Shown here in pieces: positions 1-64,000 of a DNA stretch of 64,000 nucleotides. The first letter of the stretch is position 1; each line of letters opens with the position of its first letter. The stretch comes from a virus. The translations under genes were made by a program, and so were the position numbers. A model generated the notes under the pieces. The model worked only from the letters and a program-made list of their open reading frames with translations, had not been told where the DNA came from and did not search any database. The DNA is taken from the IMG/VR virus record IMGVR_UViG_3300022666_000353, positions 1-64,000 of that record; one strand, written 5' to 3'.

Positions 1-966
1 ATGAAGCTGTCTGAAGCGTTACAAGGATACGTTATCGCGTCGTTGGCTGACGGTCTGTCTTCACTCACCGTCAACGGTTACCGTGCTTCCCTGGTAAAAC
101 TCATCGAATATTTGGGGGACAAAGAAGTCGCACAGGTTACAACTGACGACCTGCGGTCTTTTATGAACTACCTATCCAACGGGTACGTTCCCAAACGAAT
201 CAACAATGAAAACAATAAAGACCCTCTGTCCTCCAGCAGTCACCACAGGTACTGGAAATCCGTACGTTCGTTCTTTAAATGGGCCGAGAAGGACCTGGAT
301 TGTGGCAGACCCGACAAAGTAATCAAGATGCCGAGCTGGCAAAACGAAGAGGTTATTCCCCTATCGGAAGAAGACATTCGAAAACTGTTATCGGCGTGTG
401 AATACGCGGATGTGCCTGCATCCGAGAACAGAAAAGCGTATCGGTTCAGGAAACCTAACGCGTTAAGAGACCGCGCCATTATCCTGTTGTTGCTGGATAC
501 TGGTGTGCGGGCGGGTGAACTCAGTCGCCTGCGTGTGTCTGACGCCAACCTGGAGAACGGCGAAGTTTACGTGCGTGCCTGGCATGTACGTAAAACAAAA
601 GCTCGTACCACATTCCTGGGACGAGCTGCTAAGAAAGCACTGTGGCGTTATTTGGTTGAACGCGGAAAGCTGCGTCCTGATGACTTGTTATTCGTAACAC
701 AGACCAACCAACCAATGAATAGAGCAAGGTTGTTGTCTATGGTATCCGACCTGGGCGACCGTGTTGGTATAGATAAAGTCCATCCGCACCGTTTCCGCCA
801 CACGTTTGCAGTGCAGTACCTGAGAAACGGTGGAGACATCTTCACACTGAAGCGACTTCTTGGTCACAGCAGTATGGAGATGGTGAACCATTATCTGGGT
901 CTTGTTCAGGAGGACATTCAGGCGGCACATCAGGCAGCAAGTCCTGTGGACCGGTGGCGTCTTTAA
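1..966 (+). CDS. int: Tyrosine recombinase/integrase (XerC/D-like)
   Basis: Catalytic set visible: DTGVRAGE (R), HPHRFRH (HxxR), LLGHSS (H), C-terminal HY; N-terminal core-binding domain. Confidence 0.95.
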   Translation: MKLSEALQGYVIASLADGLSSLTVNGYRASLVKLIEYLGDKEVAQVTTDDLRSFMNYLSNGYVPKRINNENNKDPLSSSSHHRYWKSVRSFFKWAEKDLDCGRPDKVIKMPSWQNEEVIPLSEEDIRKLLSACEYADVPASENRKAYRFRKPNALRDRAIILLLLDTGVRAGELSRLRVSDANLENGEVYVRAWHVRKTKARTTFLGRAAKKALWRYLVERGKLRPDDLLFVTQTNQPMNRARLLSMVSDLGDRVGIDKVHPHRFRHTFAVQYLRNGGDIFTLKRLLGHSSMEMVNHYLGLVQEDIQAAHQAASPVDRWRL

Positions 967-1078
967 TTTTATCAAGTCGTGCGCTCGTTAAAATTATATT
1001 GGATGCAATAACACGTACAACGTGCGGTTTGAACACGTCTGTGTCTTGGTGGGGGTGTTCTGTTTCTTGGGTCATGCT

Positions 1079-1112
1079 AAAAAAGAGGAGGGCGCTTGAG
1101 ACGCCCTCCTCA
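1079..1112. terminator. Intrinsic terminator between convergent int and annealase genes
   Basis: GAGGAGGGCG-cttgaga-CGCCCTCCTC hairpin preceded by an A-run (U-tract on minus strand). Confidence 0.75.
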
Positions 1113-1126
1113 TCTCTCCTCTTACC

Positions 1127-2122
1127 TTACTGTTTTTTTGATTTCTTCGAAGCACTCACTCGTTTCAGATAGTCGTCGTACAGAATTTTTGCTCCGGTTT
1201 GTAGAGCTACTCGTTCCGGCGTACTGGCATCGAAGTTGTCACCGCTCTTTCTTGGGTGTGCACCCGATAGGTACCCGATGATTTTGTTCTCTCCCCGCTC
1301 CCCCCACAAGGCGTCTTCGGATACCTCTTTCAAAGTTTTGCCCAGCAGTGTAGCCGGGAGTTCGACAAGGTCCGTGGGAACGACCAGTGTTAGCGCCCCT
1401 TGTACATCTGTTGGGACGGCTACTGCTTCCGGCGTGTGTATGGGCACGGCAGGAGCGTCTTTCTTTGACACGGGTGCTTGCGGCTCCTCTTTCTGCGGAA
1501 CGACTGCGGAGTCTGATTTACTCGCAGGTTCTTTCTTTTCCTCACGCACCAGCTCTTCCTCGGCAACTGTTTCGGGTGCTTTCGATTTCGCCTTTTGTTT
1601 CTCGTACTTTTCAGCAGCGTTGTTGTGGTCAACAATGCCCTTGTACACCTGGATTTGCCAGCATAGTTTTGCAAAGGCCGCGCTGATGGCGTTGGTCAGG
1701 GCCCCGCGTAGGGCGTAGTCAGGTTCTTCGTTGTCAGACCCACCGTTGGCCGACACAGCCATTGACAGTTTCTGGTTTCCTTCCTCGTCAATGTACGCGT
1801 AGCGCAGGGTAAGAAACGGGATGGATGCCACATAAGAGGTGTACTCCCTGCCCGAGCGACTCTTACGTGGTTCGGCATGAACCGTGGTTTTGTTCGGGTC
1901 GTAGTCATAGACCCATCCGATGCCGACCAGCCCGAACACCTTGGTTGCTACGTCGGTCAGGTACGCCGAGTTAATGTCTGTTAATCCGACGCTTGAGCCG
2001 GTGATTTCTTTATAGGCTCTGGGAGGCAGAACAGCCGCCAGGCGCTCAACTGCTTCCGTCAGCGTCAGTCCAGTCAACGTCCGGTAACGGTCCATATAAT
2101 TAACTGTTATACCGTCGGTCAT
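1127..2122 (-). CDS. Rad52/22-like ssDNA annealing protein with low-complexity linker
   Basis: LTDINSAY...KVFGLVGIGW and GG...ALRGALTNAISAAF...VYKG resemble Rad52/Sak motifs; SD AAGGAG. Confidence 0.65.
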   Translation of the reverse strand: MTDGITVNYMDRYRTLTGLTLTEAVERLAAVLPPRAYKEITGSSVGLTDINSAYLTDVATKVFGLVGIGWVYDYDPNKTTVHAEPRKSRSGREYTSYVASIPFLTLRYAYIDEEGNQKLSMAVSANGGSDNEEPDYALRGALTNAISAAFAKLCWQIQVYKGIVDHNNAAEKYEKQKAKSKAPETVAEEELVREEKKEPASKSDSAVVPQKEEPQAPVSKKDAPAVPIHTPEAVAVPTDVQGALTLVVPTDLVELPATLLGKTLKEVSEDALWGERGENKIIGYLSGAHPRKSGDNFDASTPERVALQTGAKILYDDYLKRVSASKKSKKQ

Positions 2123-2160
2123 AATATCTCCTTTTGTTCTATATTAGTTATTCGTATATT

Positions 2161-2189
2161 ATTATAGCGCAGTAACTACTAACTGTCAA
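2161..2189 (-). promoter_or_regulatory. sigma70-type promoter
   Basis: TTGACA-17-TATAAT on minus strand. Confidence 0.85.
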
Positions 2190-3183
2190 GCGCGAATTTA
2201 TTACGAATGGGTAACCGAGAGAACAAGTCATCCACAATCTCTTTAGGAAGGTTGTTCGTGTCTGGTACGAACGGTACTATCTCAGGCTTCCCCATATATT
2301 CCTCTCCGGTGGTCGAGTCTACGTGTTTGCGTACCAGCTCAACCAACAAAACGCCGGCGTCTCGGTCCCACGAATAGTTTACCTCAGCCCGCATAAGCAC
2401 GTCGTATCGTACGAAATCTAGTGCGTCACGGGCACGCTCGTGATTGGCCACCTCTGTGACCAGGTCTGCTAGAACGGGCTTCACGGCTTCTCTAAATTCA
2501 CGCATGGCCTCTGGGCTGTCTCCAGCGATTTCAGCTAAACGTCTCAATTCTGGAACAGCGTCAGGGGACACACGCCGTGCTACCTGAATAGCCACATTAG
2601 GGTTAATATCCTTAAGTTGTCCGCCTTCCCAAGAAGCTACTGCGTTCAACGTCTCTCGCATGGCGTATGGTTTTGCCAGGGTCAGGGAAAACGTCTCGTC
2701 CAAGGAGAACCCAATGGATTGCATCTTTTCAATCGTTCCCATTCGCATGAAAACCAAGGACCGCGCTACGTGGGCCTCTTCACAAAACCAACCAATGAAC
2801 TCTTCCTGTCTGGCAAACGGCGAACCTGTTAATGGGTTAATCAACGTCATATAAAGAGGGACATTATCAGGCGTGCGCTGACGCACCAGGCGGTAAAGAC
2901 GGAATATTCCACGCTCACGAAGAACCCGCGCCAGGTTGATGTCCCGGCTTACAGCACGCAGTGTTTCCTCTGGGTTATCCCCAACAATCGGCAGGGACGA
3001 CGAGAACATGTCAGACACAACGGAAATTAGTTTTAGCAACATCCCGCGTAACTCGTCTGGGACGGCTGCGTCTGACGACATCAGGTAATTAACCAGTGGG
3101 ATAACCCCGGTCTCCTGGGCGATGAGCGCGATTTCTTCCTCCGCGCTTTCTGTAAAATGTACCGATATTTGTTGAATGTTCAT
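2179..3183 (-). CDS. Hypothetical protein
   Basis: 334-aa ORF with SD AAGGAG, tiles the operon. Confidence 0.85.
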   Translation of the reverse strand: MNIQQISVHFTESAEEEIALIAQETGVIPLVNYLMSSDAAVPDELRGMLLKLISVVSDMFSSSLPIVGDNPEETLRAVSRDINLARVLRERGIFRLYRLVRQRTPDNVPLYMTLINPLTGSPFARQEEFIGWFCEEAHVARSLVFMRMGTIEKMQSIGFSLDETFSLTLAKPYAMRETLNAVASWEGGQLKDINPNVAIQVARRVSPDAVPELRRLAEIAGDSPEAMREFREAVKPVLADLVTEVANHERARDALDFVRYDVLMRAEVNYSWDRDAGVLLVELVRKHVDSTTGEEYMGKPEIVPFVPDTNNLPKEIVDDLFSRLPIRNKFALDS

Positions 3184-3246
3184 GGGTCTCCTTAAAACGA
3201 CAGGCCCACATTTTGTGGGCCTGCGTACTCGTGTTGTTGTGTGTTA

Positions 3247-3528
3247 CTACTTTTCTTCCGGCATAACTCGTATCAGATATAACGTCGCGCTGCCGTCTTC
3301 TTTCTTCACGACGCGTGTTCGTACTACCACGGCGCGTTCTTGCAAGTTTGCCTGGTCACGTACTGCGTTACTTGCTCTCCGCGCCTCTGTGTGAGAGTCA
3401 AAGTCAATAATGATGTGGCGTCCAGGTTTAAGAGCCAATACAGCGTCCACCAATTCTTGCCATTTCGGGGGTCTACGGTCCCAACCAGGTACCGCGTCCT
3501 CCCCCTCACCAACGATTTTGTAGGGCAT
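3247..3528 (-). CDS. Hypothetical small protein (possible DNA-binding)
   Basis: SD AGGAG before MPYKIV. Confidence 0.7.
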   Translation of the reverse strand: MPYKIVGEGEDAVPGWDRRPPKWQELVDAVLALKPGRHIIIDFDSHTEARRASNAVRDQANLQERAVVVRTRVVKKEDGSATLYLIRVMPEEK

Positions 3529-3573
3529 AACATTTCTCCTCAGAATCGGCCCGTATGTCATTATCTATGCCCT

Positions 3574-3602
3574 AGTATACAATGTTATTAAGGTGCTGTC
3601 AA
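3574..3602 (-). promoter_or_regulatory. sigma70-type promoter
   Basis: TTGACA-17-TATACT. Confidence 0.7.
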
Positions 3603-3648
3603 TGCAATTATTATAAGGTGTGCAATAAATGTGACAGTAGTGGCTACT

Positions 3649-4653
3649 TTAGTCCATCATGTCCAGTGTGGCCTCCCCATAGAACGCTCCTGAAGAGTCG
3701 TCAAGAGGTTGTCGAACCGTCAAATTTCCGGCGTCGCGGCTCAGTTCGATTTTAATTTTCATGGCACCGTCGTTGTTGTATTCTGCGCGAAACACGGTGT
3801 TGGCTTCCTGTGCCGCCTTGGACCCGCCTGCGGCAACCAGTTTCCCTCCGTTCTGTTTAACATCACGTAGTGATGTTAAGGACACCTGAGAAACAAGGAA
3901 GTTTGCAATACCGTACTGTGCCACAAAACTAGAGATTACACGAACCGCGTGGAGTTGTAGTTTATACTCATCCGTTTCGTCCGCGATGTACTGCTGAACG
4001 TGGTCCTCCACCATAATTTTCACGCCCAGGTTTTCTACCAATCGTCTCCACCTGGAGTGCTGCCCGTCAGGACCCGACACAGCGGCGTATCGTAAGTCAC
4101 GTGTGTTCCCCTGGTCAAGGCGTGCACCGTGTATCAGGATAGGCCAGTTATTGAAGTTGGATGTTTCGTCAATTGCATAGTTAATGGCCTCTTGTTGTAC
4201 AGGGGTACGTGTTCTGTACCGCATAAATTTATGCGACAAGTCCAGGTGACGGCACTTCTCTGTACCACACTCCGGGCAGAACGCATCCGCCCTGTGACCC
4301 TGACGCAGTATATAACGGGTGGCGATGTTAGCCAGGATAGTGTCGCGTAATTTCTTGACGGGCATCCCTGACTCCAACATGTCAACATTAACCACCGGTT
4401 TCGTTTTCACGTTGGGGTTCATCATAATGTTGATGATTATGTTTATCCAGAGCGTGGTCTTGCGTTTCTTTTCCTCACCCTGGATAACAATTAACTCTCC
4501 ACTTGGGTCCAGACCATATAGCTCCTGGTCAATGTACTTGATACCGTAAGGGATAAGGTTCTCCCTGTTTTTTACCGGGTCGCCCCAGTCTGTAACACAC
4601 TGGGCAACTAATGCAGACAGCCTCGGGTCGTAAAAGTCGGGTTCTTCTACCAT
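3649..4653 (-). CDS. DnaB/SF4-like helicase, RecA-fold (degenerate Walker A)
   Basis: PYGIKYIDQELYGLDPSGELIVIQGEEKKRKTT, LESGM, VEDHVQ, VSQV, GGSKAAQEA, LSRD; CxxC insert. Confidence 0.7.
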   Translation of the reverse strand: MVEEPDFYDPRLSALVAQCVTDWGDPVKNRENLIPYGIKYIDQELYGLDPSGELIVIQGEEKKRKTTLWINIIINIMMNPNVKTKPVVNVDMLESGMPVKKLRDTILANIATRYILRQGHRADAFCPECGTEKCRHLDLSHKFMRYRTRTPVQQEAINYAIDETSNFNNWPILIHGARLDQGNTRDLRYAAVSGPDGQHSRWRRLVENLGVKIMVEDHVQQYIADETDEYKLQLHAVRVISSFVAQYGIANFLVSQVSLTSLRDVKQNGGKLVAAGGSKAAQEANTVFRAEYNNDGAMKIKIELSRDAGNLTVRQPLDDSSGAFYGEATLDMMD

Positions 4654-4676
4654 GCTCCTCCTAAAACCAGTATATA

Positions 4677-4705
4677 ATTATAGCATATAAACTGTTTTAT
4701 GACAA
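4677..4705 (-). promoter_or_regulatory. sigma70-type promoter with extended -10
   Basis: TTGTCA-17-(TGc)TATAAT. Confidence 0.75.
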
Positions 4706-4709
4706 CTGT

Positions 4710-5816
4710 TTAGTTACCGGGTTTTATCAACTCTGTGTTGAATGTTCCATGTAATAACAGGTTGCGTGTTTCTACCAGTTCTTGCCCGGTAATCTTTCCT
4801 GACTTCTCGATGTGTACGAGGATTTTCAGACGCAGTTCCATAGTCCGGTAATCCACACTCTTTCGGTTCCCTTTTGACGCGTTACAGGTGTTACATAAGG
4901 GTTGAACGTTTCTAAGGGTAAGACCGTCTATTAGATTGTTAGCACCGCTGTACACATGGTCAGCCGTAGCTTTTCCTTGTAAAGTGCTGTCAAACGGTTT
5001 TCCGCAGGACGGACACTTATGTTCTGTTTCGTCAAGTAAAAAGTTCCAGTCTGATTTAGACAAGTCGTTCCTGTATGGACGGTACTTATCCCTTCTTTTG
5101 TGACCATCTATAACGCCTTTTGTCCTGTAGGTCTGGGGGTTAGCTGCATACCTTCTTGCAAATAACTCCCGCCTCCTCCGCCGGGAGGTGGCTACATCCG
5201 CATGGTAGATTTTTATACTTCTTGTATTGCGGCAGTCTGAGCACTCCGCTCTGGTATTAGTACGCATACCCGAACTTGAATGGATTGGAAAACTAATCAA
5301 AGGTTTTATTTCCCCGCACACAGAACACTTCTTGTAATTGCTGGAACACACTCTGCATATAGGGTTGTTTCCATAAAACTCTGACAAGGCTTTCATGTTC
5401 CCACACACAAGGCACGTCCTTTCCGTTTCTTGTACCCCGTAGGTCTCCGCCTTAACGCATGAGTAACAGGCAGGGTCCACGTATCGCACTCCATTACGAG
5501 AAGTTTTTGATAGTGGGAACTCCGCACGAAGTTTTGCCCTCCCGCACCGACTGCAAACTTTATGTGTACTGGCGCACGTTCTGCACACAGGTTTAAGTTT
5601 ATCCGTTGATTTTGCGTCGTGGTCAAACCGGTAGTACGGAAGGTCTTCCCCACAAACTAAACATATTTTAATAGTGGGGGGTATCTTATATCTCGAATAC
5701 TGTCTGCAAGACCGGCAGTAGCTTGTCTTATCTCTTGGGTTTCGCTTGTTAGTTTTGTAGAACTGAAGAATGTCTTTCTCTTCGTGGCAGATGGGACAGA
5801 TTTTTGTTTCGTCCAT
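4710..5816 (-). CDS. HNH endonuclease with five tandem N-terminal Cys4 zinc-finger repeats
   Basis: Five KxCxxC...F...CxxC units; C-terminal CPSC...ADHV...NVQPLCNTCNASKG. Confidence 0.85.
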   Translation of the reverse strand: MDETKICPICHEEKDILQFYKTNKRNPRDKTSYCRSCRQYSRYKIPPTIKICLVCGEDLPYYRFDHDAKSTDKLKPVCRTCASTHKVCSRCGRAKLRAEFPLSKTSRNGVRYVDPACYSCVKAETYGVQETERTCLVCGNMKALSEFYGNNPICRVCSSNYKKCSVCGEIKPLISFPIHSSSGMRTNTRAECSDCRNTRSIKIYHADVATSRRRRRELFARRYAANPQTYRTKGVIDGHKRRDKYRPYRNDLSKSDWNFLLDETEHKCPSCGKPFDSTLQGKATADHVYSGANNLIDGLTLRNVQPLCNTCNASKGNRKSVDYRTMELRLKILVHIEKSGKITGQELVETRNLLLHGTFNTELIKPGN

Positions 5817-5906
5817 CGTGTATCCTCCTAAAGCTGTCTGCTATCTACAAACGAATAAACGGGAACCGTACAAAACTTTTCCGTAAACTGGCGCTGCTTA
5901 GACATC

Positions 5907-7787
5907 TTATTTTTTCGACTCCGCCCACGACTGCCCGTACCCAGGGTCGGCAATCAGCTTAACGCGCATATTGAAAAACTCTCCTGCGGCGGTCATGTAT
6001 TTGGAAACCAGGGACCCGAACTCATCCTTTACTTCAGTAGGAACTTCAAACGTCAGCTCATCGTGCACCTGTGCCGTCATACGTGCACCGTACTGTGGCA
6101 TCAGTGGGTGAATTTGTAGCATTGCCCACTTGAGGATGTCGGCGGCACCACCCTGAATGACGCTATTAATGGCCTGCCGTTCCGCCCGTCCAACTTGCGC
6201 TCGTTCAGGGGCGTGTGGGTTGTTTCGCACAATACGCCGCAGCTTCAAGTCTGGCAGATGTCTTCGGCGTCCATAATAAGTGCGGACATACCCGTTCTCT
6301 TCACCGTACTCCAGTAACTTACGCTTCCACCTGGCCGCCCCTGTGTAAGACTTTTCGAATCCGTCCAGCCAGGCTTTTGTGTCTTTCTCACTTGGGCGAC
6401 GAAGCGTCTTGGTTGGGTCGTCTAACACAGCGTCTACCTGGGCGTTTTCAATTTGGTCCGCAAGTCCTTTGGGTCCTACACCGTATGCCCAGCCGAAATT
6501 AACACGCTTCGCGTCCGTACGCATAATGTCATATCCCAGCTTTTTTATCATGTCCATGGTCAGTTGGTGTGGGTCACCATTATTCTCAAATACCTGAAGG
6601 AGGTGTTCGTCACGCGTACGGTCTGCCAGAATACGCAGTTCTAGTTGGCTCTCGTCCACATCCAGGAAAGTGTATCCGGTCGGTACACCAAACAGCTCCT
6701 TGATAAGATGTCCTGTCTCGCCCTGGCTGGGAATGTTCTGTAAGTTTGGGCCGGATGAACTTAAGCGGCCAGTTACAGCACCGATTTGGTTGAACCCACC
6801 GAACAGTCTACCCATGAATAGGTCTGTCTTGAACCGTTCAATATACGTACTCAACAGTTTTTCGTAACGTTTGTGAAGCATCAACGCACGTAATGACCCG
6901 GTTGTGTCCTGGCCTAATAGTCTAGCCAGAGACAGCGCGTCTGTGGAAGGCCCGCCTGAGTCAGTAAACCTGGTGGGAGTAAACCTCAACGTTCCGTAAA
7001 TGTATGCGGCAAGTTGTTGTGACGAGTTTGGGTTAATGTTTCCAGCCAGGCGCAGGAACAACTCAAGTGCCTCGGCGTTCCGCGTCTGAAACAGCACGTC
7101 TAATTGGGCCAGCTTATCCTGGTCAATATAGAAACCGGACTCTTCCATGTCCATCAGGACGTAGGTGAACGGCATCTCTACGTCTTTGAAGTGGCTTAAC
7201 ATCCCGTCCTGCTGTAACTCGTAGCCTGTTTTCAACCACAGGTCGTAGGTGAAACGGCTGTCCCGACCGGCGTACTCTGATAATATTTCCAGGGGGATGT
7301 CATAAACGGTTGTGTCATCCTTTTTCTTTTTCAGTAGTCTTCCGTAGCGGGTGAGCAGGTCTTCAAATTGTGGCAGGTCATCGGGTAGTCCGAGCTTGGT
7401 GTGCGCCAGAGTCTTCAGTTTCAGAGTCTGGTTCTCGTCTATCAGAAACTGGCCTATCATCGTGTCGATAATATTGGCTGGACGCACCCCGTATTTACCT
7501 AGAAAGTGCAGGTCAAACATAATGTTGTGACCAATCACCTGGACAGCAGGGTTTTTGGTTAGGAGTTTAAGTGGCTCATACAGGGCCTGTTCCGCACCCA
7601 GAGTCACGTACCACTCCTGGTCTGCCGTAGCCAGGGATACACCGTGGATGGTGTCGCGTTTGAAGTCCAGACCCGTGGTTTCCAGGTCTAATGCAAACAT
7701 CTTGGCGCGGTCTAGCCTCTGTAGGATTGCCGGCACATCCTGCGGGTCCGTCACCAGACTGTAATTGTGCATAAAATTTTCTGCCAT
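5907..7787 (-). CDS. polA: DNA polymerase family A (3'-5' exonuclease plus polymerase, no 5' nuclease)
   Basis: ExoI DLETTG, ExoII HNIMFD, TGRLSSSGPNLQNIP, motif A DESQLELR, motif B KRVNFGWAYG, motif C QVHDEL. Confidence 0.95.
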   Translation of the reverse strand: MAENFMHNYSLVTDPQDVPAILQRLDRAKMFALDLETTGLDFKRDTIHGVSLATADQEWYVTLGAEQALYEPLKLLTKNPAVQVIGHNIMFDLHFLGKYGVRPANIIDTMIGQFLIDENQTLKLKTLAHTKLGLPDDLPQFEDLLTRYGRLLKKKKDDTTVYDIPLEILSEYAGRDSRFTYDLWLKTGYELQQDGMLSHFKDVEMPFTYVLMDMEESGFYIDQDKLAQLDVLFQTRNAEALELFLRLAGNINPNSSQQLAAYIYGTLRFTPTRFTDSGGPSTDALSLARLLGQDTTGSLRALMLHKRYEKLLSTYIERFKTDLFMGRLFGGFNQIGAVTGRLSSSGPNLQNIPSQGETGHLIKELFGVPTGYTFLDVDESQLELRILADRTRDEHLLQVFENNGDPHQLTMDMIKKLGYDIMRTDAKRVNFGWAYGVGPKGLADQIENAQVDAVLDDPTKTLRRPSEKDTKAWLDGFEKSYTGAARWKRKLLEYGEENGYVRTYYGRRRHLPDLKLRRIVRNNPHAPERAQVGRAERQAINSVIQGGAADILKWAMLQIHPLMPQYGARMTAQVHDELTFEVPTEVKDEFGSLVSKYMTAAGEFFNMRVKLIADPGYGQSWAESKK

Positions 7788-7815
7788 AAAACCTGCCTTA
7801 TATTTATAGCGTAAA

Positions 7816-8304
7816 CTAGGCGAAAATATCCTCACGGTCTAAAACGGCGCTGACTGTACGGCGCTCTTTATCCTTCAATTTTTCCTTATCCTGGCGGTTT
7901 GCAAGAGCCAGGGCCAGGGCTGTAAGGAAGTCCGTACTCAGGTGTCGTAGAGATTGGCGCTTCTTCCAATTAAAACGCGTGTCTGTGAACAGCACATCAA
8001 AGGCTTCGAACACCAGGTCAATGTCGTTATCCGCAGTAGACAGCAAACGTTCGGCGGTTTTAAGTTCGATGGGGTATGTGTAGTGTTTTGGTGGTACTGT
8101 AAACACTACGCGAGTCTGACGACCCGCTGATAACTGGTCAGACACCAGGCGCTCAAACCGGTGAAGTATGGCAACGGTAGGGCTGCCGATAGACGCCCGG
8201 TACCACTCCCCCTTGTACAACTGTACCTCAACCCCACATTCTGGGCAGGCACCACCTTTTCGTTTGGTCTGTTGTGTGTGACAGTTAGGACAAGTCGGCA
8301 TCAT
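7816..8304 (-). CDS. Zn-ribbon protein, possibly replication associated
   Basis: CPNC...CPEC N-terminus; SD GGAGG; next to polA. Confidence 0.7.
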   Translation of the reverse strand: MMPTCPNCHTQQTKRKGGACPECGVEVQLYKGEWYRASIGSPTVAILHRFERLVSDQLSAGRQTRVVFTVPPKHYTYPIELKTAERLLSTADNDIDLVFEAFDVLFTDTRFNWKKRQSLRHLSTDFLTALALALANRQDKEKLKDKERRTVSAVLDREDIFA

Positions 8305-8355
8305 ACCTCCGTTAAATAATCCCGGCCTGGATTATGTCCGGGCCGGATGTGTTTG

Positions 8356-8685
8356 TTAGACCAGACCTCGCGCCTTTAGACTGTCCCAGGTGGGGTCTCC
8401 TGAAAACTCCTCCCAGGTAATTTTTCCAAGTATCGCGGCGTCCAACGAAACCATGTGCTCAATGTACCTGTACAGTGCAAGACGCAGCAGGTCTGACGAC
8501 ACACGCCCCCTGGGTGGAACAGGCAGGCCGTGTACTGCTTGCGCCGCCTCTAATACCTCGGTTACTACTGGAGATGTCATCGCACGAATTGACACGGATA
8601 ACTTCTCCATAGGGTCTTTCGGAGGTCTACCACCGACGTTAATTTCGGGTGACGCTTCAAATGTTTTTTGGTTTTTCCTAGCCAT
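8356..8685 (-). CDS. Putative ribbon-helix-helix DNA-binding protein
   Basis: GGRPP...VSIR...SSDLLRLALYRYI pattern. Confidence 0.55.
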   Translation of the reverse strand: MARKNQKTFEASPEINVGGRPPKDPMEKLSVSIRAMTSPVVTEVLEAAQAVHGLPVPPRGRVSSDLLRLALYRYIEHMVSLDAAILGKITWEEFSGDPTWDSLKARGLV

Positions 8686-9351
8686 TTACTCCTCACTCAA
8701 GAACAGGTGCAGCATAGCCAACCCGTCACGCTTCAAGTTGAGTGAGAACAAAAAGCTGGCTAAACTGCGAATGTGACGTGCACGTTTCGTAGGCGGCAGT
8801 TTATACGCCATGCGCCACAGGGCGGATTGTACGCCCATTAACTCTCCTACCTCCTGTGTTTCCGTGTAACGTAGGAGATGCTGGTGCAGTGTGTTGTATT
8901 CAAGGTTTAACCTACTCGACACCTCCTGAATTTTGGTTTCTGTAAGGTCACGAAATGCACCTACGATGCGTCGATTATACTGAATGCGGTCAACCAGGAT
9001 ATTGACCGCCTCTTCTATGCTGTGGGCTTCCGAACATTCCCCGGTATTGAGGCGCTGGTTTACAGACATTCCGAACACATCCAGCGCCCACCGCTCACCC
9101 GACTTCTTTTCCTCCGTTTGTCGTGAGGAGCCTGACCACCAGTCTTCCATCGGCTGGTGTTCGAATACTGCACGTGCGTTGACCATGCGCGGTCCTCGAT
9201 GTACGGGTACGGGGTACGGTACGGGCGGGTTCAATACTGTGAATAAGTCCAACACTCCGCCGGGCCCGCCTTCACCGCCGACCAGATACAGACCGTGTTC
9301 TTTTCTCCGCCCACACTTCCTTACACTTGTGACAACAGTTCGTATCATCAC
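8686..9351 (-). CDS. Hypothetical phage protein
   Basis: 221-aa ORF with RKCGRRKEHGLYL motif; tiles operon. Confidence 0.8.
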   Translation of the reverse strand: MMIRTVVTSVRKCGRRKEHGLYLVGGEGGPGGVLDLFTVLNPPVPYPVPVHRGPRMVNARAVFEHQPMEDWWSGSSRQTEEKKSGERWALDVFGMSVNQRLNTGECSEAHSIEEAVNILVDRIQYNRRIVGAFRDLTETKIQEVSSRLNLEYNTLHQHLLRYTETQEVGELMGVQSALWRMAYKLPPTKRARHIRSLASFLFSLNLKRDGLAMLHLFLSEE

Positions 9352-9362
9352 ACACCTCTTTA

Positions 9363-9392
9363 ATTATAGCACAGAAACAGGTTAGTATTCAA
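9363..9392 (-). promoter_or_regulatory. Probable promoter
   Basis: TTGAAT-18-(TGc)TATAAT. Confidence 0.6.
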
Positions 9393-9597
9393 CCCGTTCG
9401 AACCACTCCCCCGCGACATGCCACTCGCTGTTTTTACACACATTTCTAACACGGTACACGCTGGGTTTTCCTGTTTTTGTGCTGTACTTGTAAACTTCAT
9501 AGTCACAGGACAGGTGACCGCCACAATATTCGCAGTATTCACCACGCGTACCAAGCGCCACGGCCCGGATAAACCAGTTAAATATCTTCTTCCACAT
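9382..9597 (-). CDS. Hypothetical small Cys-containing protein
   Basis: SD AAGGAGGAG before MWKKIF. Confidence 0.6.
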   Translation of the reverse strand: MWKKIFNWFIRAVALGTRGEYCEYCGGHLSCDYEVYKYSTKTGKPSVYRVRNVCKNSEWHVAGEWFERVEY

Positions 9598-10192
9598 CAG
9601 GGTACTCCTCCTTCCCTTCGTCGTCTGTATATGCCACATGCACCATCTCGACGTACCCCTGCTCAACCAACGGACGCAGATGTTCGAGCTCCTCTGGAAG
9701 GTCGTCCTCGTCGTTTTTCAACACGACCTGAACCCCAGAAAAGGGTGCGTATCCGATAACCCCCATACAAAACTCCAGTCCAAAGTTGGACAGCAGGTCA
9801 CGGTAGAACTCGGGGTTTGTTTTTGACGCCGTGGACAACGCGTAAGTAACCGTCAACATCTCCACCGGAACAAAGTCTTCTGAGTGAAGTTTTTCATTCT
9901 CCCAGAACGGGCGCGGGAGTTCCACGATGTTCTGGTAGTCCGTCTCAGAGATGTACCCGGCGTCATACAGGACGTAAGCCAGCTCCATCATGTCTTTGTC
10001 AGAGACCGTGGTACGGACGATAGCTTTGGGGTGCGCTACTAATATCTTTGATTCACCTTTTACCAGGCCGCTCGGAATGTTGGTAAGTGGTAAACGTTTC
10101 GACACACCAATAGCTCGATACTCGTCCATTACGTCGGACAAGCTGTAGTTTGATTCTCCAACACAAACCAGGATGGACACAGGGTCATTCAT
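9578..10192 (-). CDS. Hypothetical phage protein
   Basis: SD GGAGG before MNDPVS; acidic C-terminus. Confidence 0.8.
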   Translation of the reverse strand: MNDPVSILVCVGESNYSLSDVMDEYRAIGVSKRLPLTNIPSGLVKGESKILVAHPKAIVRTTVSDKDMMELAYVLYDAGYISETDYQNIVELPRPFWENEKLHSEDFVPVEMLTVTYALSTASKTNPEFYRDLLSNFGLEFCMGVIGYAPFSGVQVVLKNDEDDLPEELEHLRPLVEQGYVEMVHVAYTDDEGKEEYPDVEEDI

Positions 10193-10421
10193 GGTATTCC
10201 TCCATAAACGGGTTGTCGCGTTCCAACGCTTCGTTAGCGGTGGCAACCATGAACTGGAGCAGAACATACTGCTGCTGTGTTGCCGGTCGATTAGCAAGCT
10301 GTTCCTCGGGTGTGTCATCCCTGGTGGAATATTCATGTGGTGCAATTGTAGCCACCGTCTCGTTACCGTACGCAATGACGAATGGCCAGGGCCAGAAACC
10401 AGCGCGGCGTAAAGTAAACAT
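10185..10421 (-). CDS. Hypothetical protein
   Basis: SD GGAGG; directly downstream of a promoter. Confidence 0.7.
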   Translation of the reverse strand: MFTLRRAGFWPWPFVIAYGNETVATIAPHEYSTRDDTPEEQLANRPATQQQYVLLQFMVATANEALERDNPFMEEYHE

Positions 10422-10455
10422 CCATCCTCCAGTTTAGTTAATAACTTACTTAATA

Positions 10456-10484
10456 ATTATAGCGCAGTAACCAGTACAAGTCAA
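10456..10484 (-). promoter_or_regulatory. sigma70-type promoter
   Basis: TTGACT-17-TATAAT. Confidence 0.85.
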
Positions 10485-11116
10485 GCGGTTCTCTCTTTAC
10501 CGTCTCGTTCGTGCAGCAATAGGGAGGTGACCCAGGTGCGCGGACCCATCCCACGCGGATGACCGTCCTCGCCCTTCTCCCAGTAGAACAGGCCGAAGGC
10601 AGTACCGTTCGTACGACCCGCCCCATAGAACGACGGGCGGCGCGATAGCACAGACACTTCCATGGGGTACAACTCGTCCCATAAACTATTGTAGCGGTCC
10701 ACGCCTTCCATGAACGCTAAACGCAGGAGCATTATCATAGCCCCGCCTGGGTTCAGAATGTCCCAACACTTGCGGATAATAGGCTCGGCCAGAAAGTATG
10801 GCGGGTTTGAAACAACCCAGTCATACGTACGCGGAGCTTGCCAGGTCATAAAGTCTTCGTTATACCAACCGGTAAAAACGCTCGGTTGCGGGACGGGTTC
10901 GATTTCAACGCCGTCCACATGCCGCACTTCACGAGAGTACCGGTAGGCAATCTGCCCCCAACGACCATCGCCGGCACCAACGTCCAGGATGCTGTGTGCT
11001 ATAGCAGGTGCGTATCGCTGCATCGCCGCGTGGATAAGGTTGCGCTCTGTAACGTACAGGTCGTTGGCGTGCCGCTCAGGCAGCACTGTGTCTGCTTTAA
11101 CGTAGATACTGGTCAT
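10481..11116 (-). CDS. Orphan DNA amino-methyltransferase (probably N6-adenine)
   Basis: ILDVGAGDG (SAM binding) followed by SNPPY. Confidence 0.85.
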   Translation of the reverse strand: MTSIYVKADTVLPERHANDLYVTERNLIHAAMQRYAPAIAHSILDVGAGDGRWGQIAYRYSREVRHVDGVEIEPVPQPSVFTGWYNEDFMTWQAPRTYDWVVSNPPYFLAEPIIRKCWDILNPGGAMIMLLRLAFMEGVDRYNSLWDELYPMEVSVLSRRPSFYGAGRTNGTAFGLFYWEKGEDGHPRGMGPRTWVTSLLLHERDGKERTA

Positions 11117-11119
11117 AGT

Positions 11120-11305
11120 TCACCTCAGATTAAGAAACGTGGACAGGATGACGACGGTGCCGCCTGAAAACGAACAGGCGCACAGAAACAAGAATGCCCA
11201 GAACAAATTGAACGGTACCAGGGCAAAGAACCCAAGCACGCCCAGTGCCGCCAATATGATTCCAACTAACAGACCTAACCGCTTGATATACTTTTCAGGT
11301 AACAC
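11120..11305 (-). CDS. Small 2-TM membrane protein
   Basis: Two hydrophobic stretches; SD AGGAGG. Confidence 0.7.
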   Translation of the reverse strand: MLPEKYIKRLGLLVGIILAALGVLGFFALVPFNLFWAFLFLCACSFSGGTVVILSTFLNLR

Positions 11306-11313
11306 ATCTCCTC

Positions 11314-11643
11314 CTACAGATAATGCAGTGCTCTGTACCCCATTGGGCAGTCGTCGGTGTGTGGTACGTCACCACAGGTGCATATACCCTCCAACGGGTA
11401 AAACCCGCCGCATTCTGGGCAGCGGGCCTGGTCATTGAACCGAGAGGACATCTCGATAAGTTTCCCCCTGTGTATTAAACAAGCCGGGCAGAACGGACTC
11501 TCCGCTTCAGCCACCCGGTCGTCCGAGATAGAAAGCTCGTGCATTACCAGGCCGTCTTTGTACCAACGAAAAACGAAGGTCATTTCTTTCCAGTCTCGGG
11601 ACTGTTCAATTCGGTCGGCGTCGATATTACTATTGGGTTTCAT
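11314..11643 (-). CDS. Zn-finger protein
   Basis: CPAC, CPEC, CTC...H...C. Confidence 0.75.
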   Translation of the reverse strand: MKPNSNIDADRIEQSRDWKEMTFVFRWYKDGLVMHELSISDDRVAEAESPFCPACLIHRGKLIEMSSRFNDQARCPECGGFYPLEGICTCGDVPHTDDCPMGYRALHYL

Positions 11644-11651
11644 ACTCCTCC

Positions 11652-11667
11652 AGTCTACATATGGACT
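11652..11667. repeat. 16-bp palindromic site AGTCYAYATRTRGACT, copy 1
   Basis: AGTCTACATATGGACT, abuts the SD of 11314-11643. Confidence 0.8.
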
Positions 11668-11681
11668 TATATCTATAGCGC

Positions 11682-11873
11682 CTACTTTGGCGTGGGTCCA
11701 TACAGCCAGCGAAACAAAGCCTCTTGTCGCTCTATAGGGTCCGGGTACATCTCTTCAAACTGTCGGAACAACTCATTCCGTGCAACGTTCGCACCAAAGT
11801 CTGACCGAGACTTTTTCTCAAGAGGAGATAGCGACCATGCCTCTTCGAGTCGTTTTAGTAAGTCGTCGTCCAT
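11682..11873 (-). CDS. Hypothetical protein
   Basis: Start overlaps parB stop (TAATG). Confidence 0.7.
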   Translation of the reverse strand: MDDDLLKRLEEAWSLSPLEKKSRSDFGANVARNELFRQFEEMYPDPIERQEALFRWLYGPTPK

Positions 11874-12715
11874 TAGATTAAGTCACCTGTATCCTTAAAG
11901 GTTTCACCGTCCAGATACAGTTTCAGGTTGGCGGCTTTGCGCACCAACTCTTCCACACTTGGCCGGACCTGCCGTTGAATATCTGGATACAGGCGCAGCG
12001 TTTCTTCCACCAGACGCAGGTGTTCCAACGCCTCTTTTAATTCTTGCGACATCATTTCACCCATCGGGTCAAAGTCATCTTCGTCTGACACAGGTGAGGG
12101 GTCCTCTCGTTTCTGTTTGTATGATGTTACTCGCGCTTTCTCTGCGGAAACTAAGCGGGCGATACGACGTACCGTCTTTTCAGCGATGGCACGGTCTGCC
12201 AGAGCAGCCTGTATATCCAAAGGCTGAGACAGCAGCGGTTCAATAGCGGAGGGGGCAACCCGCCCCTCCTCTACAGCCTTTTGTAATTTTGGGTCAGCCC
12301 GCAGTGTAGCCAGCGCCAGGCTGACTTCTGAGTCGGACACGCCGAAACGTGTAGCAATAGACTTTTGGGTTTGTCCAAGCTCGCGCAACCTGGCGAAAAC
12401 ACGGGCACGGTCCAGGTATCCCATGCCTTTTCGCTGCTCGTTCTCATTATACTGTGCGATGAGAAGTTCTGCTTCATTAGCGGGAGGTTCTTCAACAACT
12501 GCGTGAATGGTATCCCATCCCAGTGAACGAGCTGCGGCTACGCGCCGGTGTCCAAATTTTAAGAAGTAATGACCATCCGCACGGTATACTTGAATGGGGA
12601 CGAGTTGCCCGTTTTCCCGGAGAGACTCGGCCAGGGACTTGATTTCATCCAGGTCCGTCCGGGGATTTCCTGGAGATACAATCTCCTCTAGTTTTATCAG
12701 CTTAACGTCTGCCAT
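11873..12715 (-). CDS. parB: ParB/Srx-family protein with HTH
   Basis: NPR...LAESLRENGQLVPIQV...FGHRRVAAA...ENEQR; HTH TQKSIATRFGVSDSEVS. Confidence 0.9.
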   Translation of the reverse strand: MADVKLIKLEEIVSPGNPRTDLDEIKSLAESLRENGQLVPIQVYRADGHYFLKFGHRRVAAARSLGWDTIHAVVEEPPANEAELLIAQYNENEQRKGMGYLDRARVFARLRELGQTQKSIATRFGVSDSEVSLALATLRADPKLQKAVEEGRVAPSAIEPLLSQPLDIQAALADRAIAEKTVRRIARLVSAEKARVTSYKQKREDPSPVSDEDDFDPMGEMMSQELKEALEHLRLVEETLRLYPDIQRQVRPSVEELVRKAANLKLYLDGETFKDTGDLI

Positions 12716-12743
12716 AATTACTCCTTATATTTTCACGTGAATA

Positions 12744-12772
12744 ATTATAGCGCAATAACCGCTAAGAGTCAA
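12744..12772 (-). promoter_or_regulatory. sigma70-type promoter of parB
   Basis: TTGACT-17-TATAAT. Confidence 0.85.
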
Positions 12773-13133
12773 CCGGTAAACGTGCTGCGCTACTGCGTTC
12801 GATGGTAAGTTCCTGACCGTCAACACACACGGTTATATGTGAGCCGACGACCCCTGTAACCTTACCGCGTTTTCTTTGGTTTGGGATATAGACAGTATCC
12901 CCAACACGCACCGGGCACTGCGCTGCCTGGTTGTACTTTGCTATTTCTTCTGGTTTCATTTTCGCCCCATTAAACGGTACGACAACAGCATCATTTGGAA
13001 CATCGTTTTCTTCCACGGGCACAAACCCGTAAGGGAGGTTCTCTGAGAACGCCAACGCGGCCTCGTGCGACGTGAACATTCCACGGTACACTAAAGTCAC
13101 GCCGAGCGGCAACGGTACGTATAGTAAGGTCAT
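12762..13133 (-). CDS. Hypothetical protein with C-terminal KOW/SH3-like domain
   Basis: VRVGDTVYI...GKV pattern. Confidence 0.7.
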   Translation of the reverse strand: MTLLYVPLPLGVTLVYRGMFTSHEAALAFSENLPYGFVPVEENDVPNDAVVVPFNGAKMKPEEIAKYNQAAQCPVRVGDTVYIPNQRKRGKVTGVVGSHITVCVDGQELTIERSSAARLPVDS

Positions 13134-13327
13134 TGTGTCTTTTCTCCTGGTCCTACCGGCTTTGGGTAAAGATGTAAATGTATTTTCAGGTTGACATCCA
13201 TTTCAATGGATGCCTCGAATTGCACGCCTGGGAACCGGGCTTCTGCTTCGGCAATTGACGTCTTGACAAACGGGGTCAGGTCGTACTCAAATATTACTGG
13301 AAATTTTGTTTCTGTTACACTGTCCAT
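13130..13327 (-). CDS. Hypothetical protein
   Basis: ATGA coupling to next gene. Confidence 0.65.
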   Translation of the reverse strand: MDSVTETKFPVIFEYDLTPFVKTSIAEAEARFPGVQFEASIEMDVNLKIHLHLYPKPVGPGEKTQ

Positions 13328-13404
13328 ACACAGGTCCTTTCTGAATGATTTCGAAGGATAAGGCGGTACACCCTCCTTATCCTTCTTACGATTTGTGGGA
13401 TGTG

Positions 13405-13587
13405 TTATTTATCTTCGTCAAGAGTATCGTCTACGATAATTTCCAAACGACCTTCTTCGTTCCATCGTCGGGAAACTACGTACCATAGACGGCTTTTCAG
13501 CATAAAACAATCCCCCTTTTGCGGTTCGCCGTGGAACCATTTTGAAGAAATCAGGTCACCCTCGGCATGGTAAACATCTATTTCCAT
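13405..13587 (-). CDS. Hypothetical protein
   Basis: SD GAGGTG. Confidence 0.65.
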   Translation of the reverse strand: MEIDVYHAEGDLISSKWFHGEPQKGDCFMLKSRLWYVVSRRWNEEGRLEIIVDDTLDEDK

Positions 13588-13730
13588 TTTCCCACCTCTA
13601 TTATTTGTTTTTGGTGTGGGCTATAACATAACACCCACACCTTTTAACACAGTGCGTAACCGATTTTGCCTTAAGTGTAGCACAAACAAGTTCCGTTAAT
13701 GCTACACATAGTTGGTACATAATGTATACT

Positions 13731-14324
13731 TTACTGAACTACAGTAACCTCTGTGAGTATCTCATCTGTTCCAACTACGCGATAGACCGGCTCGTCATTA
13801 TCATTGTACAATACCTCTACCAACGTTCCGTCTTCCGTCCTTTTGTAGTGGTGTCCTCCTTCTCCCCAATGTGTAACAATACCGGTTCGCGCAACCCCCC
13901 GATTATTCCACCGGTCCAACTTTTCTGCATAAATTGGTTCTTGTCCTCGCGTCCATAAGCACTTAGCCAGTCCGTCCGCGCCAAACAATACGCTTATTGC
14001 AACGCCGGCCAGTGCTGCAAACGCGGAAGCCAGCGCCAGGGCTGGAGCAGTGTATTCCCACGCAACGCTGCCTGTGTATCCAGCCAGTACCATAGTCACA
14101 CACACAGCGGACCTGCGGGCGTAGGCTCTACGAATGCCAGCATAATGCCCGTCGCTTCCAAACAAACCGTACACAGCCAACCCTACCCACCCGAGCAGGA
14201 AGTACAGCAGGACAACTACAACCCACGCTCCGATGTTACTGACGCCGGCGTCAAAAAACACAGCGCCGACCCCGATAAGCAAGGTGATTAACGTAAAACT
14301 TAGTAACTTTGTGTACATCAACAC
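13731..14324 (-). CDS. 4-TM membrane protein
   Basis: Four hydrophobic helices plus soluble tail. Confidence 0.8.
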   Translation of the reverse strand: MLMYTKLLSFTLITLLIGVGAVFFDAGVSNIGAWVVVVLLYFLLGWVGLAVYGLFGSDGHYAGIRRAYARRSAVCVTMVLAGYTGSVAWEYTAPALALASAFAALAGVAISVLFGADGLAKCLWTRGQEPIYAEKLDRWNNRGVARTGIVTHWGEGGHHYKRTEDGTLVEVLYNDNDEPVYRVVGTDEILTEVTVVQ

Positions 14325-14989
14325 TCCTTTAGTTCAAAGAATGCGTTCGTCCAGTCCTCACCACGATGTGCCGCTTCACCAACAACCAGGTCGGTGATTG
14401 CCTCTAACGCAGTTCGACCAAACCCGTACGGGTTGGCGTAGTCCACATAACCCCAGAACGCCTGGAAACCAGCAGGTTCTTTACTCTCAATAACCACTAT
14501 CTGATACAACAACTCTTGACCGTCGTCCTCGTCGTACCAGCCTTCCATTGGGGCCACCTCCACATATTCTTTCAACGTCAGGCCGAGCATGTTCTGTCCA
14601 TGCTGTACGCCCTCCGTGTCAAAGGTGCATCCCCAGAAAGCATCCTGGGGGTCAATGTTGTACAAATTACTGCGCTCATTCATTAGCCGGCGTCGAAGGT
14701 ATGGGTCTGCGAACTTGGCCTGTATTAACTGGCGCATCGTGTCGTGGCGTAAGTTGTCCCAGTCTGGTTTAACCACCGTGTCCGCAGACCGACCCATACG
14801 AACAGCCGACCGGGCAGACGGGGCGTCAAGGATTTGTCGCTGCCGTGTAACATCCAGAGTCTTAGACGCCTGATATGCGTGCTCGACAGACCGCGCCACA
14901 ACATGAGACCCGTCCGCAAGTACAAACGGAATATCCACGCGGTAAGCGTTGCTCAAGTAAAAATGTTTTCCAGTAAAACCTCGCACCAT
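14318..14989 (-). CDS. NADAR/YbiA-family protein with C-terminal extension
   Basis: LSNAY...SVEHAYQASK...AKF...DAFWG...GQNMLG. Confidence 0.85.
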   Translation of the reverse strand: MVRGFTGKHFYLSNAYRVDIPFVLADGSHVVARSVEHAYQASKTLDVTRQRQILDAPSARSAVRMGRSADTVVKPDWDNLRHDTMRQLIQAKFADPYLRRRLMNERSNLYNIDPQDAFWGCTFDTEGVQHGQNMLGLTLKEYVEVAPMEGWYDEDDGQELLYQIVVIESKEPAGFQAFWGYVDYANPYGFGRTALEAITDLVVGEAAHRGEDWTNAFFELKEC

Positions 14990-15069
14990 TTAGAACACCT
15001 GTCCTATATTACGATGAACTTCACGAATTTCAATCCCTCGTGCGGGGGATATTGGGTGGACGCTTCGGG

Positions 15070-15258
15070 TTAACCAAAAAGTAGTAGGAAGAAGAAGATA
15101 ACAGCACCGATAACAAACAGCAGGATGCCGCCCATAAGCACAATTTCCAGCAGGGCGAACGCCAGCCCGACCACGGCGAAGAACAACGACACAAGAGTCA
15201 GTAGCAAGTTGACTACAAAGTCAATGAAAGAAACGACCAGGTCAGTAAGTGTCTGCGT
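15070..15258 (-). CDS. Hydrophobic 62-aa membrane protein with apparent ACG start (absent from ORF track)
   Basis: AGGAGG-actg-ACG then open frame QTLTDLVVSFIDFVVNLLLTLVSLFFAVVGLAFALLEIVLMGGILLFVIGAVIFFFLLLFG*. Confidence 0.55.
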   Translation of the reverse strand, partial: TQTLTDLVVSFIDFVVNLLLTLVSLFFAVVGLAFALLEIVLMGGILLFVIGAVIFFFLLLFG

Positions 15259-15305
15259 CAGTCCTCCTATAACTAAAAGGGTTGTAGTGCCGCGGCGCTA
15301 GTTAT

Positions 15306-15599
15306 TTAGCGGTTGACGTACTTCTCGTACGACGCGTTCCGCCACTCTTCGCGTGTCGCTGGTTCGCCCAGGTACATCCATAACGGCCTGTACTTGGCAG
15401 TCATTTCGCCCACCCACAGTGCCAGGCTAATGGGTTTCTCTCCGGCGACCTGCTTTTGCAGCGTCTCCCAGTCTTCCAGGTCCAGGTCTTCGGTCCAGGT
15501 GGACAGGTTTAGTGCTGCCTGAAGGTGTTTCCAGTTCACACGTTCGCGCAGTAAGTCTTCCGTGATTTGCCCAAGAGCTGTCATAATATGCGCTGCCAT
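15306..15599 (-). CDS. Hypothetical protein
   Basis: SD AGGAGG. Confidence 0.75.
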   Translation of the reverse strand: MAAHIMTALGQITEDLLRERVNWKHLQAALNLSTWTEDLDLEDWETLQKQVAGEKPISLALWVGEMTAKYRPLWMYLGEPATREEWRNASYEKYVNR

Positions 15600-15663
15600 A
15601 CGGTCCTCCTATTTGGGAATGTGTTTCAAATCGGGGCACGAGCAGTCCCGTGCCCCCGTGTTT

Positions 15664-16041
15664 CTATAACCTCAGTAAGAGGCTATCCAATTCAGTGACC
15701 GGCGTGCCGTTCTTATACGCTTCCACCGCAGCAAACTGTTTCGAGCTGTTCGGGTCGGAGTGCTTTTCAATGTCGTCCTCTTCCGCCAGGTAGCAGGCTT
15801 CGATGATGAGGTCTTCGATACAAGCGGCACGGCTGTCCTCGTGGGACCGCATAACTTTCAACCGCTCGGCCCGGATTTTGGCAGCGAACTCAGGCCACTT
15901 GTCCAGAGCTTCCGACTCGGCTTCGGCCAGGTGACCCGCACTCAACCATCTGTGGTGCGGGTATCCAAGGTGCGTTTCATCCAGTAGTACAGAAGCCTGC
16001 GCTAAATGCTTTCGACAGCAGTCGATACAAGAGTTTCTCAT
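15664..16041 (-). CDS. Hypothetical protein (CxxCC...H)
   Basis: SD GGAGG before MRNSCIDCC; own promoter. Confidence 0.75.
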   Translation of the reverse strand: MRNSCIDCCRKHLAQASVLLDETHLGYPHHRWLSAGHLAEAESEALDKWPEFAAKIRAERLKVMRSHEDSRAACIEDLIIEACYLAEEDDIEKHSDPNSSKQFAAVEAYKNGTPVTELDSLLLRL

Positions 16042-16093
16042 GTGTCCTCCCAAACTAAAACCATACAACAGTTTGTCAAATAGATTGAATATA

Positions 16094-16122
16094 ATTATAG
16101 CGTAATTACTGATGTAGGTCAA
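16094..16122 (-). promoter_or_regulatory. sigma70-type promoter overlapped by a 13-bp inverted repeat
   Basis: TTGACC-17-TATAAT; ACTGATGTAGGTC (16108-20) pairs with GACCTACATCAGT (16147-59). Confidence 0.8.
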
Positions 16123-16156
16123 GGATTATTTTTCGAACTACTTCTCGACCTACATC

Positions 16157-16172
16157 AGTCCACATGTGGACT
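16157..16172. repeat. 16-bp palindrome, copy 2 (perfect)
   Basis: AGTCCACATGTGGACT overlapping the TAG of 16171-16386. Confidence 0.85.
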
Positions 16173-16386
16173 ACCAGGTCTGTTCCGGGTAGGTGCCCGT
16201 CACTTCGACGCTCACATCCCGGACCAGGTATTCGTTGTGGTCGTAGCAGTGGTCACACACCAGGCCGCCTTCCATCGAGGGCGGGTATACCACAAGATGC
16301 AGCGGGTTGTCTTCCGACGCCTCGTTCTGGCATAGCAGACACACGCCCACACGAGCCGATACGCTAGGGTTAAGCCATTTCGTCAT
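16171..16386 (-). CDS. Small Zn-finger protein
   Basis: CLLC/CDHC. Confidence 0.7.
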   Translation of the reverse strand: MTKWLNPSVSARVGVCLLCQNEASEDNPLHLVVYPPSMEGGLVCDHCYDHNEYLVRDVSVEVTGTYPEQTW

Positions 16387-16419
16387 TTCTTTGTTCTCCT
16401 TATGGACGGTACGTTATGG

Positions 16420-16872
16420 TTACCAGTTCCAACGACGTTCGCGGTTCGCTTGTTCCTTCTTCACCGCTTCCAATAACTTTTCCAGGGTGTCAACACAGTC
16501 CGACAGGTCTCCGCTGCACATGTTCTCGAACTCTTCGCAAACACGGTCGATGTCCCAGGTGCGTTCGTAAGTACGAAGCAGTGTGGCTGGCGGAGTCAGT
16601 CTGCTGTGTGACCACAGCTTATCGCTGGCCGTGCGCAACTCCTTGACTTTCTTACGAGCTTTCGATTTGTCGGCAGTAAAAATAGCCGCCTTCGCTTCCT
16701 CGTATTCCCACTCCGACAGGCCCAGGGTGTCGGACAAAGTTTCTAATACTTCGGCTCCTGTAGTCCAGGTCTGGAGCGTGTATACAGGGTCAAGGGTTTC
16801 AAAAGTCATGTCCCCGTCCTCATCTTCTTCACAACTTTCTACGTACACACGAATAGCAAATTTCTTAGTCAT
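16420..16872 (-). CDS. Hypothetical protein
   Basis: SD AAGGAG. Confidence 0.8.
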   Translation of the reverse strand: MTKKFAIRVYVESCEEDEDGDMTFETLDPVYTLQTWTTGAEVLETLSDTLGLSEWEYEEAKAAIFTADKSKARKKVKELRTASDKLWSHSRLTPPATLLRTYERTWDIDRVCEEFENMCSGDLSDCVDTLEKLLEAVKKEQANRERRWNW

Positions 16873-16886
16873 TGGTCTGCGCTCCT

Positions 16887-17084
16887 TTAGTCCAAACTTA
16901 GACTGACCGACTGGTCACCGTGAATGTTGATGTAAGGGGCGTCCGCGTACTCCTGAAAGTTGTCTTTGGCTCCGCAGTACGGGCAGACTGTGAACCCGTC
17001 GGACAGTTTTTCTGGCTGTGCTGCATACACTTCATCACAGGTGTCGCAGCGCACGACAGTAAGCGTGGCTATAATAATGTCCAT
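16887..17084 (-). CDS. Small Zn-ribbon protein
   Basis: CDTC/CPYC. Confidence 0.7.
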   Translation of the reverse strand: MDIIIATLTVVRCDTCDEVYAAQPEKLSDGFTVCPYCGAKDNFQEYADAPYINIHGDQSVSLSLD

Positions 17085-17323
17085 GAGTATTCTCCCAATG
17101 TGGTAAGGTCAACAATTGATGGTTCTTTCGTGTGCCACGGGCCTTTGTCCTCAATGCGCCACTGCTCTGTGATGCACACCTGAGTGAAGCCCCGGTTCTT
17201 GAAGTGAAGACAAGCGGCGTGTACGCCATGGGGTGTTTCTCCGTAGTATCTGGACACGGGTACCCCCGCGTCACTCACAGGTTCAACCACCCACATAGTC
17301 TCTTTGATAACAATTTCCTTCAT
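17069..17323 (-). CDS. Hypothetical protein
   Basis: SD AGGAGG. Confidence 0.7.
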   Translation of the reverse strand: MKEIVIKETMWVVEPVSDAGVPVSRYYGETPHGVHAACLHFKNRGFTQVCITEQWRIEDKGPWHTKEPSIVDLTTLGEYSWTLL

Positions 17324-17338
17324 GCCGCCCTCCTAACA

Positions 17339-17824
17339 TCAGTCATCAACCGGCTCCAGTTCGTCATCCTCTGCGTGGTATTCTGCATCAGCCCACGGCT
17401 CGTCGTAGTCGAAGGCGATGGTGTAGCCGTCCTCATCGACCGATACAACCGTAGCCAGGTGCCCCACCAAGAACTCGAACTCTGGGTAGTTGCTCTTGAC
17501 CACCCGCACAGTGTCGCCAGGTTTGAAGGTGTCGTTGGCCTCATGCCACAGGGCATCGGCCTCGCTCTCTACTGCCTCGATAACCTGGTCCCAGTCTTCT
17601 TTGGTGAATGGGTAGTACAGGTCGTAATATGAGGTTTCACTGTCCGACCCTTCAATGATTGAGCCAACCGTAACCCCTGTGTCCTTGAACGTAATGTTGG
17701 CCCCACAAGAGGTGTGTTTGTACAGGTACCTCTCAACGAGGCCCTTCACATCTTCATCAGAAGCGTCGTTGTCCTCAGTCCCGAAACAAATTTTCAGAAT
17801 ATCACGAGGTGAAGAAACGTTCAC
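17339..17824 (-). CDS. Acidic hypothetical protein with C-terminal SH3-like domain
   Basis: D/E-rich; FKPGDTVRV motif. Confidence 0.75.
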   Translation of the reverse strand: MNVSSPRDILKICFGTEDNDASDEDVKGLVERYLYKHTSCGANITFKDTGVTVGSIIEGSDSETSYYDLYYPFTKEDWDQVIEAVESEADALWHEANDTFKPGDTVRVVKSNYPEFEFLVGHLATVVSVDEDGYTIAFDYDEPWADAEYHAEDDELEPVDD

Positions 17825-17833
17825 AGTATCCTC

Positions 17834-18094
17834 CTACTCAATTACAGTTGAGCCTGGGTTGCAAGTGTGGCAAGCAAACGCCCCGGTAGAGTTGATTTCT
17901 TTCTCAGGTGCCCAGCAGCCACACTGAGAACACGCATCCACACGTAGGACTTTTATACAGGCGTAGCACAGGTCAACCATTACCTGTCTGCCGTTGATAA
18001 CAACGTGGCCGAAGTAGCCCTCGTCCTTCAACGGGTCAGCCGGTTTGCCACAGCGGTCGCAGGTTACGACATCGGTTTCCATATCGATAGCCAT
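17834..18094 (-). CDS. Double Zn-finger protein (paralog of 19695-19952)
   Basis: VTCDRCG.PAD...EG...NG..V.VDLC..C shared. Confidence 0.75.
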   Translation of the reverse strand: MAIDMETDVVTCDRCGKPADPLKDEGYFGHVVINGRQVMVDLCYACIKVLRVDACSQCGCWAPEKEINSTGAFACHTCNPGSTVIE

Positions 18095-18104
18095 AAGTAC
18101 CTCC

Positions 18105-18482
18105 TTATAGAGAGATGACACGGCCTGTAGTAGGGGCTGCTGGTAATTCAACAGGTTCTTGGATTACATGGACGTTGCAGGTATACTCGCCATCACTCAA
18201 GGTATAACGAACCGTGTCTCCAAGTGCATCGGCCAGAAGTGCCACCGCATCTTGCGGGCTGACGGCCTCGATTACAGCCGACTGACGTGGGTTGTACGCG
18301 GTGGGTCTGCGAGTGTACATCACCTGATAGCGTTTCAGAACGGGGACATCCAGGTTCTCGACTTCTGACGGCTCTTGCTCAACCAGGTCGTACAGTCCAA
18401 CGGAGTCGGCGGCATCACGTAGAGCATCGTCCTGTGTATCACCCGTCCCAACAAAGATGAAAGTGAACGCGTATGTAGGCAT
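18105..18482 (-). CDS. Hypothetical protein
   Basis: SD AAGGAG before MPTYAF. Confidence 0.7.
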   Translation of the reverse strand: MPTYAFTFIFVGTGDTQDDALRDAADSVGLYDLVEQEPSEVENLDVPVLKRYQVMYTRRPTAYNPRQSAVIEAVSPQDAVALLADALGDTVRYTLSDGEYTCNVHVIQEPVELPAAPTTGRVISL

Positions 18483-18516
18483 ATCAAAGCTCCTTTCGAA
18501 AGACGTAGTAGGAACG

Positions 18517-18891
18517 TTAGTAAATACTCGAACTATCCCACGGGTCGTCATCGGGGTTGTAGGTGGGGACGTTATCGGCGGAGCGTACCTGAACAACATA
18601 AGTCACGCCGGCGTATTCCAGTTCGAAAGTGTCCAGAGAGTCAAGCACGTCTGTGTGGGTAAGCTCGTGGCCGTTCTTGAACAACACAGCCTCAGTCCAG
18701 GCCCCGCCATTCTCAGTAAGTGCGTTGACCAGCTTCACGTCAACCTCAAGACCGTCACCAAAGTCAGCAGTCCAATAGTTGCACAGGTCATCTTCGGGGT
18801 AACCGTCGAGACAGAGACCGTTCTCAAGAGCATGTCGGGCCTTGTGTAACAGGCCAGAGAGGATATAAACATTCCGTTTCAGAGTAGTCAT
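18517..18891 (-). CDS. Acidic hypothetical protein
   Basis: SD AAGGAG. Confidence 0.75.
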   Translation of the reverse strand: MTTLKRNVYILSGLLHKARHALENGLCLDGYPEDDLCNYWTADFGDGLEVDVKLVNALTENGGAWTEAVLFKNGHELTHTDVLDSLDTFELEYAGVTYVVQVRSADNVPTYNPDDDPWDSSSIY

Positions 18892-18900
18892 CTTGTCTCC

Positions 18901-19134
18901 TTACGCTCGATTAAGTTTCTGCGCCTGAACGAAGTGTTGTTTAGCAGTGCCTTCGTCAGGGGCATTAAGGCACAAGAACAGTTCATTCCAGATGTCGTGG
19001 AGGTCAAGTATCAAGGACGTGTCCCAGGCCAGGTACTCAGTGAGCTTTACCATAACCACGTCCCAGGGTATGACGTCGTTCTCTGGTGACCAGATGTCTA
19101 GCATGTCGCCTAAGTCTTGATAGTCGGGTGTCAT
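18901..19134 (-). CDS. Hypothetical protein
   Basis: SD AAGGAG. Confidence 0.7.
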   Translation of the reverse strand: MTPDYQDLGDMLDIWSPENDVIPWDVVMVKLTEYLAWDTSLILDLHDIWNELFLCLNAPDEGTAKQHFVQAQKLNRA

Positions 19135-19145
19135 CGAGAACTCCT

Positions 19146-19388
19146 TTATACGGAGAAGTCGGGTAGCTCAGTCATCCGGGTGTTGGTGTCTAAGCACCGT
19201 TGCAGGGTGGTTATCAACGTGGTGTAGGACAAGAAGGATACTGGCATCCCGTTCACGTCCATAAACTCCACGCTACCGTCACCATACAAGCGGGCTTCTG
19301 GATACCAACTCAAGTCGGCAATGCCGAAGTCGTCCTCAGTGTGGAACTGCTCAGTGTACTTAGCCAAGATGTCGATTAGTTCTTTCAT
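19146..19388 (-). CDS. Hypothetical protein (weak paralog of 20150-20425)
   Basis: RLYGDGSVEFMD vs TLFSDGSGKVMD. Confidence 0.7.
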   Translation of the reverse strand: MKELIDILAKYTEQFHTEDDFGIADLSWYPEARLYGDGSVEFMDVNGMPVSFLSYTTLITTLQRCLDTNTRMTELPDFSV

Positions 19389-19421
19389 AGGGAACTCCTT
19401 TCAATTGGGTTGATATAACAG

Positions 19422-19502
19422 TGGTCCAGGAAGGAGTCGAACCCTCACGTATGCGGGTGTCTCAACCGTTTCCCCGCCGCACTACCATTGTGCTACTGGA
19501 CC
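19422..19502 (-). tRNA. tRNA-like RNA with 15-nt anticodon loop (identity undetermined)
   Basis: Acceptor GGTCCAG/CTGGACC-A, D arm GCAC-AATGGTA-GTGC, stem GCGGG/CCCGC around GAAACGGTTGAGACA, T arm GAGGG-TTCGACT-CCTTC. Confidence 0.8.
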
Positions 19503-19510
19503 AACAACAC

Positions 19511-19702
19511 TTACGTGTTCACGGCGGCCACCAGACAGGCTTCCATGTTGTCAAACCCGCCTTGCCACAGAGTTGTCGTGGGCCAGCCGGCCTCAACCGT
19601 TAGGATGCTGTAGGTATACACATGGTTCAGCAGGTCCCAATATATCAGGACCACTTTGTCACCCATTGGTTTGGCCGCCATAAATTCATACCGGTCATTC
19701 AT
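19511..19702 (-). CDS. Hypothetical protein
   Basis: SD AGGAGG before MNDRYEF. Confidence 0.65.
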   Translation of the reverse strand: MNDRYEFMAAKPMGDKVVLIYWDLLNHVYTYSILTVEAGWPTTTLWQGGFDNMEACLVAAVNT

Positions 19703-19952
19703 TGGTCGCCTCCTGTACCAAAGCACTACACCTGTGACATTCATAAGCATCCGTCTGTTGAAGCTCAGACAGTGGTACCCAATGATTACACTCAACACAG
19801 GTCTCAACGTCACACTGTCGCATACAGTTGATACACAGGTCTACTGGTACGTCGTGGCCGTTTACTTCTACCAGGCCGTGGTTACCCTCTCCGTAGAAGG
19901 AGTCAGCAGGGTCACCACAGCGGTCACAGGTTACATCCCAGCCTATTAGCAT
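19695..19952 (-). CDS. Double Zn-finger protein (paralog of 17834-18094)
   Basis: Shared CxxC spacing and motifs. Confidence 0.75.
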   Translation of the reverse strand: MLIGWDVTCDRCGDPADSFYGEGNHGLVEVNGHDVPVDLCINCMRQCDVETCVECNHWVPLSELQQTDAYECHRCSALVQEATNE

Positions 19953-20149
19953 AAGGGCCTTCTTGATTGGGGGTGGAAGGATAAGAGGGACGGGGTGATT
20001 TAGGTGCTGCCGCCCCCGCCAAAGAGACCTCGTTTTTTCCCTCCGGCATGGACAGCAAAATGTTAACGAGCGAACAGACCCAGCCCCCCAGACCTCAGCC
20101 TGGTGCCTCAGTGAGAGGGGCTGGTCACCTAGCGATGCTGCCGGCTACC

Positions 20150-20425
20150 CTACCGTTCCGACAGCCACTTCCTTAGCTGCGCGATGGTGGCGAACCGGAA
20201 CAGCACGTTGTCCCCGAAGTCCATCACCTTGCCCGAGCCGTCCGAGAACAGAGTGATACGGACCAGCGTGTCATCCAGGTTGCTCAGGCCGGACAGGATT
20301 TCCCCCAGGGTTCCGTCCTTATACTGCTCCTCGATGACGCGTTTCCGGTCAACGATTGGGTCAGCCTTTACATAGTCAGCCGGCCAGTTCATTTCTGGCC
20401 CGGTCAGCAATTCGTAACTCTCCAT
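20150..20425 (-). CDS. Hypothetical protein
   Basis: SD AAGGAG; follows a promoter. Confidence 0.75.
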   Translation of the reverse strand: MESYELLTGPEMNWPADYVKADPIVDRKRVIEEQYKDGTLGEILSGLSNLDDTLVRITLFSDGSGKVMDFGDNVLFRFATIAQLRKWLSER

Positions 20426-20466
20426 AGCTCACTCTCCTTATTGTTTGCTTAACAACTCACCATATT

Positions 20467-20495
20467 ATTATAGCGCAGAAACATCAGCAAGTCAA
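20467..20495 (-). promoter_or_regulatory. sigma70-type promoter
   Basis: TTGACT-17-TATAAT. Confidence 0.85.
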
Positions 20496-20617
20496 TAAGC
20501 AGTTCTATTTACACAGCGTGGGCCAGTGTATAAATGCCTCTGTACGCCAACAGGAAGCCCGTAGCGCGATTTATTTCTGCAAAAGGTCTTACCATATACC
20601 ACACTACCAAACACGCG

Positions 20618-20914
20618 CTATTCACCATTCAGCACGATTGGCACAAACGCCTGGTCACAGCAAGCCAGCCGGCAGGAGTACACACTGACGCGCACGTCCC
20701 ATTTATCGGCGGCTTCAATAACGTGATGCTCCTGCAACACAACCTCCTGTGTCTCTGTCCAGGGGCAGAAGAACACTACGTCAACCGTACGGTCACTGTT
20801 GCTCCAGGTGATGTCATAGATTTTACACGGCTCACCCGGCACGCCGGCGTGTACACTCCGCACAACTACCAGCAAAACAACTACCGTCAATACAACACCG
20901 GCGATTCTTCGCAC
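20618..20914 (-). CDS. Putative exported protein (signal peptide, Cys-rich)
   Basis: RRIAGVVLTVVVLLVVVRSVHA N-terminus; SD GGAGG. Confidence 0.65.
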   Translation of the reverse strand: MRRIAGVVLTVVVLLVVVRSVHAGVPGEPCKIYDITWSNSDRTVDVVFFCPWTETQEVVLQEHHVIEAADKWDVRVSVYSCRLACCDQAFVPIVLNGE

Positions 20915-21049
20915 ACTAACCTCCAAACTAAGCGGTAAATAACCCTTCGGAGCAGCCAACCGGGCAGCCCGGTGGTACTATTTATTGGTTAACCGGTGGG
21001 TGATGCCTCCGAAAATACGGGCTTTTGCCTCACCATCACCAAAAACTTG

Positions 21050-21478
21050 TCAATTAAAGTTGTACTCTGCCAGGTTGACTATGTTGCTGGCGCGATAGAC
21101 CACAGCCTCGCCAGCTTCGTAGTCAAACTCATAGCTGGACCACTTGCCGGCTTTCATCAGCCACTTATTCAGCCGTTCATTGGTGGCGTCAGTCAGCTTC
21201 AGCGAGAGTCCGTTCGAGGACAGGCGGGTGTGTACCTTGATGCGCTTGTACTCAACGCGCCTTACTACGCCAATATCGTTCAGGTCAGTCAGGTGCATGT
21301 CCGGGTGGTCGTCTGCTTCCCAGCTCGGCTTCGTTGTCACAGTGGCCGGCGTTGTCCAGGTCATGCTGGGGTTGGACAGGTTGGCGCTTTTCCACACGAA
21401 AACTCCCCCGTCCCGCATCCAGGTGATTATCTTCTTTACGCCTTCCTCAGTGATGAGGTGTTTGAAATTATCTGCCAT
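21050..21478 (-). CDS. Hypothetical protein
   Basis: SD GAGG. Confidence 0.8.
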   Translation of the reverse strand: MADNFKHLITEEGVKKIITWMRDGGVFVWKSANLSNPSMTWTTPATVTTKPSWEADDHPDMHLTDLNDIGVVRRVEYKRIKVHTRLSSNGLSLKLTDATNERLNKWLMKAGKWSSYEFDYEAGEAVVYRASNIVNLAEYNFN

Positions 21479-21668
21479 TGTTCCTCACTTTCTCTAGTTG
21501 ATTTGGCATGGCCCAGAACACCAGGCCGTCTGCGTGTACAAACACAGCGCCGGCTGGGGCAGGAGGGCCATCCCACTCATACATATACTCAGGAGCGACC
21601 ACTCCCTCCCAGGCCGGCAGGCAGTCACCTATGTATCTAACCAGGTCACCTGCTTTCGGAGTCCACAT
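21468..21668 (-). CDS. Small SH3-like protein
   Basis: PKAGDLVRY; its ATG lies inside palindrome copy 3. Confidence 0.65.
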   Translation of the reverse strand: MWTPKAGDLVRYIGDCLPAWEGVVAPEYMYEWDGPPAPAGAVFVHADGLVFWAMPNQLEKVRNNGR

Positions 21669-21675
21669 GTGGACT
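21660..21675. repeat. 16-bp palindrome, copy 3 (perfect)
   Basis: AGTCCACATGTGGACT spanning a stop-start junction. Confidence 0.85.
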
Positions 21676-21880
21676 ACCTGTACCGGCAGTTATCTGCGTG
21701 TTCAGCCGCACACCCATAGTCGTGTACAGGCTGGCCGCAGTCAGGACACACGTAGCCAGAGCAGTGCATCACACGGTGACCGCACTCCGCGCACTCTCCA
21801 GAGAAGTAGTCTTCGTAGATGCCGTCAGTTTCTTCCTCGTCGTCATCTTCGTATTGCCACATATCAGCCTCCGTAACCAT
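21674..21880 (-). CDS. Small acidic Zn-finger protein
   Basis: EDDDEEETD then CxxC motifs. Confidence 0.6.
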   Translation of the reverse strand: MVTEADMWQYEDDDEEETDGIYEDYFSGECAECGHRVMHCSGYVCPDCGQPVHDYGCAAEHADNCRYR

Positions 21881-22154
21881 TCAGGATGTGGGCACTGCCA
21901 CAGGCAGGGCAGGTGGTGTTGACGAAGGGGGCGTCCACGGTGAACTTGAAACCGCACTCACCACACAGCCGGCCTCCAACGAACTTTTCTTCAGCCCCGT
22001 CGATTAGACCGTTGTTCAGGGCGTCCTCAGTGTACTCAGCGAAGTCCCGCTGTGTCCCCTCCGACAAGTCAAGGTACTCACACACATACTCCAGCAACTT
22101 CGATGTCGGCATCCAGGGGACGTTCTTCTTCAGGAACTCCAGGGTTGTTGCCAT
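21864..22154 (-). CDS. Zn-ribbon protein
   Basis: SD GGAGGTG; CGEC/CPAC. Confidence 0.7.
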   Translation of the reverse strand: MATTLEFLKKNVPWMPTSKLLEYVCEYLDLSEGTQRDFAEYTEDALNNGLIDGAEEKFVGGRLCGECGFKFTVDAPFVNTTCPACGSAHILNGYGG

Positions 22155-22360
22155 TACACCACCTCCACTTCGTGCCATTCGCTGGTGTTGGTCTGTCCAT
22201 TTACTACGGGATAAATTGCGGCATGTCGTTCCCCGTCTGCCTCCCACAGGTTCAGGTCCCAGTTATCAGACAGAGTAAACCAGTGGTCTTCAGGCCACTC
22301 AAACAAGGTGGCGATGATTACAGTTGCCAGGTTGCGGGCTTGTTCAAGGGTGATGTTCAT
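22154..22360 (-). CDS. Hypothetical protein
   Basis: TAATG coupling. Confidence 0.7.
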   Translation of the reverse strand: MNITLEQARNLATVIIATLFEWPEDHWFTLSDNWDLNLWEADGERHAAIYPVVNGQTNTSEWHEVEVV

Positions 22361-22548
22361 TAGTCCTCCAGTCCGAAGAATTGGCGTAAGCTCTGGATAC
22401 TGCCGTTGGGCAGGATGACCATGAAGGTCTGGTAAGGGTTGAGGGTGTCGATGAAGATGACCGCCCCGCTCGACCCATCAAGCTGACCCAGGGGCTTGCA
22501 GTCAGGCATCACATCAAAGAACTTCTGCTGTTCAGGGTACAGTCTCAT
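22360..22548 (-). CDS. Hypothetical protein
   Basis: ATGA coupling. Confidence 0.65.
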   Translation of the reverse strand: MRLYPEQQKFFDVMPDCKPLGQLDGSSGAVIFIDTLNPYQTFMVILPNGSIQSLRQFFGLED

Positions 22549-22772
22549 AGTGTCTCCAGAGGCCATCCGCTGTCGATATTGAGCCGGTAGAGGTCTACCG
22601 CAAAGTTCTGCCGCATTTCCAGTTCCCGCACATCCTCAAGGGTGTTCACCGTGTGGTGGGGGAAGTCGGCCTGAGTCAGTTCAACTGCCTTTGCTTCGGC
22701 GTACTCGTACTCAGAGAAGGCGTACACATCACGGTCACCGTGCCGGCTGGTATACACAAGAATGGTTTGCAT
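22545..22772 (-). CDS. Hypothetical protein
   Basis: SD AGGAGG. Confidence 0.7.
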   Translation of the reverse strand: MQTILVYTSRHGDRDVYAFSEYEYAEAKAVELTQADFPHHTVNTLEDVRELEMRQNFAVDLYRLNIDSGWPLETL

Positions 22773-23016
22773 ATCTAACCTCCTATGCCGAGAGTATGTC
22801 TATGCCCAGGTCATGCAGGTACTGGGCAAGGTGAAGTTCCAGAACTCCCAGATAATAGTGAAATTCTGAGAGTAAAAGAAACAAAAAGAAATAAAACAGA
22901 ACTGGATTGTTTTCTATTTTTTCCACGTACTTTATTGAAGTACCTGAATTTTTCTCTGCGATTTGCGCCAGTTTTGCAGACGCTCTGAGTAGGCCGATGA
23001 GCAGCATACACACCAC

Positions 23017-23583
23017 CTACGCCGCGACCGGAAGATACTTCACAGCGTTCCTGGCCTGGTCCACTGCGTACTCATATCCCCACAGCCCCCACAGACTCTC
23101 AACCTCATCGCCGTCCGCGTCCTCGATGACGTACCCGTACACGTCACCGTTCAGGTACTGGTTATAGGTTTCCACCTCATCAAGCAAGTTGCACTTAACT
23201 TTCTCCCAGCGTTCCTTTGTCAGTCGGCTCCAGCCGAACACCTGCTTGATGCGCTCCCGGGTGGTGTAGATGAACCCGATGCGGCCACCGTCCCAGGCGT
23301 AGTGATACCAGGTTGGCTCGATACGTGTGCTGATGCCGATGCCGGAATGTTCATACAGGTACAGGGGCATCACGGCGACGGCCCCGTCGTGAACCAGGTG
23401 ACGCTCGAAGTCGTCCCAGCCTGTGAAGTCATCCGTTTGGTAGTGGTGTCGGTCACCCAGAATGTGGCGGGTGTGTACACAGGTCATAATGCCCAGGTTG
23501 TCATCATTACGTGGGTCGGTGGGAAAGTCGTCAGTCTCGATGCGGACCACGTACCCGTTATGTTCAAAGCGTTCGATTTCCAT
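23017..23583 (-). CDS. Hypothetical protein resembling an uncharacterised phage/plasmid family
   Basis: LYEHSGIGIST...WDGGRIGFIY...YNQYLNGDVYGY...SLWG pattern (family recalled, not searched). Confidence 0.8.
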   Translation of the reverse strand: MEIERFEHNGYVVRIETDDFPTDPRNDDNLGIMTCVHTRHILGDRHHYQTDDFTGWDDFERHLVHDGAVAVMPLYLYEHSGIGISTRIEPTWYHYAWDGGRIGFIYTTRERIKQVFGWSRLTKERWEKVKCNLLDEVETYNQYLNGDVYGYVIEDADGDEVESLWGLWGYEYAVDQARNAVKYLPVAA

Positions 23584-23592
23584 AGGACCTCC

Positions 23593-23608
23593 AGTCTATA
23601 TGTGGACT
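23593..23608. repeat. 16-bp palindrome, copy 4
   Basis: AGTCTATATGTGGACT abutting SD GGAGG. Confidence 0.85.
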
Positions 23609-23655
23609 GACTTACAAATCGGGCCGCCAGCCAGCCGGCCAGCAGCCCTGTGTCA

Positions 23656-24381
23656 CTACTTCGTGAAGTCTCCCAGGTCGAACAGCGGGTCAACGCCCTT
23701 TGGGTCAGTGAAGGCAGCAGGTGGCGCTTCGTCTGGGTCAGCGCCGACTTCCTCACCCCGCTCCTTCCAGGCTTCCAGCCACCCTTCGTCCCACTTGGCA
23801 AACGCCCCGGTGTCCTGGGGATAGGGGTTGTCCGAGCGGCGGACCCCTTCTTCGTACTGCTCCTTGCCGTACTCGTACGCCCCACCGTCACCGTAGTGGT
23901 CGTCCTGGAGTGGGTCCACACTCAGCCGGAAGCTACAGTGCGGGCAAACAGACGGGTAGTTCTCCAGGATTTCCCCACAGTCGTCACAGAAGGTCAGGTC
24001 GTTGGCGTCTACCTGCTCACCCCAGGAGTCATCAACCTGCGCTTCGATGCTGTCGTCCTGCGTGAAGTATCCGATGGTCACTGACCACTGACCCTCAGCA
24101 GTGATGGCGAAGCCCGCAGTCTCGTCCTCTGCGACACGCTCTGAGCACCACTGTTTCAGTTCGTCAAAGTCCAGGCCGGGGGCACCCCATCCCTTATCCA
24201 CTGTGACTTCATCCACCAGCCGCCACCCATACGGGCGATAGTTGCCCAGGTTGGGAGCGGGGCAGGTGCGCCAACGCAGAGGCTCGTCTGCATCAGCCGG
24301 CTGGTAGGGTTCGAGTTCTTCCATCGCGGCGCGGAGCGCCAGTTCGTGCGCCAGGTCTTTGATTGCCTCAATACCCATCAT
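23656..24381 (-). CDS. Acidic multi-domain protein with Zn ribbon and RMF-like NPY...W..GW motif
   Basis: CDDC/CPHC; DNPYP...AKWDEGW. Confidence 0.75.
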   Translation of the reverse strand: MMGIEAIKDLAHELALRAAMEELEPYQPADADEPLRWRTCPAPNLGNYRPYGWRLVDEVTVDKGWGAPGLDFDELKQWCSERVAEDETAGFAITAEGQWSVTIGYFTQDDSIEAQVDDSWGEQVDANDLTFCDDCGEILENYPSVCPHCSFRLSVDPLQDDHYGDGGAYEYGKEQYEEGVRRSDNPYPQDTGAFAKWDEGWLEAWKERGEEVGADPDEAPPAAFTDPKGVDPLFDLGDFTK

Positions 24382-24393
24382 GCGACACCTCCG

Positions 24394-24687
24394 TTATTTG
24401 AACAGGTTCAGGACACGGTTGGCCTTGCGGGCCACGTACTCACCGAAGGTAACCGGCGTGTTGTACGCCACCTGCCGGTCAGCTTCAATGGCCTGGTCAG
24501 ACCGTTGGGCCAGGATTGCTTCCAGCTTCGACAGACGACTGCGGGCAGCCACCAACGACCACCCTGTGTAGTCAGTCCGTTCGATGCCGAGTCTGGCTTC
24601 GGCATTGTGCAAGGCGTCAAGTAAGCGGTTCGTTTCGGCCCAGGCTGCTTCTTTATTCAGTCGTTCAAGTTCATCTTGAGAGTGCAT
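24394..24687 (-). CDS. Hypothetical protein
   Basis: SD AGGAGG. Confidence 0.75.
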   Translation of the reverse strand: MHSQDELERLNKEAAWAETNRLLDALHNAEARLGIERTDYTGWSLVAARSRLSKLEAILAQRSDQAIEADRQVAYNTPVTFGEYVARKANRVLNLFK

Positions 24688-24717
24688 TACAACCTCCTGT
24701 ATTTTGATAGCGTAGGT

Positions 24718-24936
24718 TTATATAAACTTCTGAGGTTCTCTGCCCCAGAACGCGCCGTCGTTCTCATCCAGCACTGCACACAGGCAGGCGATGGCCTGGC
24801 GGGGGGTGTCACCGTAGCCGCGCAGCAGCATCCACTTTTCACCCGTCCAGTTCTTCCACTCACTCTGTACGTAGGCAAAGTACCCGCCTACCTCCAGGTC
24901 CTCATTGTTCTTTTCCACATGGAAAGTCTGTATCAC
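24718..24936 (-). CDS. Small protein with HicB-like N-terminal pattern
   Basis: GYFAYV...GYGDTPRQAI. Confidence 0.6.
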   Translation of the reverse strand: MIQTFHVEKNNEDLEVGGYFAYVQSEWKNWTGEKWMLLRGYGDTPRQAIACLCAVLDENDGAFWGREPQKFI

Positions 24937-24988
24937 GTCACGCCTCCTTTCAAATCGCGGCCCCTCACACAGAGGCCGCTGTGTACTA

Positions 24989-25435
24989 CTACCCGTTCAG
25001 GTACGGGCTTTCTTGACGCCGCTTATTCTTGCGACCGTGGTCAATGGTGGCGGCCAGGTCAGCCCAGCGTGGGTCGCTGTGTATCTGCTCGTCCAGCCAG
25101 TGAACGAACTCATACGACTGTGAGCTGCGTTCATCCTGGTACATGTCGTTCTCAGCCAGGCCGGACAGCACACCGACCAGGAACTGGATGATGCGCCCCT
25201 GTGTCGCCCTGTGTGCAGGAGCGTAACCATCCCACAAGTAGCGCCCCACACTGCGGCCAGCCGGCAAGCTCAACCAGTTGATGTCACGCAGCACAGACTG
25301 AAAGGCCCACTCGTCATCAATGGTCAGGGCCAAACCATGATAGGACACAGGGCCTTTGTTCTCGAAGGTCGCCTGTTTCTCAGAGTCGTCGCCACGATAC
25401 CAGTCCCTCAAGTCAGTTTCGTATTTGCGGCTCAC
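24989..25435 (-). CDS. Hypothetical protein
   Basis: SD GGAGG; GTGA coupling. Confidence 0.75.
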   Translation of the reverse strand: MSRKYETDLRDWYRGDDSEKQATFENKGPVSYHGLALTIDDEWAFQSVLRDINWLSLPAGRSVGRYLWDGYAPAHRATQGRIIQFLVGVLSGLAENDMYQDERSSQSYEFVHWLDEQIHSDPRWADLAATIDHGRKNKRRQESPYLNG

Positions 25436-25644
25436 GCGCCACCTCCCACCAGGAATAACTTGCCGTCCAGTTCGTACCCAACCAGCTTATATATTTCGTA
25501 CCAGGTGCTGGCGCAGTCCTCACACAGAATGAGCTGACGGGTGTCGTCGTAGTCGTCAGAGCGAACGTATGTGATGTTACTGCTGCCACAGTACGGGCAG
25601 TACGCACCGTCATTCTCAACAAACCTGTTGACGTCCGTCACCAC
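25432..25644 (-). CDS. Small Zn-ribbon protein
   Basis: CPYCGS/CEDC. Confidence 0.75.
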   Translation of the reverse strand: MVTDVNRFVENDGAYCPYCGSSNITYVRSDDYDDTRQLILCEDCASTWYEIYKLVGYELDGKLFLVGGGA

Positions 25645-25654
25645 AGTTACCTCC

Positions 25655-25933
25655 TTAGTAGTTCATCGCAAGGAACACACGCTGACCAGGGTCCAGTCGG
25701 ACTCCGCTGTTCTCAAACCGCAGCCGGTCATTCCAGTTGACCCGCAGTGTTTCGTACTGTACTTCTGCTTCTTCCGGGTCATCACCGCAGTAACTACACA
25801 ACACGTCCTCCGGTTTAACTTTGAGGACTGCGACGGACGGGGTGGCGTTGCCGGCCAGCTCACGTGTGTGGTCGGACAAGTTTCTGGCTGGGAAAACACC
25901 CCCACACTCAGCGCACGTAAACGTCATTCTCAT
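25655..25933 (-). CDS. Zn-finger protein
   Basis: CAEC/CSYC; SD GGAGG. Confidence 0.7.
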   Translation of the reverse strand: MRMTFTCAECGGVFPARNLSDHTRELAGNATPSVAVLKVKPEDVLCSYCGDDPEEAEVQYETLRVNWNDRLRFENSGVRLDPGQRVFLAMNY

Positions 25934-25972
25934 AGTTACCTCCAATTGAAAGGGCCGGGCTCTCACCGGCCC

Positions 25973-25988
25973 AGTCTATATGTGGACT
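25973..25988. repeat. 16-bp palindrome, copy 5
   Basis: AGTCTATATGTGGACT, intergenic. Confidence 0.85.
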
Positions 25989-25993
25989 AACTA

Positions 25994-26515
25994 CTAAAAG
26001 GGAAGTTCGTCGTCCCAGCGCCCCTCGGGGTCACCGTCGTCCCACTCGGCCTCGTCAGCGAACAGGTTGCTGATGGCCTGCTCAATGTTGTCGGGCAGAC
26101 TCGGCTCGTCTTCGAAGTGCGACGGGTGCAGTGGACAGTCGTCCTGTGCGCAGTCGTCACACACCTCACCCTCACGCAGGGCGGCGAGAATGTCGGGGTG
26201 GTGCTTCAACCACTCACGTGTGTCAGTGAAAACCACCTGGCCGTTCTGAACGTCCGCCAACAGCTTGCGGTGATACACAGCCATCAGTTTGCCCAGGTCC
26301 GTTTCTGTGTCCAGTTCCGCACCCGACGCCAGAGCAAACATGGCGATGACGGGGTTAGCGTAGAACACGCCCTCCGCCCAGTTCAACAGCGTCTCCTGCT
26401 CTTCGTTAGTCGAGGCGTTCTCCCCAAGCCGGAAGGAGAGGATGCTGCCCATAAGTGCCTGACCCAGTGGTTCGGGTAAGCTGGTGTAAAAATTGTCGTT
26501 ATCAACGTGTGCCAT
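25994..26515 (-). CDS. Hypothetical protein (paralog of 26582-26959), acidic tail
   Basis: LPE...ST.EEQE.L.NWAE shared. Confidence 0.8.
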   Translation of the reverse strand: MAHVDNDNFYTSLPEPLGQALMGSILSFRLGENASTNEEQETLLNWAEGVFYANPVIAMFALASGAELDTETDLGKLMAVYHRKLLADVQNGQVVFTDTREWLKHHPDILAALREGEVCDDCAQDDCPLHPSHFEDEPSLPDNIEQAISNLFADEAEWDDGDPEGRWDDELPF

Positions 26516-26581
26516 ACAGTTCCTCCAGAACTTAGAATGTCGTACAAATCTTGCCCTGGCCGTGTGACCAGGGCAGCGGGA

Positions 26582-26959
26582 TTAGGCGGCGGCCAGCTCA
26601 GAGAACAGCCGAGCGTAGCGTTCCTTTCCGCTTGCTTCACGGAACACAACTTCACCGTCCACAACATTCGGCAGGTACTGCCCCGCGACCACGCGGACCA
26701 GGAAGTCGGCACGCTGTTGCAGTTCGTCGTCTCCCAGGTTCCGGGCATCATGGATGTCATTGGCCTGCATATAGTCCGCCACGGCGCTGAACTCTTCTTC
26801 CGCCCAGTTGAATAGCACCTCCTGCTCTTCGACGGTGGATACGTCGTCAACGGTCCCCACAAACTCACCAGCGACGCGGCTCTGAACAAACGACATCGAA
26901 AGGCCGTTCACGAACGCTTCTGGAAGAAAGGTGCGGATGGTGTCAGCCACAATAGCCAT
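26582..26959 (-). CDS. Hypothetical protein (paralog of 25994-26515)
   Basis: STVEEQEVLFNWAEE. Confidence 0.8.
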   Translation of the reverse strand: MAIVADTIRTFLPEAFVNGLSMSFVQSRVAGEFVGTVDDVSTVEEQEVLFNWAEEEFSAVADYMQANDIHDARNLGDDELQQRADFLVRVVAGQYLPNVVDGEVVFREASGKERYARLFSELAAA

Positions 26960-27050
26960 GTTACAGTCTCCTTTATTTTGTTAGCGTAAAAAGGGCTTGC
27001 AAAATCTCCCTGGGTGCACCCAGGGGAGCGAGTTAGGTTGTTACGCTATA

Positions 27051-27078
27051 ATTATACAGCGTAATTTACTGTTGTCAA
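27051..27078 (-). promoter_or_regulatory. sigma70-type promoter within a near-palindrome
   Basis: TTGACA-16-TATAAT; TTACGCTATAATTATACAGCGTAA dyad. Confidence 0.75.
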
Positions 27079-27103
27079 GTACCAAGTTTTACACTGGCCG
27101 AAC

Positions 27104-27637
27104 CTAATATTCCGTTGCGTACTTCTCCCACACCCGGGCTACCTGCTGTGTTACGTAGTTAGCATACGCGTTCAGGTCGTCCACCGGGTCGGGTACAGAC
27201 ACAGTCACAGGAATGACGTGGTTGTACAGCACTACAGCGGGTACCCGGTCGTTGCCACCGACCTCTTTCACAAAGTCGAGGGCCATCAGTGCCTTAACAA
27301 ACTCACGCTCATGTTCCAAGATGCTGCGCCCGTCAGGTTCCTGGATTAGGACTACCATCCCACCAACCCACGTGGGGACATCCTTCACCAGGGCCCCGGG
27401 GTCTTCACCACGACCCCAGGCGTCGAACCACTCCTGCGGTCGTTCGTATACCAGGTCATACCTGGAAACCCAGGAGTTGATGTGGCGGCTGGTGGTCACA
27501 GAGTGAAACTGCTGTGTCCGATACATTCGACCGTCAAGGTACATGGCGACGGGGGTCTCATAACTCCAGAGCAGTAAACCCCTGGGACCTAGAACGTCGC
27601 TAACGTACTCGTTAGAACCGATTTTTCGTTTGTTCAT
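27104..27637 (-). CDS. Early phage protein of unknown function
   Basis: LWSYETPVA...HSVTTSRHIN motif, recalled from other phage early genes. Confidence 0.8.
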   Translation of the reverse strand: MNKRKIGSNEYVSDVLGPRGLLLWSYETPVAMYLDGRMYRTQQFHSVTTSRHINSWVSRYDLVYERPQEWFDAWGRGEDPGALVKDVPTWVGGMVVLIQEPDGRSILEHEREFVKALMALDFVKEVGGNDRVPAVVLYNHVIPVTVSVPDPVDDLNAYANYVTQQVARVWEKYATEY

Positions 27638-27852
27638 ACCACCTCCCGAAGGTAGTCACTTACGAATAGCACACCCTGCGGCGTGCCCTGTGACACAGGT
27701 GCCTTGTACACATAGACGGCGTCGGTGATAGACGGATACGCCCGCCTCGCGGCTATTGCAGCACCAGACACCGTGTACATCACCACGCCGACAACAAACT
27801 CCCGATTGTTTGCTGCCGTCAACTCAAACACGTACAACGAAGGTCCACCCAT
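27634..27852 (-). CDS. Hypothetical protein
   Basis: SD GGAGG. Confidence 0.65.
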   Translation of the reverse strand: MGGPSLYVFELTAANNREFVVGVVMYTVSGAAIAARRAYPSITDAVYVYKAPVSQGTPQGVLFVSDYLREVV

Positions 27853-27853
27853 A

Positions 27854-28237
27854 CTATTTCCTCCATTTGTAGAGACCCCCAAGATGGTGTAGCAACCACT
27901 CACGTGTTACTTTGTGGTGCTCCAACAGGTTGTAGTAGTCGGTCCACCACACATCTGGTAAAGTTATCCCGTTCCACAATACAGGGGCAACCCCAAGTCT
28001 TAGGTACTTGTATAAGAAGTCCATGAGTTCTACAGGGTCGTTAAAAACGTTGAAGAATTTGTACCCATCATCGAACTCCACAGCCATCCAATACTTACCC
28101 TCTGGTTCGTCGGATGCTGCCTGTATTGCTTCCACTCTGACTACCTTACTTCGTCTCACATGTCTAAAGAGCCAGTCAAAATTCTTGACTTGGTACGTGC
28201 GACCACCAGGGTTTTTCACAAGAGTTGTTGTCACCAA
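27854..28237 (-). CDS. Hypothetical protein
   Basis: SD GAGGAGG. Confidence 0.75.
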   Translation of the reverse strand: MVTTTLVKNPGGRTYQVKNFDWLFRHVRRSKVVRVEAIQAASDEPEGKYWMAVEFDDGYKFFNVFNDPVELMDFLYKYLRLGVAPVLWNGITLPDVWWTDYYNLLEHHKVTREWLLHHLGGLYKWRK

Positions 28238-28641
28238 TCCTCCTCTCTCCCGTTGAACACGTCGGCCTCGTTCTCACCTGGGTCCTCATCGAACCACTGG
28301 CTGCGAGGAGCCAGCAGTTGACCGAACCCATTGTATTCACGGCCACAGTCACAGGTGTTGGCCCACGAGCTGTCCAGCGACAGATTCCGGCCACACTGGC
28401 AGCGGATGACAGTCGGCTCCCAATAGGTCCAGCTCTCGTGCTCGATGCCGGCGTATGCGACGTTGTACTCACCCGACACACACTTGCGGTAGTTCTCCCT
28501 GGCCGGCTCGAACTCGGAGATAAAGTTACCCTGCTCATCGCACTCAAACGAGTAGGCTGCGCCTGGCGCGTCCAGGTTCAGGTACTTGTGGTACCACCGG
28601 TGCGCCGTCTCCCTGTGTCCTTGCGAAATTATCTCAGCCAT
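28231..28641 (-). CDS. Hypothetical Zn-binding protein
   Basis: CQCG...CDCG...YNGFGQLLAPRSQW. Confidence 0.8.
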   Translation of the reverse strand: MAEIISQGHRETAHRWYHKYLNLDAPGAAYSFECDEQGNFISEFEPARENYRKCVSGEYNVAYAGIEHESWTYWEPTVIRCQCGRNLSLDSSWANTCDCGREYNGFGQLLAPRSQWFDEDPGENEADVFNGREEDW

Positions 28642-28973
28642 CCAAACCTCCCTGAGTCACTGTCCACCCGGTTCAGTTTCCAGAACGGACCCCCAGGCGT
28701 CAGGCTCAACCCGTACTCACTGAAGGTTTCAAACTGCTGGATGAACCACGGGTGTACTCCGTTCTCGTAGAACCGCTTGATGTCCCGGTGAAAGAAGTCC
28801 CACTCGATGTACTCACTCTCAGCTTCATCCACACCCGCCACCCGCCGAACCAGCTTGCCCTGGCGGAAGAAGATTTCAACCGTGTCACGTGCGAACGTGT
28901 ACCCATAGGCGATACTCATGCCGTCAGGAACCTCGATGATTTGCTGCACGTCGTAAGCAAGAACTTTAGCCAT
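28629..28973 (-). CDS. Hypothetical protein
   Basis: SD GGAGGTG. Confidence 0.75.
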   Translation of the reverse strand: MAKVLAYDVQQIIEVPDGMSIAYGYTFARDTVEIFFRQGKLVRRVAGVDEAESEYIEWDFFHRDIKRFYENGVHPWFIQQFETFSEYGLSLTPGGPFWKLNRVDSDSGRFGWLR

Positions 28974-29067
28974 GTGTCACCTCCCTAGTTCGTATGATTG
29001 TCCAAAGATACAAGGACCAGGATTACCAGCACGGTGATTACCAAAGGCCACAACATCGCGCACCTCC

Positions 29068-29556
29068 CTAGTAGCGGGGTCCTCCACAGTGTTCGCAATA
29101 GACGCGCTCGTCGGGGTTCTCGTGCTCACACCACTGGCAGACGTAGTAGTTGTCGTCACCGCTCCACTTGTGGATGAACGCTACCATCGCGTCGGCCTCT
29201 GTGTCCCATGACAGGTTTCTCGACGCTACTTCCAGTGCCTTTTCTGTGGTCATCAACCCACTCAGGTATTGCTGACCAAACTCAGCCAGCCGTTCGTGCA
29301 GGTCTATACACGCAGGGCAAACCAGGTTGAGGTCGCTGTGCGCGTATATGCGAGTGCCATCGCCATGTTTGTGACTTAAGTCACCAAACTCTGACTCAAA
29401 GCTGTCACACTCGGAGCACGAACCGAACGAGCCACTCACCCAACCGTATCGACCGTTGTAGTACACCCAGGCCCACCACTCACCCTGGTATGAGCCGAAC
29501 TCCTCAAACGCCAGGACCTTTGCGCCTGCCCGTTCCAATGCTTCGCGGTATCCCAT
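29068..29556 (-). CDS. Hypothetical protein with C-terminal RanBP-type Zn finger
   Basis: GSYQGEW...FGSCSECD; CQWCEHEN...CEHCGGPR. Confidence 0.8.
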   Translation of the reverse strand: MGYREALERAGAKVLAFEEFGSYQGEWWAWVYYNGRYGWVSGSFGSCSECDSFESEFGDLSHKHGDGTRIYAHSDLNLVCPACIDLHERLAEFGQQYLSGLMTTEKALEVASRNLSWDTEADAMVAFIHKWSGDDNYYVCQWCEHENPDERVYCEHCGGPRY

Positions 29557-29567
29557 AACTCACCTCC

Positions 29568-29583
29568 AGTCTATATGTTGATT
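29568..29583. repeat. Degenerate 16-bp palindrome, copy 6
   Basis: AGTCTATATGTTGATT abutting SD GGAGG. Confidence 0.6.
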
Positions 29584-29599
29584 AATTTATATAGCGTGG

Positions 29600-29905
29600 T
29601 TACAGGTACTCAGCTTCACCAGCCGCCCGCTTACGTTCGACCTGGCTGCTGCGCTGCAACATCACGGTTTTGACCCGCATCGTGCGGGGGTCAACACAGG
29701 CCAGCACTGTGTCTCCGTTCGACCCATCTGGCAGGCATATCTTGCCTGAAAACGTCTTCACAATGACCATGACCTGACAAGACTGTGACTGAGAAATCAC
29801 GTCCTCGTTCCGGCGTACCGCTTCCAACACCTCAGTCGCGGTGACCACGCCCCTACTCTGAATTTGTTCGCTTGCATGTAACGTCAATTCAATCATCTTC
29901 CACAC
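29600..29905 (-). CDS. DUF4258/RelE-like small RNase-fold protein
   Basis: LTLHASEQIQSRGV...EV...VKTVM pattern. Confidence 0.5.
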   Translation of the reverse strand: MWKMIELTLHASEQIQSRGVVTATEVLEAVRRNEDVISQSQSCQVMVIVKTFSGKICLPDGSNGDTVLACVDPRTMRVKTVMLQRSSQVERKRAAGEAEYL

Positions 29906-29921
29906 TCCTTGCGCTTATATT

Positions 29922-29949
29922 ATTATAGCGTGGATACACTAAATGTCAA
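29922..29949 (-). promoter_or_regulatory. sigma70-type promoter
   Basis: TTGACA-16-TATAAT. Confidence 0.75.
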
Positions 29950-30496
29950 GCATCAGTTGACCACTCCTGCGGGACAAATTTCTGACAACCGACCAGACTA
30001 CGGCCTGAAAGGCAGCCGGCTCCATACCTACCAGCGCAGCCGCCTCACGATACCCCTGCGCTATCCGGTGATACTTATACCTGGAGCAGTTGACCGGTCC
30101 ACGCACTCGACCCTCCCAGGCCCGGATGGCCCAGGTGTCAACCACAACCACGCGCTCTGTGTTGTGTGGGTCGTACAGCGACCAGGCAAACCTGGTGACC
30201 TTTGGCCCACGCAGGGCCCCCAGGTCGCCGGCCAAAATGCGCCGTGCCTTTTCCTGGTTGGCACTGAAGGCAATGCGGCACCTGCCGTGTCGCACCATCT
30301 CCTCAGCGATAGAGATGTTCTGTTCCCAGCGTGTGAGGGGTGACAACACAGCCACCACCCACACAAACGTCTTGAAATCCACACCACAGCGTGTCGCTGC
30401 GTATCGGCACTCCTCGTGAGCCTGCCGGTACCAGTCCACCTGAGACAGCTCCATGTTGGTAGCCATCCCGTAAAACATCAGTAGGTTGTCAATCAC
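29939..30496 (-). CDS. HhH-glycosylase-like phage protein
   Basis: WY..AH, VAVLSP..W..N, GPKV..F, VVVDTWA, FQAVVW. Confidence 0.6.
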   Translation of the reverse strand: MIDNLLMFYGMATNMELSQVDWYRQAHEECRYAATRCGVDFKTFVWVVAVLSPLTRWEQNISIAEEMVRHGRCRIAFSANQEKARRILAGDLGALRGPKVTRFAWSLYDPHNTERVVVVDTWAIRAWEGRVRGPVNCSRYKYHRIAQGYREAAALVGMEPAAFQAVVWSVVRNLSRRSGQLMLDI

Positions 30497-30547
30497 TGTA
30501 CACCTCCAAAATCTAGCGGGGCCGGCTGTTACACCGACCCCGTTCTA

Positions 30548-30913
30548 TTACGCGAACACCCCTTGCAGTTCGCGCTCCAGTTCGGCCCAGTCCTCGGGAC
30601 CAAAGACCACGTAGGCGGACCAGCGTCCTCCGCACACAGTCTCAATAGCCACCGACTCTTGCTTGTTCGCAGCTTGCAGCCAGCGGGCCAGCTTGAGCAC
30701 CTTGCGGATGGTGACCCAGTCGTCGGTCCACACTTCGACCTTGACGCAGGGCTCCCGGTCGGTCTGCCCATTGTCCTCGCGGATGTAGGTACCGTAGCGC
30801 ACCGTCTGGGTCGTGTAACCCATCAGCCGCTCGAATAGGCACACGAAGCGGTCGCGCTCCGCCTGTGTGTGACCACACACCGCCACAGCAACCCCGCAGT
30901 TGAACTTCAGCAC
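30548..30913 (-). CDS. Ferredoxin-fold protein, SAM-lyase/DUF3574-like
   Basis: GYT...GTY..E...REP.V.V...QESVAI. Confidence 0.5.
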   Translation of the reverse strand: MLKFNCGVAVAVCGHTQAERDRFVCLFERLMGYTTQTVRYGTYIREDNGQTDREPCVKVEVWTDDWVTIRKVLKLARWLQAANKQESVAIETVCGGRWSAYVVFGPEDWAELERELQGVFA

Positions 30914-31001
30914 TATTCACCTCCACGTTCAGACAGGACAAACAACAGGATGCCCAGGCAAATACCCAGGCATAACACAACGATTGCCCACGTCCCAAAC
31001 A

Positions 31002-31199
31002 TCACAGCACCTCCTCGGTCACCTCAAAACATCGGCCACCCAGCCCGTTGAAAACGACCCGGCAGGCACCTACGTTCTGACCTGCCGCTAACAACACACC
31101 GGTACCCGCCCCTCCACAGGGCCAGCACAGTTGGTACCCGTTAATCCACAACCAGACGGACAGGTCCGCCTGACACAGAAACCAGCGGATTTTGACCAT
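31002..31199 (-). CDS. Hypothetical protein
   Basis: SD GGAGG. Confidence 0.55.
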   Translation of the reverse strand: MVKIRWFLCQADLSVWLWINGYQLCWPCGGAGTGVLLAAGQNVGACRVVFNGLGGRCFEVTEEVL

Positions 31200-31319
31200 A
31201 CCCACCTCCAGGTTCTCTAATCCGGTTACTCCGCTACAGGGCAGAACCAGTACCCTGTAGCCGAGTGGGGACCCTTGCCGAAGGGGTCCCCTATTCAGTT
31301 GGCCGTGCCTACGGGGACG

Positions 31320-31553
31320 TTACGCCTTGCGACCCACGTAGACGTTGCCCTTCAGGCCCCCCGGCAGTGCCTGGAAGCCACCGGTCGAGGCGATACCAGC
31401 CATCTTGCCGCTGCTGCTGGGGCCGATGTCCTTGGTCGTGTCGGTCACCAGCACCAGCAGGTCGCCTACCTGGACAGCCAGCAGGTTCTCACCAGCGGGG
31501 ACAGCCTTGCTCAGGTCGATGGTCAGGGTTACAGGGGTGTTCTTAGTAGCCAT
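31320..31553 (-). CDS. Small beta-rich protein (paralog of C-terminus of 32184-32612)
   Basis: GPSSSGKM..IASTGGF..LP.GL.GNVYVG. Confidence 0.75.
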   Translation of the reverse strand: MATKNTPVTLTIDLSKAVPAGENLLAVQVGDLLVLVTDTTKDIGPSSSGKMAGIASTGGFQALPGGLKGNVYVGRKA

Positions 31554-31676
31554 GTGTATCCTCCAGATACGAGTTGGTTCCTGGCAGAATTACCAGGTGA
31601 CAGGGGGGAACCTGTGTCCCCTCTCACCTGGCAGGGACCCCCGGTGCTTCAGGGGTCCCTACAACCGGGTCTATAC

Positions 31677-31862
31677 CTATAGCGGTCCGAATACTAAAAC
31701 AGTACCTATGATGACAGCACACACCAGGGCAACTTTCAGGCTGTACGTGGCGAGGTAGGCCACTAAAACCAGGGCAACCCCCGCCCATGTAAACGGGGCG
31801 GGTACCGCCAGGGCGACGACAATCAGGGCAATTAGGGTCAGTACATGCTTGTTCAGTTTCAC
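31677..31862 (-). CDS. Small membrane protein
   Basis: Almost entirely hydrophobic; SD GGAGG. Confidence 0.65.
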   Translation of the reverse strand: MKLNKHVLTLIALIVVALAVPAPFTWAGVALVLVAYLATYSLKVALVCAVIIGTVLVFGPL

Positions 31863-32183
31863 GATAACCTCCAGAGTTACATAACAGGATGCCAAGTAGA
31901 CACCTCACAGGCGGGCCGGTTGTCGTTCCGTGGCGACCCTACTGTGTCTTGCTGTGCCCTCCGTCACTAGCTGTGTGTGACGGCATCGCGGCCTTTGACC
32001 CACGTTTGCTAAACGGGGTGGGTATCCGCCGATACCCACGGGTTCCCTGAGTGCTGATGGAGCATAATTAACCCTTTCTCTTGACCGCCACTGCGGCCTA
32101 ATGCCTCTCCATCACAGGGCTGGCACAAACCGGCCCTGGTGATTAGCCAGGGCCTTGTTACCGGTACGCGGGGCTGAGCTGGG

Positions 32184-32612
32184 TTACTTGCGTAACCCTA
32201 CCCAGATATTCCCTTCGATGCCGTTCGGCAGTTCGCAGAACCCGTGGGTATTACCCAGCGCCATGAACTTGCCGGACTTCGAGTCCCCTACGGGGGCGTT
32301 CAGGTCGATGGTCAGGATGAGCTTGCCATCCCGGATTTCAGCGGTGACGTTGTCACCGACCTTCTTGGCCGGGGCGCTCTTGGCACACAGTGCGGCCTTG
32401 CGGGATGCGGCGGCCTTACGGGCGGCCTCTTCGGCACTCCGCTTGAGCTGCTCTAACTCAGCCTGTGCGTTCTTGGCAGCAGCTACAGCCAGCGCCAGGC
32501 GCTCTTCGGCCTCTTTGACGGGGTCAATCTTGGACTTGGCCCACTCAGCTTCGCGCTGGGCACGATACAAACCAGACTGGATAGAATTGGTGGGGTTAGA
32601 TTTCTTAGACAT
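32184..32612 (-). CDS. Coiled-coil plus small beta domain (paralog of 31320-31553)
   Basis: LTIDL...GDSKSGKF..LGNTHGF..LP.GI.GNIWVG; SD AAGGAG. Confidence 0.8.
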   Translation of the reverse strand: MSKKSNPTNSIQSGLYRAQREAEWAKSKIDPVKEAEERLALAVAAAKNAQAELEQLKRSAEEAARKAAASRKAALCAKSAPAKKVGDNVTAEIRDGKLILTIDLNAPVGDSKSGKFMALGNTHGFCELPNGIEGNIWVGLRK

Positions 32613-33409
32613 TTCGAGCTCTCCTTTTGTTTGCATAGTTTCGGTCCTGCTGGGACCATCATCAGTCAAGCGACACAGCTTGAGACTATATCCCGCCCAT
32701 TGGGTTGGTGCGCGGGGGATTATGGCGCAAGGCATACCTTGCGTTGAATTGGTATAGGGTCAGTGTTTCACTAGCTCATATCGTCACAGAGTCCATCGTT
32801 CACGCGAGTTTCCCCGCCGCCGCCCGCCGCGCTCTTGTGTATCCCTACGGGTGCATACATTACCGCCTTGCGTGCTTTGCGATTTTACGGATTTACGCGA
32901 TATTCTCAGCGCAATCTATGAGATAGCTAAACTGTCGCCCATGCTCACACCCTACGATGCAAGCCATATTCAGAATGAGCCGCGTGTCGGGTCAGTCCTT
33001 CGAACGCCCCGCTATGAAAGCTCATCACTATGTCAAGGTTCAGCCGGGAATTTCACCCCGTTCACTGGTATGCCAGTGAGAAAAAATCTGATACGCGCAA
33101 AAGATATAAATATGTCAGGCAAGCTCCTCTGTTCTGTGGTGGTCGGCGGTGGTGTTTCCCGCTCACACTCATAATAGTAGTCATAAACTGCCATATTTTC
33201 ACTTTTATTTTCGGGTTTATTGCCAGTTTATTTTTATAGCGCAACTACGTCAAAAAGCGTTTTTTATTTCCGAATCCGACATGTTTTTATTATATTTACG
33301 TCGAAAGTTGGGATTTTACCGACCGGACGCTTTGGGGCTAATTACCTCAACTCCTATCGTACATCCCCCCGTTTTACCCTGTCCTATAAACCTACACACC
33401 CCCCACAAA

Positions 33410-33433
33410 TAAAAAGACCCCTCATCGGGGTCT
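33410..33433 (-). terminator. Intrinsic terminator
   Basis: AGACCCC-tcatc-GGGGTCT with A-run on plus strand. Confidence 0.7.
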
Positions 33434-33755
33434 AGTCTGTCTGCGTATAAAAGAAACCTCTGCCTCCCGCCTTTTCGGCCCACCTCCTTGCTGGCGCTGT
33501 GACTAACACGTAGGGCATCGTCCCTGGTCGTAGGAGGGGTTCATCTTCCACAATCCCGTCCTCGATAAACCAGGTCTCTTCCCACTCTCGCTTAAGGAAC
33601 CTGATTGTCACAGGGGTATCATCTATAGGGTACCGCCCGATTTCCAGGTCCGGCAGCTCATCATCCGGTATGTTCAGTTTAAAAATGAAGTAGTTACGGT
33701 ATTCGTTTTCCGTGCCTATGAAAATACTGAAGTCGTTTTGAAAAAGAGTGTCCAT
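33432..33755 (-). CDS. Hypothetical protein
   Basis: 107-aa ORF downstream of the MTase. Confidence 0.65.
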   Translation of the reverse strand: MDTLFQNDFSIFIGTENEYRNYFIFKLNIPDDELPDLEIGRYPIDDTPVTIRFLKREWEETWFIEDGIVEDEPLLRPGTMPYVLVTAPARRWAEKAGGRGFFYTQTD

Positions 33756-33779
33756 AATTTTTTTATTTTATTTTAAATT

Positions 33780-35438
33780 TTAAAACCCAAGGGTACCCTG
33801 CTCTGTCTCTGTGTCCTTTTTTACCTTCTGGGCCTTTTTAAAGGAGCCTGTGGTCGGAGGCATTTTTACTTCTACTCCGCTCAGTATATCTTCAACGGTC
33901 AGTATCTGTATACGGGGATAGTCTTTTTGCCAGAGCTCTGACCGGTAGAAGCCAGCAGTCGCAGCCTCTTTGGTCATCTCACCCGTGGGAGCTTCAAGAG
34001 TGACAAATACCCCGATACAGGCGTCAGGTTCCCGTGAAAGAACGCCTACCAAATCTCGGATGTCTCCGCTCTTTACGTGTCCAGATTTCACCTGGACCAG
34101 AACCCGTTTGGCCTTTTTACTGGCGTCATCTATGAAGGTAATCACGCCGTCGATACCTTTATCTGAACCTTTCTTCCCCTTCTTGTCGCCTTCACTGCCG
34201 CCCAACGGCCTGGCCTGTATTAGTGACAGCGCCCACCACTGGAACTGGTAGCGGTCTTCCTGGGCCAACTGCCGGGCTGCGCCCAGGTCTTCCGGTTCGC
34301 CAATCACATCATAGTCCTTGCATGGCACCAGGTCATACATATCTTTGAGCCGGAGTTTGTGCATGGCAATCGCCAGATGGGTGATGTCAATGCCAATCCA
34401 CTTGCGGCCCAATTTCTGTGCCGCTGCAATTGCGGTTCCACAGCCGGAGAATGGGTCGAGCACAATGTCCCCTTCATTGCTCGACGCCTGGATGACGCGC
34501 TCCAGGAGCACAAGGGGTTTCTGGGTAGGATAACCTAAACGTTCTGCCGCTTGTGCGCCAATAGGAGGTATGTCTAATAGAATATCTTGCAGGGCTATAC
34601 CTTTAACCTCATCCAAGTACCGCTTGTAAGCAGGGACCCCCCCTTTCGGAGGCCAATAGATTCTCCCCTTTTTATCCAGTTCTTCGAGGTTTTCAATGGT
34701 ATATTTCCAGTGGTTACCCTTTGCAGTTACATCAACGCCTCTCCATGACTCTCCTGAAGACCCGTGTCTAATTCCAGCCGCAGTCAGGTCACTCAGTCGG
34801 TAACGCCTTCCTTCGGTGTCAACATGCCGATAGAACTTCTCTACATAATCCGGGTCATGTGGAGTGAATTGCGGGTTCCATGTAAAGTCGCCCGATTTAC
34901 TAAAGAACAACAATACATCGTGTACCGGGCCGTATCTTTTAGCTGAACTGTGGGCACTGGTCCGCTTCCAACAAATCTCATTTTGAAAATTCTGGACGCC
35001 AAACACTGTGTCTAGAATTATTTTTAAATAGTGACTCGCTGTAGGGTCACAGTGCAGGTAAAGACTTCCAGTTGGCTTCAATACCCGATGTAGCTCTACT
35101 AAACGAGCAGCCATCATCACCAGGTAGGCCATCATCTGGTTCGACCCAATAAACTGGCGCATGGCACTTATCATGGTGCTTACCTGAGGGTTGGAACTTT
35201 CAATAAGTTCGCTATAAATACTTTCTGCGGATTGGCCCCAGTGCCAGGAATCATCGAAGGCCGTGATTTGCGACTCGGAATCATGACCGCTTTCATCTTT
35301 GAATAAAACATTGTAAGAACGGCTGGAGTTGAAAGGCGGGTCCAGATAAATTAAATCTATACTTTCGTCAGGGATGTATTCCCGCAGGATACCAAGATTG
35401 TCCCCATAGAACAAAGTATTATTTTGTATGTGTTTCAC
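33780..35438 (-). CDS. Beta-class N4/N6 DNA methyltransferase fused to C-terminal Mrr-like nuclease domain
   Basis: YLDPPF, YPTQKP, LDPFSGCGT; C-terminal DKGIDG...VQVKSG. Confidence 0.9.
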   Translation of the reverse strand: MKHIQNNTLFYGDNLGILREYIPDESIDLIYLDPPFNSSRSYNVLFKDESGHDSESQITAFDDSWHWGQSAESIYSELIESSNPQVSTMISAMRQFIGSNQMMAYLVMMAARLVELHRVLKPTGSLYLHCDPTASHYLKIILDTVFGVQNFQNEICWKRTSAHSSAKRYGPVHDVLLFFSKSGDFTWNPQFTPHDPDYVEKFYRHVDTEGRRYRLSDLTAAGIRHGSSGESWRGVDVTAKGNHWKYTIENLEELDKKGRIYWPPKGGVPAYKRYLDEVKGIALQDILLDIPPIGAQAAERLGYPTQKPLVLLERVIQASSNEGDIVLDPFSGCGTAIAAAQKLGRKWIGIDITHLAIAMHKLRLKDMYDLVPCKDYDVIGEPEDLGAARQLAQEDRYQFQWWALSLIQARPLGGSEGDKKGKKGSDKGIDGVITFIDDASKKAKRVLVQVKSGHVKSGDIRDLVGVLSREPDACIGVFVTLEAPTGEMTKEAATAGFYRSELWQKDYPRIQILTVEDILSGVEVKMPPTTGSFKKAQKVKKDTETEQGTLGF

Positions 35439-35630
35439 TGTGGTCTCCGGGTTGTTTGGACGAGTTACGTTATTCTACATCATTTCTACAGTATACATAA
35501 TAAAACTTGAACCGGATACCCAAATAAAAAAGCCCCTGGTTTCCCAAGGGCTTCTTGTTGTTTATTTCTAAGAGGACTTCCCGGAGTCTTTTCACATGGA
35601 AACACTTCTCCCCACACCATTCTTCCGTTC

Positions 35631-35639
35631 TGCTATAAT
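35631..35639 (+). promoter_or_regulatory. Extended -10 promoter for moron gene
   Basis: TGcTATAAT 20 bp upstream of ATG. Confidence 0.6.
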
Positions 35640-35658
35640 TACATAAAAGAGGTTTCCC

Positions 35659-36438
35659 ATGTCAAATGAGTTATTTCTACCATCAGGTATTGTCAAACAC
35701 TACCGCAAGTATTTTACTCTTAATGAGGAAGCTCTCCGCCGCTTCCAGGCTATTCTCGAACGGGCAGGAAATGAAATATCAGAAGACGCTGTTGTTATAT
35801 TTTACGTAGAGCGTGAAGATAGCCGTTTTTACAACACACAAGATATTCAAGAGGTGCTGTCTGACCCTAACGTCAAGAACCGTCGTGTATCCGAGGTCCA
35901 TATCGAATTGGTAGACAGAGCCACAAACAATATCATCGTCGTGTTTATACAATTTATAAGCAAGTATCGAGTGAATGATTTTTTTGGTTACGAAAGTCGC
36001 GTGGTTTTCAAGATATACAACGACAATAAAAACTGGGCTTTGCTTCTTTCGGATGAGTTAGAGCCGCAGCTACAACGCACGTTTAAACCAAAAGGTATCC
36101 CAAGTTGGCTGTTATTACTATTTATTGTACCGTTTGGATTGACGACTGTAAAATGGATTGTTCTAAATAACGAATATTTACAATTGCCTGTTAGCTTGAT
36201 TATGCCAATTACCGCCATGTTTGTGGTGTTCGCTACTACAACGGTGCTATTGAGCTTAGGTAATATAAAAAACTTATATAAGCAGTTATTTGGGCCAGAA
36301 TCAAGTTTTCTGTGGGGGGACGCAGCGATAGACTATATACAACGAGAGAAAAATCGAAGCAACCTTACCTGGGTGGTTATAGTCGGGTTGTTAGTATCCT
36401 TGGTCGCAAGCCTTTTGTATACTTTTTTAGTTGCGTAA
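35659..36438 (+). CDS. AT-rich membrane protein (3 C-terminal TM), moron-like
   Basis: Opposite strand, own promoter and terminator, low GC. Confidence 0.8.
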   Translation: MSNELFLPSGIVKHYRKYFTLNEEALRRFQAILERAGNEISEDAVVIFYVEREDSRFYNTQDIQEVLSDPNVKNRRVSEVHIELVDRATNNIIVVFIQFISKYRVNDFFGYESRVVFKIYNDNKNWALLLSDELEPQLQRTFKPKGIPSWLLLLFIVPFGLTTVKWIVLNNEYLQLPVSLIMPITAMFVVFATTTVLLSLGNIKNLYKQLFGPESSFLWGDAAIDYIQREKNRSNLTWVVIVGLLVSLVASLLYTFLVA

Positions 36439-36775
36439 AACAAAAAAGCCCCCGGTCTCCCAGGGGCTCTTTCTGTTCGTCTTCTACGTGGACATCGCGT
36501 CGTCGTTTCTTGTGATTATATTTGTCACTGTGACACATATAGCAGGCGTGGCGGTGACCCGACAGATGGCGTTTTTCGTACCACCAGTCGGGGGGTTCTT
36601 CATCCCCCCAGTAGCCCACGCGGACGGCTTCCCGCTTTCTCCGCAGACTAACCCGCTGTGTCCTTCGTCTGCGTTCTCTTCTGTCCACGTGTAGACCTCC
36701 TATTCGGTAATATTGCTCTTTTGGCCTTTCTTCGGGTCGGGGGTTTGCGTTCTCCCACAAGATGAAGTCCCCCAC
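36377..36775 (-). CDS. Arg-rich hypothetical protein
   Basis: Basic, CYMC motif; boundaries uncertain because of overlaps. Confidence 0.45.
   Translation of the reverse strand: MGDFILWENANPRPEERPKEQYYRIGGLHVDRRERRRRTQRVSLRRKREAVRVGYWGDEEPPDWWYEKRHLSGHRHACYMCHSDKYNHKKRRRDVHVEDEQKEPLGDRGLFCFTQLKKYTKGLRPRILTTRL
36442..36472. terminator. Probable bidirectional terminator
   Basis: AAAAAA-GCCCC-loop-GGGGCT-CTTT. Confidence 0.65.
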
Positions 36776-37007
36776 CTACCGGCTCTGGCAGTACAAGATT
36801 TTCTATCAGAGCCTTTCCCAACCGTGCCGCCGCGGTTACTTTATTCACAAAGTCCACACTGTCATCTACAGTCGTGGTGTCATCACCCGGGACAACGGGC
36901 CCGGATAGTATGTCTATTGTCTCTTGGTAACTTAGTTGCCCAAGATAGAACATTTGGGACACAGCGAGAAGGCGTGCCACTCTAAGTCGGGGTAAATCAG
37001 CGTTCAC
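36648..37007 (-). CDS. Hypothetical protein
   Basis: GTGA coupling with upstream gene. Confidence 0.5.
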   Translation of the reverse strand: MNADLPRLRVARLLAVSQMFYLGQLSYQETIDILSGPVVPGDDTTTVDDSVDFVNKVTAAARLGKALIENLVLPEPVGGGLHLVGERKPPTRRKAKRAILPNRRSTRGQKRTQTKDTAG

Positions 37008-37249
37008 AGTTTCTTTATTGTCCACCCAATACTGTGCCCGTCTACCCACTGTCGGCTCTCCAGAACAGGCACGTTGTCAAACTGAAACACGACAACACCA
37101 TCCCACGGCCTGCGCTCGAAGCTGACCATCCGCTGTGACCATTCTTGCATTGAGCCACATTGTTCAAAGTACGGTTTAAGCGCCTCCTCAATTGCCTGGT
37201 AGTGCGCGGCCCGATGCTCGTATACCTGTTCCAAGAAGCTGTCAAACAT
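37004..37249 (-). CDS. Hypothetical protein
   Basis: TAATG coupling with endolysin. Confidence 0.65.
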   Translation of the reverse strand: MFDSFLEQVYEHRAAHYQAIEEALKPYFEQCGSMQEWSQRMVSFERRPWDGVVVFQFDNVPVLESRQWVDGHSIGWTIKKL

Positions 37250-38316
37250 TATACCTTCCGCATGTAATTCCAGGTGACAGACAGGGCCGTCCAACCACGC
37301 TCATGGCGGCCCCAGGTGTACACGTAACCTCTGGCGTCTGTAACGTTTTTGGTCTCCAGCATTTCAACCCGTTCGTCTTCCTTCAACTTACCTACGACTT
37401 CCCCATTAATGTCTGGGGTCTTGCGAATACGCAGGTCGTCCACATTGCTGGCGTAAACACCAAGATTTGACACAGGGGGCTCCGGCGTGATAACTGCTGG
37501 CGTGAACCGTAACCAGTCTACCAGGGCCGTGGGTGTACCATTAAAGAAGTGCAGCGCAGGAGGGTACTGTGTCCCTTCCATGCCGGTGTAACGCTTCGCC
37601 CATTGTACCATTTTCCAGGTGGCATGTCCCGGCGTAGGAATAGGAAAGTTCAATGCTGGGATGTGGGTGTTCTTCAGTGTGTCCCAGGTTGCCGGAGTGT
37701 TCGACATGGGCACAGGCTGTACCATCACCAGGTCCTTCGACCGTCCCTGACTGGCAAGCCAGGTCACCAATTCTGTACTGGCTTCAATCAGGCTGATAGG
37801 CATCATAAACAGAATAGGGACCGGAGTGCCCTGGTAGCTGAACTGCGGGTCTTTCAGTATCCAGGCATAGAAGGTCTCCAGCTTGCCCTTCACGAACACA
37901 TTACTCTCGCGGTATCCGTCGCGCCCGGTGTCGTACAGTCGCAGGACGATACCGTGGAACGATTTGCCTGCCACCTTATTCCGCATGGCGTGTTTAAAGC
38001 CTTTGTACTGCCAGTCGGACTCCGGGCTACCTGCCTGGTAGATGTCCGTGTCAGGCCGGAAGTTGTGCACCGCAAACAGCGGAACCCCGGCGCGGTACGC
38101 CTTGTCTACATTGGCTGAAAACTGGTCGTCCACGTAGGTGCCCATATCATATTGACCACCAGTGGTATCCAGTTGGTAGCCGTCACTGGCGCGGGCCAGG
38201 ACAAAATCTACACCACCGGCGACCATCTTTCCGATGTCTACACTACCGTTATTTTTATTGACCTCTACGCCCAGAGCCAACTTTGTGGGGTCAATCCCAC
38301 TTCCAATACTACCCAT
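37249..38316 (-). CDS. Endolysin: GH25-like muramidase plus SH3b domain
   Basis: LGVEV...GVDFVLARASDG...DDQF..N...AG.P; C-terminal LRIRKTP...VGKL...WG...GW. Confidence 0.75.
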   Translation of the reverse strand: MGSIGSGIDPTKLALGVEVNKNNGSVDIGKMVAGGVDFVLARASDGYQLDTTGGQYDMGTYVDDQFSANVDKAYRAGVPLFAVHNFRPDTDIYQAGSPESDWQYKGFKHAMRNKVAGKSFHGIVLRLYDTGRDGYRESNVFVKGKLETFYAWILKDPQFSYQGTPVPILFMMPISLIEASTELVTWLASQGRSKDLVMVQPVPMSNTPATWDTLKNTHIPALNFPIPTPGHATWKMVQWAKRYTGMEGTQYPPALHFFNGTPTALVDWLRFTPAVITPEPPVSNLGVYASNVDDLRIRKTPDINGEVVGKLKEDERVEMLETKNVTDARGYVYTWGRHERGWTALSVTWNYMRKV

Positions 38317-38337
38317 AGTTACTCCTTTCATAGTTAG

Positions 38338-38544
38338 TTACCAATTCATTACTACCCGTATCAAGGCGGCAGCAGTTATTAGCGTACCCAAGATAACGCC
38401 CACTACCCAGAACAACAGTCGAATAGCGTCCGCTAATGGCATTCCCATACCAACAGACGCCGCAGTCGCTAAACCCAATAACACCGCGAGTACCGAAAAG
38501 AACAACGAACGTATTACAACCCACCCCCACTTAATGCTTTTCAT
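38338..38544 (-). CDS. 2-TM protein, holin candidate
   Basis: Two TM helices immediately upstream of the endolysin. Confidence 0.5.
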   Translation of the reverse strand: MKSIKWGWVVIRSLFFSVLAVLLGLATAASVGMGMPLADAIRLLFWVVGVILGTLITAAALIRVVMNW

Positions 38545-39131
38545 TTAGTCTCTCCTGGCAAAAACAACCCGCCGGATTTTTGTAACAAAGTTTGCATCGC
38601 CTCTGGTTCGCCCATGAAAGCAGCCACCCGCAGTCGTGCGCTCTCAATAACTGCGACCAGGTCCAATGCCCCCTGCCAGGTGGCTTCGTCGTACGGCAAA
38701 TACGTGGTGTCGTTGATGGTCTGCGGCGGGTTAAACTCCCCTGACCAGCGATAGTCCCCTGGGTAGAACACATCAGCACGGTCGGCCCGCTCTTCCTGGC
38801 CCCAATTAATTTTGTACAGCTTCCCGTTTGCGGCCTTGGCCCACTTAAACCGGTCTACGTATAACCCAACAAAAGATAACTGGGCCCAAGTTGGCCTAGA
38901 TAACAAAGCCTGTTTCGCAAGCAGCATCGCCGGCTGAAACTTAAGTGCGTAGACTTCGTCCAGCAACTTCTCAGCCTTGATAAATACTTCATTGGCCGTG
39001 TCCCCGCCTACCACTGTTCCCGCCAACACGCTACTCTTGAATTTGTTGTCAGGGGTCAACAGAACTTGGTACACAATACCACTCTCACGATGCCGGTGTT
39101 CATCCACCACGATGTCTTTACGTCTCGCCAT
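38541..39131 (-). CDS. Hypothetical protein
   Basis: SD AGGAG. Confidence 0.8.
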   Translation of the reverse strand: MARRKDIVVDEHRHRESGIVYQVLLTPDNKFKSSVLAGTVVGGDTANEVFIKAEKLLDEVYALKFQPAMLLAKQALLSRPTWAQLSFVGLYVDRFKWAKAANGKLYKINWGQEERADRADVFYPGDYRWSGEFNPPQTINDTTYLPYDEATWQGALDLVAVIESARLRVAAFMGEPEAMQTLLQKSGGLFLPGETK

Positions 39132-39150
39132 TCTATTGTCTCCTCTATTC

Positions 39151-39618
39151 CTATGGCATAGGAGAAGTCCAACGAGTTGCGCCCTTACGGATGAGCCAGT
39201 TCTCTACTTCAGCCCAAACCTTCGTCCCATCTTTTACCGGAAATGACGTGATTTCCGTTCGCTTGCCGTTGATGACCTCCACGACCATATCCAAGAACGA
39301 CCCCGTCAACGGGTCCAGACAGAACAGGTGCCAGCGAAAACCAGAGCCAGATTTCTCACGATACACACGATAGGTTCCGTTGTCCCGCAGGCACCCCCGC
39401 ACCCAATTCACATCGGACGCGCTGTGCGCCAGGAATGGGTGAGACGCATTGAGCTCAATGCTCCCTACGCCAGGGACTTCGAGTGTTCCTTCCTGCACCC
39501 TACCCGGTGCGTCGGCAACCACCCGAAGAACCGCAAACGCCGTGGCTGCGATAATACCCAAAAGAAGGATTAACGTAGGAAGACCATTGTTTCTGTGGCA
39601 GCACTCAGTTGCATTCAT
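39151..39618 (-). CDS. Membrane-anchored protein
   Basis: N-terminal TM; SD GGAGGTG. Confidence 0.75.
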   Translation of the reverse strand: MNATECCHRNNGLPTLILLLGIIAATAFAVLRVVADAPGRVQEGTLEVPGVGSIELNASHPFLAHSASDVNWVRGCLRDNGTYRVYREKSGSGFRWHLFCLDPLTGSFLDMVVEVINGKRTEITSFPVKDGTKVWAEVENWLIRKGATRWTSPMP

Positions 39619-39868
39619 CCAACACCTCCGAAAGCTCGGATACTAGAAGTTCTATCGACGCTTTACGCGTTTCTTCAGTTGATAGATTGGCACCGATGAG
39701 CATATCCAGCCACTGCCGTTCGTCACAGCTCAGTGTTTCCCACACCGGGCCGGCTTTCACATCGCCGGCCAAAGTTACGTCCTCAACCGCTAACCTGTTG
39801 CTCAACACAGACCAGGCCAGCGCAGACAATACAGGTTTAAGTTTGGTCAGACGTTCCAGGTTTTCCAT
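39605..39868 (-). CDS. Hypothetical protein
   Basis: SD GGAGG; follows a promoter. Confidence 0.75.
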   Translation of the reverse strand: MENLERLTKLKPVLSALAWSVLSNRLAVEDVTLAGDVKAGPVWETLSCDERQWLDMLIGANLSTEETRKASIELLVSELSEVLDECN

Positions 39869-39903
39869 GCTTTCCTCCAGGTCACTTAACTAATTACACT
39901 ATA

Positions 39904-39933
39904 ATTATAGCATAAAAACCTATGAGAAGTCAA
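39904..39933 (-). promoter_or_regulatory. sigma70-type promoter
   Basis: TTGACT-18-(TGc)TATAAT. Confidence 0.75.
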
Positions 39934-40744
39934 CCCAGTCTTCACCAATTTCCAGCTTTGAACGCATTGTGTCCCACACATACCCCGAGTTAGACGTGTC
40001 CTCTGGCTTACAATTCAGAGCGGACAGCCCCGCATCATCTTCTGATACGAACCAGGCGATGTGTTCGAACGGACTCATGTGCCCGTTATATAGAAGACGT
40101 TGGGCCAGTTCAAAGTTATCTCCGTCGTTCTTACCGGAGTACGTCACACGGGCAATGCGCCCAGCAGCTTCCATAGGGTGCCCGCCGAACGGGACGTGTA
40201 CCCCGCTATACTGCCAGTTGATGGTGTCAATAACATGCTTGACGGAACGTGCAAATATTTGCATGGCTGTGTCCGCGTTAGTCGTCAGGCGAAGTTCCAG
40301 AAACTTTTCCCAGGCGTGTTCGGTTCCGGTGATAATCCCTGTAACCATTTTAATTGTCGGCAACAGCCGATTAGCCTGTTCACGAGAAACCCCAAGCTCG
40401 GTCAACAGGTTTACGTAGGATACTGCGTCTTCCCAGGCTTGTTCCCACACACGCGATGCTAAGATTTGTGTGTCCTCTGGTAGTGCGGCTCCCACGCTCA
40501 TTCCCGGGCGGTCCTCATAAAACGTTTCCGGCGTGTAATGTCCCATGCCAACATGGCGGTCAGGTCGCTGTGCGCGTGAGCTAGAAGCGTTGCGGGCAAA
40601 ACGTCGATGCGTCAAAATCTCGGTCCAGATGTAGACCGGCAAGTGAACCTGTAACGTAATTAAACCGTTATACGCGTACGGTTCGCCCCGCGTGGCAAGC
40701 ACAGGTAGCACCGTCATTGCATTATTAGTTTCCGTCATCGTCAC
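39920..40744 (-). CDS. thyX: FAD-dependent thymidylate synthase-like protein
   Basis: EILTHRRFARNASSSRA (RHRx7S variant), ANRLL, FLELR, HMSPFEH. Confidence 0.8.
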   Translation of the reverse strand: MTMTETNNAMTVLPVLATRGEPYAYNGLITLQVHLPVYIWTEILTHRRFARNASSSRAQRPDRHVGMGHYTPETFYEDRPGMSVGAALPEDTQILASRVWEQAWEDAVSYVNLLTELGVSREQANRLLPTIKMVTGIITGTEHAWEKFLELRLTTNADTAMQIFARSVKHVIDTINWQYSGVHVPFGGHPMEAAGRIARVTYSGKNDGDNFELAQRLLYNGHMSPFEHIAWFVSEDDAGLSALNCKPEDTSNSGYVWDTMRSKLEIGEDWVDFS

Positions 40745-41072
40745 TCCCGTTTAGTTTTACACGTGAAAATAAAATGTCCGCCAGGCTGACTTCAGACTTA
40801 CCACAAGTCCACACATTCGTATACTTCGTGTCGCCGCAGCTCGGACACTGAATTGGGTTTACCCTGTTAATCTGGTCGTATTGAGTACCGTTTATCAGCA
40901 CGTGCTCCCCAACAACCCCAAACACACTCGGGTCATACACGTCAGACCCGCACACGGCACACCTGGTGTAAGGGTGGTCGGGTACATAAACAATCACCTG
41001 GTCAACGACGGCCCTATCTAAAATACACGCGTCTGGTCCGATATGATAAACGTTGTTAATCTCCTCAGACAT
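40725..41072 (-). CDS. Zn-ribbon protein
   Basis: CAVC/CPSC. Confidence 0.7.
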   Translation of the reverse strand: MSEEINNVYHIGPDACILDRAVVDQVIVYVPDHPYTRCAVCGSDVYDPSVFGVVGEHVLINGTQYDQINRVNPIQCPSCGDTKYTNVWTCGKSEVSLADILFSRVKLNGSDDDGN

Positions 41073-41080
41073 TGTCTCAC

Positions 41081-41554
41081 CTATACCACGTCACCTACAA
41101 AGTGCAATGTGTCAGCCAGGGACAAGCCAAAGAACGCACCAACAAGTCCCGTAAAAACCAGAGGATGCACAGCCACATTGAAATACCACACAGACACGGC
41201 AGGGATAAACAATAACCACACTATCCGAATCGCCGTGCTAACAAACGGGAAGTGTGAGAAAAAATTTCTGTGCCCCTTTCTGCCAAACCCTACGAAACGC
41301 ATAACCCACGCGTATATAACGAACCATGCCACCAGGACCGCCCCAACAATCTTTAACTCACGCATCATGCGCCCCTCTGAGTTGGTCAAGCCAAGCAGGT
41401 CAAGGTCGGGGTCGAACCACCTGCCTGACAGGTACCCAGCAACGACTCCAACAGAATAAACCGGCTCACCAGACACAACCCCCACGACCAGGGCTGCGCC
41501 GGCTGCCGGTATAATCCCATATTTCCATACCTTTAAATGTCCTTTTCCGTCCAC
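41081..41554 (-). CDS. Membrane metal-dependent hydrolase (DUF2227/YdjM-like)
   Basis: N-terminal H, PDLD, HR..FSH, H...D motifs with TM helices. Confidence 0.75.
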   Translation of the reverse strand: MDGKGHLKVWKYGIIPAAGAALVVGVVSGEPVYSVGVVAGYLSGRWFDPDLDLLGLTNSEGRMMRELKIVGAVLVAWFVIYAWVMRFVGFGRKGHRNFFSHFPFVSTAIRIVWLLFIPAVSVWYFNVAVHPLVFTGLVGAFFGLSLADTLHFVGDVV

Positions 41555-41802
41555 TTGTTTTTACCTATAAACGGCGGCTCCTCTCCAATAAAATCGTCCC
41601 CGTCGAAAATCAGAACCGGTTTGTAAAGTGCCTCAGCATACATATCTGCGGACGACTTAAACTCTTCCCGGTTGTCTCCTCCCGGACCTATACCGCGAAC
41701 GGTCAACCCATTCGGTTTACCGGCGTCGTCGTAGTAAACTTCGTGGATTTCGTAATAGCTGCGCGGGTGCTGCTTAACTACTCGGTAATTCCATCCGGCC
41801 AC
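41533..41802 (-). CDS. Hypothetical phage protein
   Basis: WNYRVV...IHEVYYD...GKP motif. Confidence 0.75.
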   Translation of the reverse strand: MAGWNYRVVKQHPRSYYEIHEVYYDDAGKPNGLTVRGIGPGGDNREEFKSSADMYAEALYKPVLIFDGDDFIGEEPPFIGKNKWTEKDI

Positions 41803-42035
41803 GTACCCTCCGTTTCCAACGTTATTAAAGACTCCAGGTCATTAACGAGTCCGCGCAACTGCTCTACTGATAACCAAATAGCTCCGCTGCTGTCCCCGAC
41901 GTCCACGGATAACATAAAAGTTCTTTCTCCGTTATCCCCTTTATCTGGCTGTATCGCGGCTGACCCGGAACAATAACGAGAACCACACCCGCACGGGACG
42001 TAAATCATTGGACGGCCCAATTCATTTCTTTCCAT
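41778..42035 (-). CDS. Hypothetical protein
   Basis: SD GGAGGAGG. Confidence 0.65.
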   Translation of the reverse strand: MERNELGRPMIYVPCGCGSRYCSGSAAIQPDKGDNGERTFMLSVDVGDSSGAIWLSVEQLRGLVNDLESLITLETEGTWPDGITE

Positions 42036-42273
42036 CGTCCTCCTCCTTTGCCATTCGGATGATGTCAGCCAGGGTCTCAATTATTTCTCTGCGAATGTCT
42101 GGGTCTATTTCTTCAAACCCATGCTTAATACCGCGCCGGTCACAAAGGTTTGCTACAACACCACGGGCCGCCCGGTAAGCCCAGTCTCCCTCAACTACAA
42201 ACCCTTCTCCATCCGGGGCATCATACGGCCACTGTGTCCCTGCCTCAAGGTTCCATTTTGCGTAATCGGTCAC
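42022..42273 (-). CDS. Hypothetical phage protein
   Basis: LCDRRGIKH..E.ID.DIR.EI; SD AAGGAGG. Confidence 0.75.
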   Translation of the reverse strand: MTDYAKWNLEAGTQWPYDAPDGEGFVVEGDWAYRAARGVVANLCDRRGIKHGFEEIDPDIRREIIETLADIIRMAKEEDDGKK

Positions 42274-42301
42274 TATGTCCTCCTTAAATCAAAACGACCC
42301 G

Positions 42302-42544
42302 TTATTCTTTCGGGGCGTTAAAGATGGAAACAGGCATTGAGGCCGCACTTACTGACGGTATTTCTACCCAACAATACAACGTGCCATGGTAATACCACAG
42401 CCTGCCAGGTTGCACGCGGGCCAGGTCTTGTAAGCATTCCTCAGAAATCACATCGCCGCTTCCGTCTACGTCACCAACTTTTGCAATAATCCCCCGAACA
42501 AATACTTTTGGGTCGTTATCGCTGCTAAGAATAACATTGTTCAA
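42302..42544 (-). CDS. Hypothetical protein
   Basis: VDGSGDVIS resembles the start of prohead-protease-like domains (weak). Confidence 0.55.
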   Translation of the reverse strand: MNNVILSSDNDPKVFVRGIIAKVGDVDGSGDVISEECLQDLARVQPGRLWYYHGTLYCWVEIPSVSAASMPVSIFNAPKE

Positions 42545-42572
42545 AACGCACCATCCTTTAAATTAAAAAAGA

Positions 42573-42644
42573 AGCCCCCACCCAGACGTGCGCTGGGTTC
42601 TCCTGATTACAGGTCAGGTGCGTCACTATATACGCTTTAGGGGC
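42573..42644 (-). tRNA. tRNA-Thr(TGT), atypical T-loop and C33
   Basis: CCTGA-CC TGT AA-TCAGG; T arm CCCAG-CGCACGT-CTGGG; acceptor GCCCCTA/TGGGGGC. Confidence 0.75.
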
Positions 42645-42650
42645 AGTCAA

Positions 42651-42722
42651 AGCCGAAGGAGAGATTTGAACTCTCAACCTACCCGATACGAACGGGCTGC
42701 TCTACCGTTGGGCTACTTCGGC
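42651..42722 (-). tRNA. tRNA-Thr(CGT)
   Basis: GCCGAAG/CTTCGGC acceptor; GCCCG-TT CGT AT-CGGGT; GAGAG-TTCAAAT-CTCTC. Confidence 0.9.
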
Positions 42723-43015
42723 GTACGGGTACGGGCATTGCGACAGAGGCTCGTTAGGTAGTGGCCCTAGATTTGTTATGCGCTTCCTGCTGCGGCAAGG
42801 GGAACCACTCGCGCTTCCACCCACTCCGGCTTGTATCCCGGTTTGTACGTCCTTGACCCGTTAGTTTTAAAAATAGGACACAGCGACCTGTGTCCTTCTG
42901 CACCAGGTTTACTACCACCTCACGGATACTGTTTAGCTATTCGACTATCCGCGGTTCATCGAACGTGCTTTAGCAAGGTCTTCTTTGTACTTGAGAAGAC
43001 GAGCCTGGTACATAG

Positions 43016-43083
43016 TAGCGGGGGAGAGGGTCGAACTCTCTTAAGGAAGGTTATGGGCCTGCCGGGTTCCGAACCACCCCGCT
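43016..43083 (-). tRNA. Compact tRNA(CAT) with tRNA-Pyl-like geometry
   Basis: AGCGGGG-T-GGTT(CGG)AACC-C-GGCAGG-CC CAT AA-CCTTCC-TTAA-GAGAG TTCGACC CTCTC-CCCCGCT-A. Confidence 0.75.
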
Positions 43084-43088
43084 TCAAA

Positions 43089-43292
43089 TCAACTAACTTT
43101 TACGTACCTAATTTCTTTTGCTTGTCGTTCTTCCGTCTGTCCTACGTAGTACGCAGCCACAATCAAAGCATCCACATTGGACATGTCCACGGCCTTACCA
43201 TACAACTGACCTGCGGCAATCTTTTCCTTAATGGTCCGTGCCATGAACTCAATCGAAAGTTTCTCTACATCCTGATACGGGCCCATAATCAT
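43089..43292 (-). CDS. Small hypothetical protein inside the RNA cluster
   Basis: SD AGGAG. Confidence 0.6.
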   Translation of the reverse strand: MIMGPYQDVEKLSIEFMARTIKEKIAAGQLYGKAVDMSNVDALIVAAYYVGQTEERQAKEIRYVKVS

Positions 43293-43316
43293 TCTCCTGG
43301 TTTTGCTGGCCTAGAG

Positions 43317-43451
43317 TGGTCATCCAGCGCGGGGTCAGTGCTCGAACCCTTTGTACGGTGCTTCTTCCGTCAGTAGGATTGAACAGCGGGCCTGTTCTCC
43401 CCAGCAAGTCCAGTTGCAACGACTGTCGGCTATCACTGTGTGCCGAATGAC
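43317..43451 (-). ncRNA. Candidate structured RNA ending in CCA
   Basis: 5' GTCATTCGGC pairs with 3' GCTGGATGAC, followed by CA. Confidence 0.45.
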
Positions 43452-43455
43452 TAGG

Positions 43456-43527
43456 CGGGCTGGGAGCGTCTCGAACGCTCACTTCCCGTTTAAACGGCGG
43501 GTGTTCTGCCTAATGAACTTCCAACCC
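43456..43527 (-). tRNA. tRNA-Lys(TTT), variant anticodon arm (G33, C-A 31:39 mismatch)
   Basis: GGGTTGG/CCAGCCC; CCCGC-CG TTT AA-ACGGG; GAGCG-TTCGAGA-CGCTC. Confidence 0.75.
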
Positions 43528-43561
43528 GTGTGGACACAGTCGCCGCTGTGTCCGTTTCGTG

Positions 43562-43921
43562 CTAGTTAATTTCGTGGTACTCCAGCACCGCCACATCGGG
43601 GAACCGGACGTAGCCTTCGTCCGCGTCAAAGTAATACAGTTCTGCCGCGTTCAGCGGGGCAGGCCAACGCTCTTTCCACATCACCACCATTGCGCCCGCC
43701 TCTTCTTCCGTCACCGTGCCGGTGGACGCCAGGTAATTCGCCAGGTTGCGAACCGCACTCAACGCGGCCTCATACTTTTTCTGCGCCCGTTCGAACGTGC
43801 CGATTGCGGTGTTCTGCCACTCCTGCCAGGGGCCGTCATCGGACAGCACCCGCACACCATCTTCAACCACACGGGCCGTGATTTTCTCCGAACACCAATC
43901 TTTCACTACTTCGATATACAC
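43562..43921 (-). CDS. Hypothetical protein inside the RNA cluster
   Basis: SD AGGAGG before GTG. Confidence 0.75.
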   Translation of the reverse strand: MYIEVVKDWCSEKITARVVEDGVRVLSDDGPWQEWQNTAIGTFERAQKKYEAALSAVRNLANYLASTGTVTEEEAGAMVVMWKERWPAPLNAAELYYFDADEGYVRFPDVAVLEYHEIN

Positions 43922-43957
43922 GTGTAATCCTCCTAAACTAGTAGAATAAAGGACCAG

Positions 43958-44051
43958 AGCGGGAGAGTGGACTTGAACCACTACCTCCTCCACTGCCTGT
44001 TTAAGCTACCAGTCACAGTGGCGTGCTGTACCGCACTATACACCACCCCGC
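43958..44051 (-). tRNA. tRNA-like RNA with ~20-nt insertion in the anticodon arm (possibly His GTG)
   Basis: T arm AGTGG-TTCAAGT-CCACT, acceptor GCGGGG/TCCCGC, CCACTG...CAGTGG enclosing TGACTGGTAGCTTAAACAGG. Confidence 0.6.
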
Positions 44052-44099
44052 ATAATAGGGACACGGGCAATCCTTAGTCATGCCGCTGTGTCCCATACC

Positions 44100-44190
44100 G
44101 CCCATCCGTCTTTCCCCGTCCTTCCCCGGTCTGGTTTCCCCTAATCCCTGTTTCCAGGGGAATGGTAGAACTCTCAGTCACGTGATGGGC
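44100..44190 (-). ncRNA. Candidate small structured RNA
   Basis: GCCCATC/GATGGGC closing stem, CCCTG-GAAA-CAGGG GNRA hairpin. Confidence 0.45.
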
Positions 44191-44196
44191 AGTGAG

Positions 44197-44282
44197 TGGT
44201 GACGGCTGGATTTGAACCAGCATTACCCATGTGGGAACCTGTTTTACAGACAAGCGCGACTAACCGTATTCGCATCGTCACC
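44197..44282 (-). tRNA. tRNA-Tyr(GTA)
   Basis: GGTGACG/CGTCACC-A; CTTGT-CT GTA AA-ACAGG; long variable arm; GCTGG-TTCAAAT-CCAGC. Confidence 0.9.
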
Positions 44283-44400
44283 GTAAATAAACTAAATTTT
44301 TGTGGTACACCAAAAGACCAATCTCCGGGGGACTAAGGCGGTCAGACCCTAGTCCCCCTTTACCTGGAGGTTGAAAATGAAGGGGCGGTCAGACCCCTAG

Positions 44401-44474
44401 AGAGCGGGGCAGGGGTTGAACCTGCTACCTCCTGGTTGTCTTACCCAGGGCTCCTACCGCGGAGCTTCCCACTC
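44401..44474 (-). tRNA. tRNA-like RNA, ambiguous anticodon (9-nt loop GTAAGACAA)
   Basis: GAGTGGG/CCCGCTC; D arm GCTC/GAGC; CCTGG/CCAGG; GCAGG-TTCAACC-CCTGC. Confidence 0.65.
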
Positions 44475-44586
44475 TGGTCGAGCGTCCCAGCGTCGTCTGG
44501 GTTAGCCGGTCACGTTGGTGGCCTCCCGCTGAACCCGGCGCGGTACACCTGCCATACCGCTGGCGTCCGTTCACCACATCACTCGA
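44475..44586 (-). ncRNA. tRNA-mimic RNA (acceptor, T-like arm and CCA; long hairpin replaces D and anticodon arms)
   Basis: TCGAGTG/CGCTCGA-CCA; CCCAG-ACGACG-CTGGG; nested GTGGT/GCCAC, GAAC/GTTC, GCGGTA/TACCGC. Confidence 0.5.
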
Positions 44587-44952
44587 AGTAAATGTCCCAG
44601 TCCACAAAGCCCCGTCAGGGTCGGGTATCTAACCTGGATACCACCACTCTATATTTCAAGAGTTTCGATGGGTGGGCGGGCTTATCACTGGTTTGTCCCT
44701 GTCGCTGCCGGTCTGCTTGCCGACTGTCATCACCACTCCGCGCTAAATCCAGGTGACGGAAAGGAGAGATGGTTACTCCTCTGGCGGGCTGTCTTTTCCA
44801 GCGGTCATTGTCCGACTGAATTGTGTCCGGCTACCGAGTTTTTTGATGTGTTGGTAAATGGATTGGGTATGCGCCAAAGAGCCTATCCTCTGTAATAGCT
44901 CCTGATAAGTCACCAACACGTCTCTGACCCGTTCCAGTCAGTCGCAACCAAA

Positions 44953-45024
44953 AGGCACTTGAGTGATTCGAACACTCGTCTGCGCCGTACAACCGGCGCG
45001 TTTTCCCAATTAAACTAAAGTGCC
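44953..45024 (-). tRNA. tRNA-like RNA with 6- or 8-nt anticodon loop
   Basis: GGCACTT/AAGTGCC; GCGCCG-GTTGTA-CGGCGC; GAGTG-TTCGAAT-CACTC. Confidence 0.75.
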
Positions 45025-45114
45025 GTCGTCCCTACGTTCCCGTCATTACGGGTCTATGGGTTGCCTCAGTCCCAACTCTGGAGGTGAACATGACTGGCCA
45101 CACCTGGCCAAGGC

Positions 45115-45187
45115 GGTGCCGGGGGGGAGTTGAACCCACAACCTCCTGTTTTGGAGACAGGTGCTCTGCCAATTGAGCCTCCGGCCC
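45115..45187 (-). tRNA. tRNA-Trp(CCA)
   Basis: GCTC-AATTGGCA-GAGC D arm; CCTGT-CT CCA AA-ACAGG; GTTCAACTC T loop. Confidence 0.85.
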
Positions 45188-45190
45188 GTA

Positions 45191-45400
45191 AGATTGGGAC
45201 ACGGTGAGGTGCCTGAGAATAGCGCCGCGCCAGTTATTCTTCGTTCGTTTATCGGCCATCTCCTGGACCCTCCTGGTACTGGATGCGCCCCCGCAGTGCC
45301 ACGTACTACCAGGATTAGAGCATTCCGACTACCCACGACACCGAGGCCACTCACCTAACTTACAGGTCGGTGCGGCTGACACAACCCGTGTCCCAAATCT
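45191..45400 (-). ncRNA. Unknown ~210-nt structured RNA
   Basis: 11-bp closing helix TTGGGACACGG/CCGTGTCCCAA; internal CCTGGTA/TACCAGG hairpin. Confidence 0.55.
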
Positions 45401-45477
45401 TTAAATTAAGTTTTCTTCCCAACGCACCTCCCACGGGTTCTATGGGTTGCCTCTGTCCCTTCTTGTCCAACTCGCAG

Positions 45478-45740
45478 TGGACCCGGTGGCATCGAAGCCA
45501 CGTCACTCAGCGCCTTTAGTTCTCCTGATGTAGAGTCATTCCCGTTATATCCTGCGGGTCAGGTCTTACCACCCCCACCACCTGGTTACTTACGCGAAGG
45601 CCAGGACTTCGTCAGACACAGGTGCTACGATAACTTTGCACCCAAACAACTGTTCAGCTAAAGAGACTTCGTCTTTATTGGCTTTTGTTTTTTGTGACTC
45701 TCGGATTAGTTTGACACCAAGCTCGAAACCTTGCGGGCCC
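45478..45740 (-). ncRNA. ssrA: tmRNA, compact, tag (A)ANKDEVSLAEQLFGCKVIVAPVSDEVLAFA*
   Basis: 5' GGGCCCG-CAAGGTTTCGA; 3' GAC-GTGGC-TTCGAT-GCCAC-CGGGTCC-A with G3-U70 and A73; tag frame 45682-45590. Confidence 0.88.
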
Positions 45741-45791
45741 TTAGTTGCCGGTCTCTGCCGGCTGTCACGGTGTCTGGTTGGCACATTTCCT

Positions 45792-46235
45792 TGACGCGTT
45801 GTGGCATACGATTAACGCCTTCACTCGACCGCCTCATGCTCTGTGTGTCACCGTTTACACGTTTAGGTTTAACAGTTCCGGCTATGACGGCGTCGCTCTC
45901 GCGCAAAGGCTCTGAGGGCGTTACACGGGCGTCCAGGAATACTCTCGGACAGTCTCACCCTATCCTGTCAAACCCGCAGTTCCTCTCGTTGTGCGGGCAA
46001 ACCCGTGCACTAGCACTGTTGTAAAGTCTCGAACCACACAGTTCTTTGGAACTCCACCTGTTACCAGGTATAGAAGAAGACCGCGTAGTCGTCTAACAGC
46101 AGCGATTGTTTCCCTGTGGTTCTTACCAACTCCTCGCGTGTCCCGCTGTGTTAGGCTTGATTTCAGGTTGCGCCTCCCTACTCTCTTCCACTCGCCACTC
46201 TTTAAAGGATGACGTGCTAAGTCAACCTCCCGTCA
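45792..46235 (-). ncRNA. ~444-nt structured RNA built on a 23S rRNA H43/H44 (uL11-binding)-like core
   Basis: 5' TGACGGGAGGTTGACTTAGCACGTCATCCTTTAAAGAGTGGC pairs with 3' GCCACAACGCGTCA. Confidence 0.7.
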
Positions 46236-46349
46236 GTCTCAGCCGGATGTGACCACCTGGTGTGTTATTACTACAAACACCACCAGGCTCATCCAAATAA
46301 TATACGGTTGTTAATGTGCTATTAAAAACATTTTATATTTCTATGTATA

Positions 46350-46378
46350 ATTATAGCGCGTTAACCACCAGAAGTCAA
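46350..46378 (-). promoter_or_regulatory. sigma70-type promoter at the head of the ncRNA/tRNA operon
   Basis: TTGACT-17-TATAAT. Confidence 0.85.
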
Positions 46379-46383
46379 GCAGT

Positions 46384-46614
46384 TTATTCACTTTCTTTTG
46401 CAATTCTTATAAACTCTTGCTGCGCTACCCTCAACCACAGTCGTTCAAACGCGGCGTTGCCGCTGTGTCCATCCGCCAAAATACCCCAGTCTTTACGAAC
46501 TGCATCCAGGTCACGGATGTTTTTAATCATCCTACGGTACTGAAGCAGGTTCGCAGTTTCCAAACCAATAAGAATTACCAATAATAAACAAACCATAACC
46601 GTAATCATAGCCAT
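46384..46614 (-). CDS. Small membrane-anchored protein
   Basis: N-terminal TM. Confidence 0.65.
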   Translation of the reverse strand: MAMITVMVCLLLVILIGLETANLLQYRRMIKNIRDLDAVRKDWGILADGHSGNAAFERLWLRVAQQEFIRIAKESE

Positions 46615-46638
46615 TTCCTATATGTTATAATTCGGCCT

Positions 46639-47028
46639 ATGAGCGACACACCTCTTATCCATTTCCGTCACCGCGTGGGCGACGGAGTTCACTATATTAC
46701 CGAACACCCCCGCACCTTCAAAAAAGACGGAGAAACCCAGAGGGGAGACACATCCGAGCTTTGTATATTGCTAAACCTTGAAATCGTGTTGTCCTGTTTC
46801 GGACTACCAGGGCTGGACGAGCTGTGGAACTCCGTATACCCAAACGATTTCATGTCTGTGGAAGATGTGTCATATATCATGTCCACTGCCATCGCGTTCT
46901 CGGACGAGTTCAATCCTAGAATACCGGATAATGTGGCTGACGTTCTGCGCGACGTGCAAGCTATGCACTGCGACGAACTGGCAGACGCGGCAGAAGAGTT
47001 ATTAAAATCACAGGGGGCTGTTGTTTAA
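46639..47028 (+). CDS. Hypothetical protein, probably from a leaderless mRNA
   Basis: TGtTATAAT ends 7 nt before ATG; no SD; opposite strand. Confidence 0.7.
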   Translation: MSDTPLIHFRHRVGDGVHYITEHPRTFKKDGETQRGDTSELCILLNLEIVLSCFGLPGLDELWNSVYPNDFMSVEDVSYIMSTAIAFSDEFNPRIPDNVADVLRDVQAMHCDELADAAEELLKSQGAVV

Positions 47029-47328
47029 CGCCGCCAGTTTACGCTCCATCTTTTCGATAAGAGCTTCCACTGGGTCCACACCCTCGGCAATACCCGCTAC
47101 AATCGCCATGAGAATAACATCCCCAAGTTCTTCGGCGTAGTGCGTTGTATCCCATGTTGGTTTGTTCTGCGGGTTGTTGCGCACCCAGCCACCTTTTCTT
47201 TGAAGCAAAAGTTCCCACACCTCGGCCTGCTCCGTTGTGAGAAACCCGAGGGCCTCCATAGCTTCTGGGTACTTCAATCCCCTGCGGTCATAATAGTGCT
47301 TAACCATCTCCGTTAATTTGTTATCCAC
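47008..47328 (-). CDS. MazG-like NTP pyrophosphohydrolase
   Basis: TEQAEVWE...EELGDV. Confidence 0.8.
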   Translation of the reverse strand: MDNKLTEMVKHYYDRRGLKYPEAMEALGFLTTEQAEVWELLLQRKGGWVRNNPQNKPTWDTTHYAEELGDVILMAIVAGIAEGVDPVEALIEKMERKLAALNNSPL

Positions 47329-48079
47329 CGTTCTGCTCCTTTTTAAACGCGTCTATCCACGTCCACCCAGTACGTGGTGTTACTCTATATATCTCTGCTA
47401 CAGTGTCCGCTGAAAAAGACAGACCCCGCGACTGTAACTCTTGCTGCAAGCGACCCGACCGTGCGTCGTCAAAGAACTTAGCGCGGCGGTATTTCAGGCG
47501 TTCTAATTTCTCTTCCCTGGTTGGCACACTAGACGTCTGGTTCTGTCCACGTGTGGACTGCCCGCGCTGCTCCCTACGCGCCGCCTTGGCCATCTCTAAC
47601 CCATCCAGCAACTCATTGTGCTGTGTACGGATAGCCAGTAGTATAGCTGCCGGAACGGTTAACAAGGTCAACATTGCGCGGGCTGCAATCAAACTGGTGT
47701 CTTTGTCTACGGTCCACGACGGCACACTAGCAGCATCCAGCAACACATTCATAGACAGGATTACAGCCAGGTAAAATAGGAACGTTCCGATGGCAATTCC
47801 TACCGGAGCTTTTAGCTTGTCGTCGCGGTACTTCCTGTTGTGACTCCAGAACGATATGATAGTAGACACAGACGCCATACCCATGACCTCGACCACAAAC
47901 GCAATAGCCCCCGCAATTATTTTGTCAAACGCTAAACTGTTGACCATGTGCGCCCACGACATCGCCGCTGGTGCAAGTGGTGCCAGCCAGGGAGCAACGG
48001 CGGTCAGTGCGTTAACAATAGAGCCTTCCGTGTCACGAATAAAATTGTTAATTTTGTCAAAAAAGTTTTCTTCTTTCAC
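47321..48079 (-). CDS. 4-TM membrane protein with C-terminal HTH
   Basis: TM helices; ADTVAEIYRVTPRTGWTW. Confidence 0.75.
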   Translation of the reverse strand: MKEENFFDKINNFIRDTEGSIVNALTAVAPWLAPLAPAAMSWAHMVNSLAFDKIIAGAIAFVVEVMGMASVSTIISFWSHNRKYRDDKLKAPVGIAIGTFLFYLAVILSMNVLLDAASVPSWTVDKDTSLIAARAMLTLLTVPAAILLAIRTQHNELLDGLEMAKAARREQRGQSTRGQNQTSSVPTREEKLERLKYRRAKFFDDARSGRLQQELQSRGLSFSADTVAEIYRVTPRTGWTWIDAFKKEQNGG

Positions 48080-48125
48080 CGGTAAACCCTCCTGTTAAGG
48101 GTAATGAGGCTGTCTTTCAACAGCC

Positions 48126-48383
48126 TCATTCGAACGATATTTCAACTTCGTTTTTAATTCGGTCTTCCGGTATTACCCGGAGGACCCCTGGATATTTGTA
48201 CGGAATGACCGCACCCCCATGACCCGCCAGTCCGCGCACCTGTCCTGGTTTTAATTCCTCCAGGTAGTGGTGCGTGCCATCCCGTCGTACTCTAAAGTAA
48301 AACCACTCCTGTTCCCCGTGTTTACGTACTGCGACTAATTCACCATCTAAACCGGGTTCACCCTCCCACAGTGAAGCTAACAT
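48126..48383 (-). CDS. Hypothetical protein
   Basis: SD AGGAG. Confidence 0.7.
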   Translation of the reverse strand: MLASLWEGEPGLDGELVAVRKHGEQEWFYFRVRRDGTHHYLEELKPGQVRGLAGHGGAVIPYKYPGVLRVIPEDRIKNEVEISFE

Positions 48384-48385
48384 GC

Positions 48386-49036
48386 CTATCTCCTAAAACT
48401 GTGGAAGTCTTCTTCTACACGCGCCTTTTGTTGTGTCTGCTGTTGCTTAGGGCGGTTTCCCTGTAGCGTTGGATACGACGGTTGTTCTGTTCTTCGCCCG
48501 TGGCCCTGTTCTTGTTTACCACCGCGGTGCGAAGACTGCTGCTGGGGGTACCCGTTGAACTGTTCCTGCCGGTTATTCTGCTGTTGCGGCTGGTTATTAC
48601 GAGCAGTGCCGAAAATATTTGAAAGGAAGTCTCCGCCCCCGGTCATACCCACCAAGCCCCAAACAAGAAGAGGTTCTGGAACCACTTCCAGGAAAATACC
48701 CAACACAGCGGGAAAAGCAACGGAGAACGGGTTTTCACCAACGGTTGCCCAGCTATATCCCTGGGCGTTAAGAATGCCGGAGACGTTCGTAAATATACCG
48801 TACCCGTAGCACATTAACCCTGCGACAGCCAACGTCAAGTTGTCACCCATACCCTGCTTGTTCCAAATTAATTGCACCACCGTGACCCCGACGGCTAAAA
48901 CAATACCCACCCAGGCCATGTTCGGCACGTTGATGTTGAAGCCGTCGTATGAGAAGTTCATACTAACCACCCAAAACACGACAGCCATAATAGTGCCCAA
49001 AACACGAAGCATTTTGTTATACACTTCGAGCGTCAT
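48386..49036 (-). CDS. 4-TM membrane protein with Gln-rich tail
   Basis: TM helices; QPQQQNNRQ tail. Confidence 0.8.
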   Translation of the reverse strand: MTLEVYNKMLRVLGTIMAVVFWVVSMNFSYDGFNINVPNMAWVGIVLAVGVTVVQLIWNKQGMGDNLTLAVAGLMCYGYGIFTNVSGILNAQGYSWATVGENPFSVAFPAVLGIFLEVVPEPLLVWGLVGMTGGGDFLSNIFGTARNNQPQQQNNRQEQFNGYPQQQSSHRGGKQEQGHGRRTEQPSYPTLQGNRPKQQQTQQKARVEEDFHSFRR

Positions 49037-49078
49037 AACACACCTCCAAAACAAACCCCCCGAATATTCTGCTATATT

Positions 49079-49108
49079 ATTATAGCATAGTATCCAGGGG
49101 CAAGTCAA
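49079..49108 (-). promoter_or_regulatory. sigma70-type promoter
   Basis: TTGACT-18-(TGc)TATAAT. Confidence 0.75.
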
Positions 49109-49132
49109 TACCTAGTTTATTTTTATAGCGTA

Positions 49133-50815
49133 CTAACCAATCTCACACAACGAAAAGTCACAGTTCTCACAGTGTGTGCAGCCGCCCTCCTTCACCAGGT
49201 TACCATCACAAACAGGGCACTTGTCCTTCTTTATATTTTTCGGTTGCAGAACCTCGACCTGCCGCGAACCGTTGCGATATACAGTCAGGCCCTTAATGTA
49301 CGGCGTCTTCCACGCTTCCATAAACATCTTAGCCACAGTCTCACGGCGAGTGCCGTTCGCGCAGTTAATAGTCTTTGACACGCCGCTGTCCACAAACCTC
49401 TGAGCAGCGTTCTGTACCGCGATGTGTTCCTCCCAGGTGACCTCCTTTGCGCCGTTAGCAGACACAGCGCAGCGGAAGTGTTCCTGCTCAAACATGGGGT
49501 GGTGGATATTATACGTTCCTGTGTTATCTGTGCGCACCATCAGCTCCGAAAAAATAGGTTCGATGCCACTTGAGCACCCAGCCAGTAACGAGATGGTGCC
49601 TGTCGGCGCGATGGATAATAAAGTCACGTTGCGACGCTTTACGGGCAAAACCTGGCAGGCTTCTGGAACGCCCAACTCCTTGCCGAGTTTTACAGACTCA
49701 TCTTCAGCAACCGTGTAAATGAACCCCATGATACTTTCCAACTCGACCAAGGATTTCTGAGAACCGTAGGCAATCCCACGTTTAAGCAAATAATCCGCGT
49801 ACCCCATAATGCCTGTTCCCACGGGTCGGTTGGCAGCAGCCCAATCTGTGATTTCCTTTGTGGGGAATGTGTTAACGGTGATGACTTTGTCCAAAAAACG
49901 AACAGACAGTCGCACCGCCTTTTCCATAAGTTCCCAATCCATACGGTTGTCCGGCGTAATAAACTTCGACACGTCCAATGAACCTAAGTTGCACACACCA
50001 TAAGGAGGAAGTCCCTGCTCACCGCACGGGTTGGTGGCATAAATGGTCTGCCCAGAATACTTATACGGGCTGTTATTCGTCTTTTCGAAGAACAACATGC
50101 CGGGCTCCCCATTTCGCCAGGCTCCCTCAACAATGGTATTGAACACATCCCGAGCGCGAAGCTCCTCATATTTAACGCCGTTAAACTCAGTCCAGTACGT
50201 GCCGTCGTTCTCGACTGCCTGCATGAACGCGTTGTCCACCATGACGGAGATGTTCGTGGTGGTCATCACGCCTTCTTTTTCCTTGGCATTGATGAACTTC
50301 ATAATGTCTGGATGGTATACCGTCATTACACCCATCATAGCCATCGGTCGGAAACCACTTTGTGTCAAAGCGGACATGTCTCCGCAGACGGTGTCATAGA
50401 ATTTAATCGGACCCCCAGCGTATCCGTGTGCAGAACCAGCCACAGGGCTGCCCTCGGGACGAATAAACGATAACGTAGTTCCACACCCGCCGCCTTTACG
50501 GGCAATTAAAGCGTAGTCGAGTTTGGTCTTATAAATATCTTCAATGGTGTCCTCGAACGGCAGTACAAAACACGCAGATAGACCACCATTCGGTTTACCA
50601 GCGTTAACGAGTGTCGGGGAGTTGGGGATGAAGTAAGCGTTTTCCAACATCGCCAGGGTCTCGTCATAATCCGGGTCGTCCCTTCCTAATACGTAGTCAA
50701 CCACGCGGACGGCCACATCATGCCAGGTAGTTTCTCCTGGATGAAAATAACGCTTCTCCAAAATATTCTGACCAACGGGGTCAATATCACGAACGTGTAT
50801 AAATTGTTTACTCAT
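49133..50815 (-). CDS. nrdJ: Ribonucleotide reductase, probably class II (B12-dependent)
   Basis: PNSPTLVNAG, LSACFV, TNPCGEQ, CNLGS, APTGTIS, C-terminal Zn ribbon; no nrdB in the window. Confidence 0.9.
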   Translation of the reverse strand: MSKQFIHVRDIDPVGQNILEKRYFHPGETTWHDVAVRVVDYVLGRDDPDYDETLAMLENAYFIPNSPTLVNAGKPNGGLSACFVLPFEDTIEDIYKTKLDYALIARKGGGCGTTLSFIRPEGSPVAGSAHGYAGGPIKFYDTVCGDMSALTQSGFRPMAMMGVMTVYHPDIMKFINAKEKEGVMTTTNISVMVDNAFMQAVENDGTYWTEFNGVKYEELRARDVFNTIVEGAWRNGEPGMLFFEKTNNSPYKYSGQTIYATNPCGEQGLPPYGVCNLGSLDVSKFITPDNRMDWELMEKAVRLSVRFLDKVITVNTFPTKEITDWAAANRPVGTGIMGYADYLLKRGIAYGSQKSLVELESIMGFIYTVAEDESVKLGKELGVPEACQVLPVKRRNVTLLSIAPTGTISLLAGCSSGIEPIFSELMVRTDNTGTYNIHHPMFEQEHFRCAVSANGAKEVTWEEHIAVQNAAQRFVDSGVSKTINCANGTRRETVAKMFMEAWKTPYIKGLTVYRNGSRQVEVLQPKNIKKDKCPVCDGNLVKEGGCTHCENCDFSLCEIG

Positions 50816-50892
50816 CCTTGCCTCCTAGAGAGAAAAATGTGCGGGTCGTATGATGACCCGCACGGGAATATAAAGTTGTTTCGTATGTGTTG

Positions 50893-51204
50893 TTAGTTGG
50901 GTTTTTCAACCTGCCAGAAAATGAGGGGCAGCGCGATTTGTGCTCCGAAGCCACGGTCGATTTCTATACCGCTTGTCATAACCTTCTGAATAGAGGCGCG
51001 ATACACATCACCCGTGTCTTTGTCACGGACCTCAATCATCTCCGCTCCCAGTTCCTGAGCTTGTTCCAATACCAGCGCATCCGTAGCGATAGCCAGGGGT
51101 TTGCGCAAAAAATGCCGCTTACCCGACAAGGTCTTACGAAACACAATACCGTCTACCGCTCCAACAATGTGACCGTCTGACGAAAACATAGGTGTAGATG
51201 CCAC
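50893..51204 (-). CDS. Hypothetical phage protein
   Basis: SD GGAGGAG; HFLRKP..IA.D...RGFGAQIAL. Confidence 0.75.
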   Translation of the reverse strand: MASTPMFSSDGHIVGAVDGIVFRKTLSGKRHFLRKPLAIATDALVLEQAQELGAEMIEVRDKDTGDVYRASIQKVMTSGIEIDRGFGAQIALPLIFWQVEKPN

Positions 51205-51205
51205 G

Positions 51206-51544
51206 TCACTCCTCCTCTTTAGTCTCGTTGATAAAGTAACGGGAAAACTCTCGAAGACTCATCACAACCAGGCTGTCCTCATACCTCGCACCCTCTGGAT
51301 GAATAACCGCAACTGGAATATCACCCGGCTGGTCCCTGTTATTTTCCGCCTGCGCTACAGCGCCTGTCATTAATCCCCAGGTCGGCCTGCGAGAATGCTT
51401 GACTTCTATACTCCAACCTGACGTAAGAATATCGTTCTTCCCCCCGTTCTTATCCCCATAGTCAGCACCACGCCGTTTTGCCCCAGGCCAGAACCGTGCA
51501 ATCTCTGCTTCAACATGCTTCCAGGTCTTCGGTGGTTTCGTCAT
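51206..51544 (-). CDS. Holliday-junction resolvase-like PD-(D/E)xK nuclease
   Basis: WKHVEAEIA...DIL...IEVK. Confidence 0.7.
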   Translation of the reverse strand: MTKPPKTWKHVEAEIARFWPGAKRRGADYGDKNGGKNDILTSGWSIEVKHSRRPTWGLMTGAVAQAENNRDQPGDIPVAVIHPEGARYEDSLVVMSLREFSRYFINETKEEE

Positions 51545-51584
51545 AATAACCTCTTCAAACGCGTACCAATAAAAAACACTAACA

Positions 51585-51809
51585 CTAATTTAGTGCAATC
51601 TCAGCTTCGTCACAGAACGCATCCACCGAACTGGAAGTCAAAACGAGAAAATAGTTTTCACGTGCAAAACGAATAGCGGCCATCCAGTCTTTAACCACGT
51701 CTCCTGAATACCACACACGGGGTTGTGGTTCATCTTTCGAACTCACAACGACGCCGCGATACGTTTCAGGTTTACCTTCGTCGTAGTCAATACGAATAAT
51801 ACAAATCAT
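51585..51809 (-). CDS. Hypothetical protein
   Basis: ATGA coupling. Confidence 0.6.
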   Translation of the reverse strand: MICIIRIDYDEGKPETYRGVVVSSKDEPQPRVWYSGDVVKDWMAAIRFARENYFLVLTSSSVDAFCDEAEIALN

Positions 51810-52036
51810 TCCATGTTCTCCAGTTCTGGTAACCATTCTGTTGGGCAGCCCCAACCAAACCGGTCAAGGTTTTCATCCACAGTGTCAACTATCACGCGAA
51901 AGTCGTCTGCATCAGACAGCAGTAAAGGAATACAGTCCTCCAACCGCAGTGAGTGGGATTCCATAACCAATTCTCCATCTATATAAAGACCCTGCCAGTC
52001 CCCACTCTGTGCTTTCAATATGCGGATTGATTTCAT
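51806..52036 (-). CDS. Hypothetical phage protein
   Basis: GDWQGLYIDGELV.E.H motif. Confidence 0.7.
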   Translation of the reverse strand: MKSIRILKAQSGDWQGLYIDGELVMESHSLRLEDCIPLLLSDADDFRVIVDTVDENLDRFGWGCPTEWLPELENME

Positions 52037-52392
52037 TGTCCAAACCTCCTGTTGATAGGTGTTTCATTTGCCTGCTTACGTACGCGCTCGATGTAATCCA
52101 ACTCTGGGCTCCCCCCAGTAATGATTGGCGGCGGGTGGCATTCTCGGCAAACGCAGAGAAGGTTAGTGTAGTGTTCTCGTGGGTCGCCCGCTGTGTCCCC
52201 CCGCCCAAATGTGTGGTGGACATCAGAACGTGGAGTTCTTTTTCCATGTAGGAAGAAACAAAAGACGCATAGGCTTCCATCACGCTCGATTGCAAGAGCC
52301 GATTGAACCCGCCTGTATTCCTGTAGGTCTTTTTTCCTCTGTTCTTCTTCACGGCGTTTATCCTTCTTCTGTGTTTTTGGCGCTGCTGGCAT
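52033..52392 (-). CDS. Small HNH nuclease
   Basis: RDGSLCVFC...DVHH...R...NLLCVCRECH. Confidence 0.75.
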   Translation of the reverse strand: MPAAPKTQKKDKRREEEQRKKDLQEYRRVQSALAIERDGSLCVFCFFLHGKRTPRSDVHHTFGRGDTAGDPREHYTNLLCVCRECHPPPIITGGSPELDYIERVRKQANETPINRRFGQ

Positions 52393-52606
52393 GTTTATCC
52401 TTCACCATCCACAAAAAACGTCGGCCTTCTTTTTGTGTGTACACAGGCCACCCATTCAGGTTCATCTCACGAATAACATAGGAGACCTGGCTCGTTGTCG
52501 AGTTGGACACAGCGGCTACATCGGCAGTTGTGAACCACACATTCAGGTGCGCTCTAATCCAGCGTTCAATACGAAACCGTGCTGTTCTTCCTGTTGCTAC
52601 TGGCAT
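52358..52606 (-). CDS. Winged-HTH protein
   Basis: TTADVAAVSNSTTSQVSYVIREMNLNGWPV. Confidence 0.6.
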   Translation of the reverse strand: MPVATGRTARFRIERWIRAHLNVWFTTADVAAVSNSTTSQVSYVIREMNLNGWPVYTQKEGRRFLWMVKDKHASSAKNTEEG

Positions 52607-52609
52607 GGG

Positions 52610-52999
52610 TTATTTATCCTTACATGCTGGGCACAGAATACGGATACCTGGTTCGACCACCCAGCCGTACTCTTGGAACAGCTTGACCACGACATCATCT
52701 GGCAGGTCGGTCCGTGACACGTCATAATCGAACTTTATTCCAATAGACAGGTCGCACGACACACAATCAACGAAGATGTGTGCCCAGTGAATGGACCAGC
52801 GCATGGCGTAGGACGCCTGAAAAGCAACCCGCCTGTGCCCCTGCTTCAGGTAAAACGTACGACCGTCTTCTGTCTGGAGTTTAATAGGGTCTGCCATATT
52901 TACCTCGGCGTCCAATCTAGTTCGCTTCTCGGACCACCACAGCCTGCACAATGACCCCGCTGGTCGTTCTTGGTCCACCCAATACCCAGGCGTCTCCAC
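52610..52999 (-). CDS. Zn-finger hypothetical protein
   Basis: CVSC...GW...LCPAC. Confidence 0.65.
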   Translation of the reverse strand: METPGYWVDQERPAGSLCRLWWSEKRTRLDAEVNMADPIKLQTEDGRTFYLKQGHRRVAFQASYAMRWSIHWAHIFVDCVSCDLSIGIKFDYDVSRTDLPDDVVVKLFQEYGWVVEPGIRILCPACKDK

Positions 53000-53036
53000 A
53001 AATCATTTGGTTGGATAAGGTCAGACAGTTTACTCA

Positions 53037-53996
53037 TTACTTCTCCACAGGCAGCCACGGTACGTCACCAGGATTAAGGTGCAGAGATAAAGCAAACATC
53101 AGGCGGGTGAACGCGTGCGCCAGGTGGTCGTCTGATTTGTCTTGCGCCAGGTATCCGTAGATGTGAGAGAGTGCGTGATTTAAATGGTCGTTGATTGAGA
53201 TGCGTCTCCAGTTGTTAGGCGCATAACGACGTGCCCCGTAGTCTAACACGTTCGCTAGTGCGAACATGGTCACAGGGTCAATCAGGTCAAACCGGTAGTC
53301 CAGCTTTGACTGCATACCACCGCTGGCGCTGACCGCAATGGGCGCATCTTTTCCGATGCCCGAAATTTTATACGCCGTGACATCTGGGTAGGCACCAACC
53401 TTGCCTTCCTCCAACAAACTACGCATCTGGTCCAAGTTATTTGCGATGGTGAACACAGCGGCGATGTTTTCAATGAACTCCACTACCTCGTCCCAAGTGT
53501 CCGCCCGAAACGCGTCAACGGTTGAGCCCTGATTATGGGTTCGGGTAAACAGCACCCGCTTTCCTGGGTGGTTGCGTAAGTTCTCCGGGTTGTCGTCAAT
53601 AATTACGTCCGCAGGAATAAGGTCCTTGCGGTGGGTCACCACGTACTGGGCTCTGTCCGGGTTGCCGTTATTCGCTGGAATAAACCCATACTCCACCAAC
53701 CAACTAAATTTGTTAGGATGGTCGCGCACGGTCACAAACAAGAGCTCGTGGCCTGCCTCCCGTAGAGCGTCTACCCCATCTTTGGCGGTGTATACCGGTG
53801 GTACAAAGCGGTACAAATTAAGGTCTTCCAGGTAGTCATAAATTTTGGACCCGCACTCCGGCTTCACAAACTTCGTCAGGTCCCACTCTGTAATATCAAA
53901 CGGCTCTACGGTGTCATCGTAGTCGCGGTTGTACAAATCCAACCAGGTCGGAAGCAGGTCGGCCACCACGTCGTCCACGTCAACTAGGATTTTCAT
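53037..53996 (-). CDS. Fusion: HAD 5'(3')-deoxyribonucleotidase plus DUF5664-like dATP/dGTP diphosphohydrolase
   Basis: DVDDVVAD, TVR, IIDD (HAD); GARRYAPNNWR...HLNHALSH...DHLAHA..RL (DUF5664-like). Confidence 0.85.
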   Translation of the reverse strand: MKILVDVDDVVADLLPTWLDLYNRDYDDTVEPFDITEWDLTKFVKPECGSKIYDYLEDLNLYRFVPPVYTAKDGVDALREAGHELLFVTVRDHPNKFSWLVEYGFIPANNGNPDRAQYVVTHRKDLIPADVIIDDNPENLRNHPGKRVLFTRTHNQGSTVDAFRADTWDEVVEFIENIAAVFTIANNLDQMRSLLEEGKVGAYPDVTAYKISGIGKDAPIAVSASGGMQSKLDYRFDLIDPVTMFALANVLDYGARRYAPNNWRRISINDHLNHALSHIYGYLAQDKSDDHLAHAFTRLMFALSLHLNPGDVPWLPVEK

Positions 53997-54460
53997 TTTT
54001 GCACCCAAACTGTACGATACTCAGGAGCTTTAAGGTTTTCTTTGTAAACTTCTGACTGACTGTCCGCGCAGTACCCGGCAACCTGGTCAGCCATGTTGTT
54101 GTACCTATTCGGACCATGGGCTTTAATGTGTTCCGCAGAAATCCGATGACCGCCTTTATTAAGTGTATAAATAAGACGGGCCCAGATAGGTGTGTTTGTA
54201 GCCGGAGTAATTCCTAGCAGGACTTTGTTAATCCCACTGATAACATACGTACTGTCCGTCATAATTTTTACGTCACACGGCTCGGGTAGTTTGGCCAGGC
54301 CGCCAATAACCGCCTCAGTTTCCATGGCGTTATTCGTAACCAGACGGGCGTGACCACCCACAATAATGTGCCCGTCGTCTGAGACAATCACGGCAGCCCA
54401 GCCACCTTTACCTGGGTTACCCCTACTCGACCCGTCAGTCCAAATTTGTACTGATTTCAT
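53993..54460 (-). CDS. rnhA: Ribonuclease HI
   Basis: TDGSSRGNPGKGGW, TNNAMET, TDSTY, KAH...N..AD. Confidence 0.92.
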   Translation of the reverse strand: MKSVQIWTDGSSRGNPGKGGWAAVIVSDDGHIIVGGHARLVTNNAMETEAVIGGLAKLPEPCDVKIMTDSTYVISGINKVLLGITPATNTPIWARLIYTLNKGGHRISAEHIKAHGPNRYNNMADQVAGYCADSQSEVYKENLKAPEYRTVWVQK

Positions 54461-54652
54461 TTACACCTCGTCGGAGTTGCCCATCGTGGCCAAAATAAAC
54501 TGAAGGGTCTGACCCAGAAGATTTTCTAACTGTTCGTCCGTAATTCCCATAGACTCAGCTAACATCCTCTGCTGTGCTGGGACTTTCAAATCAACGGTCA
54601 ACACGGCGTACACAGGGTCTTTAAGTACAACCTTTAGCTTTGCTGGTTTCAT
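54461..54652 (-). CDS. Hypothetical protein
   Basis: ATGA coupling. Confidence 0.65.
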   Translation of the reverse strand: MKPAKLKVVLKDPVYAVLTVDLKVPAQQRMLAESMGITDEQLENLLGQTLQFILATMGNSDEV

Positions 54653-54942
54653 ACAACTAACCGTCCTAATCTTGTGATAACCGACACGTCCAAACTTTCT
54701 GGAGGAAGTTTCATACGTACGTACAGGGCCTCACGATAAGCTCGTTCTAATGCAGGTGTGACAAGGGGCTTTCCTGCCAACTCTCCCAGGTCGGCCCCCT
54801 GTCCTTTCAAGCGCATTGCAGCACCGTACGCGGCAGCGATGTATATCAAAAGGTCGTACGACGGGTCGTCACTTTCTACCGTTAAAAAACCGTCAGTAAC
54901 CGCCTTAGCGACCTCTTGAATACTCGCGCCGTAAGCTGCCAT
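54649..54942 (-). CDS. Hypothetical protein
   Basis: TAATG coupling with ssb. Confidence 0.7.
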   Translation of the reverse strand: MAAYGASIQEVAKAVTDGFLTVESDDPSYDLLIYIAAAYGAAMRLKGQGADLGELAGKPLVTPALERAYREALYVRMKLPPESLDVSVITRLGRLVV

Positions 54943-55343
54943 TAGAACGCGTATTCCTCGTCGTCGTCATCTTTTGAAGGCTTCGACTGGCCGGAGCCGC
55001 TCTTACCAGAAAGTTTCTTAAAGTCTTGCAGGGTGAACGTGGGGTACTCGCGTTCTTCCCCATCTTCAGTCTTGCCTTTCTGGAGGGAAAACTCCGTGGT
55101 TACGATGACCTTGTCACCTTTCTTCAGCAGCTTGTTAACGGTCTCAGCCTGCGGACCCCAAGACGTTACGCGTATCCACGTCGTCTCCTCACGACCCTCG
55201 GCCCCATCCTTTCCGGGAATCCACTTCGTAACCGCGATTGAAAAATTTGTAACCGCCCGGCCAGACGCCAGATAACGCATCTCCGGGTCCCGGCCTAAGT
55301 TTCCAATAAACTGACACTGGTTTGCTAAATTAGCGAACGCCAT
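54942..55343 (-). CDS. ssb: Single-stranded DNA-binding protein
   Basis: IGNLGRDPEMRY...FSIAV...TTW...LKKGD; acidic tail DDDDEEYAF. Confidence 0.95.
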   Translation of the reverse strand: MAFANLANQCQFIGNLGRDPEMRYLASGRAVTNFSIAVTKWIPGKDGAEGREETTWIRVTSWGPQAETVNKLLKKGDKVIVTTEFSLQKGKTEDGEEREYPTFTLQDFKKLSGKSGSGQSKPSKDDDDEEYAF

Positions 55344-55370
55344 TACAACACTCTCCTTTCGGGACGCATC

Positions 55371-55400
55371 TTTACATAAGTTATGTTTCTGTGCTATAAT
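55371..55400 (+). promoter_or_regulatory. Promoter at the divergence point into the late arm
   Basis: TTTACA-18-(TGc)TATAAT. Confidence 0.65.
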
Positions 55401-55440
55401 TATATAATGGTTTTAATAATTTGTAAAGAGGGAAAAATTT

Positions 55441-55686
55441 ATGGGTGTAGACTACAAACTAGAAAGCACGTTGTTAGACCGTCTGTTGTTGATAAACCTG
55501 ATTAAGCAGCTAACGGCGAAACAACAGGCCACTGTTGCCCTACGAGCAGCCGGCTACAAACACAAAGAGATTGGTGCGATTTTTGGAATGACGCCTGCGT
55601 CAATCGGGTTCATTGAACGCCACGCCTTGCTCAGACTCCAACAACTTATACGGGAACAAAGCAATGACACAATCACACTTTCATAG
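55441..55686 (+). CDS. Sigma70 region-4-like HTH protein (candidate late regulator)
   Basis: LTAKQQATVALR..GYKHKEIGAIFGMTPASI...ALLRL. Confidence 0.75.
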   Translation: MGVDYKLESTLLDRLLLINLIKQLTAKQQATVALRAAGYKHKEIGAIFGMTPASIGFIERHALLRLQQLIREQSNDTITLS

Positions 55687-55936
55687 TTGCATGGCTTGTG
55701 GGAAAACAATCACGTGGGCATTCGCAATATGCGAAGACTGTGAGCGTATTTACGGAACGCGTACCCCACAGTGGCCGGAGTGGTTAAAGTTTCTGTGGCG
55801 TGACGAAGCGCGTAAACGCAGGCAAGCAAAACGTCGTAGCCAGTTCGAAGTTGCAGTAGACGCAGAGGTTCTCGACAACTTACGGGAAGAGGAATCAGGA
55901 CGCAAAATTGCCGCACTCTTCGAAGAAATGAAATAA
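55664..55936 (+). CDS. Zn-finger protein
   Basis: CMAC/CEDC. Confidence 0.65.
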   Translation: MTQSHFHSCMACGKTITWAFAICEDCERIYGTRTPQWPEWLKFLWRDEARKRRQAKRRSQFEVAVDAEVLDNLREEESGRKIAALFEEMK

Positions 55937-56083
55937 CAAATTTGCGTGGAAATTTTCACGCAAATTGCAGTGCCGCACGTGAAGGTAGTTTAGATTTTTC
56001 ATGCAATTCTATGAAAAAACAAAATTGCAATATCTGCCCACAAAAAACCAGTGTATTTGCACAGTTTTTTGCAAAGGAGTGTT

Positions 56084-56899
56084 ATGAGTAACGACATCGT
56101 TCCAAAAGGGGAACCTATTACAAGCGACGAGGAGTGGCAGTCGATTGTTGAAAAGTTAGTTAACGAACTAAGGCCGTCAGAACTACCTGACAAAGTGGTT
56201 CGTGCAACAGAATATCTTCTTTCAGGCTGGCCGCGTTATAAGGTGGCTCGTCAACTGCACGTTGACACAGCGACGATACGCAACTGGATTACGGAGTACC
56301 CCAGTGTGGCAGCTACGCTGGCGCTTAGAGACAAGCTGCTCACTAAGTGGAGACTGGGAAAACTAGAACAGCAGTTCCAGCTTGCCATGGAGCGGTCGGA
56401 AGAAATTCTCAACATGGAGTTGGACGGAACCTACGTCAACAGGGACGGAGAAAAGAGCTACGCAAATCCGAAGGTTCTACCGGTTCTTGCAGCGCAGGTG
56501 CGTTACATGATTGGCCTGGCGGTAGGACAGAAACTGGATATTCGCGTAACACACGAGATGGGGGAGACTGTGCTTAAGGCGCGACAGGATGCGCTTGATT
56601 ACCTGGCGGACAGGCTGTCTGAAAAAGACGAACCGGTAGAAGTTACGTACCGCGTTATTGACGAGAGAAGAGACACAGTGGGACCGGTGTTAAACGAACA
56701 CGGTGAGCCGCCATTCGGGAAGATGGGTGAACTCGACACCAACGAAGAGGGCACACAGTGCCACGTGTGCGGAAAACGGTTTAACGGTACAGGGCTTGTC
56801 AAACACATATCAGCCGCGCACGACACGACCGTAGAGGATTACGAACTGCTCTACATGCTTCCTGAAGGAGCCGTTCGTAGCCTGGGCAGGGACATTTAG
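56084..56899 (+). CDS. Probable terminase small subunit (HTH plus C-terminal C2H2 MucR-like finger)
   Basis: KVARQLHVDTATIRNW HTH; QCHVCGKRF...KHI...H; directly upstream of TerL. Confidence 0.6.
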   Translation: MSNDIVPKGEPITSDEEWQSIVEKLVNELRPSELPDKVVRATEYLLSGWPRYKVARQLHVDTATIRNWITEYPSVAATLALRDKLLTKWRLGKLEQQFQLAMERSEEILNMELDGTYVNRDGEKSYANPKVLPVLAAQVRYMIGLAVGQKLDIRVTHEMGETVLKARQDALDYLADRLSEKDEPVEVTYRVIDERRDTVGPVLNEHGEPPFGKMGELDTNEEGTQCHVCGKRFNGTGLVKHISAAHDTTVEDYELLYMLPEGAVRSLGRDI

Positions 56900-56913
56900 C
56901 ACAAACTGTGTCC

Positions 56914-56933
56914 AAATCGTTTGGAGGGTGCAG
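56914..56933 (+). promoter_or_regulatory. Candidate late-promoter motif, copy 1
   Basis: AAATCGTTTGGAGGGTGCAG upstream of terL. Confidence 0.55.
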
Positions 56934-56960
56934 TGACATTTTTCTTGTGGAAAACATAAT

Positions 56961-58889
56961 ATGAGAGCTGAACAATTACAAAGCCTAACAAAACGCGACC
57001 CGCTGGCCTTCGGAGTAGCTTACGTAGATTTACTGGAAGACCGACACTGGGAAGTATCAACCAGGGCGTGGGCTACAGAAATATACCAGGCAGTCAACCC
57101 GTGGTATATAGAGCGTGACCCAATTGGACGCGCCCGGCGCTTGGTGGTTACGAAATCAACGCAGGCCGGTATCAGTACAATGGCACTTACGAAGATGCTG
57201 CACTTTGCCACCAACTGGCCTGTCCGTATTTTCTACACACTGCCGCGCCAGCAAGATGTGCTGGACATGGTAACCACACGTATGGACCCGATGATTGCAG
57301 CGTCACCGTACCTGCGGTCCAAACTTGGACAACCAGACAGCGCACATGCCAAGAGAATAGGTGATAGCTATGTATTCTTTATGGAGCTCAGTGTAGAGCC
57401 CCGTATGATGCCGGCTGATTCGTTGTTCGTGGACGAGGTTGACCTGAGTAACCCGGACTTTATGAGCACGGCGCTCAACCGCCTGGATGCTTCCAGATGG
57501 AAACTATCAACCTATCTATCCACGCCTACTGTACCCAATTATGGCATCCACGGTCTATACAATGCGTCTGATATGCGCCAGTGGTTCGTTAAGTGCCCGG
57601 CATGTAATCACGAACAGACGCTTGACTGGGAACAGAACCTCCGAGTTGTGGGTGCACAAAACAATCCTACGCGTGTGTACTACGCATGTACTCAGTGCGG
57701 GGAAGAGTTGACGGTTCCGCACATACAGACCGGGCGTTGGGTAGCCGAACATCCAGAACGCTCTGACGACGTTGTTGGGTACCATGTCCACCAGATGCTC
57801 ACTACACCCGCATGGGACATGTACAAAATATACAGAGACCCCCAGACTAAATTGGTGGAGTTCTACCGCAAGCGATTAGGCAAACCGTATGAAATTGGCG
57901 GAGGGTCTCTCGAGCGGGACGACATCCTGGCTACCTGCTTTGATGCACCATACGACCCGGAGCCGGGATGGGACGGTAAGTCTACGTACTACCTCGGGGC
58001 TGACCAGGGAAACGAACTTCAGGTGCTGGTGTCCAAAGTCGATAAAAATAGTCGCAGACCGAAGATTGTGCATATCGAACTCATTCCGATGAACAAAGGG
58101 TTTGATAGGCTTGCGCAACTTATTGACCTGTACCACGTTCGAAAGGCTGTTGTAGATGGAAGTCCAAACCGGCATGAATCTATACGGTTGGTAAAACGCT
58201 TCCCGGGACGGGTGTTGATTGCAGACTACATTGAACAGAAAGAACCTTACATTGCCAAACGCGGAATGAAAGAGTTCCCCGACGTTCTTACAAATGTAAC
58301 CATCAACCGAACAACAGGGTTCGATGGACTGATGGCGTCTATTAAAGACGGGCAGTGGCAACTTCCAGGAACACCACCCAACCTAAGCCCAGACGTTGAG
58401 TTAGTGATTGACCATCTCACCGCGCTTAAACGCGACATCGAAACCAGGCGCACACAATCCGGCGAAACCCAGGTGGCCGTGTGGCGTAAGCTACGAGCAG
58501 AGCACCTCGCGCACGCCTGGTTATACATGAAAACCGCGATGGAAGTAGAGAAGGGTCGCACCATGCGTGTCGCAGTTATTGGTAGCCATACTGCATCCGA
58601 ACCCACGCCTGATACGGGAGACGTGTACAGACCAAAAGACGAAACCATCGTGGGTATAACAGAGTTCCTGGCTGAAGTTCCCAAAGAGCAGCTATCAGAG
58701 TTTTTGGGGCACTACGCAGCAGGAGAACAATACGACCTGCCGTTCCCGTTATCCTATAAACTTAAGCGTGTTCTGGACCAGGGTTACGAAGACCAGGACA
58801 TTGCTTGGGTCATGGAACTTTTAATAAACCAGAAGAAAAGCGCACCGAAGGTATTGACAGTTGATAGAAACGATGCTATAATTATATAG
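56961..58889 (+). CDS. terL: Terminase large subunit (GpA-like)
   Basis: KSTQAGIST Walker A, VDEVD Walker B, STPT, CPAC/CTQC, GADQG nuclease motif. Confidence 0.92.
   Translation: MRAEQLQSLTKRDPLAFGVAYVDLLEDRHWEVSTRAWATEIYQAVNPWYIERDPIGRARRLVVTKSTQAGISTMALTKMLHFATNWPVRIFYTLPRQQDVLDMVTTRMDPMIAASPYLRSKLGQPDSAHAKRIGDSYVFFMELSVEPRMMPADSLFVDEVDLSNPDFMSTALNRLDASRWKLSTYLSTPTVPNYGIHGLYNASDMRQWFVKCPACNHEQTLDWEQNLRVVGAQNNPTRVYYACTQCGEELTVPHIQTGRWVAEHPERSDDVVGYHVHQMLTTPAWDMYKIYRDPQTKLVEFYRKRLGKPYEIGGGSLERDDILATCFDAPYDPEPGWDGKSTYYLGADQGNELQVLVSKVDKNSRRPKIVHIELIPMNKGFDRLAQLIDLYHVRKAVVDGSPNRHESIRLVKRFPGRVLIADYIEQKEPYIAKRGMKEFPDVLTNVTINRTTGFDGLMASIKDGQWQLPGTPPNLSPDVELVIDHLTALKRDIETRRTQSGETQVAVWRKLRAEHLAHAWLYMKTAMEVEKGRTMRVAVIGSHTASEPTPDTGDVYRPKDETIVGITEFLAEVPKEQLSEFLGHYAAGEQYDLPFPLSYKLKRVLDQGYEDQDIAWVMELLINQKKSAPKVLTVDRNDAIII
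58854..58882 (+). promoter_or_regulatory. Strong sigma70 promoter at the end of terL
   Basis: TTGACA-17-(TGc)TATAAT. Confidence 0.85.
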
Positions 58890-59570
58890 CATTATTTAAA
58901 ATTGTTAGGTTGGTCAGTAAACCTAACGCACATACAGCAACACACCTCGCTGGGTGGGCCAAGTTTCTGCGGAAGCGCGTAGGCTCCCCCCGGGAAGCGG
59001 CTGACGCGGCACCGGTTCCTGTACTTCCTCGTTATCACGATAGTGCAGAGACAAACTGGCGGTACGTTGACTGGGCTTTGCCGCCCGCTCAACATCACAG
59101 GCTCACCCCAGAGTGAGCGAAACGAGTCTGTGTCCAACTTAAAGCTCACAAACCACCCGAACCCCCCGTCCTGCTTGGGGGCGTAGCGAAGACCCGATGA
59201 CACAACGTCGGTCACCTGATAACGGCAGACCTGGGCAGGTCAATATAAGCTACGCTTTGAATGCAAACATTCTTAACCTCCCCCGGATAGGGGGATTCTA
59301 CCTACCTGCCGAGGTGACGAGTACGTTATACCCGACGCAGTACGTCATATCTGTATAAAGGAACTAACAGATATAAGACACAGGGCGGCAGGTGTGAAGA
59401 TACCCATACTGCGCTGTGACTATCTTATACAGTTAGTTTCATTAGCACATTTATTCTAAGATAGTACGAATGAATAATAGGCCGCTGTGTAATCTTATTA
59501 TTATTTTTATGTACCGTCAGGTAGATTGTTACACAGTCAACCCCTGTGACTAAGGGATAGTTATACCTAT
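58890..59570 (+). other. Hairpin-dense non-coding tract (long leader, ncRNA or origin)
   Basis: No credible ORF; about nine stems seen by eye. Confidence 0.55.
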
Positions 59571-59585
59571 TTTTATGGAGGTGGT

Positions 59586-59870
59586 ATGTTTTTAGTGACG
59601 AACAAACAGGTTGAGACGTTTGTACGAAAACTCCTGGAGGAAGAACGCGGCGCTTTTGGCGACGTGGTAGAGGCGGCTATTCAGCACATGCTTAAGGACA
59701 GATTGCCAGATTATGTGCATGAGCTGGACCCAAAGAAATCTTACATCCTTGTTTTGCCGGAGAGCCTGCCATCGGATGATGTGCAGACGCTGTTGAAATC
59801 GCTGCGCGATGTGGATGTTAACCTTTTTGTAGTTCAGTCCGACAGTGTGAAAATCGTGGAGTTTAACTAA
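59586..59870 (+). CDS. Hypothetical protein
   Basis: SD GGAGG. Confidence 0.75.
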   Translation: MFLVTNKQVETFVRKLLEEERGAFGDVVEAAIQHMLKDRLPDYVHELDPKKSYILVLPESLPSDDVQTLLKSLRDVDVNLFVVQSDSVKIVEFN

Positions 59871-60496
59871 TGGCGGATAAAAGTATTTGTTACCTGGATA
59901 TTGAGACCAGCGGTTTGTACCCGAACTCCGGGCATGTTATTCTGTCTATTGGAGCTGTGGTTGACCGCGGCACCAAGAAGAACCCTATCGCTGAGTTTTA
60001 CGTAGAGATTGCACCAACGGCTGCGCAGTGGCAGCACGCTGCTGATGCAGCCTTACGTGTTAACGGCATGACTTGGGAGCGGCTTCAGCAGAATGGTAAG
60101 CCTTTTAACCAGGCGTCCGACGAGTTCTCTGCGTTCCTCGTAGAGAACAAAGTAAAAACAGGTAAGGCCGTCATTGTTGGGCACTACCCTGCGTTCGATA
60201 TGGGTTTTCTCGAACACTATATGCGCGGAGCACTGGACTTCATTGACTTCCCAACCTCGGCTGAGGACGTTATTGATGTGTTCGACCTCTATTCCATTCT
60301 TATGAACCGGCGTGTTGTTCCCTTCTTGAACCGCAGGCGTGGTGAAATGACGGCTAAAACTGTGGCGCGAAACCTAGGGGTTCAGGAGGAGCCGGAAGTT
60401 CACAATGCTCTTGAAGGTGCCCGCCTTGCGCAGAGGAACTACGAACGTGCGATGTCGTTGATAAACACAGGTGGTCAAGATGGTACAACGGGGTAA
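59870..60496 (+). CDS. DEDDh 3'-5' exonuclease
   Basis: LDIETSG, GHYPAFD, HNALEGA. Confidence 0.88.
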   Translation: MADKSICYLDIETSGLYPNSGHVILSIGAVVDRGTKKNPIAEFYVEIAPTAAQWQHAADAALRVNGMTWERLQQNGKPFNQASDEFSAFLVENKVKTGKAVIVGHYPAFDMGFLEHYMRGALDFIDFPTSAEDVIDVFDLYSILMNRRVVPFLNRRRGEMTAKTVARNLGVQEEPEVHNALEGARLAQRNYERAMSLINTGGQDGTTG

Positions 60497-60503
60497 TAAA
60501 AAT

Positions 60504-60824
60504 ATGGCGATACTAACAGGAGAACCCGTTCGTGTTTATATAGAGACGAAGGACGGTGCTGTACGAGAAATAACCGGGCACGTTATTTCCGTTAGCATAT
60601 CCCCGTCTTACAGCGATATGGTAGAAGCAACGTTTTCTGTTCTGAGCGACAACATTAGCTTTCTTGAGCCAGCACAGATGAGCGACGTTGTCAACGACGC
60701 CCGTACTGCAAAAGAGTGGAGGTGCCCACATTGTGGGAATGTTAACCCACGTTCGGCAAGGTACTGTGGTGCCGCGGACTCCAGCATGGGCTGCCGCGCC
60801 GCCAGGCCGTTCTTATATAGTTAA
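60504..60824 (+). CDS. Protein with C-terminal RanBP-type Zn finger
   Basis: WRCPHCGNVN...YC...C. Confidence 0.7.
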   Translation: MAILTGEPVRVYIETKDGAVREITGHVISVSISPSYSDMVEATFSVLSDNISFLEPAQMSDVVNDARTAKEWRCPHCGNVNPRSARYCGAADSSMGCRAARPFLYS

Positions 60825-60867
60825 GGTACGCTGGCTAACAAACTAAATTAAGGTACCCCTGTAGCAC

Positions 60868-60900
60868 AAAAAAGACCTCATAATCGGGGTCTTTTTTATT
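60868..60900. terminator. Bidirectional intrinsic terminator
   Basis: AAAAAAGACCTC-ataatc-GGGGTCTTTTTT. Confidence 0.8.
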
Positions 60901-60910
60901 TTCCTTGTGA

Positions 60911-60930
60911 AAACCGTTTGAAGAGTGCAG
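60911..60930 (+). promoter_or_regulatory. Candidate late-promoter motif, copy 2
   Basis: AAACCGTTTGAAGAGTGCAG upstream of portal. Confidence 0.55.
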
Positions 60931-60967
60931 GGAAAAACTATGTGTAGACCAATAGGGGAGGCATAAG

Positions 60968-62584
60968 GTGCCGTCGATTTATAGTGTCCGTAAGAAGAAA
61001 CAGAATAGTGTAGCAATCACACGGTCACCTAGCCCTGTTATGGTCGGCGGTCAGTCGTTCTTAAGTCGTGACCTAAACCCAACCATTCTCCGCTTCGTAG
61101 AGTTCTGGGAACTGATTGACGTTGTAGAAAAGCATGGATACCTACGGGCGGCCATGTCCGTTGTTGGTCGTTCTACGGTGGGGACCTGGTGGACACTTCG
61201 CAGACATGCGGAGTACGGAAAACGTGCGCCAGACAGGCACCGTCGCCGGCTGATTAATTTTTATATGCCGAATAAAAAGGAATGGAACAACATCAAGGAT
61301 TTCCAGACCTTTGCGTATAAGCTGATGATTGGCGCGATGTATTTAAAATTAGTGGGGCAGGTTGCGTATCACATTATACGTGACGCCAACAATCAGGCGG
61401 TTGGTCTTGACCACCTGCCAGGATTAGTTATCCCTAACGTTGACAGCAGCGGCTATTTTAAAACCCCCGCGTTTGTTCAGTACCCAACCAAAAATCCCAA
61501 AGACGCTGTATTCTTCAACAACCCCCGTGACATTGTTTTTATTACAACGCCAGACTGGCGCGGTTCTCCTATGGGTGGTTCAGACATCGAGGCGCTGACA
61601 GAGTATATACTCCCGCTGGATATTTACCTGCAAGTGGCTGCCCGCGATTACATGAAGAACCGTGACAAGCCAGAGGTGGTGTACGAGTTAGCTCCTGATA
61701 TTAGTGAAGAGGGGTTCAACAATTTTGTAGAGGAGCTCAATGCCCGTCACTCTGGTCCTGCGAACATGGGTCGTAACCCCATTGCGGTACAGGGCGAATT
61801 TAAAGTACACGAGCTGCGACCGTACCCCAACTCACTGCCGTACCAGGATTCTCGTAAGGCTGCTCGGGAGGAAGAGCTGGCTGTGGCCGGCGTCAGCGGT
61901 GCCAAAATGGGCATCTCTGACCAGATGGCCAGTGCCAACATTCGTGAGTTGCGCCGCGAGTTCCATGAAACTTCGATGCGCCCGTTATTCCGGCTTATCG
62001 AAATCGCGTTTTACGAACAGATACACGTGCGTGAGTTTGGGTTTATGGGGTGGGAGTTCACATTCAGCAACCCAGATTTCCTGAGCGCCGTTGAGCGTGC
62101 CACTGTGGACATGCGGTATCACGATATGGGTGTTCTTACTCCAAACGAAATTCGTCACGACAGCTTGGATAAAGAGCCGCGCAAGGACGAACAGGGTGAT
62201 ATGTACGTAGACCAGGGGTCGGACGCGGAAGACTCAGAACCGACAGATTACCCAGGCAGTCCTCCAGAAGGCAGACCGGTAGAACCTGACGACCCATCGC
62301 AAACCGGTGAACCCACGCTGGACGACCAAGACCCACCGAGAGGGGACGGTCACGATGAAACGACACGTGACAACGTTCTGCGCGAACTACGTCAGTGGCG
62401 TACTTTTGTTATTCGACGTATGCGTTATGGACGTAAGACACGAGATTTCAATACTCGGGAAATTCGCCCAGAATTGCGTGACTTAATTAAAGAATACGTG
62501 GGCAGGGCTGTGTCTCCGTCGGAGGTGACGCAGATATTCAATGAGGTTATCGAAGCAGTAGAGGAGGCTTACGATGCAAGCTAA
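60968..62584 (+). CDS. Portal protein (HK97-like)
   Basis: G.S.IEAL, GPANMGR, GVLTPNEIR; position after terminase. Confidence 0.88.
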   Translation: MPSIYSVRKKKQNSVAITRSPSPVMVGGQSFLSRDLNPTILRFVEFWELIDVVEKHGYLRAAMSVVGRSTVGTWWTLRRHAEYGKRAPDRHRRRLINFYMPNKKEWNNIKDFQTFAYKLMIGAMYLKLVGQVAYHIIRDANNQAVGLDHLPGLVIPNVDSSGYFKTPAFVQYPTKNPKDAVFFNNPRDIVFITTPDWRGSPMGGSDIEALTEYILPLDIYLQVAARDYMKNRDKPEVVYELAPDISEEGFNNFVEELNARHSGPANMGRNPIAVQGEFKVHELRPYPNSLPYQDSRKAAREEELAVAGVSGAKMGISDQMASANIRELRREFHETSMRPLFRLIEIAFYEQIHVREFGFMGWEFTFSNPDFLSAVERATVDMRYHDMGVLTPNEIRHDSLDKEPRKDEQGDMYVDQGSDAEDSEPTDYPGSPPEGRPVEPDDPSQTGEPTLDDQDPPRGDGHDETTRDNVLRELRQWRTFVIRRMRYGRKTRDFNTREIRPELRDLIKEYVGRAVSPSEVTQIFNEVIEAVEEAYDAS

Positions 62585-62885
62585 TAATGGCTGGTTGTGC
62601 CCAAAGTGTGGGCACGTGCTAGGCAAGATGTTGGGTGGGGAATTATACCCGTCATCTGACGCGGTGGATGTACACACTGCGGGTCCCAATCTGAACGTTA
62701 CTTGTCCAGATTGTGGGAACGTAAAAGTGTTCTACACCAGTGACCCTGTTGTTCGTGCTGTTTATCAGTTGACTGGTGCAGTGGCTGACGTTGCAGCGCG
62801 GAGCATGATTGCGCAGGTAGGTCGGTCTCTTCATACCGACGTTCCTGAAATTTTACAGGGTCTAAAGGACAAAACAAATTCGTGA
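62574..62885 (+). CDS. Zn-ribbon protein (Mu Com-like)
   Basis: CPKCGHVLG...CPDCG. Confidence 0.7.
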   Translation: MQANNGWLCPKCGHVLGKMLGGELYPSSDAVDVHTAGPNLNVTCPDCGNVKVFYTSDPVVRAVYQLTGAVADVAARSMIAQVGRSLHTDVPEILQGLKDKTNS

Positions 62886-62903
62886 TTTTGTTTTTTCCAC
62901 GTG

Positions 62904-62919
62904 AAATCGTTTGAAGAGT
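62904..62919 (+). promoter_or_regulatory. Candidate late-promoter motif, copy 3
   Basis: AAATCGTTTGAAGAGT. Confidence 0.5.
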
Positions 62920-62931
62920 TTAGGAGTTTAG

Positions 62932-63198
62932 ATGGCGAAAAACATCACAGTCAAGTATCGGGCCGGAACTGCGTACGCCAGGGGAACAACCATTGACCCT
63001 TATTTGACGGACGAGGACCGCGAGGTACTTTATGAAAAGTGGGACAATGCCTGGGGTTATCCACAGGAGTTTCATGGTGGGGACACAGCCATTACGTGTG
63101 AAATGGTCATTGAAGTTAGTGAGGGTAACCTCGCTAAGGTCTTTGGAAAATCACGCGCCGGAAGAATTTTAACTGCGGCACGTAGCAACGCTGGATAA
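62932..63198 (+). CDS. Hypothetical protein
   Basis: SD AGGAG. Confidence 0.75.
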   Translation: MAKNITVKYRAGTAYARGTTIDPYLTDEDREVLYEKWDNAWGYPQEFHGGDTAITCEMVIEVSEGNLAKVFGKSRAGRILTAARSNAG

Positions 63199-63209
63199 GG
63201 GGATAACAA

Positions 63210-64000
63210 ATGACTGACATTAATTACACGTTAGGGCAGCCGTTTTCATTTATGCAATCATCGAGCGTTTCCATGCTCGACGGGCGCTTCGAAGCCACCA
63301 TTAGTATTTTCGACGCAGGTGTGCGCGTTCTTCGCATTTCAGAGGCCAACAGCAATGTTTTGATTTCGCGGCAGGAGGACAGTATCACGTTTTTAACTGC
63401 GGCCAACGTCATGTCTGGACTTACAGCAAAAACGTATACATACAGTGTTCGCCTGATGAAGCCTGACCTGGCCGAGATTGAGTTAGCGTCAGGAAACCTC
63501 GTCGTTTACGGAACGCCTTCAGTTACGCGGCCCGCTGCGGGTACGCTTACGTTTGCTTATCCTATGCACTACCGGATTACTCCGGTCAATGCGGGCAACA
63601 CGACGGTACACGCTGCGATTACGCTGCCTGACGCAGATACTTTGGACGTAGCTACAGCTATTACTAACCCTGATTATCCCCGCGTGCTGTCCATTACTGG
63701 AAGCGCGTCGGGCATTACGGGTAATGTAGTTATTACCGGAACCAACATTAACGACGAGGCCATTACAGACACCATTGCCCTGAGTGGGGCGTCCACGGTT
63801 AATGGTACCAAGGCTTTTAAGACGGTCACAAACATCAACGTGCCGGCCAAGACCAACGCTTCTGGAGACACGGTTGCTGTAGGCGTCACCAAACTTATCG
63901 GCTTGCCTCATGTGGTAGCGTCCGTAGCTCAGGTATTCCTGAAGATTTTTGATGGCACCGCTGAAACCGGCACGGTCGCAAGGGATAATGCCGTTGAGAA
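63210..64000 (+). CDS. Probable virion structural protein (runs off the window; absent from ORF track)
   Basis: Open frame MTDINYTLGQPF...ITNPDYPRVLSITG...VITGTNINDEAITDTIAL..GTKAFKTVTNI; T/A/G/V-rich. Confidence 0.75.
   Translation, partial: MTDINYTLGQPFSFMQSSSVSMLDGRFEATISIFDAGVRVLRISEANSNVLISRQEDSITFLTAANVMSGLTAKTYTYSVRLMKPDLAEIELASGNLVVYGTPSVTRPAAGTLTFAYPMHYRITPVNAGNTTVHAAITLPDADTLDVATAITNPDYPRVLSITGSASGITGNVVITGTNINDEAITDTIALSGASTVNGTKAFKTVTNINVPAKTNASGDTVAVGVTKLIGLPHVVASVAQVFLKIFDGTAETGTVARDNAVE

Follow-up and report, generated by a model that had tools for sequence, protein, structure and literature searches.

A probable phage tRNA-array-type RNA operon with a divergent mimic of the 23S rRNA GTPase-associated centre

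Introduction

The GTPase-associated centre of bacterial 23S rRNA, formed by the top of H42 together with H43 and H44 (nt 1051-1108 in E. coli), is the site of uL11 and thiostrepton. RNAs outside the ribosome can resemble such sites: the L10 leader, an example of ribosomal-protein leaders mimicking rRNA sites, reproduces the adjacent part of H42-H44, to which L10 binds. In phages, tmRNA-bearing tRNA arrays are known from mycobacteriophage cluster C1 and the Xanthomonas jumbo phage XacN1. Two large, ornate RNAs, GOLLD and ROOL, lie beside phage tRNAs. Anticodon-loop changes in phage tRNAs have been described as nuclease evasion (van den Berg et al., 2023, PMC10264068; Azam et al., 2024, PMC11555353).

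Here we analysed a 3.8-kb block of RNA genes on the minus strand of an uncultured, temperate phage, of which a stretch of 64,000 nt (the window) was available. An earlier note had described the block as a promoter-driven, mostly non-coding RNA operon with nine tRNA or tRNA-like genes, a tmRNA and at least six unknown structured RNAs. The promoter, the tRNAs, the tmRNA and one structured RNA withstood the analysis, whereas the number of structured RNAs did not. The block is probably an RNA operon of the phage tRNA-array type, directed at translation or at tRNA-targeting defences, and partly degenerate.

Results and Discussion

Organization of the array

The features of the array are collected in Table 1. 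Using Rfam models and ARAGORN, including ARAGORN at lowered threshold (-ps, -ps80), we recovered the nine tRNA or tRNA-like genes and the tmRNA, the last being only tmRNA-like, and the promoter proposed at the head of the array was confirmed as the best site of the region. The array is not purely non-coding, as two SD-led orphan ORFs (15% coding) and a terminator-like hairpin with a U-run (42896-42875) lie within it. The 120-aa ORF has no Pfam or PHROG family and matches only itself among 5.8 billion proteins; no Pfam or PHROG family was found for the 67-aa ORF. The Rfam tmRNA model matches the tmRNA-like gene end to end via the tRNA-like domain, which carries G3·U70, with a score of 25.3 bits compared with a cut-off of 47, and a 30-aa tag (ANKDEV...VLAFA) is predicted.

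Table 1. Features of the RNA gene block, all on the minus strand
Feature	Positions	Evidence or remark
Sigma-70-type promoter TTGACT-17-TATAAT	46350-46378	Heads array; 11/12 vs consensus, top site of region
Leader hairpin, 13-bp stem	46253-46287	Between promoter and first RNA
371-nt RNA imitating 23S rRNA H42-H44 (GTPase-associated centre)	45877-46247	23S match, CM, fold
136-nt spacer before tmRNA, short hairpin at end	45741-45876	z 0.04; no family or homologue
Small tmRNA-like gene	45477-45740	ARAGORN; Rfam tmRNA 25.3 bits
Spacer, 14-bp long-range closing helix on the phage's GGGACAC motif	45191-45400	z -1.3
tRNA-Trp(CCA), canonical	45115-45187	ARAGORN; Rfam 52.8 bits
tRNA-Thr(UGU)-derived RNA, 1-nt anticodon-loop deletion (6-nt loop)	44953-45024	Rfam 49.7 bits; ARAGORN
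478-nt spacer holding 44782-44945 and 44475-44586	44475-44952	No homologue, no rRNA likeness
Ser-like tRNA-like RNA, intact stems, 9-nt anticodon loop	44400-44474	ARAGORN at -ps80 only
Two hairpins with direct repeat CTAGGG(G)TCTGACCGCC	44283-44399	z -2.75
tRNA-Tyr(GUA), canonical class II	44196-44282	ARAGORN; Rfam 47.4 bits
Structured spacer directly before His-like gene	44052-44195	z -3.8 whole
His-like tRNA-like RNA, 95 nt, long variable arm, GUG 'anticodon'	43957-44051	ARAGORN -ps
Orphan ORF, 120 aa, AGGAGG-7-GTG (strong SD)	43562-43924	ORF list
Lys(UUU)-like tRNA-like RNA, G33 or 9-nt loop	43454-43527	ARAGORN -ps
ORF, 67 aa, AGGAGA-6-ATG	43089-43292	ORF list
tRNA-Met(CAU), C33	43015-43083	ARAGORN
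Three-way-junction RNA in tRNA-Met trailer	42868-43014	z -4.35; -2.95 without terminator
tRNA-Thr(CGU), canonical	42651-42722	ARAGORN; Rfam 62.5 bits
Conserved non-canonical tRNA-Thr(UGU)-derived RNA	42573-42644	Rfam 39.4 bits

The consensus sigma-70 promoter would drive a single precursor; the internal terminator may split the 'operon', although it is probably read through. Such a precursor would yield four decoder tRNAs, five tRNA-shaped RNAs, a minimal tmRNA and the 371-nt mimic of the GTPase-associated centre, with the two orphan ORFs riding along. RNase P/Z-type processing of the precursor seems reasonable because the acceptor and T arms are intact. As to the proposed RNA toolkit aimed at translation, the recognisable members (tRNAs, tmRNA and the mimic) do all concern translation.

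A 371-nt RNA resembling the GTPase-associated centre

Compared with the whole E. coli 23S rRNA, the region gave its top local match to nt 1041-1088 (36/48 identity), with a score of 21 against 14.4 ± 1.5 in shuffles, none of 200 reaching it. The two ends of the 371-nt RNA are predicted to fold into a copy of the GTPase-associated centre: closing helices (46247-46241/45883-45877 and 46235-46230/45890-45885), an H43-like hairpin (46227-46207), the junction UUUAAAGAGU (46206-46197) and an H44-like hairpin CGC-GAGA-GCG (45903-45894), with an insert of ~270 nt between the junction and the H44-like hairpin.

The H43 motif occurs at 47 IMG/VR loci, 45 of them in phage DNA and outside 23S, and tRNA genes were present at all 18 of the non-23S loci scanned with Rfam. 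The alignment of the family core shows strong covariation, with 100% of cells paired and double changes at nine pairs, a result that none of 500 shuffles reached. The family matches no Rfam model, and we found no paper on it; unannotated copies exist in cultured phages, for example Pseudomonas phage pf16, and at one locus (L115) GOLLD lies 3.4 kb from the mimic.

With CM R1 the 371-nt RNA scored 32.5 bits at E 2.8e-6, and the 64 kb gave no other convincing match (E < 1). Over 52 nt the RNA is 87% identical to the family member L119. The unconstrained minimum-energy fold of 46247-45877 yields the family layout. Judged from sequence and fold, the RNA is a divergent, enlarged member of this phage family. 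The largest of the RNAs proposed earlier (45792-46235) is real with other borders, the homologous ends being 46247-45877. The window's mimic is also the lowest scorer of the family (other members 51-177 bits), and the family CM gives a true 23S a score similar to that of the window's copy. Relative to L119 the H44 pairs are flipped from G-C/C-G to C-G/G-C at identical spacing, and both apical loops are remodelled while the scaffold is kept. Family RNAs most likely act off the ribosome, imitating the uL11/factor-docking site. With both apical loops remodelled, the partner of the window's copy may differ or be lost, and without both signature loops this copy could be a decaying one.

tRNAs and tRNA-like RNAs

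The tRNA bodies all lie on the minus strand, and in eight of the nine a T stem that is perfect or 4/5 paired accompanies a TTCRA loop. Rfam matches five of the nine (bit scores in Table 1), and ARAGORN alone gives Met(CAU), the Lys-like RNA and the long-arm His-like RNA. Four are predicted to be ordinary decoder tRNAs, namely Trp, Tyr, Thr(CGU) and Met with C33; the homologue of this tRNA-Met in related phages, AGCGGG...CCCGCUAC, has U33 instead.

In five of the nine bodies the stems are intact but the anticodon loop is abnormal, and the folding z-scores lie between -2.3 and -4.3. U33 is found in 383 of 400 other phage tRNAs, while five of nine deviate in this array. The RNA at 44953-45024, whose anticodon loop can alternatively be drawn as 8 nt, is homologous to the tRNA-Thr(UGU) adjoining the mimic in L119, with compensated changes in the acceptor and T stems. 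T arms are canonical in the Ser-like (R2 12.1 bits; z -3.0) and His-like (z -2.3) RNAs, and the Lys-like RNA has an R2 score of 30.7 bits (z -3.4). The RNA at 42573-42644 has C33 (loop CCUGUAA), the T loop CGCACGU and the D loop UAUAUAGUGA; a U-run follows it, and its nearest canonical relative is the tRNA-Thr(UGU) of phage G002. Its homologue in the distant phage G005 has identical odd loops and both sides changed at 10 of 21 pairs, with 100% pairing retained. This combination of compensated pairs and conserved odd loops demonstrates, at the level of sequence, selection on this one odd tRNA.

Decoding by the odd tRNAs is doubtful, since their loops are of altered length or have no U33 and one of the RNAs is also without the T- and D-loop signature. 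The five are most likely non-decoding look-alikes. They might be decoys or nuclease-proof substitutes that counter tRNA-targeting defences, or might act as punctuation for RNase P/Z. Expanded anticodon loops are the classic frameshift-suppressor form, and a 9-nt loop can be drawn for the Lys-like and Ser-like RNAs, as can an 8-nt one for 44953-45024. However, it is hardly credible that the abnormal loops (8-9 nt or non-U33) recode certain phage genes, be it by suppressing stops or by decoding quadruplets or frameshifts: throughout the window the phage ORFs read open with table 11, one loop is shortened rather than expanded, and 42573-42644 is devoid of the T- and D-loop elbow signature needed on the ribosome.

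Spacers and the extent of degeneration

Spacers amount to ~1.9 kb, about half of the array. The helices said to close the seven proposed RNAs are present in the minimum-energy folds, but the folding energies are not exceptional beside coding controls (z -1.55 to +0.66 against shuffles). The z-scores were 0.0 for 45792-46235, -1.3 for 45191-45400, -1.7 for 44782-44945, -1.0 for 44475-44586, -2.3 for 44100-44190, -1.2 for 43317-43451 and +0.9 for 42725-42860, the last folding worse than shuffles. Three of the proposed ends do read CCA, yet the choice of ends was the note's own, and CCA is not encoded in any of the true tRNA genes. No homologue of the spacers was found in IMG/VR, in phage records, with the metagenome patterns tried or among 1.9 Mb of phage tRNA-array loci. 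Nor do the spacers resemble tRNA or rRNA; a cloverleaf CM with filters off finds no tRNA relics in them, and GOLLD and ROOL gave no match at E up to 10. As an unknown structured RNA, only the 371-nt RNA, with its covarying family outside Rfam, survives. The claim of at least six fails, the other six having no homologues and mostly unexceptional folding energies, and gaps other than the 371-nt RNA cannot be demonstrated as RNA genes. A 24-nt motif is repeated after the tmRNA-like gene and after tRNA-Trp.

Some folds do exceed shuffles, namely those at 42897-43014 (z -2.95), 44283-44399 (z -2.75) and 44052-44195 (z -3.8). The last combines the stem-loop 44190-44100 with a GGGACAC...GUGUCCC hairpin (44095-44059), and 42868-43014 ends in the terminator hairpin GGACACAG-GUCG-CUGUGUCC followed by the U-run. 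These folds, the 14-bp helix closing 45191-45400, the repeated 24-nt motif and the fact that one 'unknown' spacer proved to be a real RNA family would suit an array in which most or all spacers are separate functional RNAs of new classes, released by tRNA-type processing. We regard this as improbable, given that the spacers have no homologue in the collections searched, at least four of the seven proposed RNAs have z-scores between -1.7 and +0.9, terminator-type or motif hairpins account for part of the strong folds, and the ends, including CCA, were freely chosen.

The spacer sequence may instead be partly decayed. Related phages carry 18-30 canonical tRNAs (45-74 bits) compared with about four here (four or five above 47 bits), a difference that would suit an ancestral array having eroded. 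Taken to its full extent, a temperate phage would be losing a large inherited decoder array in a new host, and the odd tRNAs, the tmRNA, the mimic and the spacers would be pseudogenes or debris still transcribed from the old promoter. Spacers without homologues and with z-scores mostly in the coding-control range, a mimic scoring lowest in its family, a tmRNA below the Rfam cut-off and an orphan 120-aa ORF are all consistent with such a course. Neutral decay, however, should break stems, whereas in the five deviant tRNAs the acceptor and T stems are complete throughout, and 42573-42644 keeps its odd loops with 10 compensated pairs across two distant phages. Likewise, the mimic's H44 pairs are flipped with compensation and its whole layout is the minimum-energy fold, the promoter stands at consensus, and the cloverleaf CM finds no tRNA relics in the spacers. 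Erosion of the whole array is thus a possible but rather unlikely account, and a partly degenerate RNA operon remains our preferred reading.

Comparison with known systems

Like the nuclease-evading phage tRNAs, the odd tRNAs have changes concentrated in the anticodon loop of a preserved tRNA body; the published examples are point-changed tRNAs that still decode (PMC10264068; PMC11555353), unlike the window's RNAs, in which loops of altered length or without U33 make decoding doubtful. With the C1 and XacN1 arrays and the GOLLD/ROOL loci the array shares clustered, co-oriented RNA genes in which a tmRNA and a large non-coding RNA stand among tRNAs, but it differs in having only about four decoders and mostly non-canonical tRNA bodies. 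By analogy with ribosomal-protein mRNA leaders, a textbook principle, the 371-nt RNA would copy an rRNA protein-binding site outside the ribosome; the leaders are cis-regulatory elements of host operons, whereas the phage RNA stands alone and has no ribosomal-protein gene downstream.

Relative to 23S rRNA, the 371-nt RNA retains the H43 stem, including the U·U mismatch, a loop starting UUAG, the junction UUUAAAG, G1087-C1102, and a short H44 hairpin that an H42-like helix closes back. It differs in being a free-standing phage gene of which only ~48 nt resemble 23S, with ~270 nt inserted in the 5' strand of H44, an H43 loop of 7 instead of 9 nt, and a C-G pair plus GAGA replacing the H44 hexaloop GUAAUA, both H44 pairs being flipped. 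From its own family the window's RNA deviates in both conserved loops, in an additional outer helix, bearing a GAGAC bulge, that resembles more of H42, and in its length, which is among the longer ones (range 105-410 nt). Yet it has the family layout P1-GA-N-H43-N'-UUUAAAGAGU-insert-YUUUG-H44-AC-P1, shares GSCGAGUGGAAGAGAG after the junction with L119, its closest relative, and, like the other members, sits in a phage tRNA array.

The phage and its relatives

The window covers positions 1 to 64,000 of an IMG/VR provirus record of 93.8 kb (GC 52%). Its genes include those for a DNA polymerase of family A, a ribonucleotide reductase (RNR), ThyX, the large terminase (TerL) and a portal protein. 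The phage is distant from all cultured phages, its TerL being about 25% identical to the nearest. The best non-self match of the RNR among 5.8 billion proteins was 69% identical, and an RNR-profile scan led to 75 loci. In four RNR-related uncultured phages (G001, G002, G004 and G005; 81-94 kb, GC 37-41%), the arrays hold 18-30 canonical tRNAs and lack a tmRNA. Close relatives were not found: the array retrieved only tRNA-Trp matches by megablast and blastn from 50,697 phage records, searches for a related locus with ORF1, the 252-aa neighbour and the RNR returned nothing, and blastn and tblastn detected no spacer similarity between the four complete RNR relatives and the window. Non-coding gaps within the tRNA arrays of G002, G004 and G005 could be aligned with one another (61% over 274 nt; 66% over 95 nt); they may represent additional conserved RNAs of these arrays, or tRNAs that escaped recognition.

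Layout of the RNA array

A perfect promoter, TTGACT-17-TATAAT (46378-46350, minus strand), is followed by 3.77 kb to a U-run at about 42565. By length, this block consists of tRNA-like genes (about 18%), a tmRNA-like gene (7%), a large RNA (10%), ORFs (15%) and unassigned spacer (about 50%). The earlier note had described it as a promoter-driven, mostly non-coding array. The promoter, the tRNA-type genes and the tmRNA-like gene agree with that description; two internal ORFs of 120 and 67 aa, both with good Shine-Dalgarno sites, and a terminator-like hairpin do not fit it. No family was found for either ORF, and the 120-aa ORF is an orphan. The proposed number of nine tRNA or tRNA-like genes holds, because the five tRNAs above the Rfam threshold are joined by Met(CAU), Lys-like and long-arm His-like genes from ARAGORN and, at lowered stringency, a Ser-like one. 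All nine lie on the minus strand, and T stems of 5 bp with TTCRA loops are present in eight of them (tRNA-Trp has four of the five pairs) and in none of the spacers. The principal features are collected in the table.

The tRNA-like domain of the tmRNA-like gene is canonical, with a 7-bp acceptor with G3·U70, a T arm and the 5' GGG...UUCGA arrangement of RF00023. The match of the gene to this model reached 25.3 bits, below the 47-bit gathering cut-off, with the middle 218 nt unaligned. The tag frame has an alanine resume codon (GCC...) and a hydrophobic tail (ANKDEVSLAEQLFGCKVIVAPVSDEVLAFA*) and is unusually long at 30 aa. Since the gene measures only 264 nt, some of the pseudoknots PK1-PK4 must be absent. 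GOLLD, ROOL and other large RNAs of Rfam gave no match at E values up to 10 over 45741-46345 and up to 1 over the array. A 22-codon ATG frame (MYQARLLKYKEDLAKARSMNRG; 43014-42946, minus strand) begins one base past tRNA-Met inside the three-way-junction RNA, lacks a Shine-Dalgarno site and is probably not coding.

Coordinates of features in the array and of related loci
Feature	Position	Strand	Remark
tmRNA-like gene	45477-45740	-	tRNA-like domain and 30-codon tag frame
24-nt motif, two copies	45436-45459; 45050-45073	-	after tmRNA; after tRNA-Trp
tRNA-like RNA	44953-45024	-	6-nt anticodon loop
Ser-like RNA	44400-44474	-	9-nt anticodon loop
Two hairpins with direct repeat	44283-44399	-	folding z -2.75
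Stable spacer	44052-44195	-	folding z -3.8
Lys-like RNA	43454-43527	-	G33 or 9-nt anticodon loop
tRNA-Met	43015-43083	-	C33
tRNA-Met trailer	42897-43014	-	three-way junction ahead of terminator; folding z -2.95
Terminator-like hairpin and U-run	42896-42875	-	
tRNA-like RNA	42573-42644	-	C33
Inverted GGACACAGCG pairs in array	42876/42895; 43532/43553; 44059/44093; 45197/45393		
Cultured-phage records with GAC-mimic motif	KU873925.1 (pf16), AP018399.1, JN882285.1, PQ464597.1, OM982621.1, PP551948.2, MK813943.1, MZ092003.1		
Alignable array gaps, G002/G004/G005	L008/L090 1118-1396 vs L097 8051-8899; L090 146-1031 vs L104 1809-2361		positions in fetched phage loci

A phage RNA family imitating the GTPase-associated centre

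When the whole 603-nt leader region was compared with all of E. coli 23S rRNA, the best local alignment fell at nucleotides 1041-1088, overlapping the GTPase-associated centre (GAC; H42-H44), with a score of 21 against 14.4±1.5 for 200 dinucleotide shuffles, none of which scored as high. A search pattern admitting both the rRNA and the window forms, GTTGNCTTAGN{5,7}CATCNTTTAAAGA, retrieved 47 IMG/VR loci. Just two of these represent real 23S genes, and the remaining 45 resemble 23S over no more than 30-44 nt. All 18 motif loci scanned with Rfam contain tRNA genes, no Rfam family covers the motif in them, and we found no paper in the literature describing such a phage RNA family. Its members share a layout of closing helix, GA-N, GUUGGCUUAGAAGCAGCCAUC, N', UUUAAAGAGU, an insert of 50-340 nt, YUUUGGCGUAAYAGCACA and again the closing helix. 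In an alignment of nine short members with a 21-pair structure, all 163 cells are standard pairs and nine pairs show changes on both sides; the covariation values were reached by none of 500 shuffles, and slid partners pair in only 21-53%. A covariance-model alignment (A7) was left out of these counts because members with long inserts had received spurious 3' ends. The covariance model R1, built from the nine-member alignment, scored every family locus at 51-177 bits and genuine 23S at 54.5 bits, and it detected no mimic in the four complete RNR relatives.

The motif stands unannotated in the GenBank phages pf16, XacN1, GAP32, Astolliot, UNO-G1W1, Aeromonas phage 4_4572 and Paenibacillus phage Pd_22F, and under a 'hypothetical protein' in Milchi. 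In pf16, a full member of 81.6 bits (KU873925.1, about 29414-29606; 1491-1683 of the fetched locus L162) fills the gap between tRNA-Asn and tRNA-Pro. One uncultured phage (L115) has a GOLLD RNA (685-1176, 164.8 bits) and a GAC mimic (4557-4586) 3.4 kb apart in the same tRNA array. Genuine 23S rRNA genes occur on two contigs filed as viral in IMG/VR (L144 and L125), reflecting host flank or misclassification.

The window member has remodelled loops

R1 found a single convincing match in the window (E < 1), scoring 32.5 bits with an E value of 2.8e-6 for 64 kb, although only the 5' half was aligned correctly. Like the rest of the family, the RNA sits among phage tRNA genes. Its two ends are joined by a closing helix (UGACGG/CCGUCA and UCCGGCU/AGCCGGA), which appears in the unconstrained minimum-energy fold and directly flanks the GA-N...H43 and ...ACA positions, at the place of the covarying family helix. 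The H43-like stem GGUUGAC/GUCAUCC corresponds to GUUGGC/GCCAUC of the family, with a G-C pair changed to A-U on both sides, the U·U mismatch kept and N-N' as G-C, and the junction UUUAAAGAGU (46206-46197) is identical to that of the family. The two loops, in contrast, depart from it. The H43 loop is UUAGCAC, 7 nt, as opposed to the invariant 9-nt UUAGARGYA (A1067 region), and all 45 other phage copies have nine nucleotides even though the search pattern allowed N{5,7}. The 3' element, CCUUUG-CGCGAGAGCG-ACG, replaces YUUUGG-CGUAAYAGC-ACA (H44 with its GUAAYA hexaloop). It keeps the 13-nt length and the position of the family element, but a C-G pair plus a GAGA tetraloop stands in for the hexaloop, and both H44 pairs are flipped from G-C/C-G to C-G/G-C with spacing unchanged.

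The closest member, in the phage locus L119, is 87% identical over 52 nt, the likeness running beyond the rRNA-like part through GSCGAGUGGAAGAGAG. The L119 mimic lies directly after a tRNA-Thr(UGU) homologous to the odd window tRNA at 44953-45024. A degenerate second mimic after this tRNA, suggested by the synteny, was rejected, as only a 10-nt match and no R1 match were obtained. A scan for the motif of the L119/window subfamily found no member but L119 in the viral collection and none in metagenomes.

Alignment to L119 places the 3' element of the window mimic at 45909-45891 (CCUUUG-CGC-GAGA-GCG-ACG). Next come CCGUCA and AGCCGGA, whose pairing partners are 46235-46230 and 46247-46241. When 46247-45877 is folded without constraints, the minimum-energy structure is exactly this layout. 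The mimic is therefore 371 nt long, and the 3' border at 45792 proposed in the earlier note gives way to 45877. The alternative 3' part at 45820-45792 was discarded in favour of 45909-45877, which preserves the spacing of the family, can be aligned with L119 and coincides with the minimum-energy fold. A true 23S gene or a captured fragment was likewise rejected: only about 48 nt are similar, and no LSU model matched. In published GAC structures, the bases missing from this H43 loop and the H44 pairs that are flipped here take part in the base triples of the uL11/thiostrepton pocket. Because these are the positions that changed, the window mimic may be either retargeted or no longer functional.

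tRNA-shaped RNAs with abnormal anticodon loops

Five of the nine tRNA-like RNAs have abnormal anticodon loops in otherwise intact bodies, while the Trp, Tyr, Thr(CGU) and His-like RNAs have the 7-nt loop with U33 expected of a decoder (RF00005). Among 400 distinct tRNAs of other phage loci, U33 was present in 383 and a loop of another length in none, a baseline that is biased because ARAGORN misses deviants. The window tRNA-Met is homologous to the AGCGGG...CCCGCUAC tRNA-Met of the relatives but has C33 where they have U33.

In the RNA at 42573-42644, compared with its homologue in G005, 10 of 21 pairs have changed on both sides with all cells still pairing, and both RNAs keep the anticodon loop CCUGUAA, the T loop CGCANGU and the D loop UAUAUAGUGA. 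Its nearest canonical relative is tRNA-Thr(UGU) of G002, whose loops are normal. On account of the compensated pairs, the kept loops and the kinship to G002, this RNA is a derivative of tRNA-Thr, under selection despite the loss of U33 and of the G18G19/TΨC elbow signature. Pattern scans for the odd loops found G005 only, plus two chance matches. That the array is an eroded ancestral decoder array is a serious rival explanation, one for which the deviant loops could be products of decay; the tRNA-Thr derivative argues that the deviant tRNA-like RNAs are not simply dead genes.

Outside the array, a lone tRNA (19422-19502, minus strand; 49.8 bits in Rfam, missed by ARAGORN) has an intact body and a disrupted anticodon loop, its stem GCGGG/CCCGC enclosing 15 nt. 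At a comparable place in related phages there is a single canonical tRNA-Arg(UCU), likewise standing alone.

The remaining spacers and short motifs

The earlier note had proposed at least six unknown structured RNAs in the spacers. The first, the 371-nt mimic, belongs to a covarying family outside Rfam; the others could not be upheld, having no homologues and folding z-scores mostly like those of coding controls (-1.3, -1.7, -1.0, -2.3, -1.2 and +0.9 for the six, as against -1.55 to +0.66). Homologues were absent from phage records, IMG/VR, the metagenome patterns tried and 1.9 Mb of phage tRNA-array loci, and no translated similarity was found. Several identities were considered and rejected: the spacers do not significantly resemble E. 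coli 16S, 23S or 5S rRNA, weak ARAGORN hits to decayed tRNAs were not in excess over the opposite strand, and a cloverleaf covariance model with filters off revealed no hidden cloverleaf.

Three stretches are conspicuous for their folding: 42897-43014 (z -2.95), 44283-44399 (z -2.75) and 44052-44195 (z -3.8). Part of their stability comes from hairpins built on an over-represented motif of this phage, GGACACAG / GGACACAGCG, which occurs in 26 copies in the window (at most one mismatch; 4.6 expected), most of them single and within ORFs. The genome has six inverted pairs of the motif spaced by at most 260 nt. Four belong to the RNA array, with spacings of 4-181 nt; the other two, outside it, are separated by 135 and 207 nt. 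Twice, the 3' arm of a pair ends 6-8 nt ahead of a tRNA-like gene. The inverted GGACACAG pairs could be RNA hairpins or operator-like DNA palindromes. The two copies of a 24-nt motif, GGGACNGAGGCAACCCATAGA, are 92% identical; no shared fold was obtained for them, and a pattern scan found no new relative. The word GAGGCAACCC from this motif is shared with L138, the shortest GAC mimic, which has it in its insert. Elsewhere in the window, an EGFOA RNA (RF02955; 59150-59255, plus strand) scores above its gathering threshold between the terminase and portal genes.

Discussion

The block is a genuine array of RNA genes that belongs with the tRNA arrays of phages, and its recognisable parts all touch translation; its co-transcription, its processing and every function are what we infer from it. 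The usual interpretation of a phage tRNA array is that it supplements codon usage; here non-decoding RNAs outnumber decoding ones. The most interesting parts are the loop-remodelled member of the GAC-mimic family and the tRNA bodies whose anticodon loops are disabled, of which at least one is under selection. The mimic is a natural variant of an undescribed family copying the uL11/GTPase-docking site. Its scaffold is kept and both site-defining loops have changed together, so that it lends itself directly to a comparison aimed at the binding partner of the family. Canonical members also occur, unannotated, in cultured phages (pf16, XacN1, GAP32 and others), through which this question can be tested at the bench.

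We regard it as rather unlikely that the operon forms a coordinated set of counter-measures. The mimic would then have been retargeted from uL11 to another partner, for example a defence or stress factor reading the GAC site; the tRNA bodies with disabled loops, including the tRNA-Thr derivative with C33 and the odd elbow, would serve as dedicated decoys for tRNA-targeting nucleases; and several orphan spacers would be new RNAs released by RNase P/Z. 

The retention by selection of the tRNA-Thr derivative, without U33 and the elbow signature, in two distant phages points to tRNA-shaped RNAs with non-decoding jobs. It has been proposed that changes in the anticodon loop let phage tRNAs escape the anticodon nucleases of their hosts (PMC10264068; PMC11555353). 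The loop changes in the window go further than those in the reported cases.

Follow-up and report, generated by a model that had tools for sequence, protein, structure and literature searches.

What is a phage genome doing with a piece of 23S ribosomal RNA? On the minus strand of the window, by which we mean the whole 64,000-nt stretch of viral DNA analyzed, about 40 nt (46235-46195) match the H43/H44 region of 23S rRNA (positions 1050-1090) and include a UUAG with the equivalent of A1067, as the initial annotation of this locus had read it. The source record, a virus sequence of 94 kb, encodes DNA polymerase, ribonucleotide reductase, terminase and portal, that is, typical phage genes. [quoted passage not shown]

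The short stretches that are identical to rRNA could, in principle, be a captured 23S fragment or a chance likeness. A genuine 23S gene or fragment was considered and rejected because the flanks diverge from 23S immediately beyond the matching stretch. Searching viral (IMG/VR) sequences with a degenerate pattern for the H43 region, we found 47 loci, of which two (L021 and L040) continue as real 23S and the other 45 diverge directly on both sides. All 45 non-rRNA loci sit in phage tRNA arrays, and the location of the window RNA on the same strand of a phage tRNA/tmRNA array follows this family trait. A covariance model (R1) built from 17 other phage loci matches 46240-46138 with an E-value of 1.5e-7, aligning only the 5' half of the window RNA and forcing a false short closure, and an nhmmer profile from 10 relatives, with the window sequence left out, matches 46234-46107 (E 2e-13), with a collinear piece at 45989-45904 (E 0.05). 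Such E-values (1e-7 to 1e-13), the non-rRNA flanks, the two continuing loci among 47, and closing helices that differ in sequence and covary leave a captured 23S fragment or a chance likeness with a negligible probability. The original proposal of a stand-alone phage non-coding RNA (ncRNA) that imitates the GAC of 23S rRNA is supported.

When 45 loci were searched for an H44 strand with a closing strand right behind it, up to 1.5 kb from the 5' half, no consistent signal emerged, and the initially proposed model was dropped. The true 3' half of these RNAs, and with it their design, was revealed by members wedged between two tRNAs. From 5' to 3', the family RNA comprises a closing strand, the H43 hairpin, the junction strand UUUAAAGAGU and a short helix that leads into an insert; after the insert come the return strand, an invariant UUUG, the H44 hairpin with an rRNA-type hexaloop, ACAC and the 3' closing strand. 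The insert enters at the H43/H44 junction, such that its helix begins after GAGU and ends before the invariant UUUG, in the window RNA as in the family; it is very diverse, ranging from 47 to 340 nt and falling into at least two classes. The smallest members, of 118 nt (L011) and 116 nt (L008), are almost the GAC copy alone. A distance of 12-18 nt separates the units from the preceding tRNAs; with a single exception, it is 15-18 nt.

The fold is supported by covariation. Among 17 sequences aligned without the window, 95.1% of the cells are paired and 12 of the 22 pairs show compensatory changes; among 38 sequences including the window (alignment A2), 95.4% are paired and compensatory changes appear at 14 of the 21 pairs. 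For the 38 sequences, the paired fraction and the covariation score are each above anything obtained in 500 shuffles, and pairing falls to 27-54% in slid controls. The closing helix is not conserved in sequence, with compensatory changes at seven of its eight pairs across the 38 members, and the H43 stem with its covarying 1058:1080 pair, together with the UUUAAAGAGU junction strand, is a family trait that the window RNA shares. The tertiary contacts of the GAC covary as well: 1072 with 1092 is C/C in 70 and U/U in 7 of the 78 members parsed, and the 1082:1086 pair is U:A in 58, C:G in 17 and A:U in 2, so that the family keeps the three-dimensional fold as well as the helices. In the canonical members, the A1067 loop and A1095/A1098 are near-invariant.

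The 3' motif of the family occurs at no fewer than 120 viral loci in IMG/VR; R1 matched 65 of 66 new loci at the motif and the remaining one, L102, about 300 nt away. The motif was also found in 114 stretches of bacterial genomes from many phyla in a set with one genome per species. Full-length copies with R1 scores of 91-98 bits are present in Aeromonas phage 4_4572, Pseudomonas phage pf16 and Xanthomonas phage XacN1, in which GenBank has no annotation at these sites.

In the window, this architecture spans 46246-45878 of the minus strand, a 369-nt unit in which a self-closed GAC mimic holds an inserted domain of about 290 nt. Both ends of the unit derive from the predicted fold, which agrees with the family alignment: the unconstrained minimum free energy (MFE) structure of the unit (-126.2 kcal/mol) reproduces the family architecture, and the window RNA forms 19 of the 21 family pairs in A2. 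The initial annotation had extended the RNA over 46235-45792; a predicted ncRNA does lie there, but the unit has the limits just given. Its H42-like closing helix has an outer (46246-46242) and an inner (46235-46230) 5' strand, pairing with 45882-45878 and 45890-45885, respectively. The H43-like hairpin (46228-46206; 23S 1057-1081) has a stem in which G1063-C1075 is replaced by A-U, a column pair that is GC in 37 sequences and AU in one, the window, in A2; the compensatory change in H43 noted at first sight is, accordingly, confirmed. The junction strand UUAAAGAGU (46205-46197), equivalent to 23S 1082-1090, falls in columns that are invariant or near-invariant in alignments A1 and A2. It is followed by the 5' strand of the insert helix with its conserved extension (46196-46188), which pairs with the 3' strand at 45918-45908; all eight pairs form in the window, and the helix covaries in the family.

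The 3' half was located at 45918-45878 by pairwise alignment with L015, the nearest relative of the window RNA, and runs in the family order: the insert-helix strand, the UUUG linker (45907-45904; invariant columns in A2), an H44-type hairpin of 10 nt (45903-45894), as in 23S 1091-1100, and the linker A-C-G with the 3' strands of the closing helix (45893-45878), the C of the linker pairing with the equivalent of G1087. The RNA thus resembles the 23S GAC in the order of the elements, the almost identical H43 stem and junction strand 1082-1090, the 1058:1080 covariation, the G1087-C1102 pair and the length of the H44 hairpin, and in the canonical members the resemblance extends to the two loops and to the tertiary covariation of 1072/1092 and 1082:1086. 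It differs from the GAC in standing alone, in having a closing helix of its own that is not the one of rRNA, and in the extra helix and the domain of about 290 nt between H43 and H44, which turn the junction into a four-way one.

The initial annotation had drawn the 3' side differently, with the H44 loop replaced by an insert of about 390 nt and the domain closed by GCCAC-AA-CGCGUCA. These strands exist at 45805-45792 and are complementary to their proposed partners, and a fold constrained to include them is just about 2-4 kcal/mol worse than the alternatives (for 46250-45785, -143.2 kcal/mol with these pairs forced compared with -147.2 kcal/mol for the free MFE, which has the family closure). 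However, the strands lie outside the family unit, in a 137-nt spacer upstream of the tmRNA gene (45877-45741), and the unconstrained fold selects the other closure. In every homolog, the closing strand is immediately preceded by an H44 hairpin, and the window has the same succession of UUUG, hairpin, AC and closing strand at 45907-45885; the profile alignment ends at 45904. The homologs, then, keep both hairpins, with the insert, about 290 nt long in the window, between H43 and H44, and closure by the distal strands is very improbable.

The inserted domain assigns the window RNA to a subclass of about 370-430 nt that carries a hairpin of the sarcin-ricin-loop (SRL) type in the insert. Such hairpins are present in L015, L052 (a metagenome contig), L090 and L159-L166; the latter eight loci, L161 among them, were recovered with a subclass-specific pattern, and six of them hold complete, distinct units, all with the exact 12-nt sarcin-ricin sequence. 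This 12-nt sequence is universal in ribosomes. In an 11-sequence alignment of the subclass (A3), the SRL core from G2655 onward (GUAC, a GNGA tetraloop and GGA) is found in 9 of the 10 relatives and the exact 23S 12-mer in 7. The consensus fold combines a lengthened insert helix and a conserved single-stranded motif with a long-range helix and the SRL hairpin; 92.6% of the cells are paired, 32 of the 54 pairs are compensatory and all five measures exceed those of all 500 shuffles, the structure having been predicted from the same alignment. Within this fold, so predicted, the SRL stem covaries, and the long-range helix shows compensatory change at eight of its nine pairs.

The window RNA has the traits of the subclass, namely, the insert start that it has in common with L015, L052 and L090, the ACCACAGGGA motif, the long-range helix and, 80-100 nt ahead of the UUUG, a hairpin of the SRL type. 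The conserved single-stranded motif of the subclass, AACCACAGGGAA at 46121-46110, aligns in the window, L161, L090 and the other loci of L159-L166 and lies inside the profile match. The long-range helix joins 46009-46002 with 45930-45923 around the SRL-type hairpin and has eight pairs in the window, as read directly from the sequence, one register step off the MAFFT alignment. The hairpin itself (45997-45973) has a 6-bp stem, the CCCGCA/UGCGGG that had initially been taken for an insert helix, and a GAGA tetraloop (45987-45984). Like the SRL of 23S rRNA (H95, 2653-2667), it closes the tetraloop with C-G and continues with GGA; the identity to 23S covers 9 nt (2657-2665) in the window and 12 nt in L159-L166, including L161. 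A blastn-short comparison of the inserts with two real 23S sequences found only the GAC, the short words used being unable to detect the SRL. Judged from sequence, a single phage RNA is a copy of both rRNA elements, GAC and SRL, that make up the docking site of the translation GTPases.

The window copy departs from the family consensus in all three of the exposed loops that would make contacts. Its H43 loop (46220-46214) has 7 nt instead of 9, retaining UUAG; in the alignment, the gap falls on the positions of G1071 and C1072, two nucleotides that form base triples with the H44 stem in the ribosome. The H44 hairpin keeps its length, its position, the A-C and the closing strand, with both stem pairs flipped (CG and GC, in A2 each seen in the window alone); the family has a GC/GC stem with a GUARNA hexaloop and the window a C-GAGA-G loop instead, so that the equivalent of A1095 is gone. 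In the SRL hairpin, the GAGA tetraloop, the C-G closure and GGAA are kept, and G2655 is replaced by C and U2656 by A; with CA in place of GU, the window RNA lacks the full sarcin-ricin motif, that is, the AGUA/GAA bulged-G module under a GNRA loop, and the sequence of the stem is unrelated to H95.

Do these departures signify decay? A functionless, drifting copy could account for three contact loops that are all off the family consensus, and the window phage has no close relatives that would show conservation. However, all helices of the window RNA (closing, insert, SRL stem and long-range) are kept through compensatory changes, a near-consensus promoter candidate lies upstream, and the same pair of H43 and H44 loops recurs in L161, from a 358-kb phage, which has the 7-nt H43 loop and the identical H44 hexaloop at an overall identity of only 50% and, unlike the window, retains a perfect sarcin-ricin 12-mer. 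We consider decay improbable and, because two RNAs so dissimilar overall share these loops, read the H43/H44 variant as an alternative form that is probably maintained, thin as the evidence from two RNAs is. A search of IMG/VR with a pattern for the variant yielded no third RNA with the variant GAC, the searches being biased to canonical halves.

The missing H43-loop nucleotides, which would lock onto H44, and the lost A1095 hexaloop make it doubtful that the window copy faithfully mimics the uL11/thiostrepton site. To us it looks like a variant that may have been retargeted or adapted to a partner, and not like a true copy of that site; it may no longer bind the partners of the canonical members, and its altered loops would predict a changed spectrum of partners.

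The genomic setting is that of an RNA operon. The top-scoring promoter candidate within 42300-46700 lies at 46378-46350 on the minus strand, a putative sigma-70-type promoter with TTGACT, a 17-nt spacer and TATAAT (11 of 12 consensus positions). Between the promoter and the RNA unit, a leader hairpin (46287-46256, minus strand) has a loop and a 3' arm that resemble the 3' half of the family, a likeness that is not significant (E 1.9 with the covariance model and 4.9 with the profile); a truncated unit may have left this hairpin behind. The 369-nt ncRNA comes next, followed by a phage tmRNA gene (45740-45477, identified with ARAGORN) and, farther downstream on the same strand, by five tRNA genes (ARAGORN), so the position near the head of the operon and upstream of tmRNA given in the initial annotation holds. 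Both arrays that bear the variant GAC encode a tmRNA, which lies downstream of the RNA at a distance of 137 nt for the window and of 1.5 kb for L161; these are two cases only. From 46384 to about 42000, no open reading frame exceeds about 100 codons, Pfam and PHROG searches with the reading frames near the ncRNA gave no informative matches, and no ribosomal protein gene lies nearby, the tmRNA and tRNAs being found downstream instead.

The ncRNA is single-copy in its genome. No close relatives of the window phage were found via the neighboring 252-aa protein or the ribonucleotide reductase, and the terminase has at best 28% identity to those of GenBank phages, so that the comparative data had to be drawn from distant phages. 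The ncRNA region had no match in GenBank phages by blastn, and an exact 30-mer search from this region found none either. With a probability of roughly 0.9, we conclude that the minus strand of the window at 46246-45878 encodes a 369-nt ncRNA, a derived member of the GAC-mimic family and of its SRL subclass, with which a promoter-driven operon of RNA genes begins.

We could not find this family described. A search of Rfam 15 over 45300-46700 returned nothing at the gathering threshold and nothing with an E-value below about 5, with no match to LSU rRNA, GOLLD or ROOL, and family members at 20 loci also had no Rfam match. In the openly searchable literature, subscription-only papers being outside its scope, no copy of the GAC or of the SRL in a phage RNA is described. 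The terms 23S, L11 and GTPase are absent from two extensive surveys of structured-RNA candidates from viruses and microbiomes, one of which reported its candidates to be free of overlap with rRNA predictions. These negative results agree with the first impression that no known family has this design.

Among known RNAs, the leaders of ribosomal protein operons (the L10 leader and the L1-binding leader of the L11 operon) loosely mimic rRNA binding sites and, like the phage RNA, imitate off the ribosome a site where rRNA binds protein. They are short cis-regulatory mRNA leaders, whereas the phage RNA is an independent gene in a tRNA/tmRNA operon, holds near-identical copies of two rRNA sites and is not followed by a ribosomal protein gene. 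GOLLD and ROOL (RF02032 and RF03087) share with the phage GAC mimic the location in phage tRNA arrays, a length of several hundred nucleotides and a highly structured fold, and the array of L011 holds both GOLLD and a member of the present family. In contrast to the GAC mimic, with which they have no match in sequence or structure, no rRNA mimicry has been reported for GOLLD and ROOL (PMC12286853).

What would a phage gain from such an RNA? The fold is under selection, and identity to two rRNA elements exceeds what the helices require and, in the canonical members, extends to exposed loops. We suggest that the RNA would act off the ribosome by molecular mimicry of the factor-docking site, binding and so diverting or occupying a protein that normally recognizes that site, most likely a ribosome-directed toxin or defense effector, or a translation GTPase; the outcome would be that translation is protected during the phage infection. 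Candidate partners would include uL11, with effects on RelA activation, as well as translation GTPases and ribosome-directed toxins or effectors. That both rRNA pieces could recruit a factor outside the ribosome has a parallel in the 'ribosome in pieces' of Munishkin and Wool (1997), in which EF-G reportedly binds isolated oligoribonucleotides of the thiostrepton and sarcin-ricin domains in vitro; those were two separate oligonucleotides, and here both pieces are joined in one phage RNA known from its sequence. Toxins that attack this site exist: Tre23 ADP-ribosylates H44 at 1095-1098 (PMC8661411). Protection of phage translation would also be in line with the counter-defense role of phage tRNAs, one of which neutralizes the tRNA-cleaving PARIS defense (PMC11464382). 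That the RNA serves as a decoy for a factor or toxin, or captures it, by imitating the docking site is, in our estimate, somewhat short of an even bet.

The same mimicry could serve a narrower end. If the RNA were a sponge for uL11, free uL11 would be titrated, new ribosomes would be assembled without it, RelA would not be activated and the stringent response would be blunted. In its favor, the copy reproduces the minimal RNA domain for uL11 binding (23S 1051-1108, as is generally known), the H43 stem and the junction that uL11 contacts are almost unchanged, in the window too, and the tertiary covariation indicates that the family keeps the fold that uL11 recognizes. However, to our knowledge, uL11 does not bind the sarcin-ricin loop, and the presence of the SRL copy, which a sponge leaves unexplained in the subclass, disfavors a pure uL11 sponge; in addition, the 1071-1072 lock, which stabilizes the uL11-binding fold, is missing from the window RNA and from L161, and most of the cellular uL11 is already bound to ribosomes. 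We therefore regard the uL11 sponge as unlikely.

Still less probable is a purely structural role, in which the rRNA-derived junction would be a stable frame that resists nucleases, or a module for processing the tRNA operon, and the insert would be the functional part, with no binding based on mimicry. The diversity of the inserts (47 to 340 nt in at least two classes), the placement of the units 12-18 nt after tRNAs, as though they were freed by tRNA processing, and the changed loops of the window on helices that are all retained would fit such a scaffold. A scaffold, however, has no need for an exposed A1067 loop and for A1095/A1098 that are near-invariant in the canonical members, nor for a second rRNA site copied to 12-nt identity, and L011 (118 nt) and L008 (116 nt) contain almost nothing besides the GAC copy that could be scaffolded.

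Returning to mimicry of the docking site, we can formulate a more specific version, in which the GAC and SRL replica of large phages captures translation GTPases or immune toxins, and the window and L161 represent a re-engineered version, with the H43-H44 lock and the exposed loops exchanged (in the window, the bulged G as well) for a changed partner or for escape from a host countermeasure; this version is speculative, and we would give it somewhat less credence than capture in general. Taken as a whole, the combination of the identity of the RNA, mimicry off the ribosome and a partner-adapted copy in the window seems to us the best explanation, one that we consider about equally likely to be right or wrong.

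Whatever its mode of action, the GAC-mimic family is an unannotated gene in hundreds of phage and prophage genomes. If imitation of the docking site is borne out, these RNAs would constitute a new class of viral non-coding RNA and a new layer in the conflict between phage and host over translation, beside the phage tRNAs that replace or shield those under attack. Structural studies would then also gain a compact, naturally occurring model of the GAC-SRL docking site, and the RNAs would be a handle for finding the host proteins, toxins and GTPases that recognize this site. The window copy is part of a natural mutant series, in which the same scaffold carries three changed contact loops and L161, with its variant GAC and intact SRL, is intermediate, such that the assignment of loops to partners becomes directly testable.

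The covariation seen at the tertiary contacts of the family, in the 38-sequence family alignment (A2) and further family units, is that of the rRNA domain which these phage RNAs imitate, the GTPase-associated centre (GAC) of 23S rRNA. Positions 1072 and 1092 (23S rRNA numbering) change together, with U facing U in 7 RNAs, and the 1082:1086 pair occurs in three forms, U:A, C:G, and A:U. The inserts of the A2 sequences fall into at least two classes. The first has a conserved end module, GAAGUA ... CACCCC, with a GNRA-like loop and GGUAAGG, and the second, to which the RNA of the window belongs, has GC-GAGUG at its start and CCYUNAGA-GC at its end. The sarcin-ricin hairpin is missing from short RNAs of this second class, those at the loci L005, L007, L017, L051, and L119.

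Only two RNAs, that of the window and that of L161, a family locus in another sequence (9928-10293, minus strand), are known to contain the variant GAC, with its 7-nt H43 loop and replaced H44 hexaloop, and both of the arrays in which they lie encode a phage tmRNA (window 45477-45740 and L161 8025-8381, both on the minus strand). Among the fetched loci of the subclass that combines the GAC with a sarcin-ricin-loop hairpin in the insert, no tmRNA was found at any other. In the window, the 369-nt unit is separated from the tmRNA by a 137-nt spacer (45741-45877, minus strand) that forms hairpins of its own (MFE -33.6 kcal/mol), ending in a GC-rich hairpin immediately 5' of the tmRNA start. The spacer could act in processing or yield a small RNA. 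A tRNA-like gene, its two-base 'anticodon' left undetermined, is predicted by ARAGORN at 44953-45024 (minus strand); it is also matched by the Rfam tRNA model (49.7 bits).

Between the promoter and the unit lies a leader hairpin (46256-46287, minus strand) in which UUUG, an H44-type hexaloop, and ACAC are clamped by complementary arms of its own. The hairpin looks like the 3' half of a family RNA without H43 or the insert, and a second, truncated unit may have left it behind; its similarity to the family is not significant with either the covariance model built from 17 other loci (E = 1.9) or nhmmer (E = 4.9). Elsewhere in the window, at 59150-59255 (plus strand), the EGFOA RNA (RF02955, Rfam) is matched with 40.8 bits, just over the 37.7-bit gathering score.

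Across bacterial genomes and MAGs, 114 stretches (including L167-L246) carry the family 3' motif. They come from many phyla, among them Bacteroidota, Bacillota, Actinomycetota (including Mycobacterium), Proteobacteria, Campylobacterota, and CPR; prophages, mobile tRNA arrays, or binned phage contigs presumably account for them. Xanthomonas phage XacN1 also carries a family member (L051 2493-2733), which is at a distance from the annotated tRNAs; its immediate 5' neighbour bears the annotation 2'-5' RNA ligase, which hints at a link to RNA repair.
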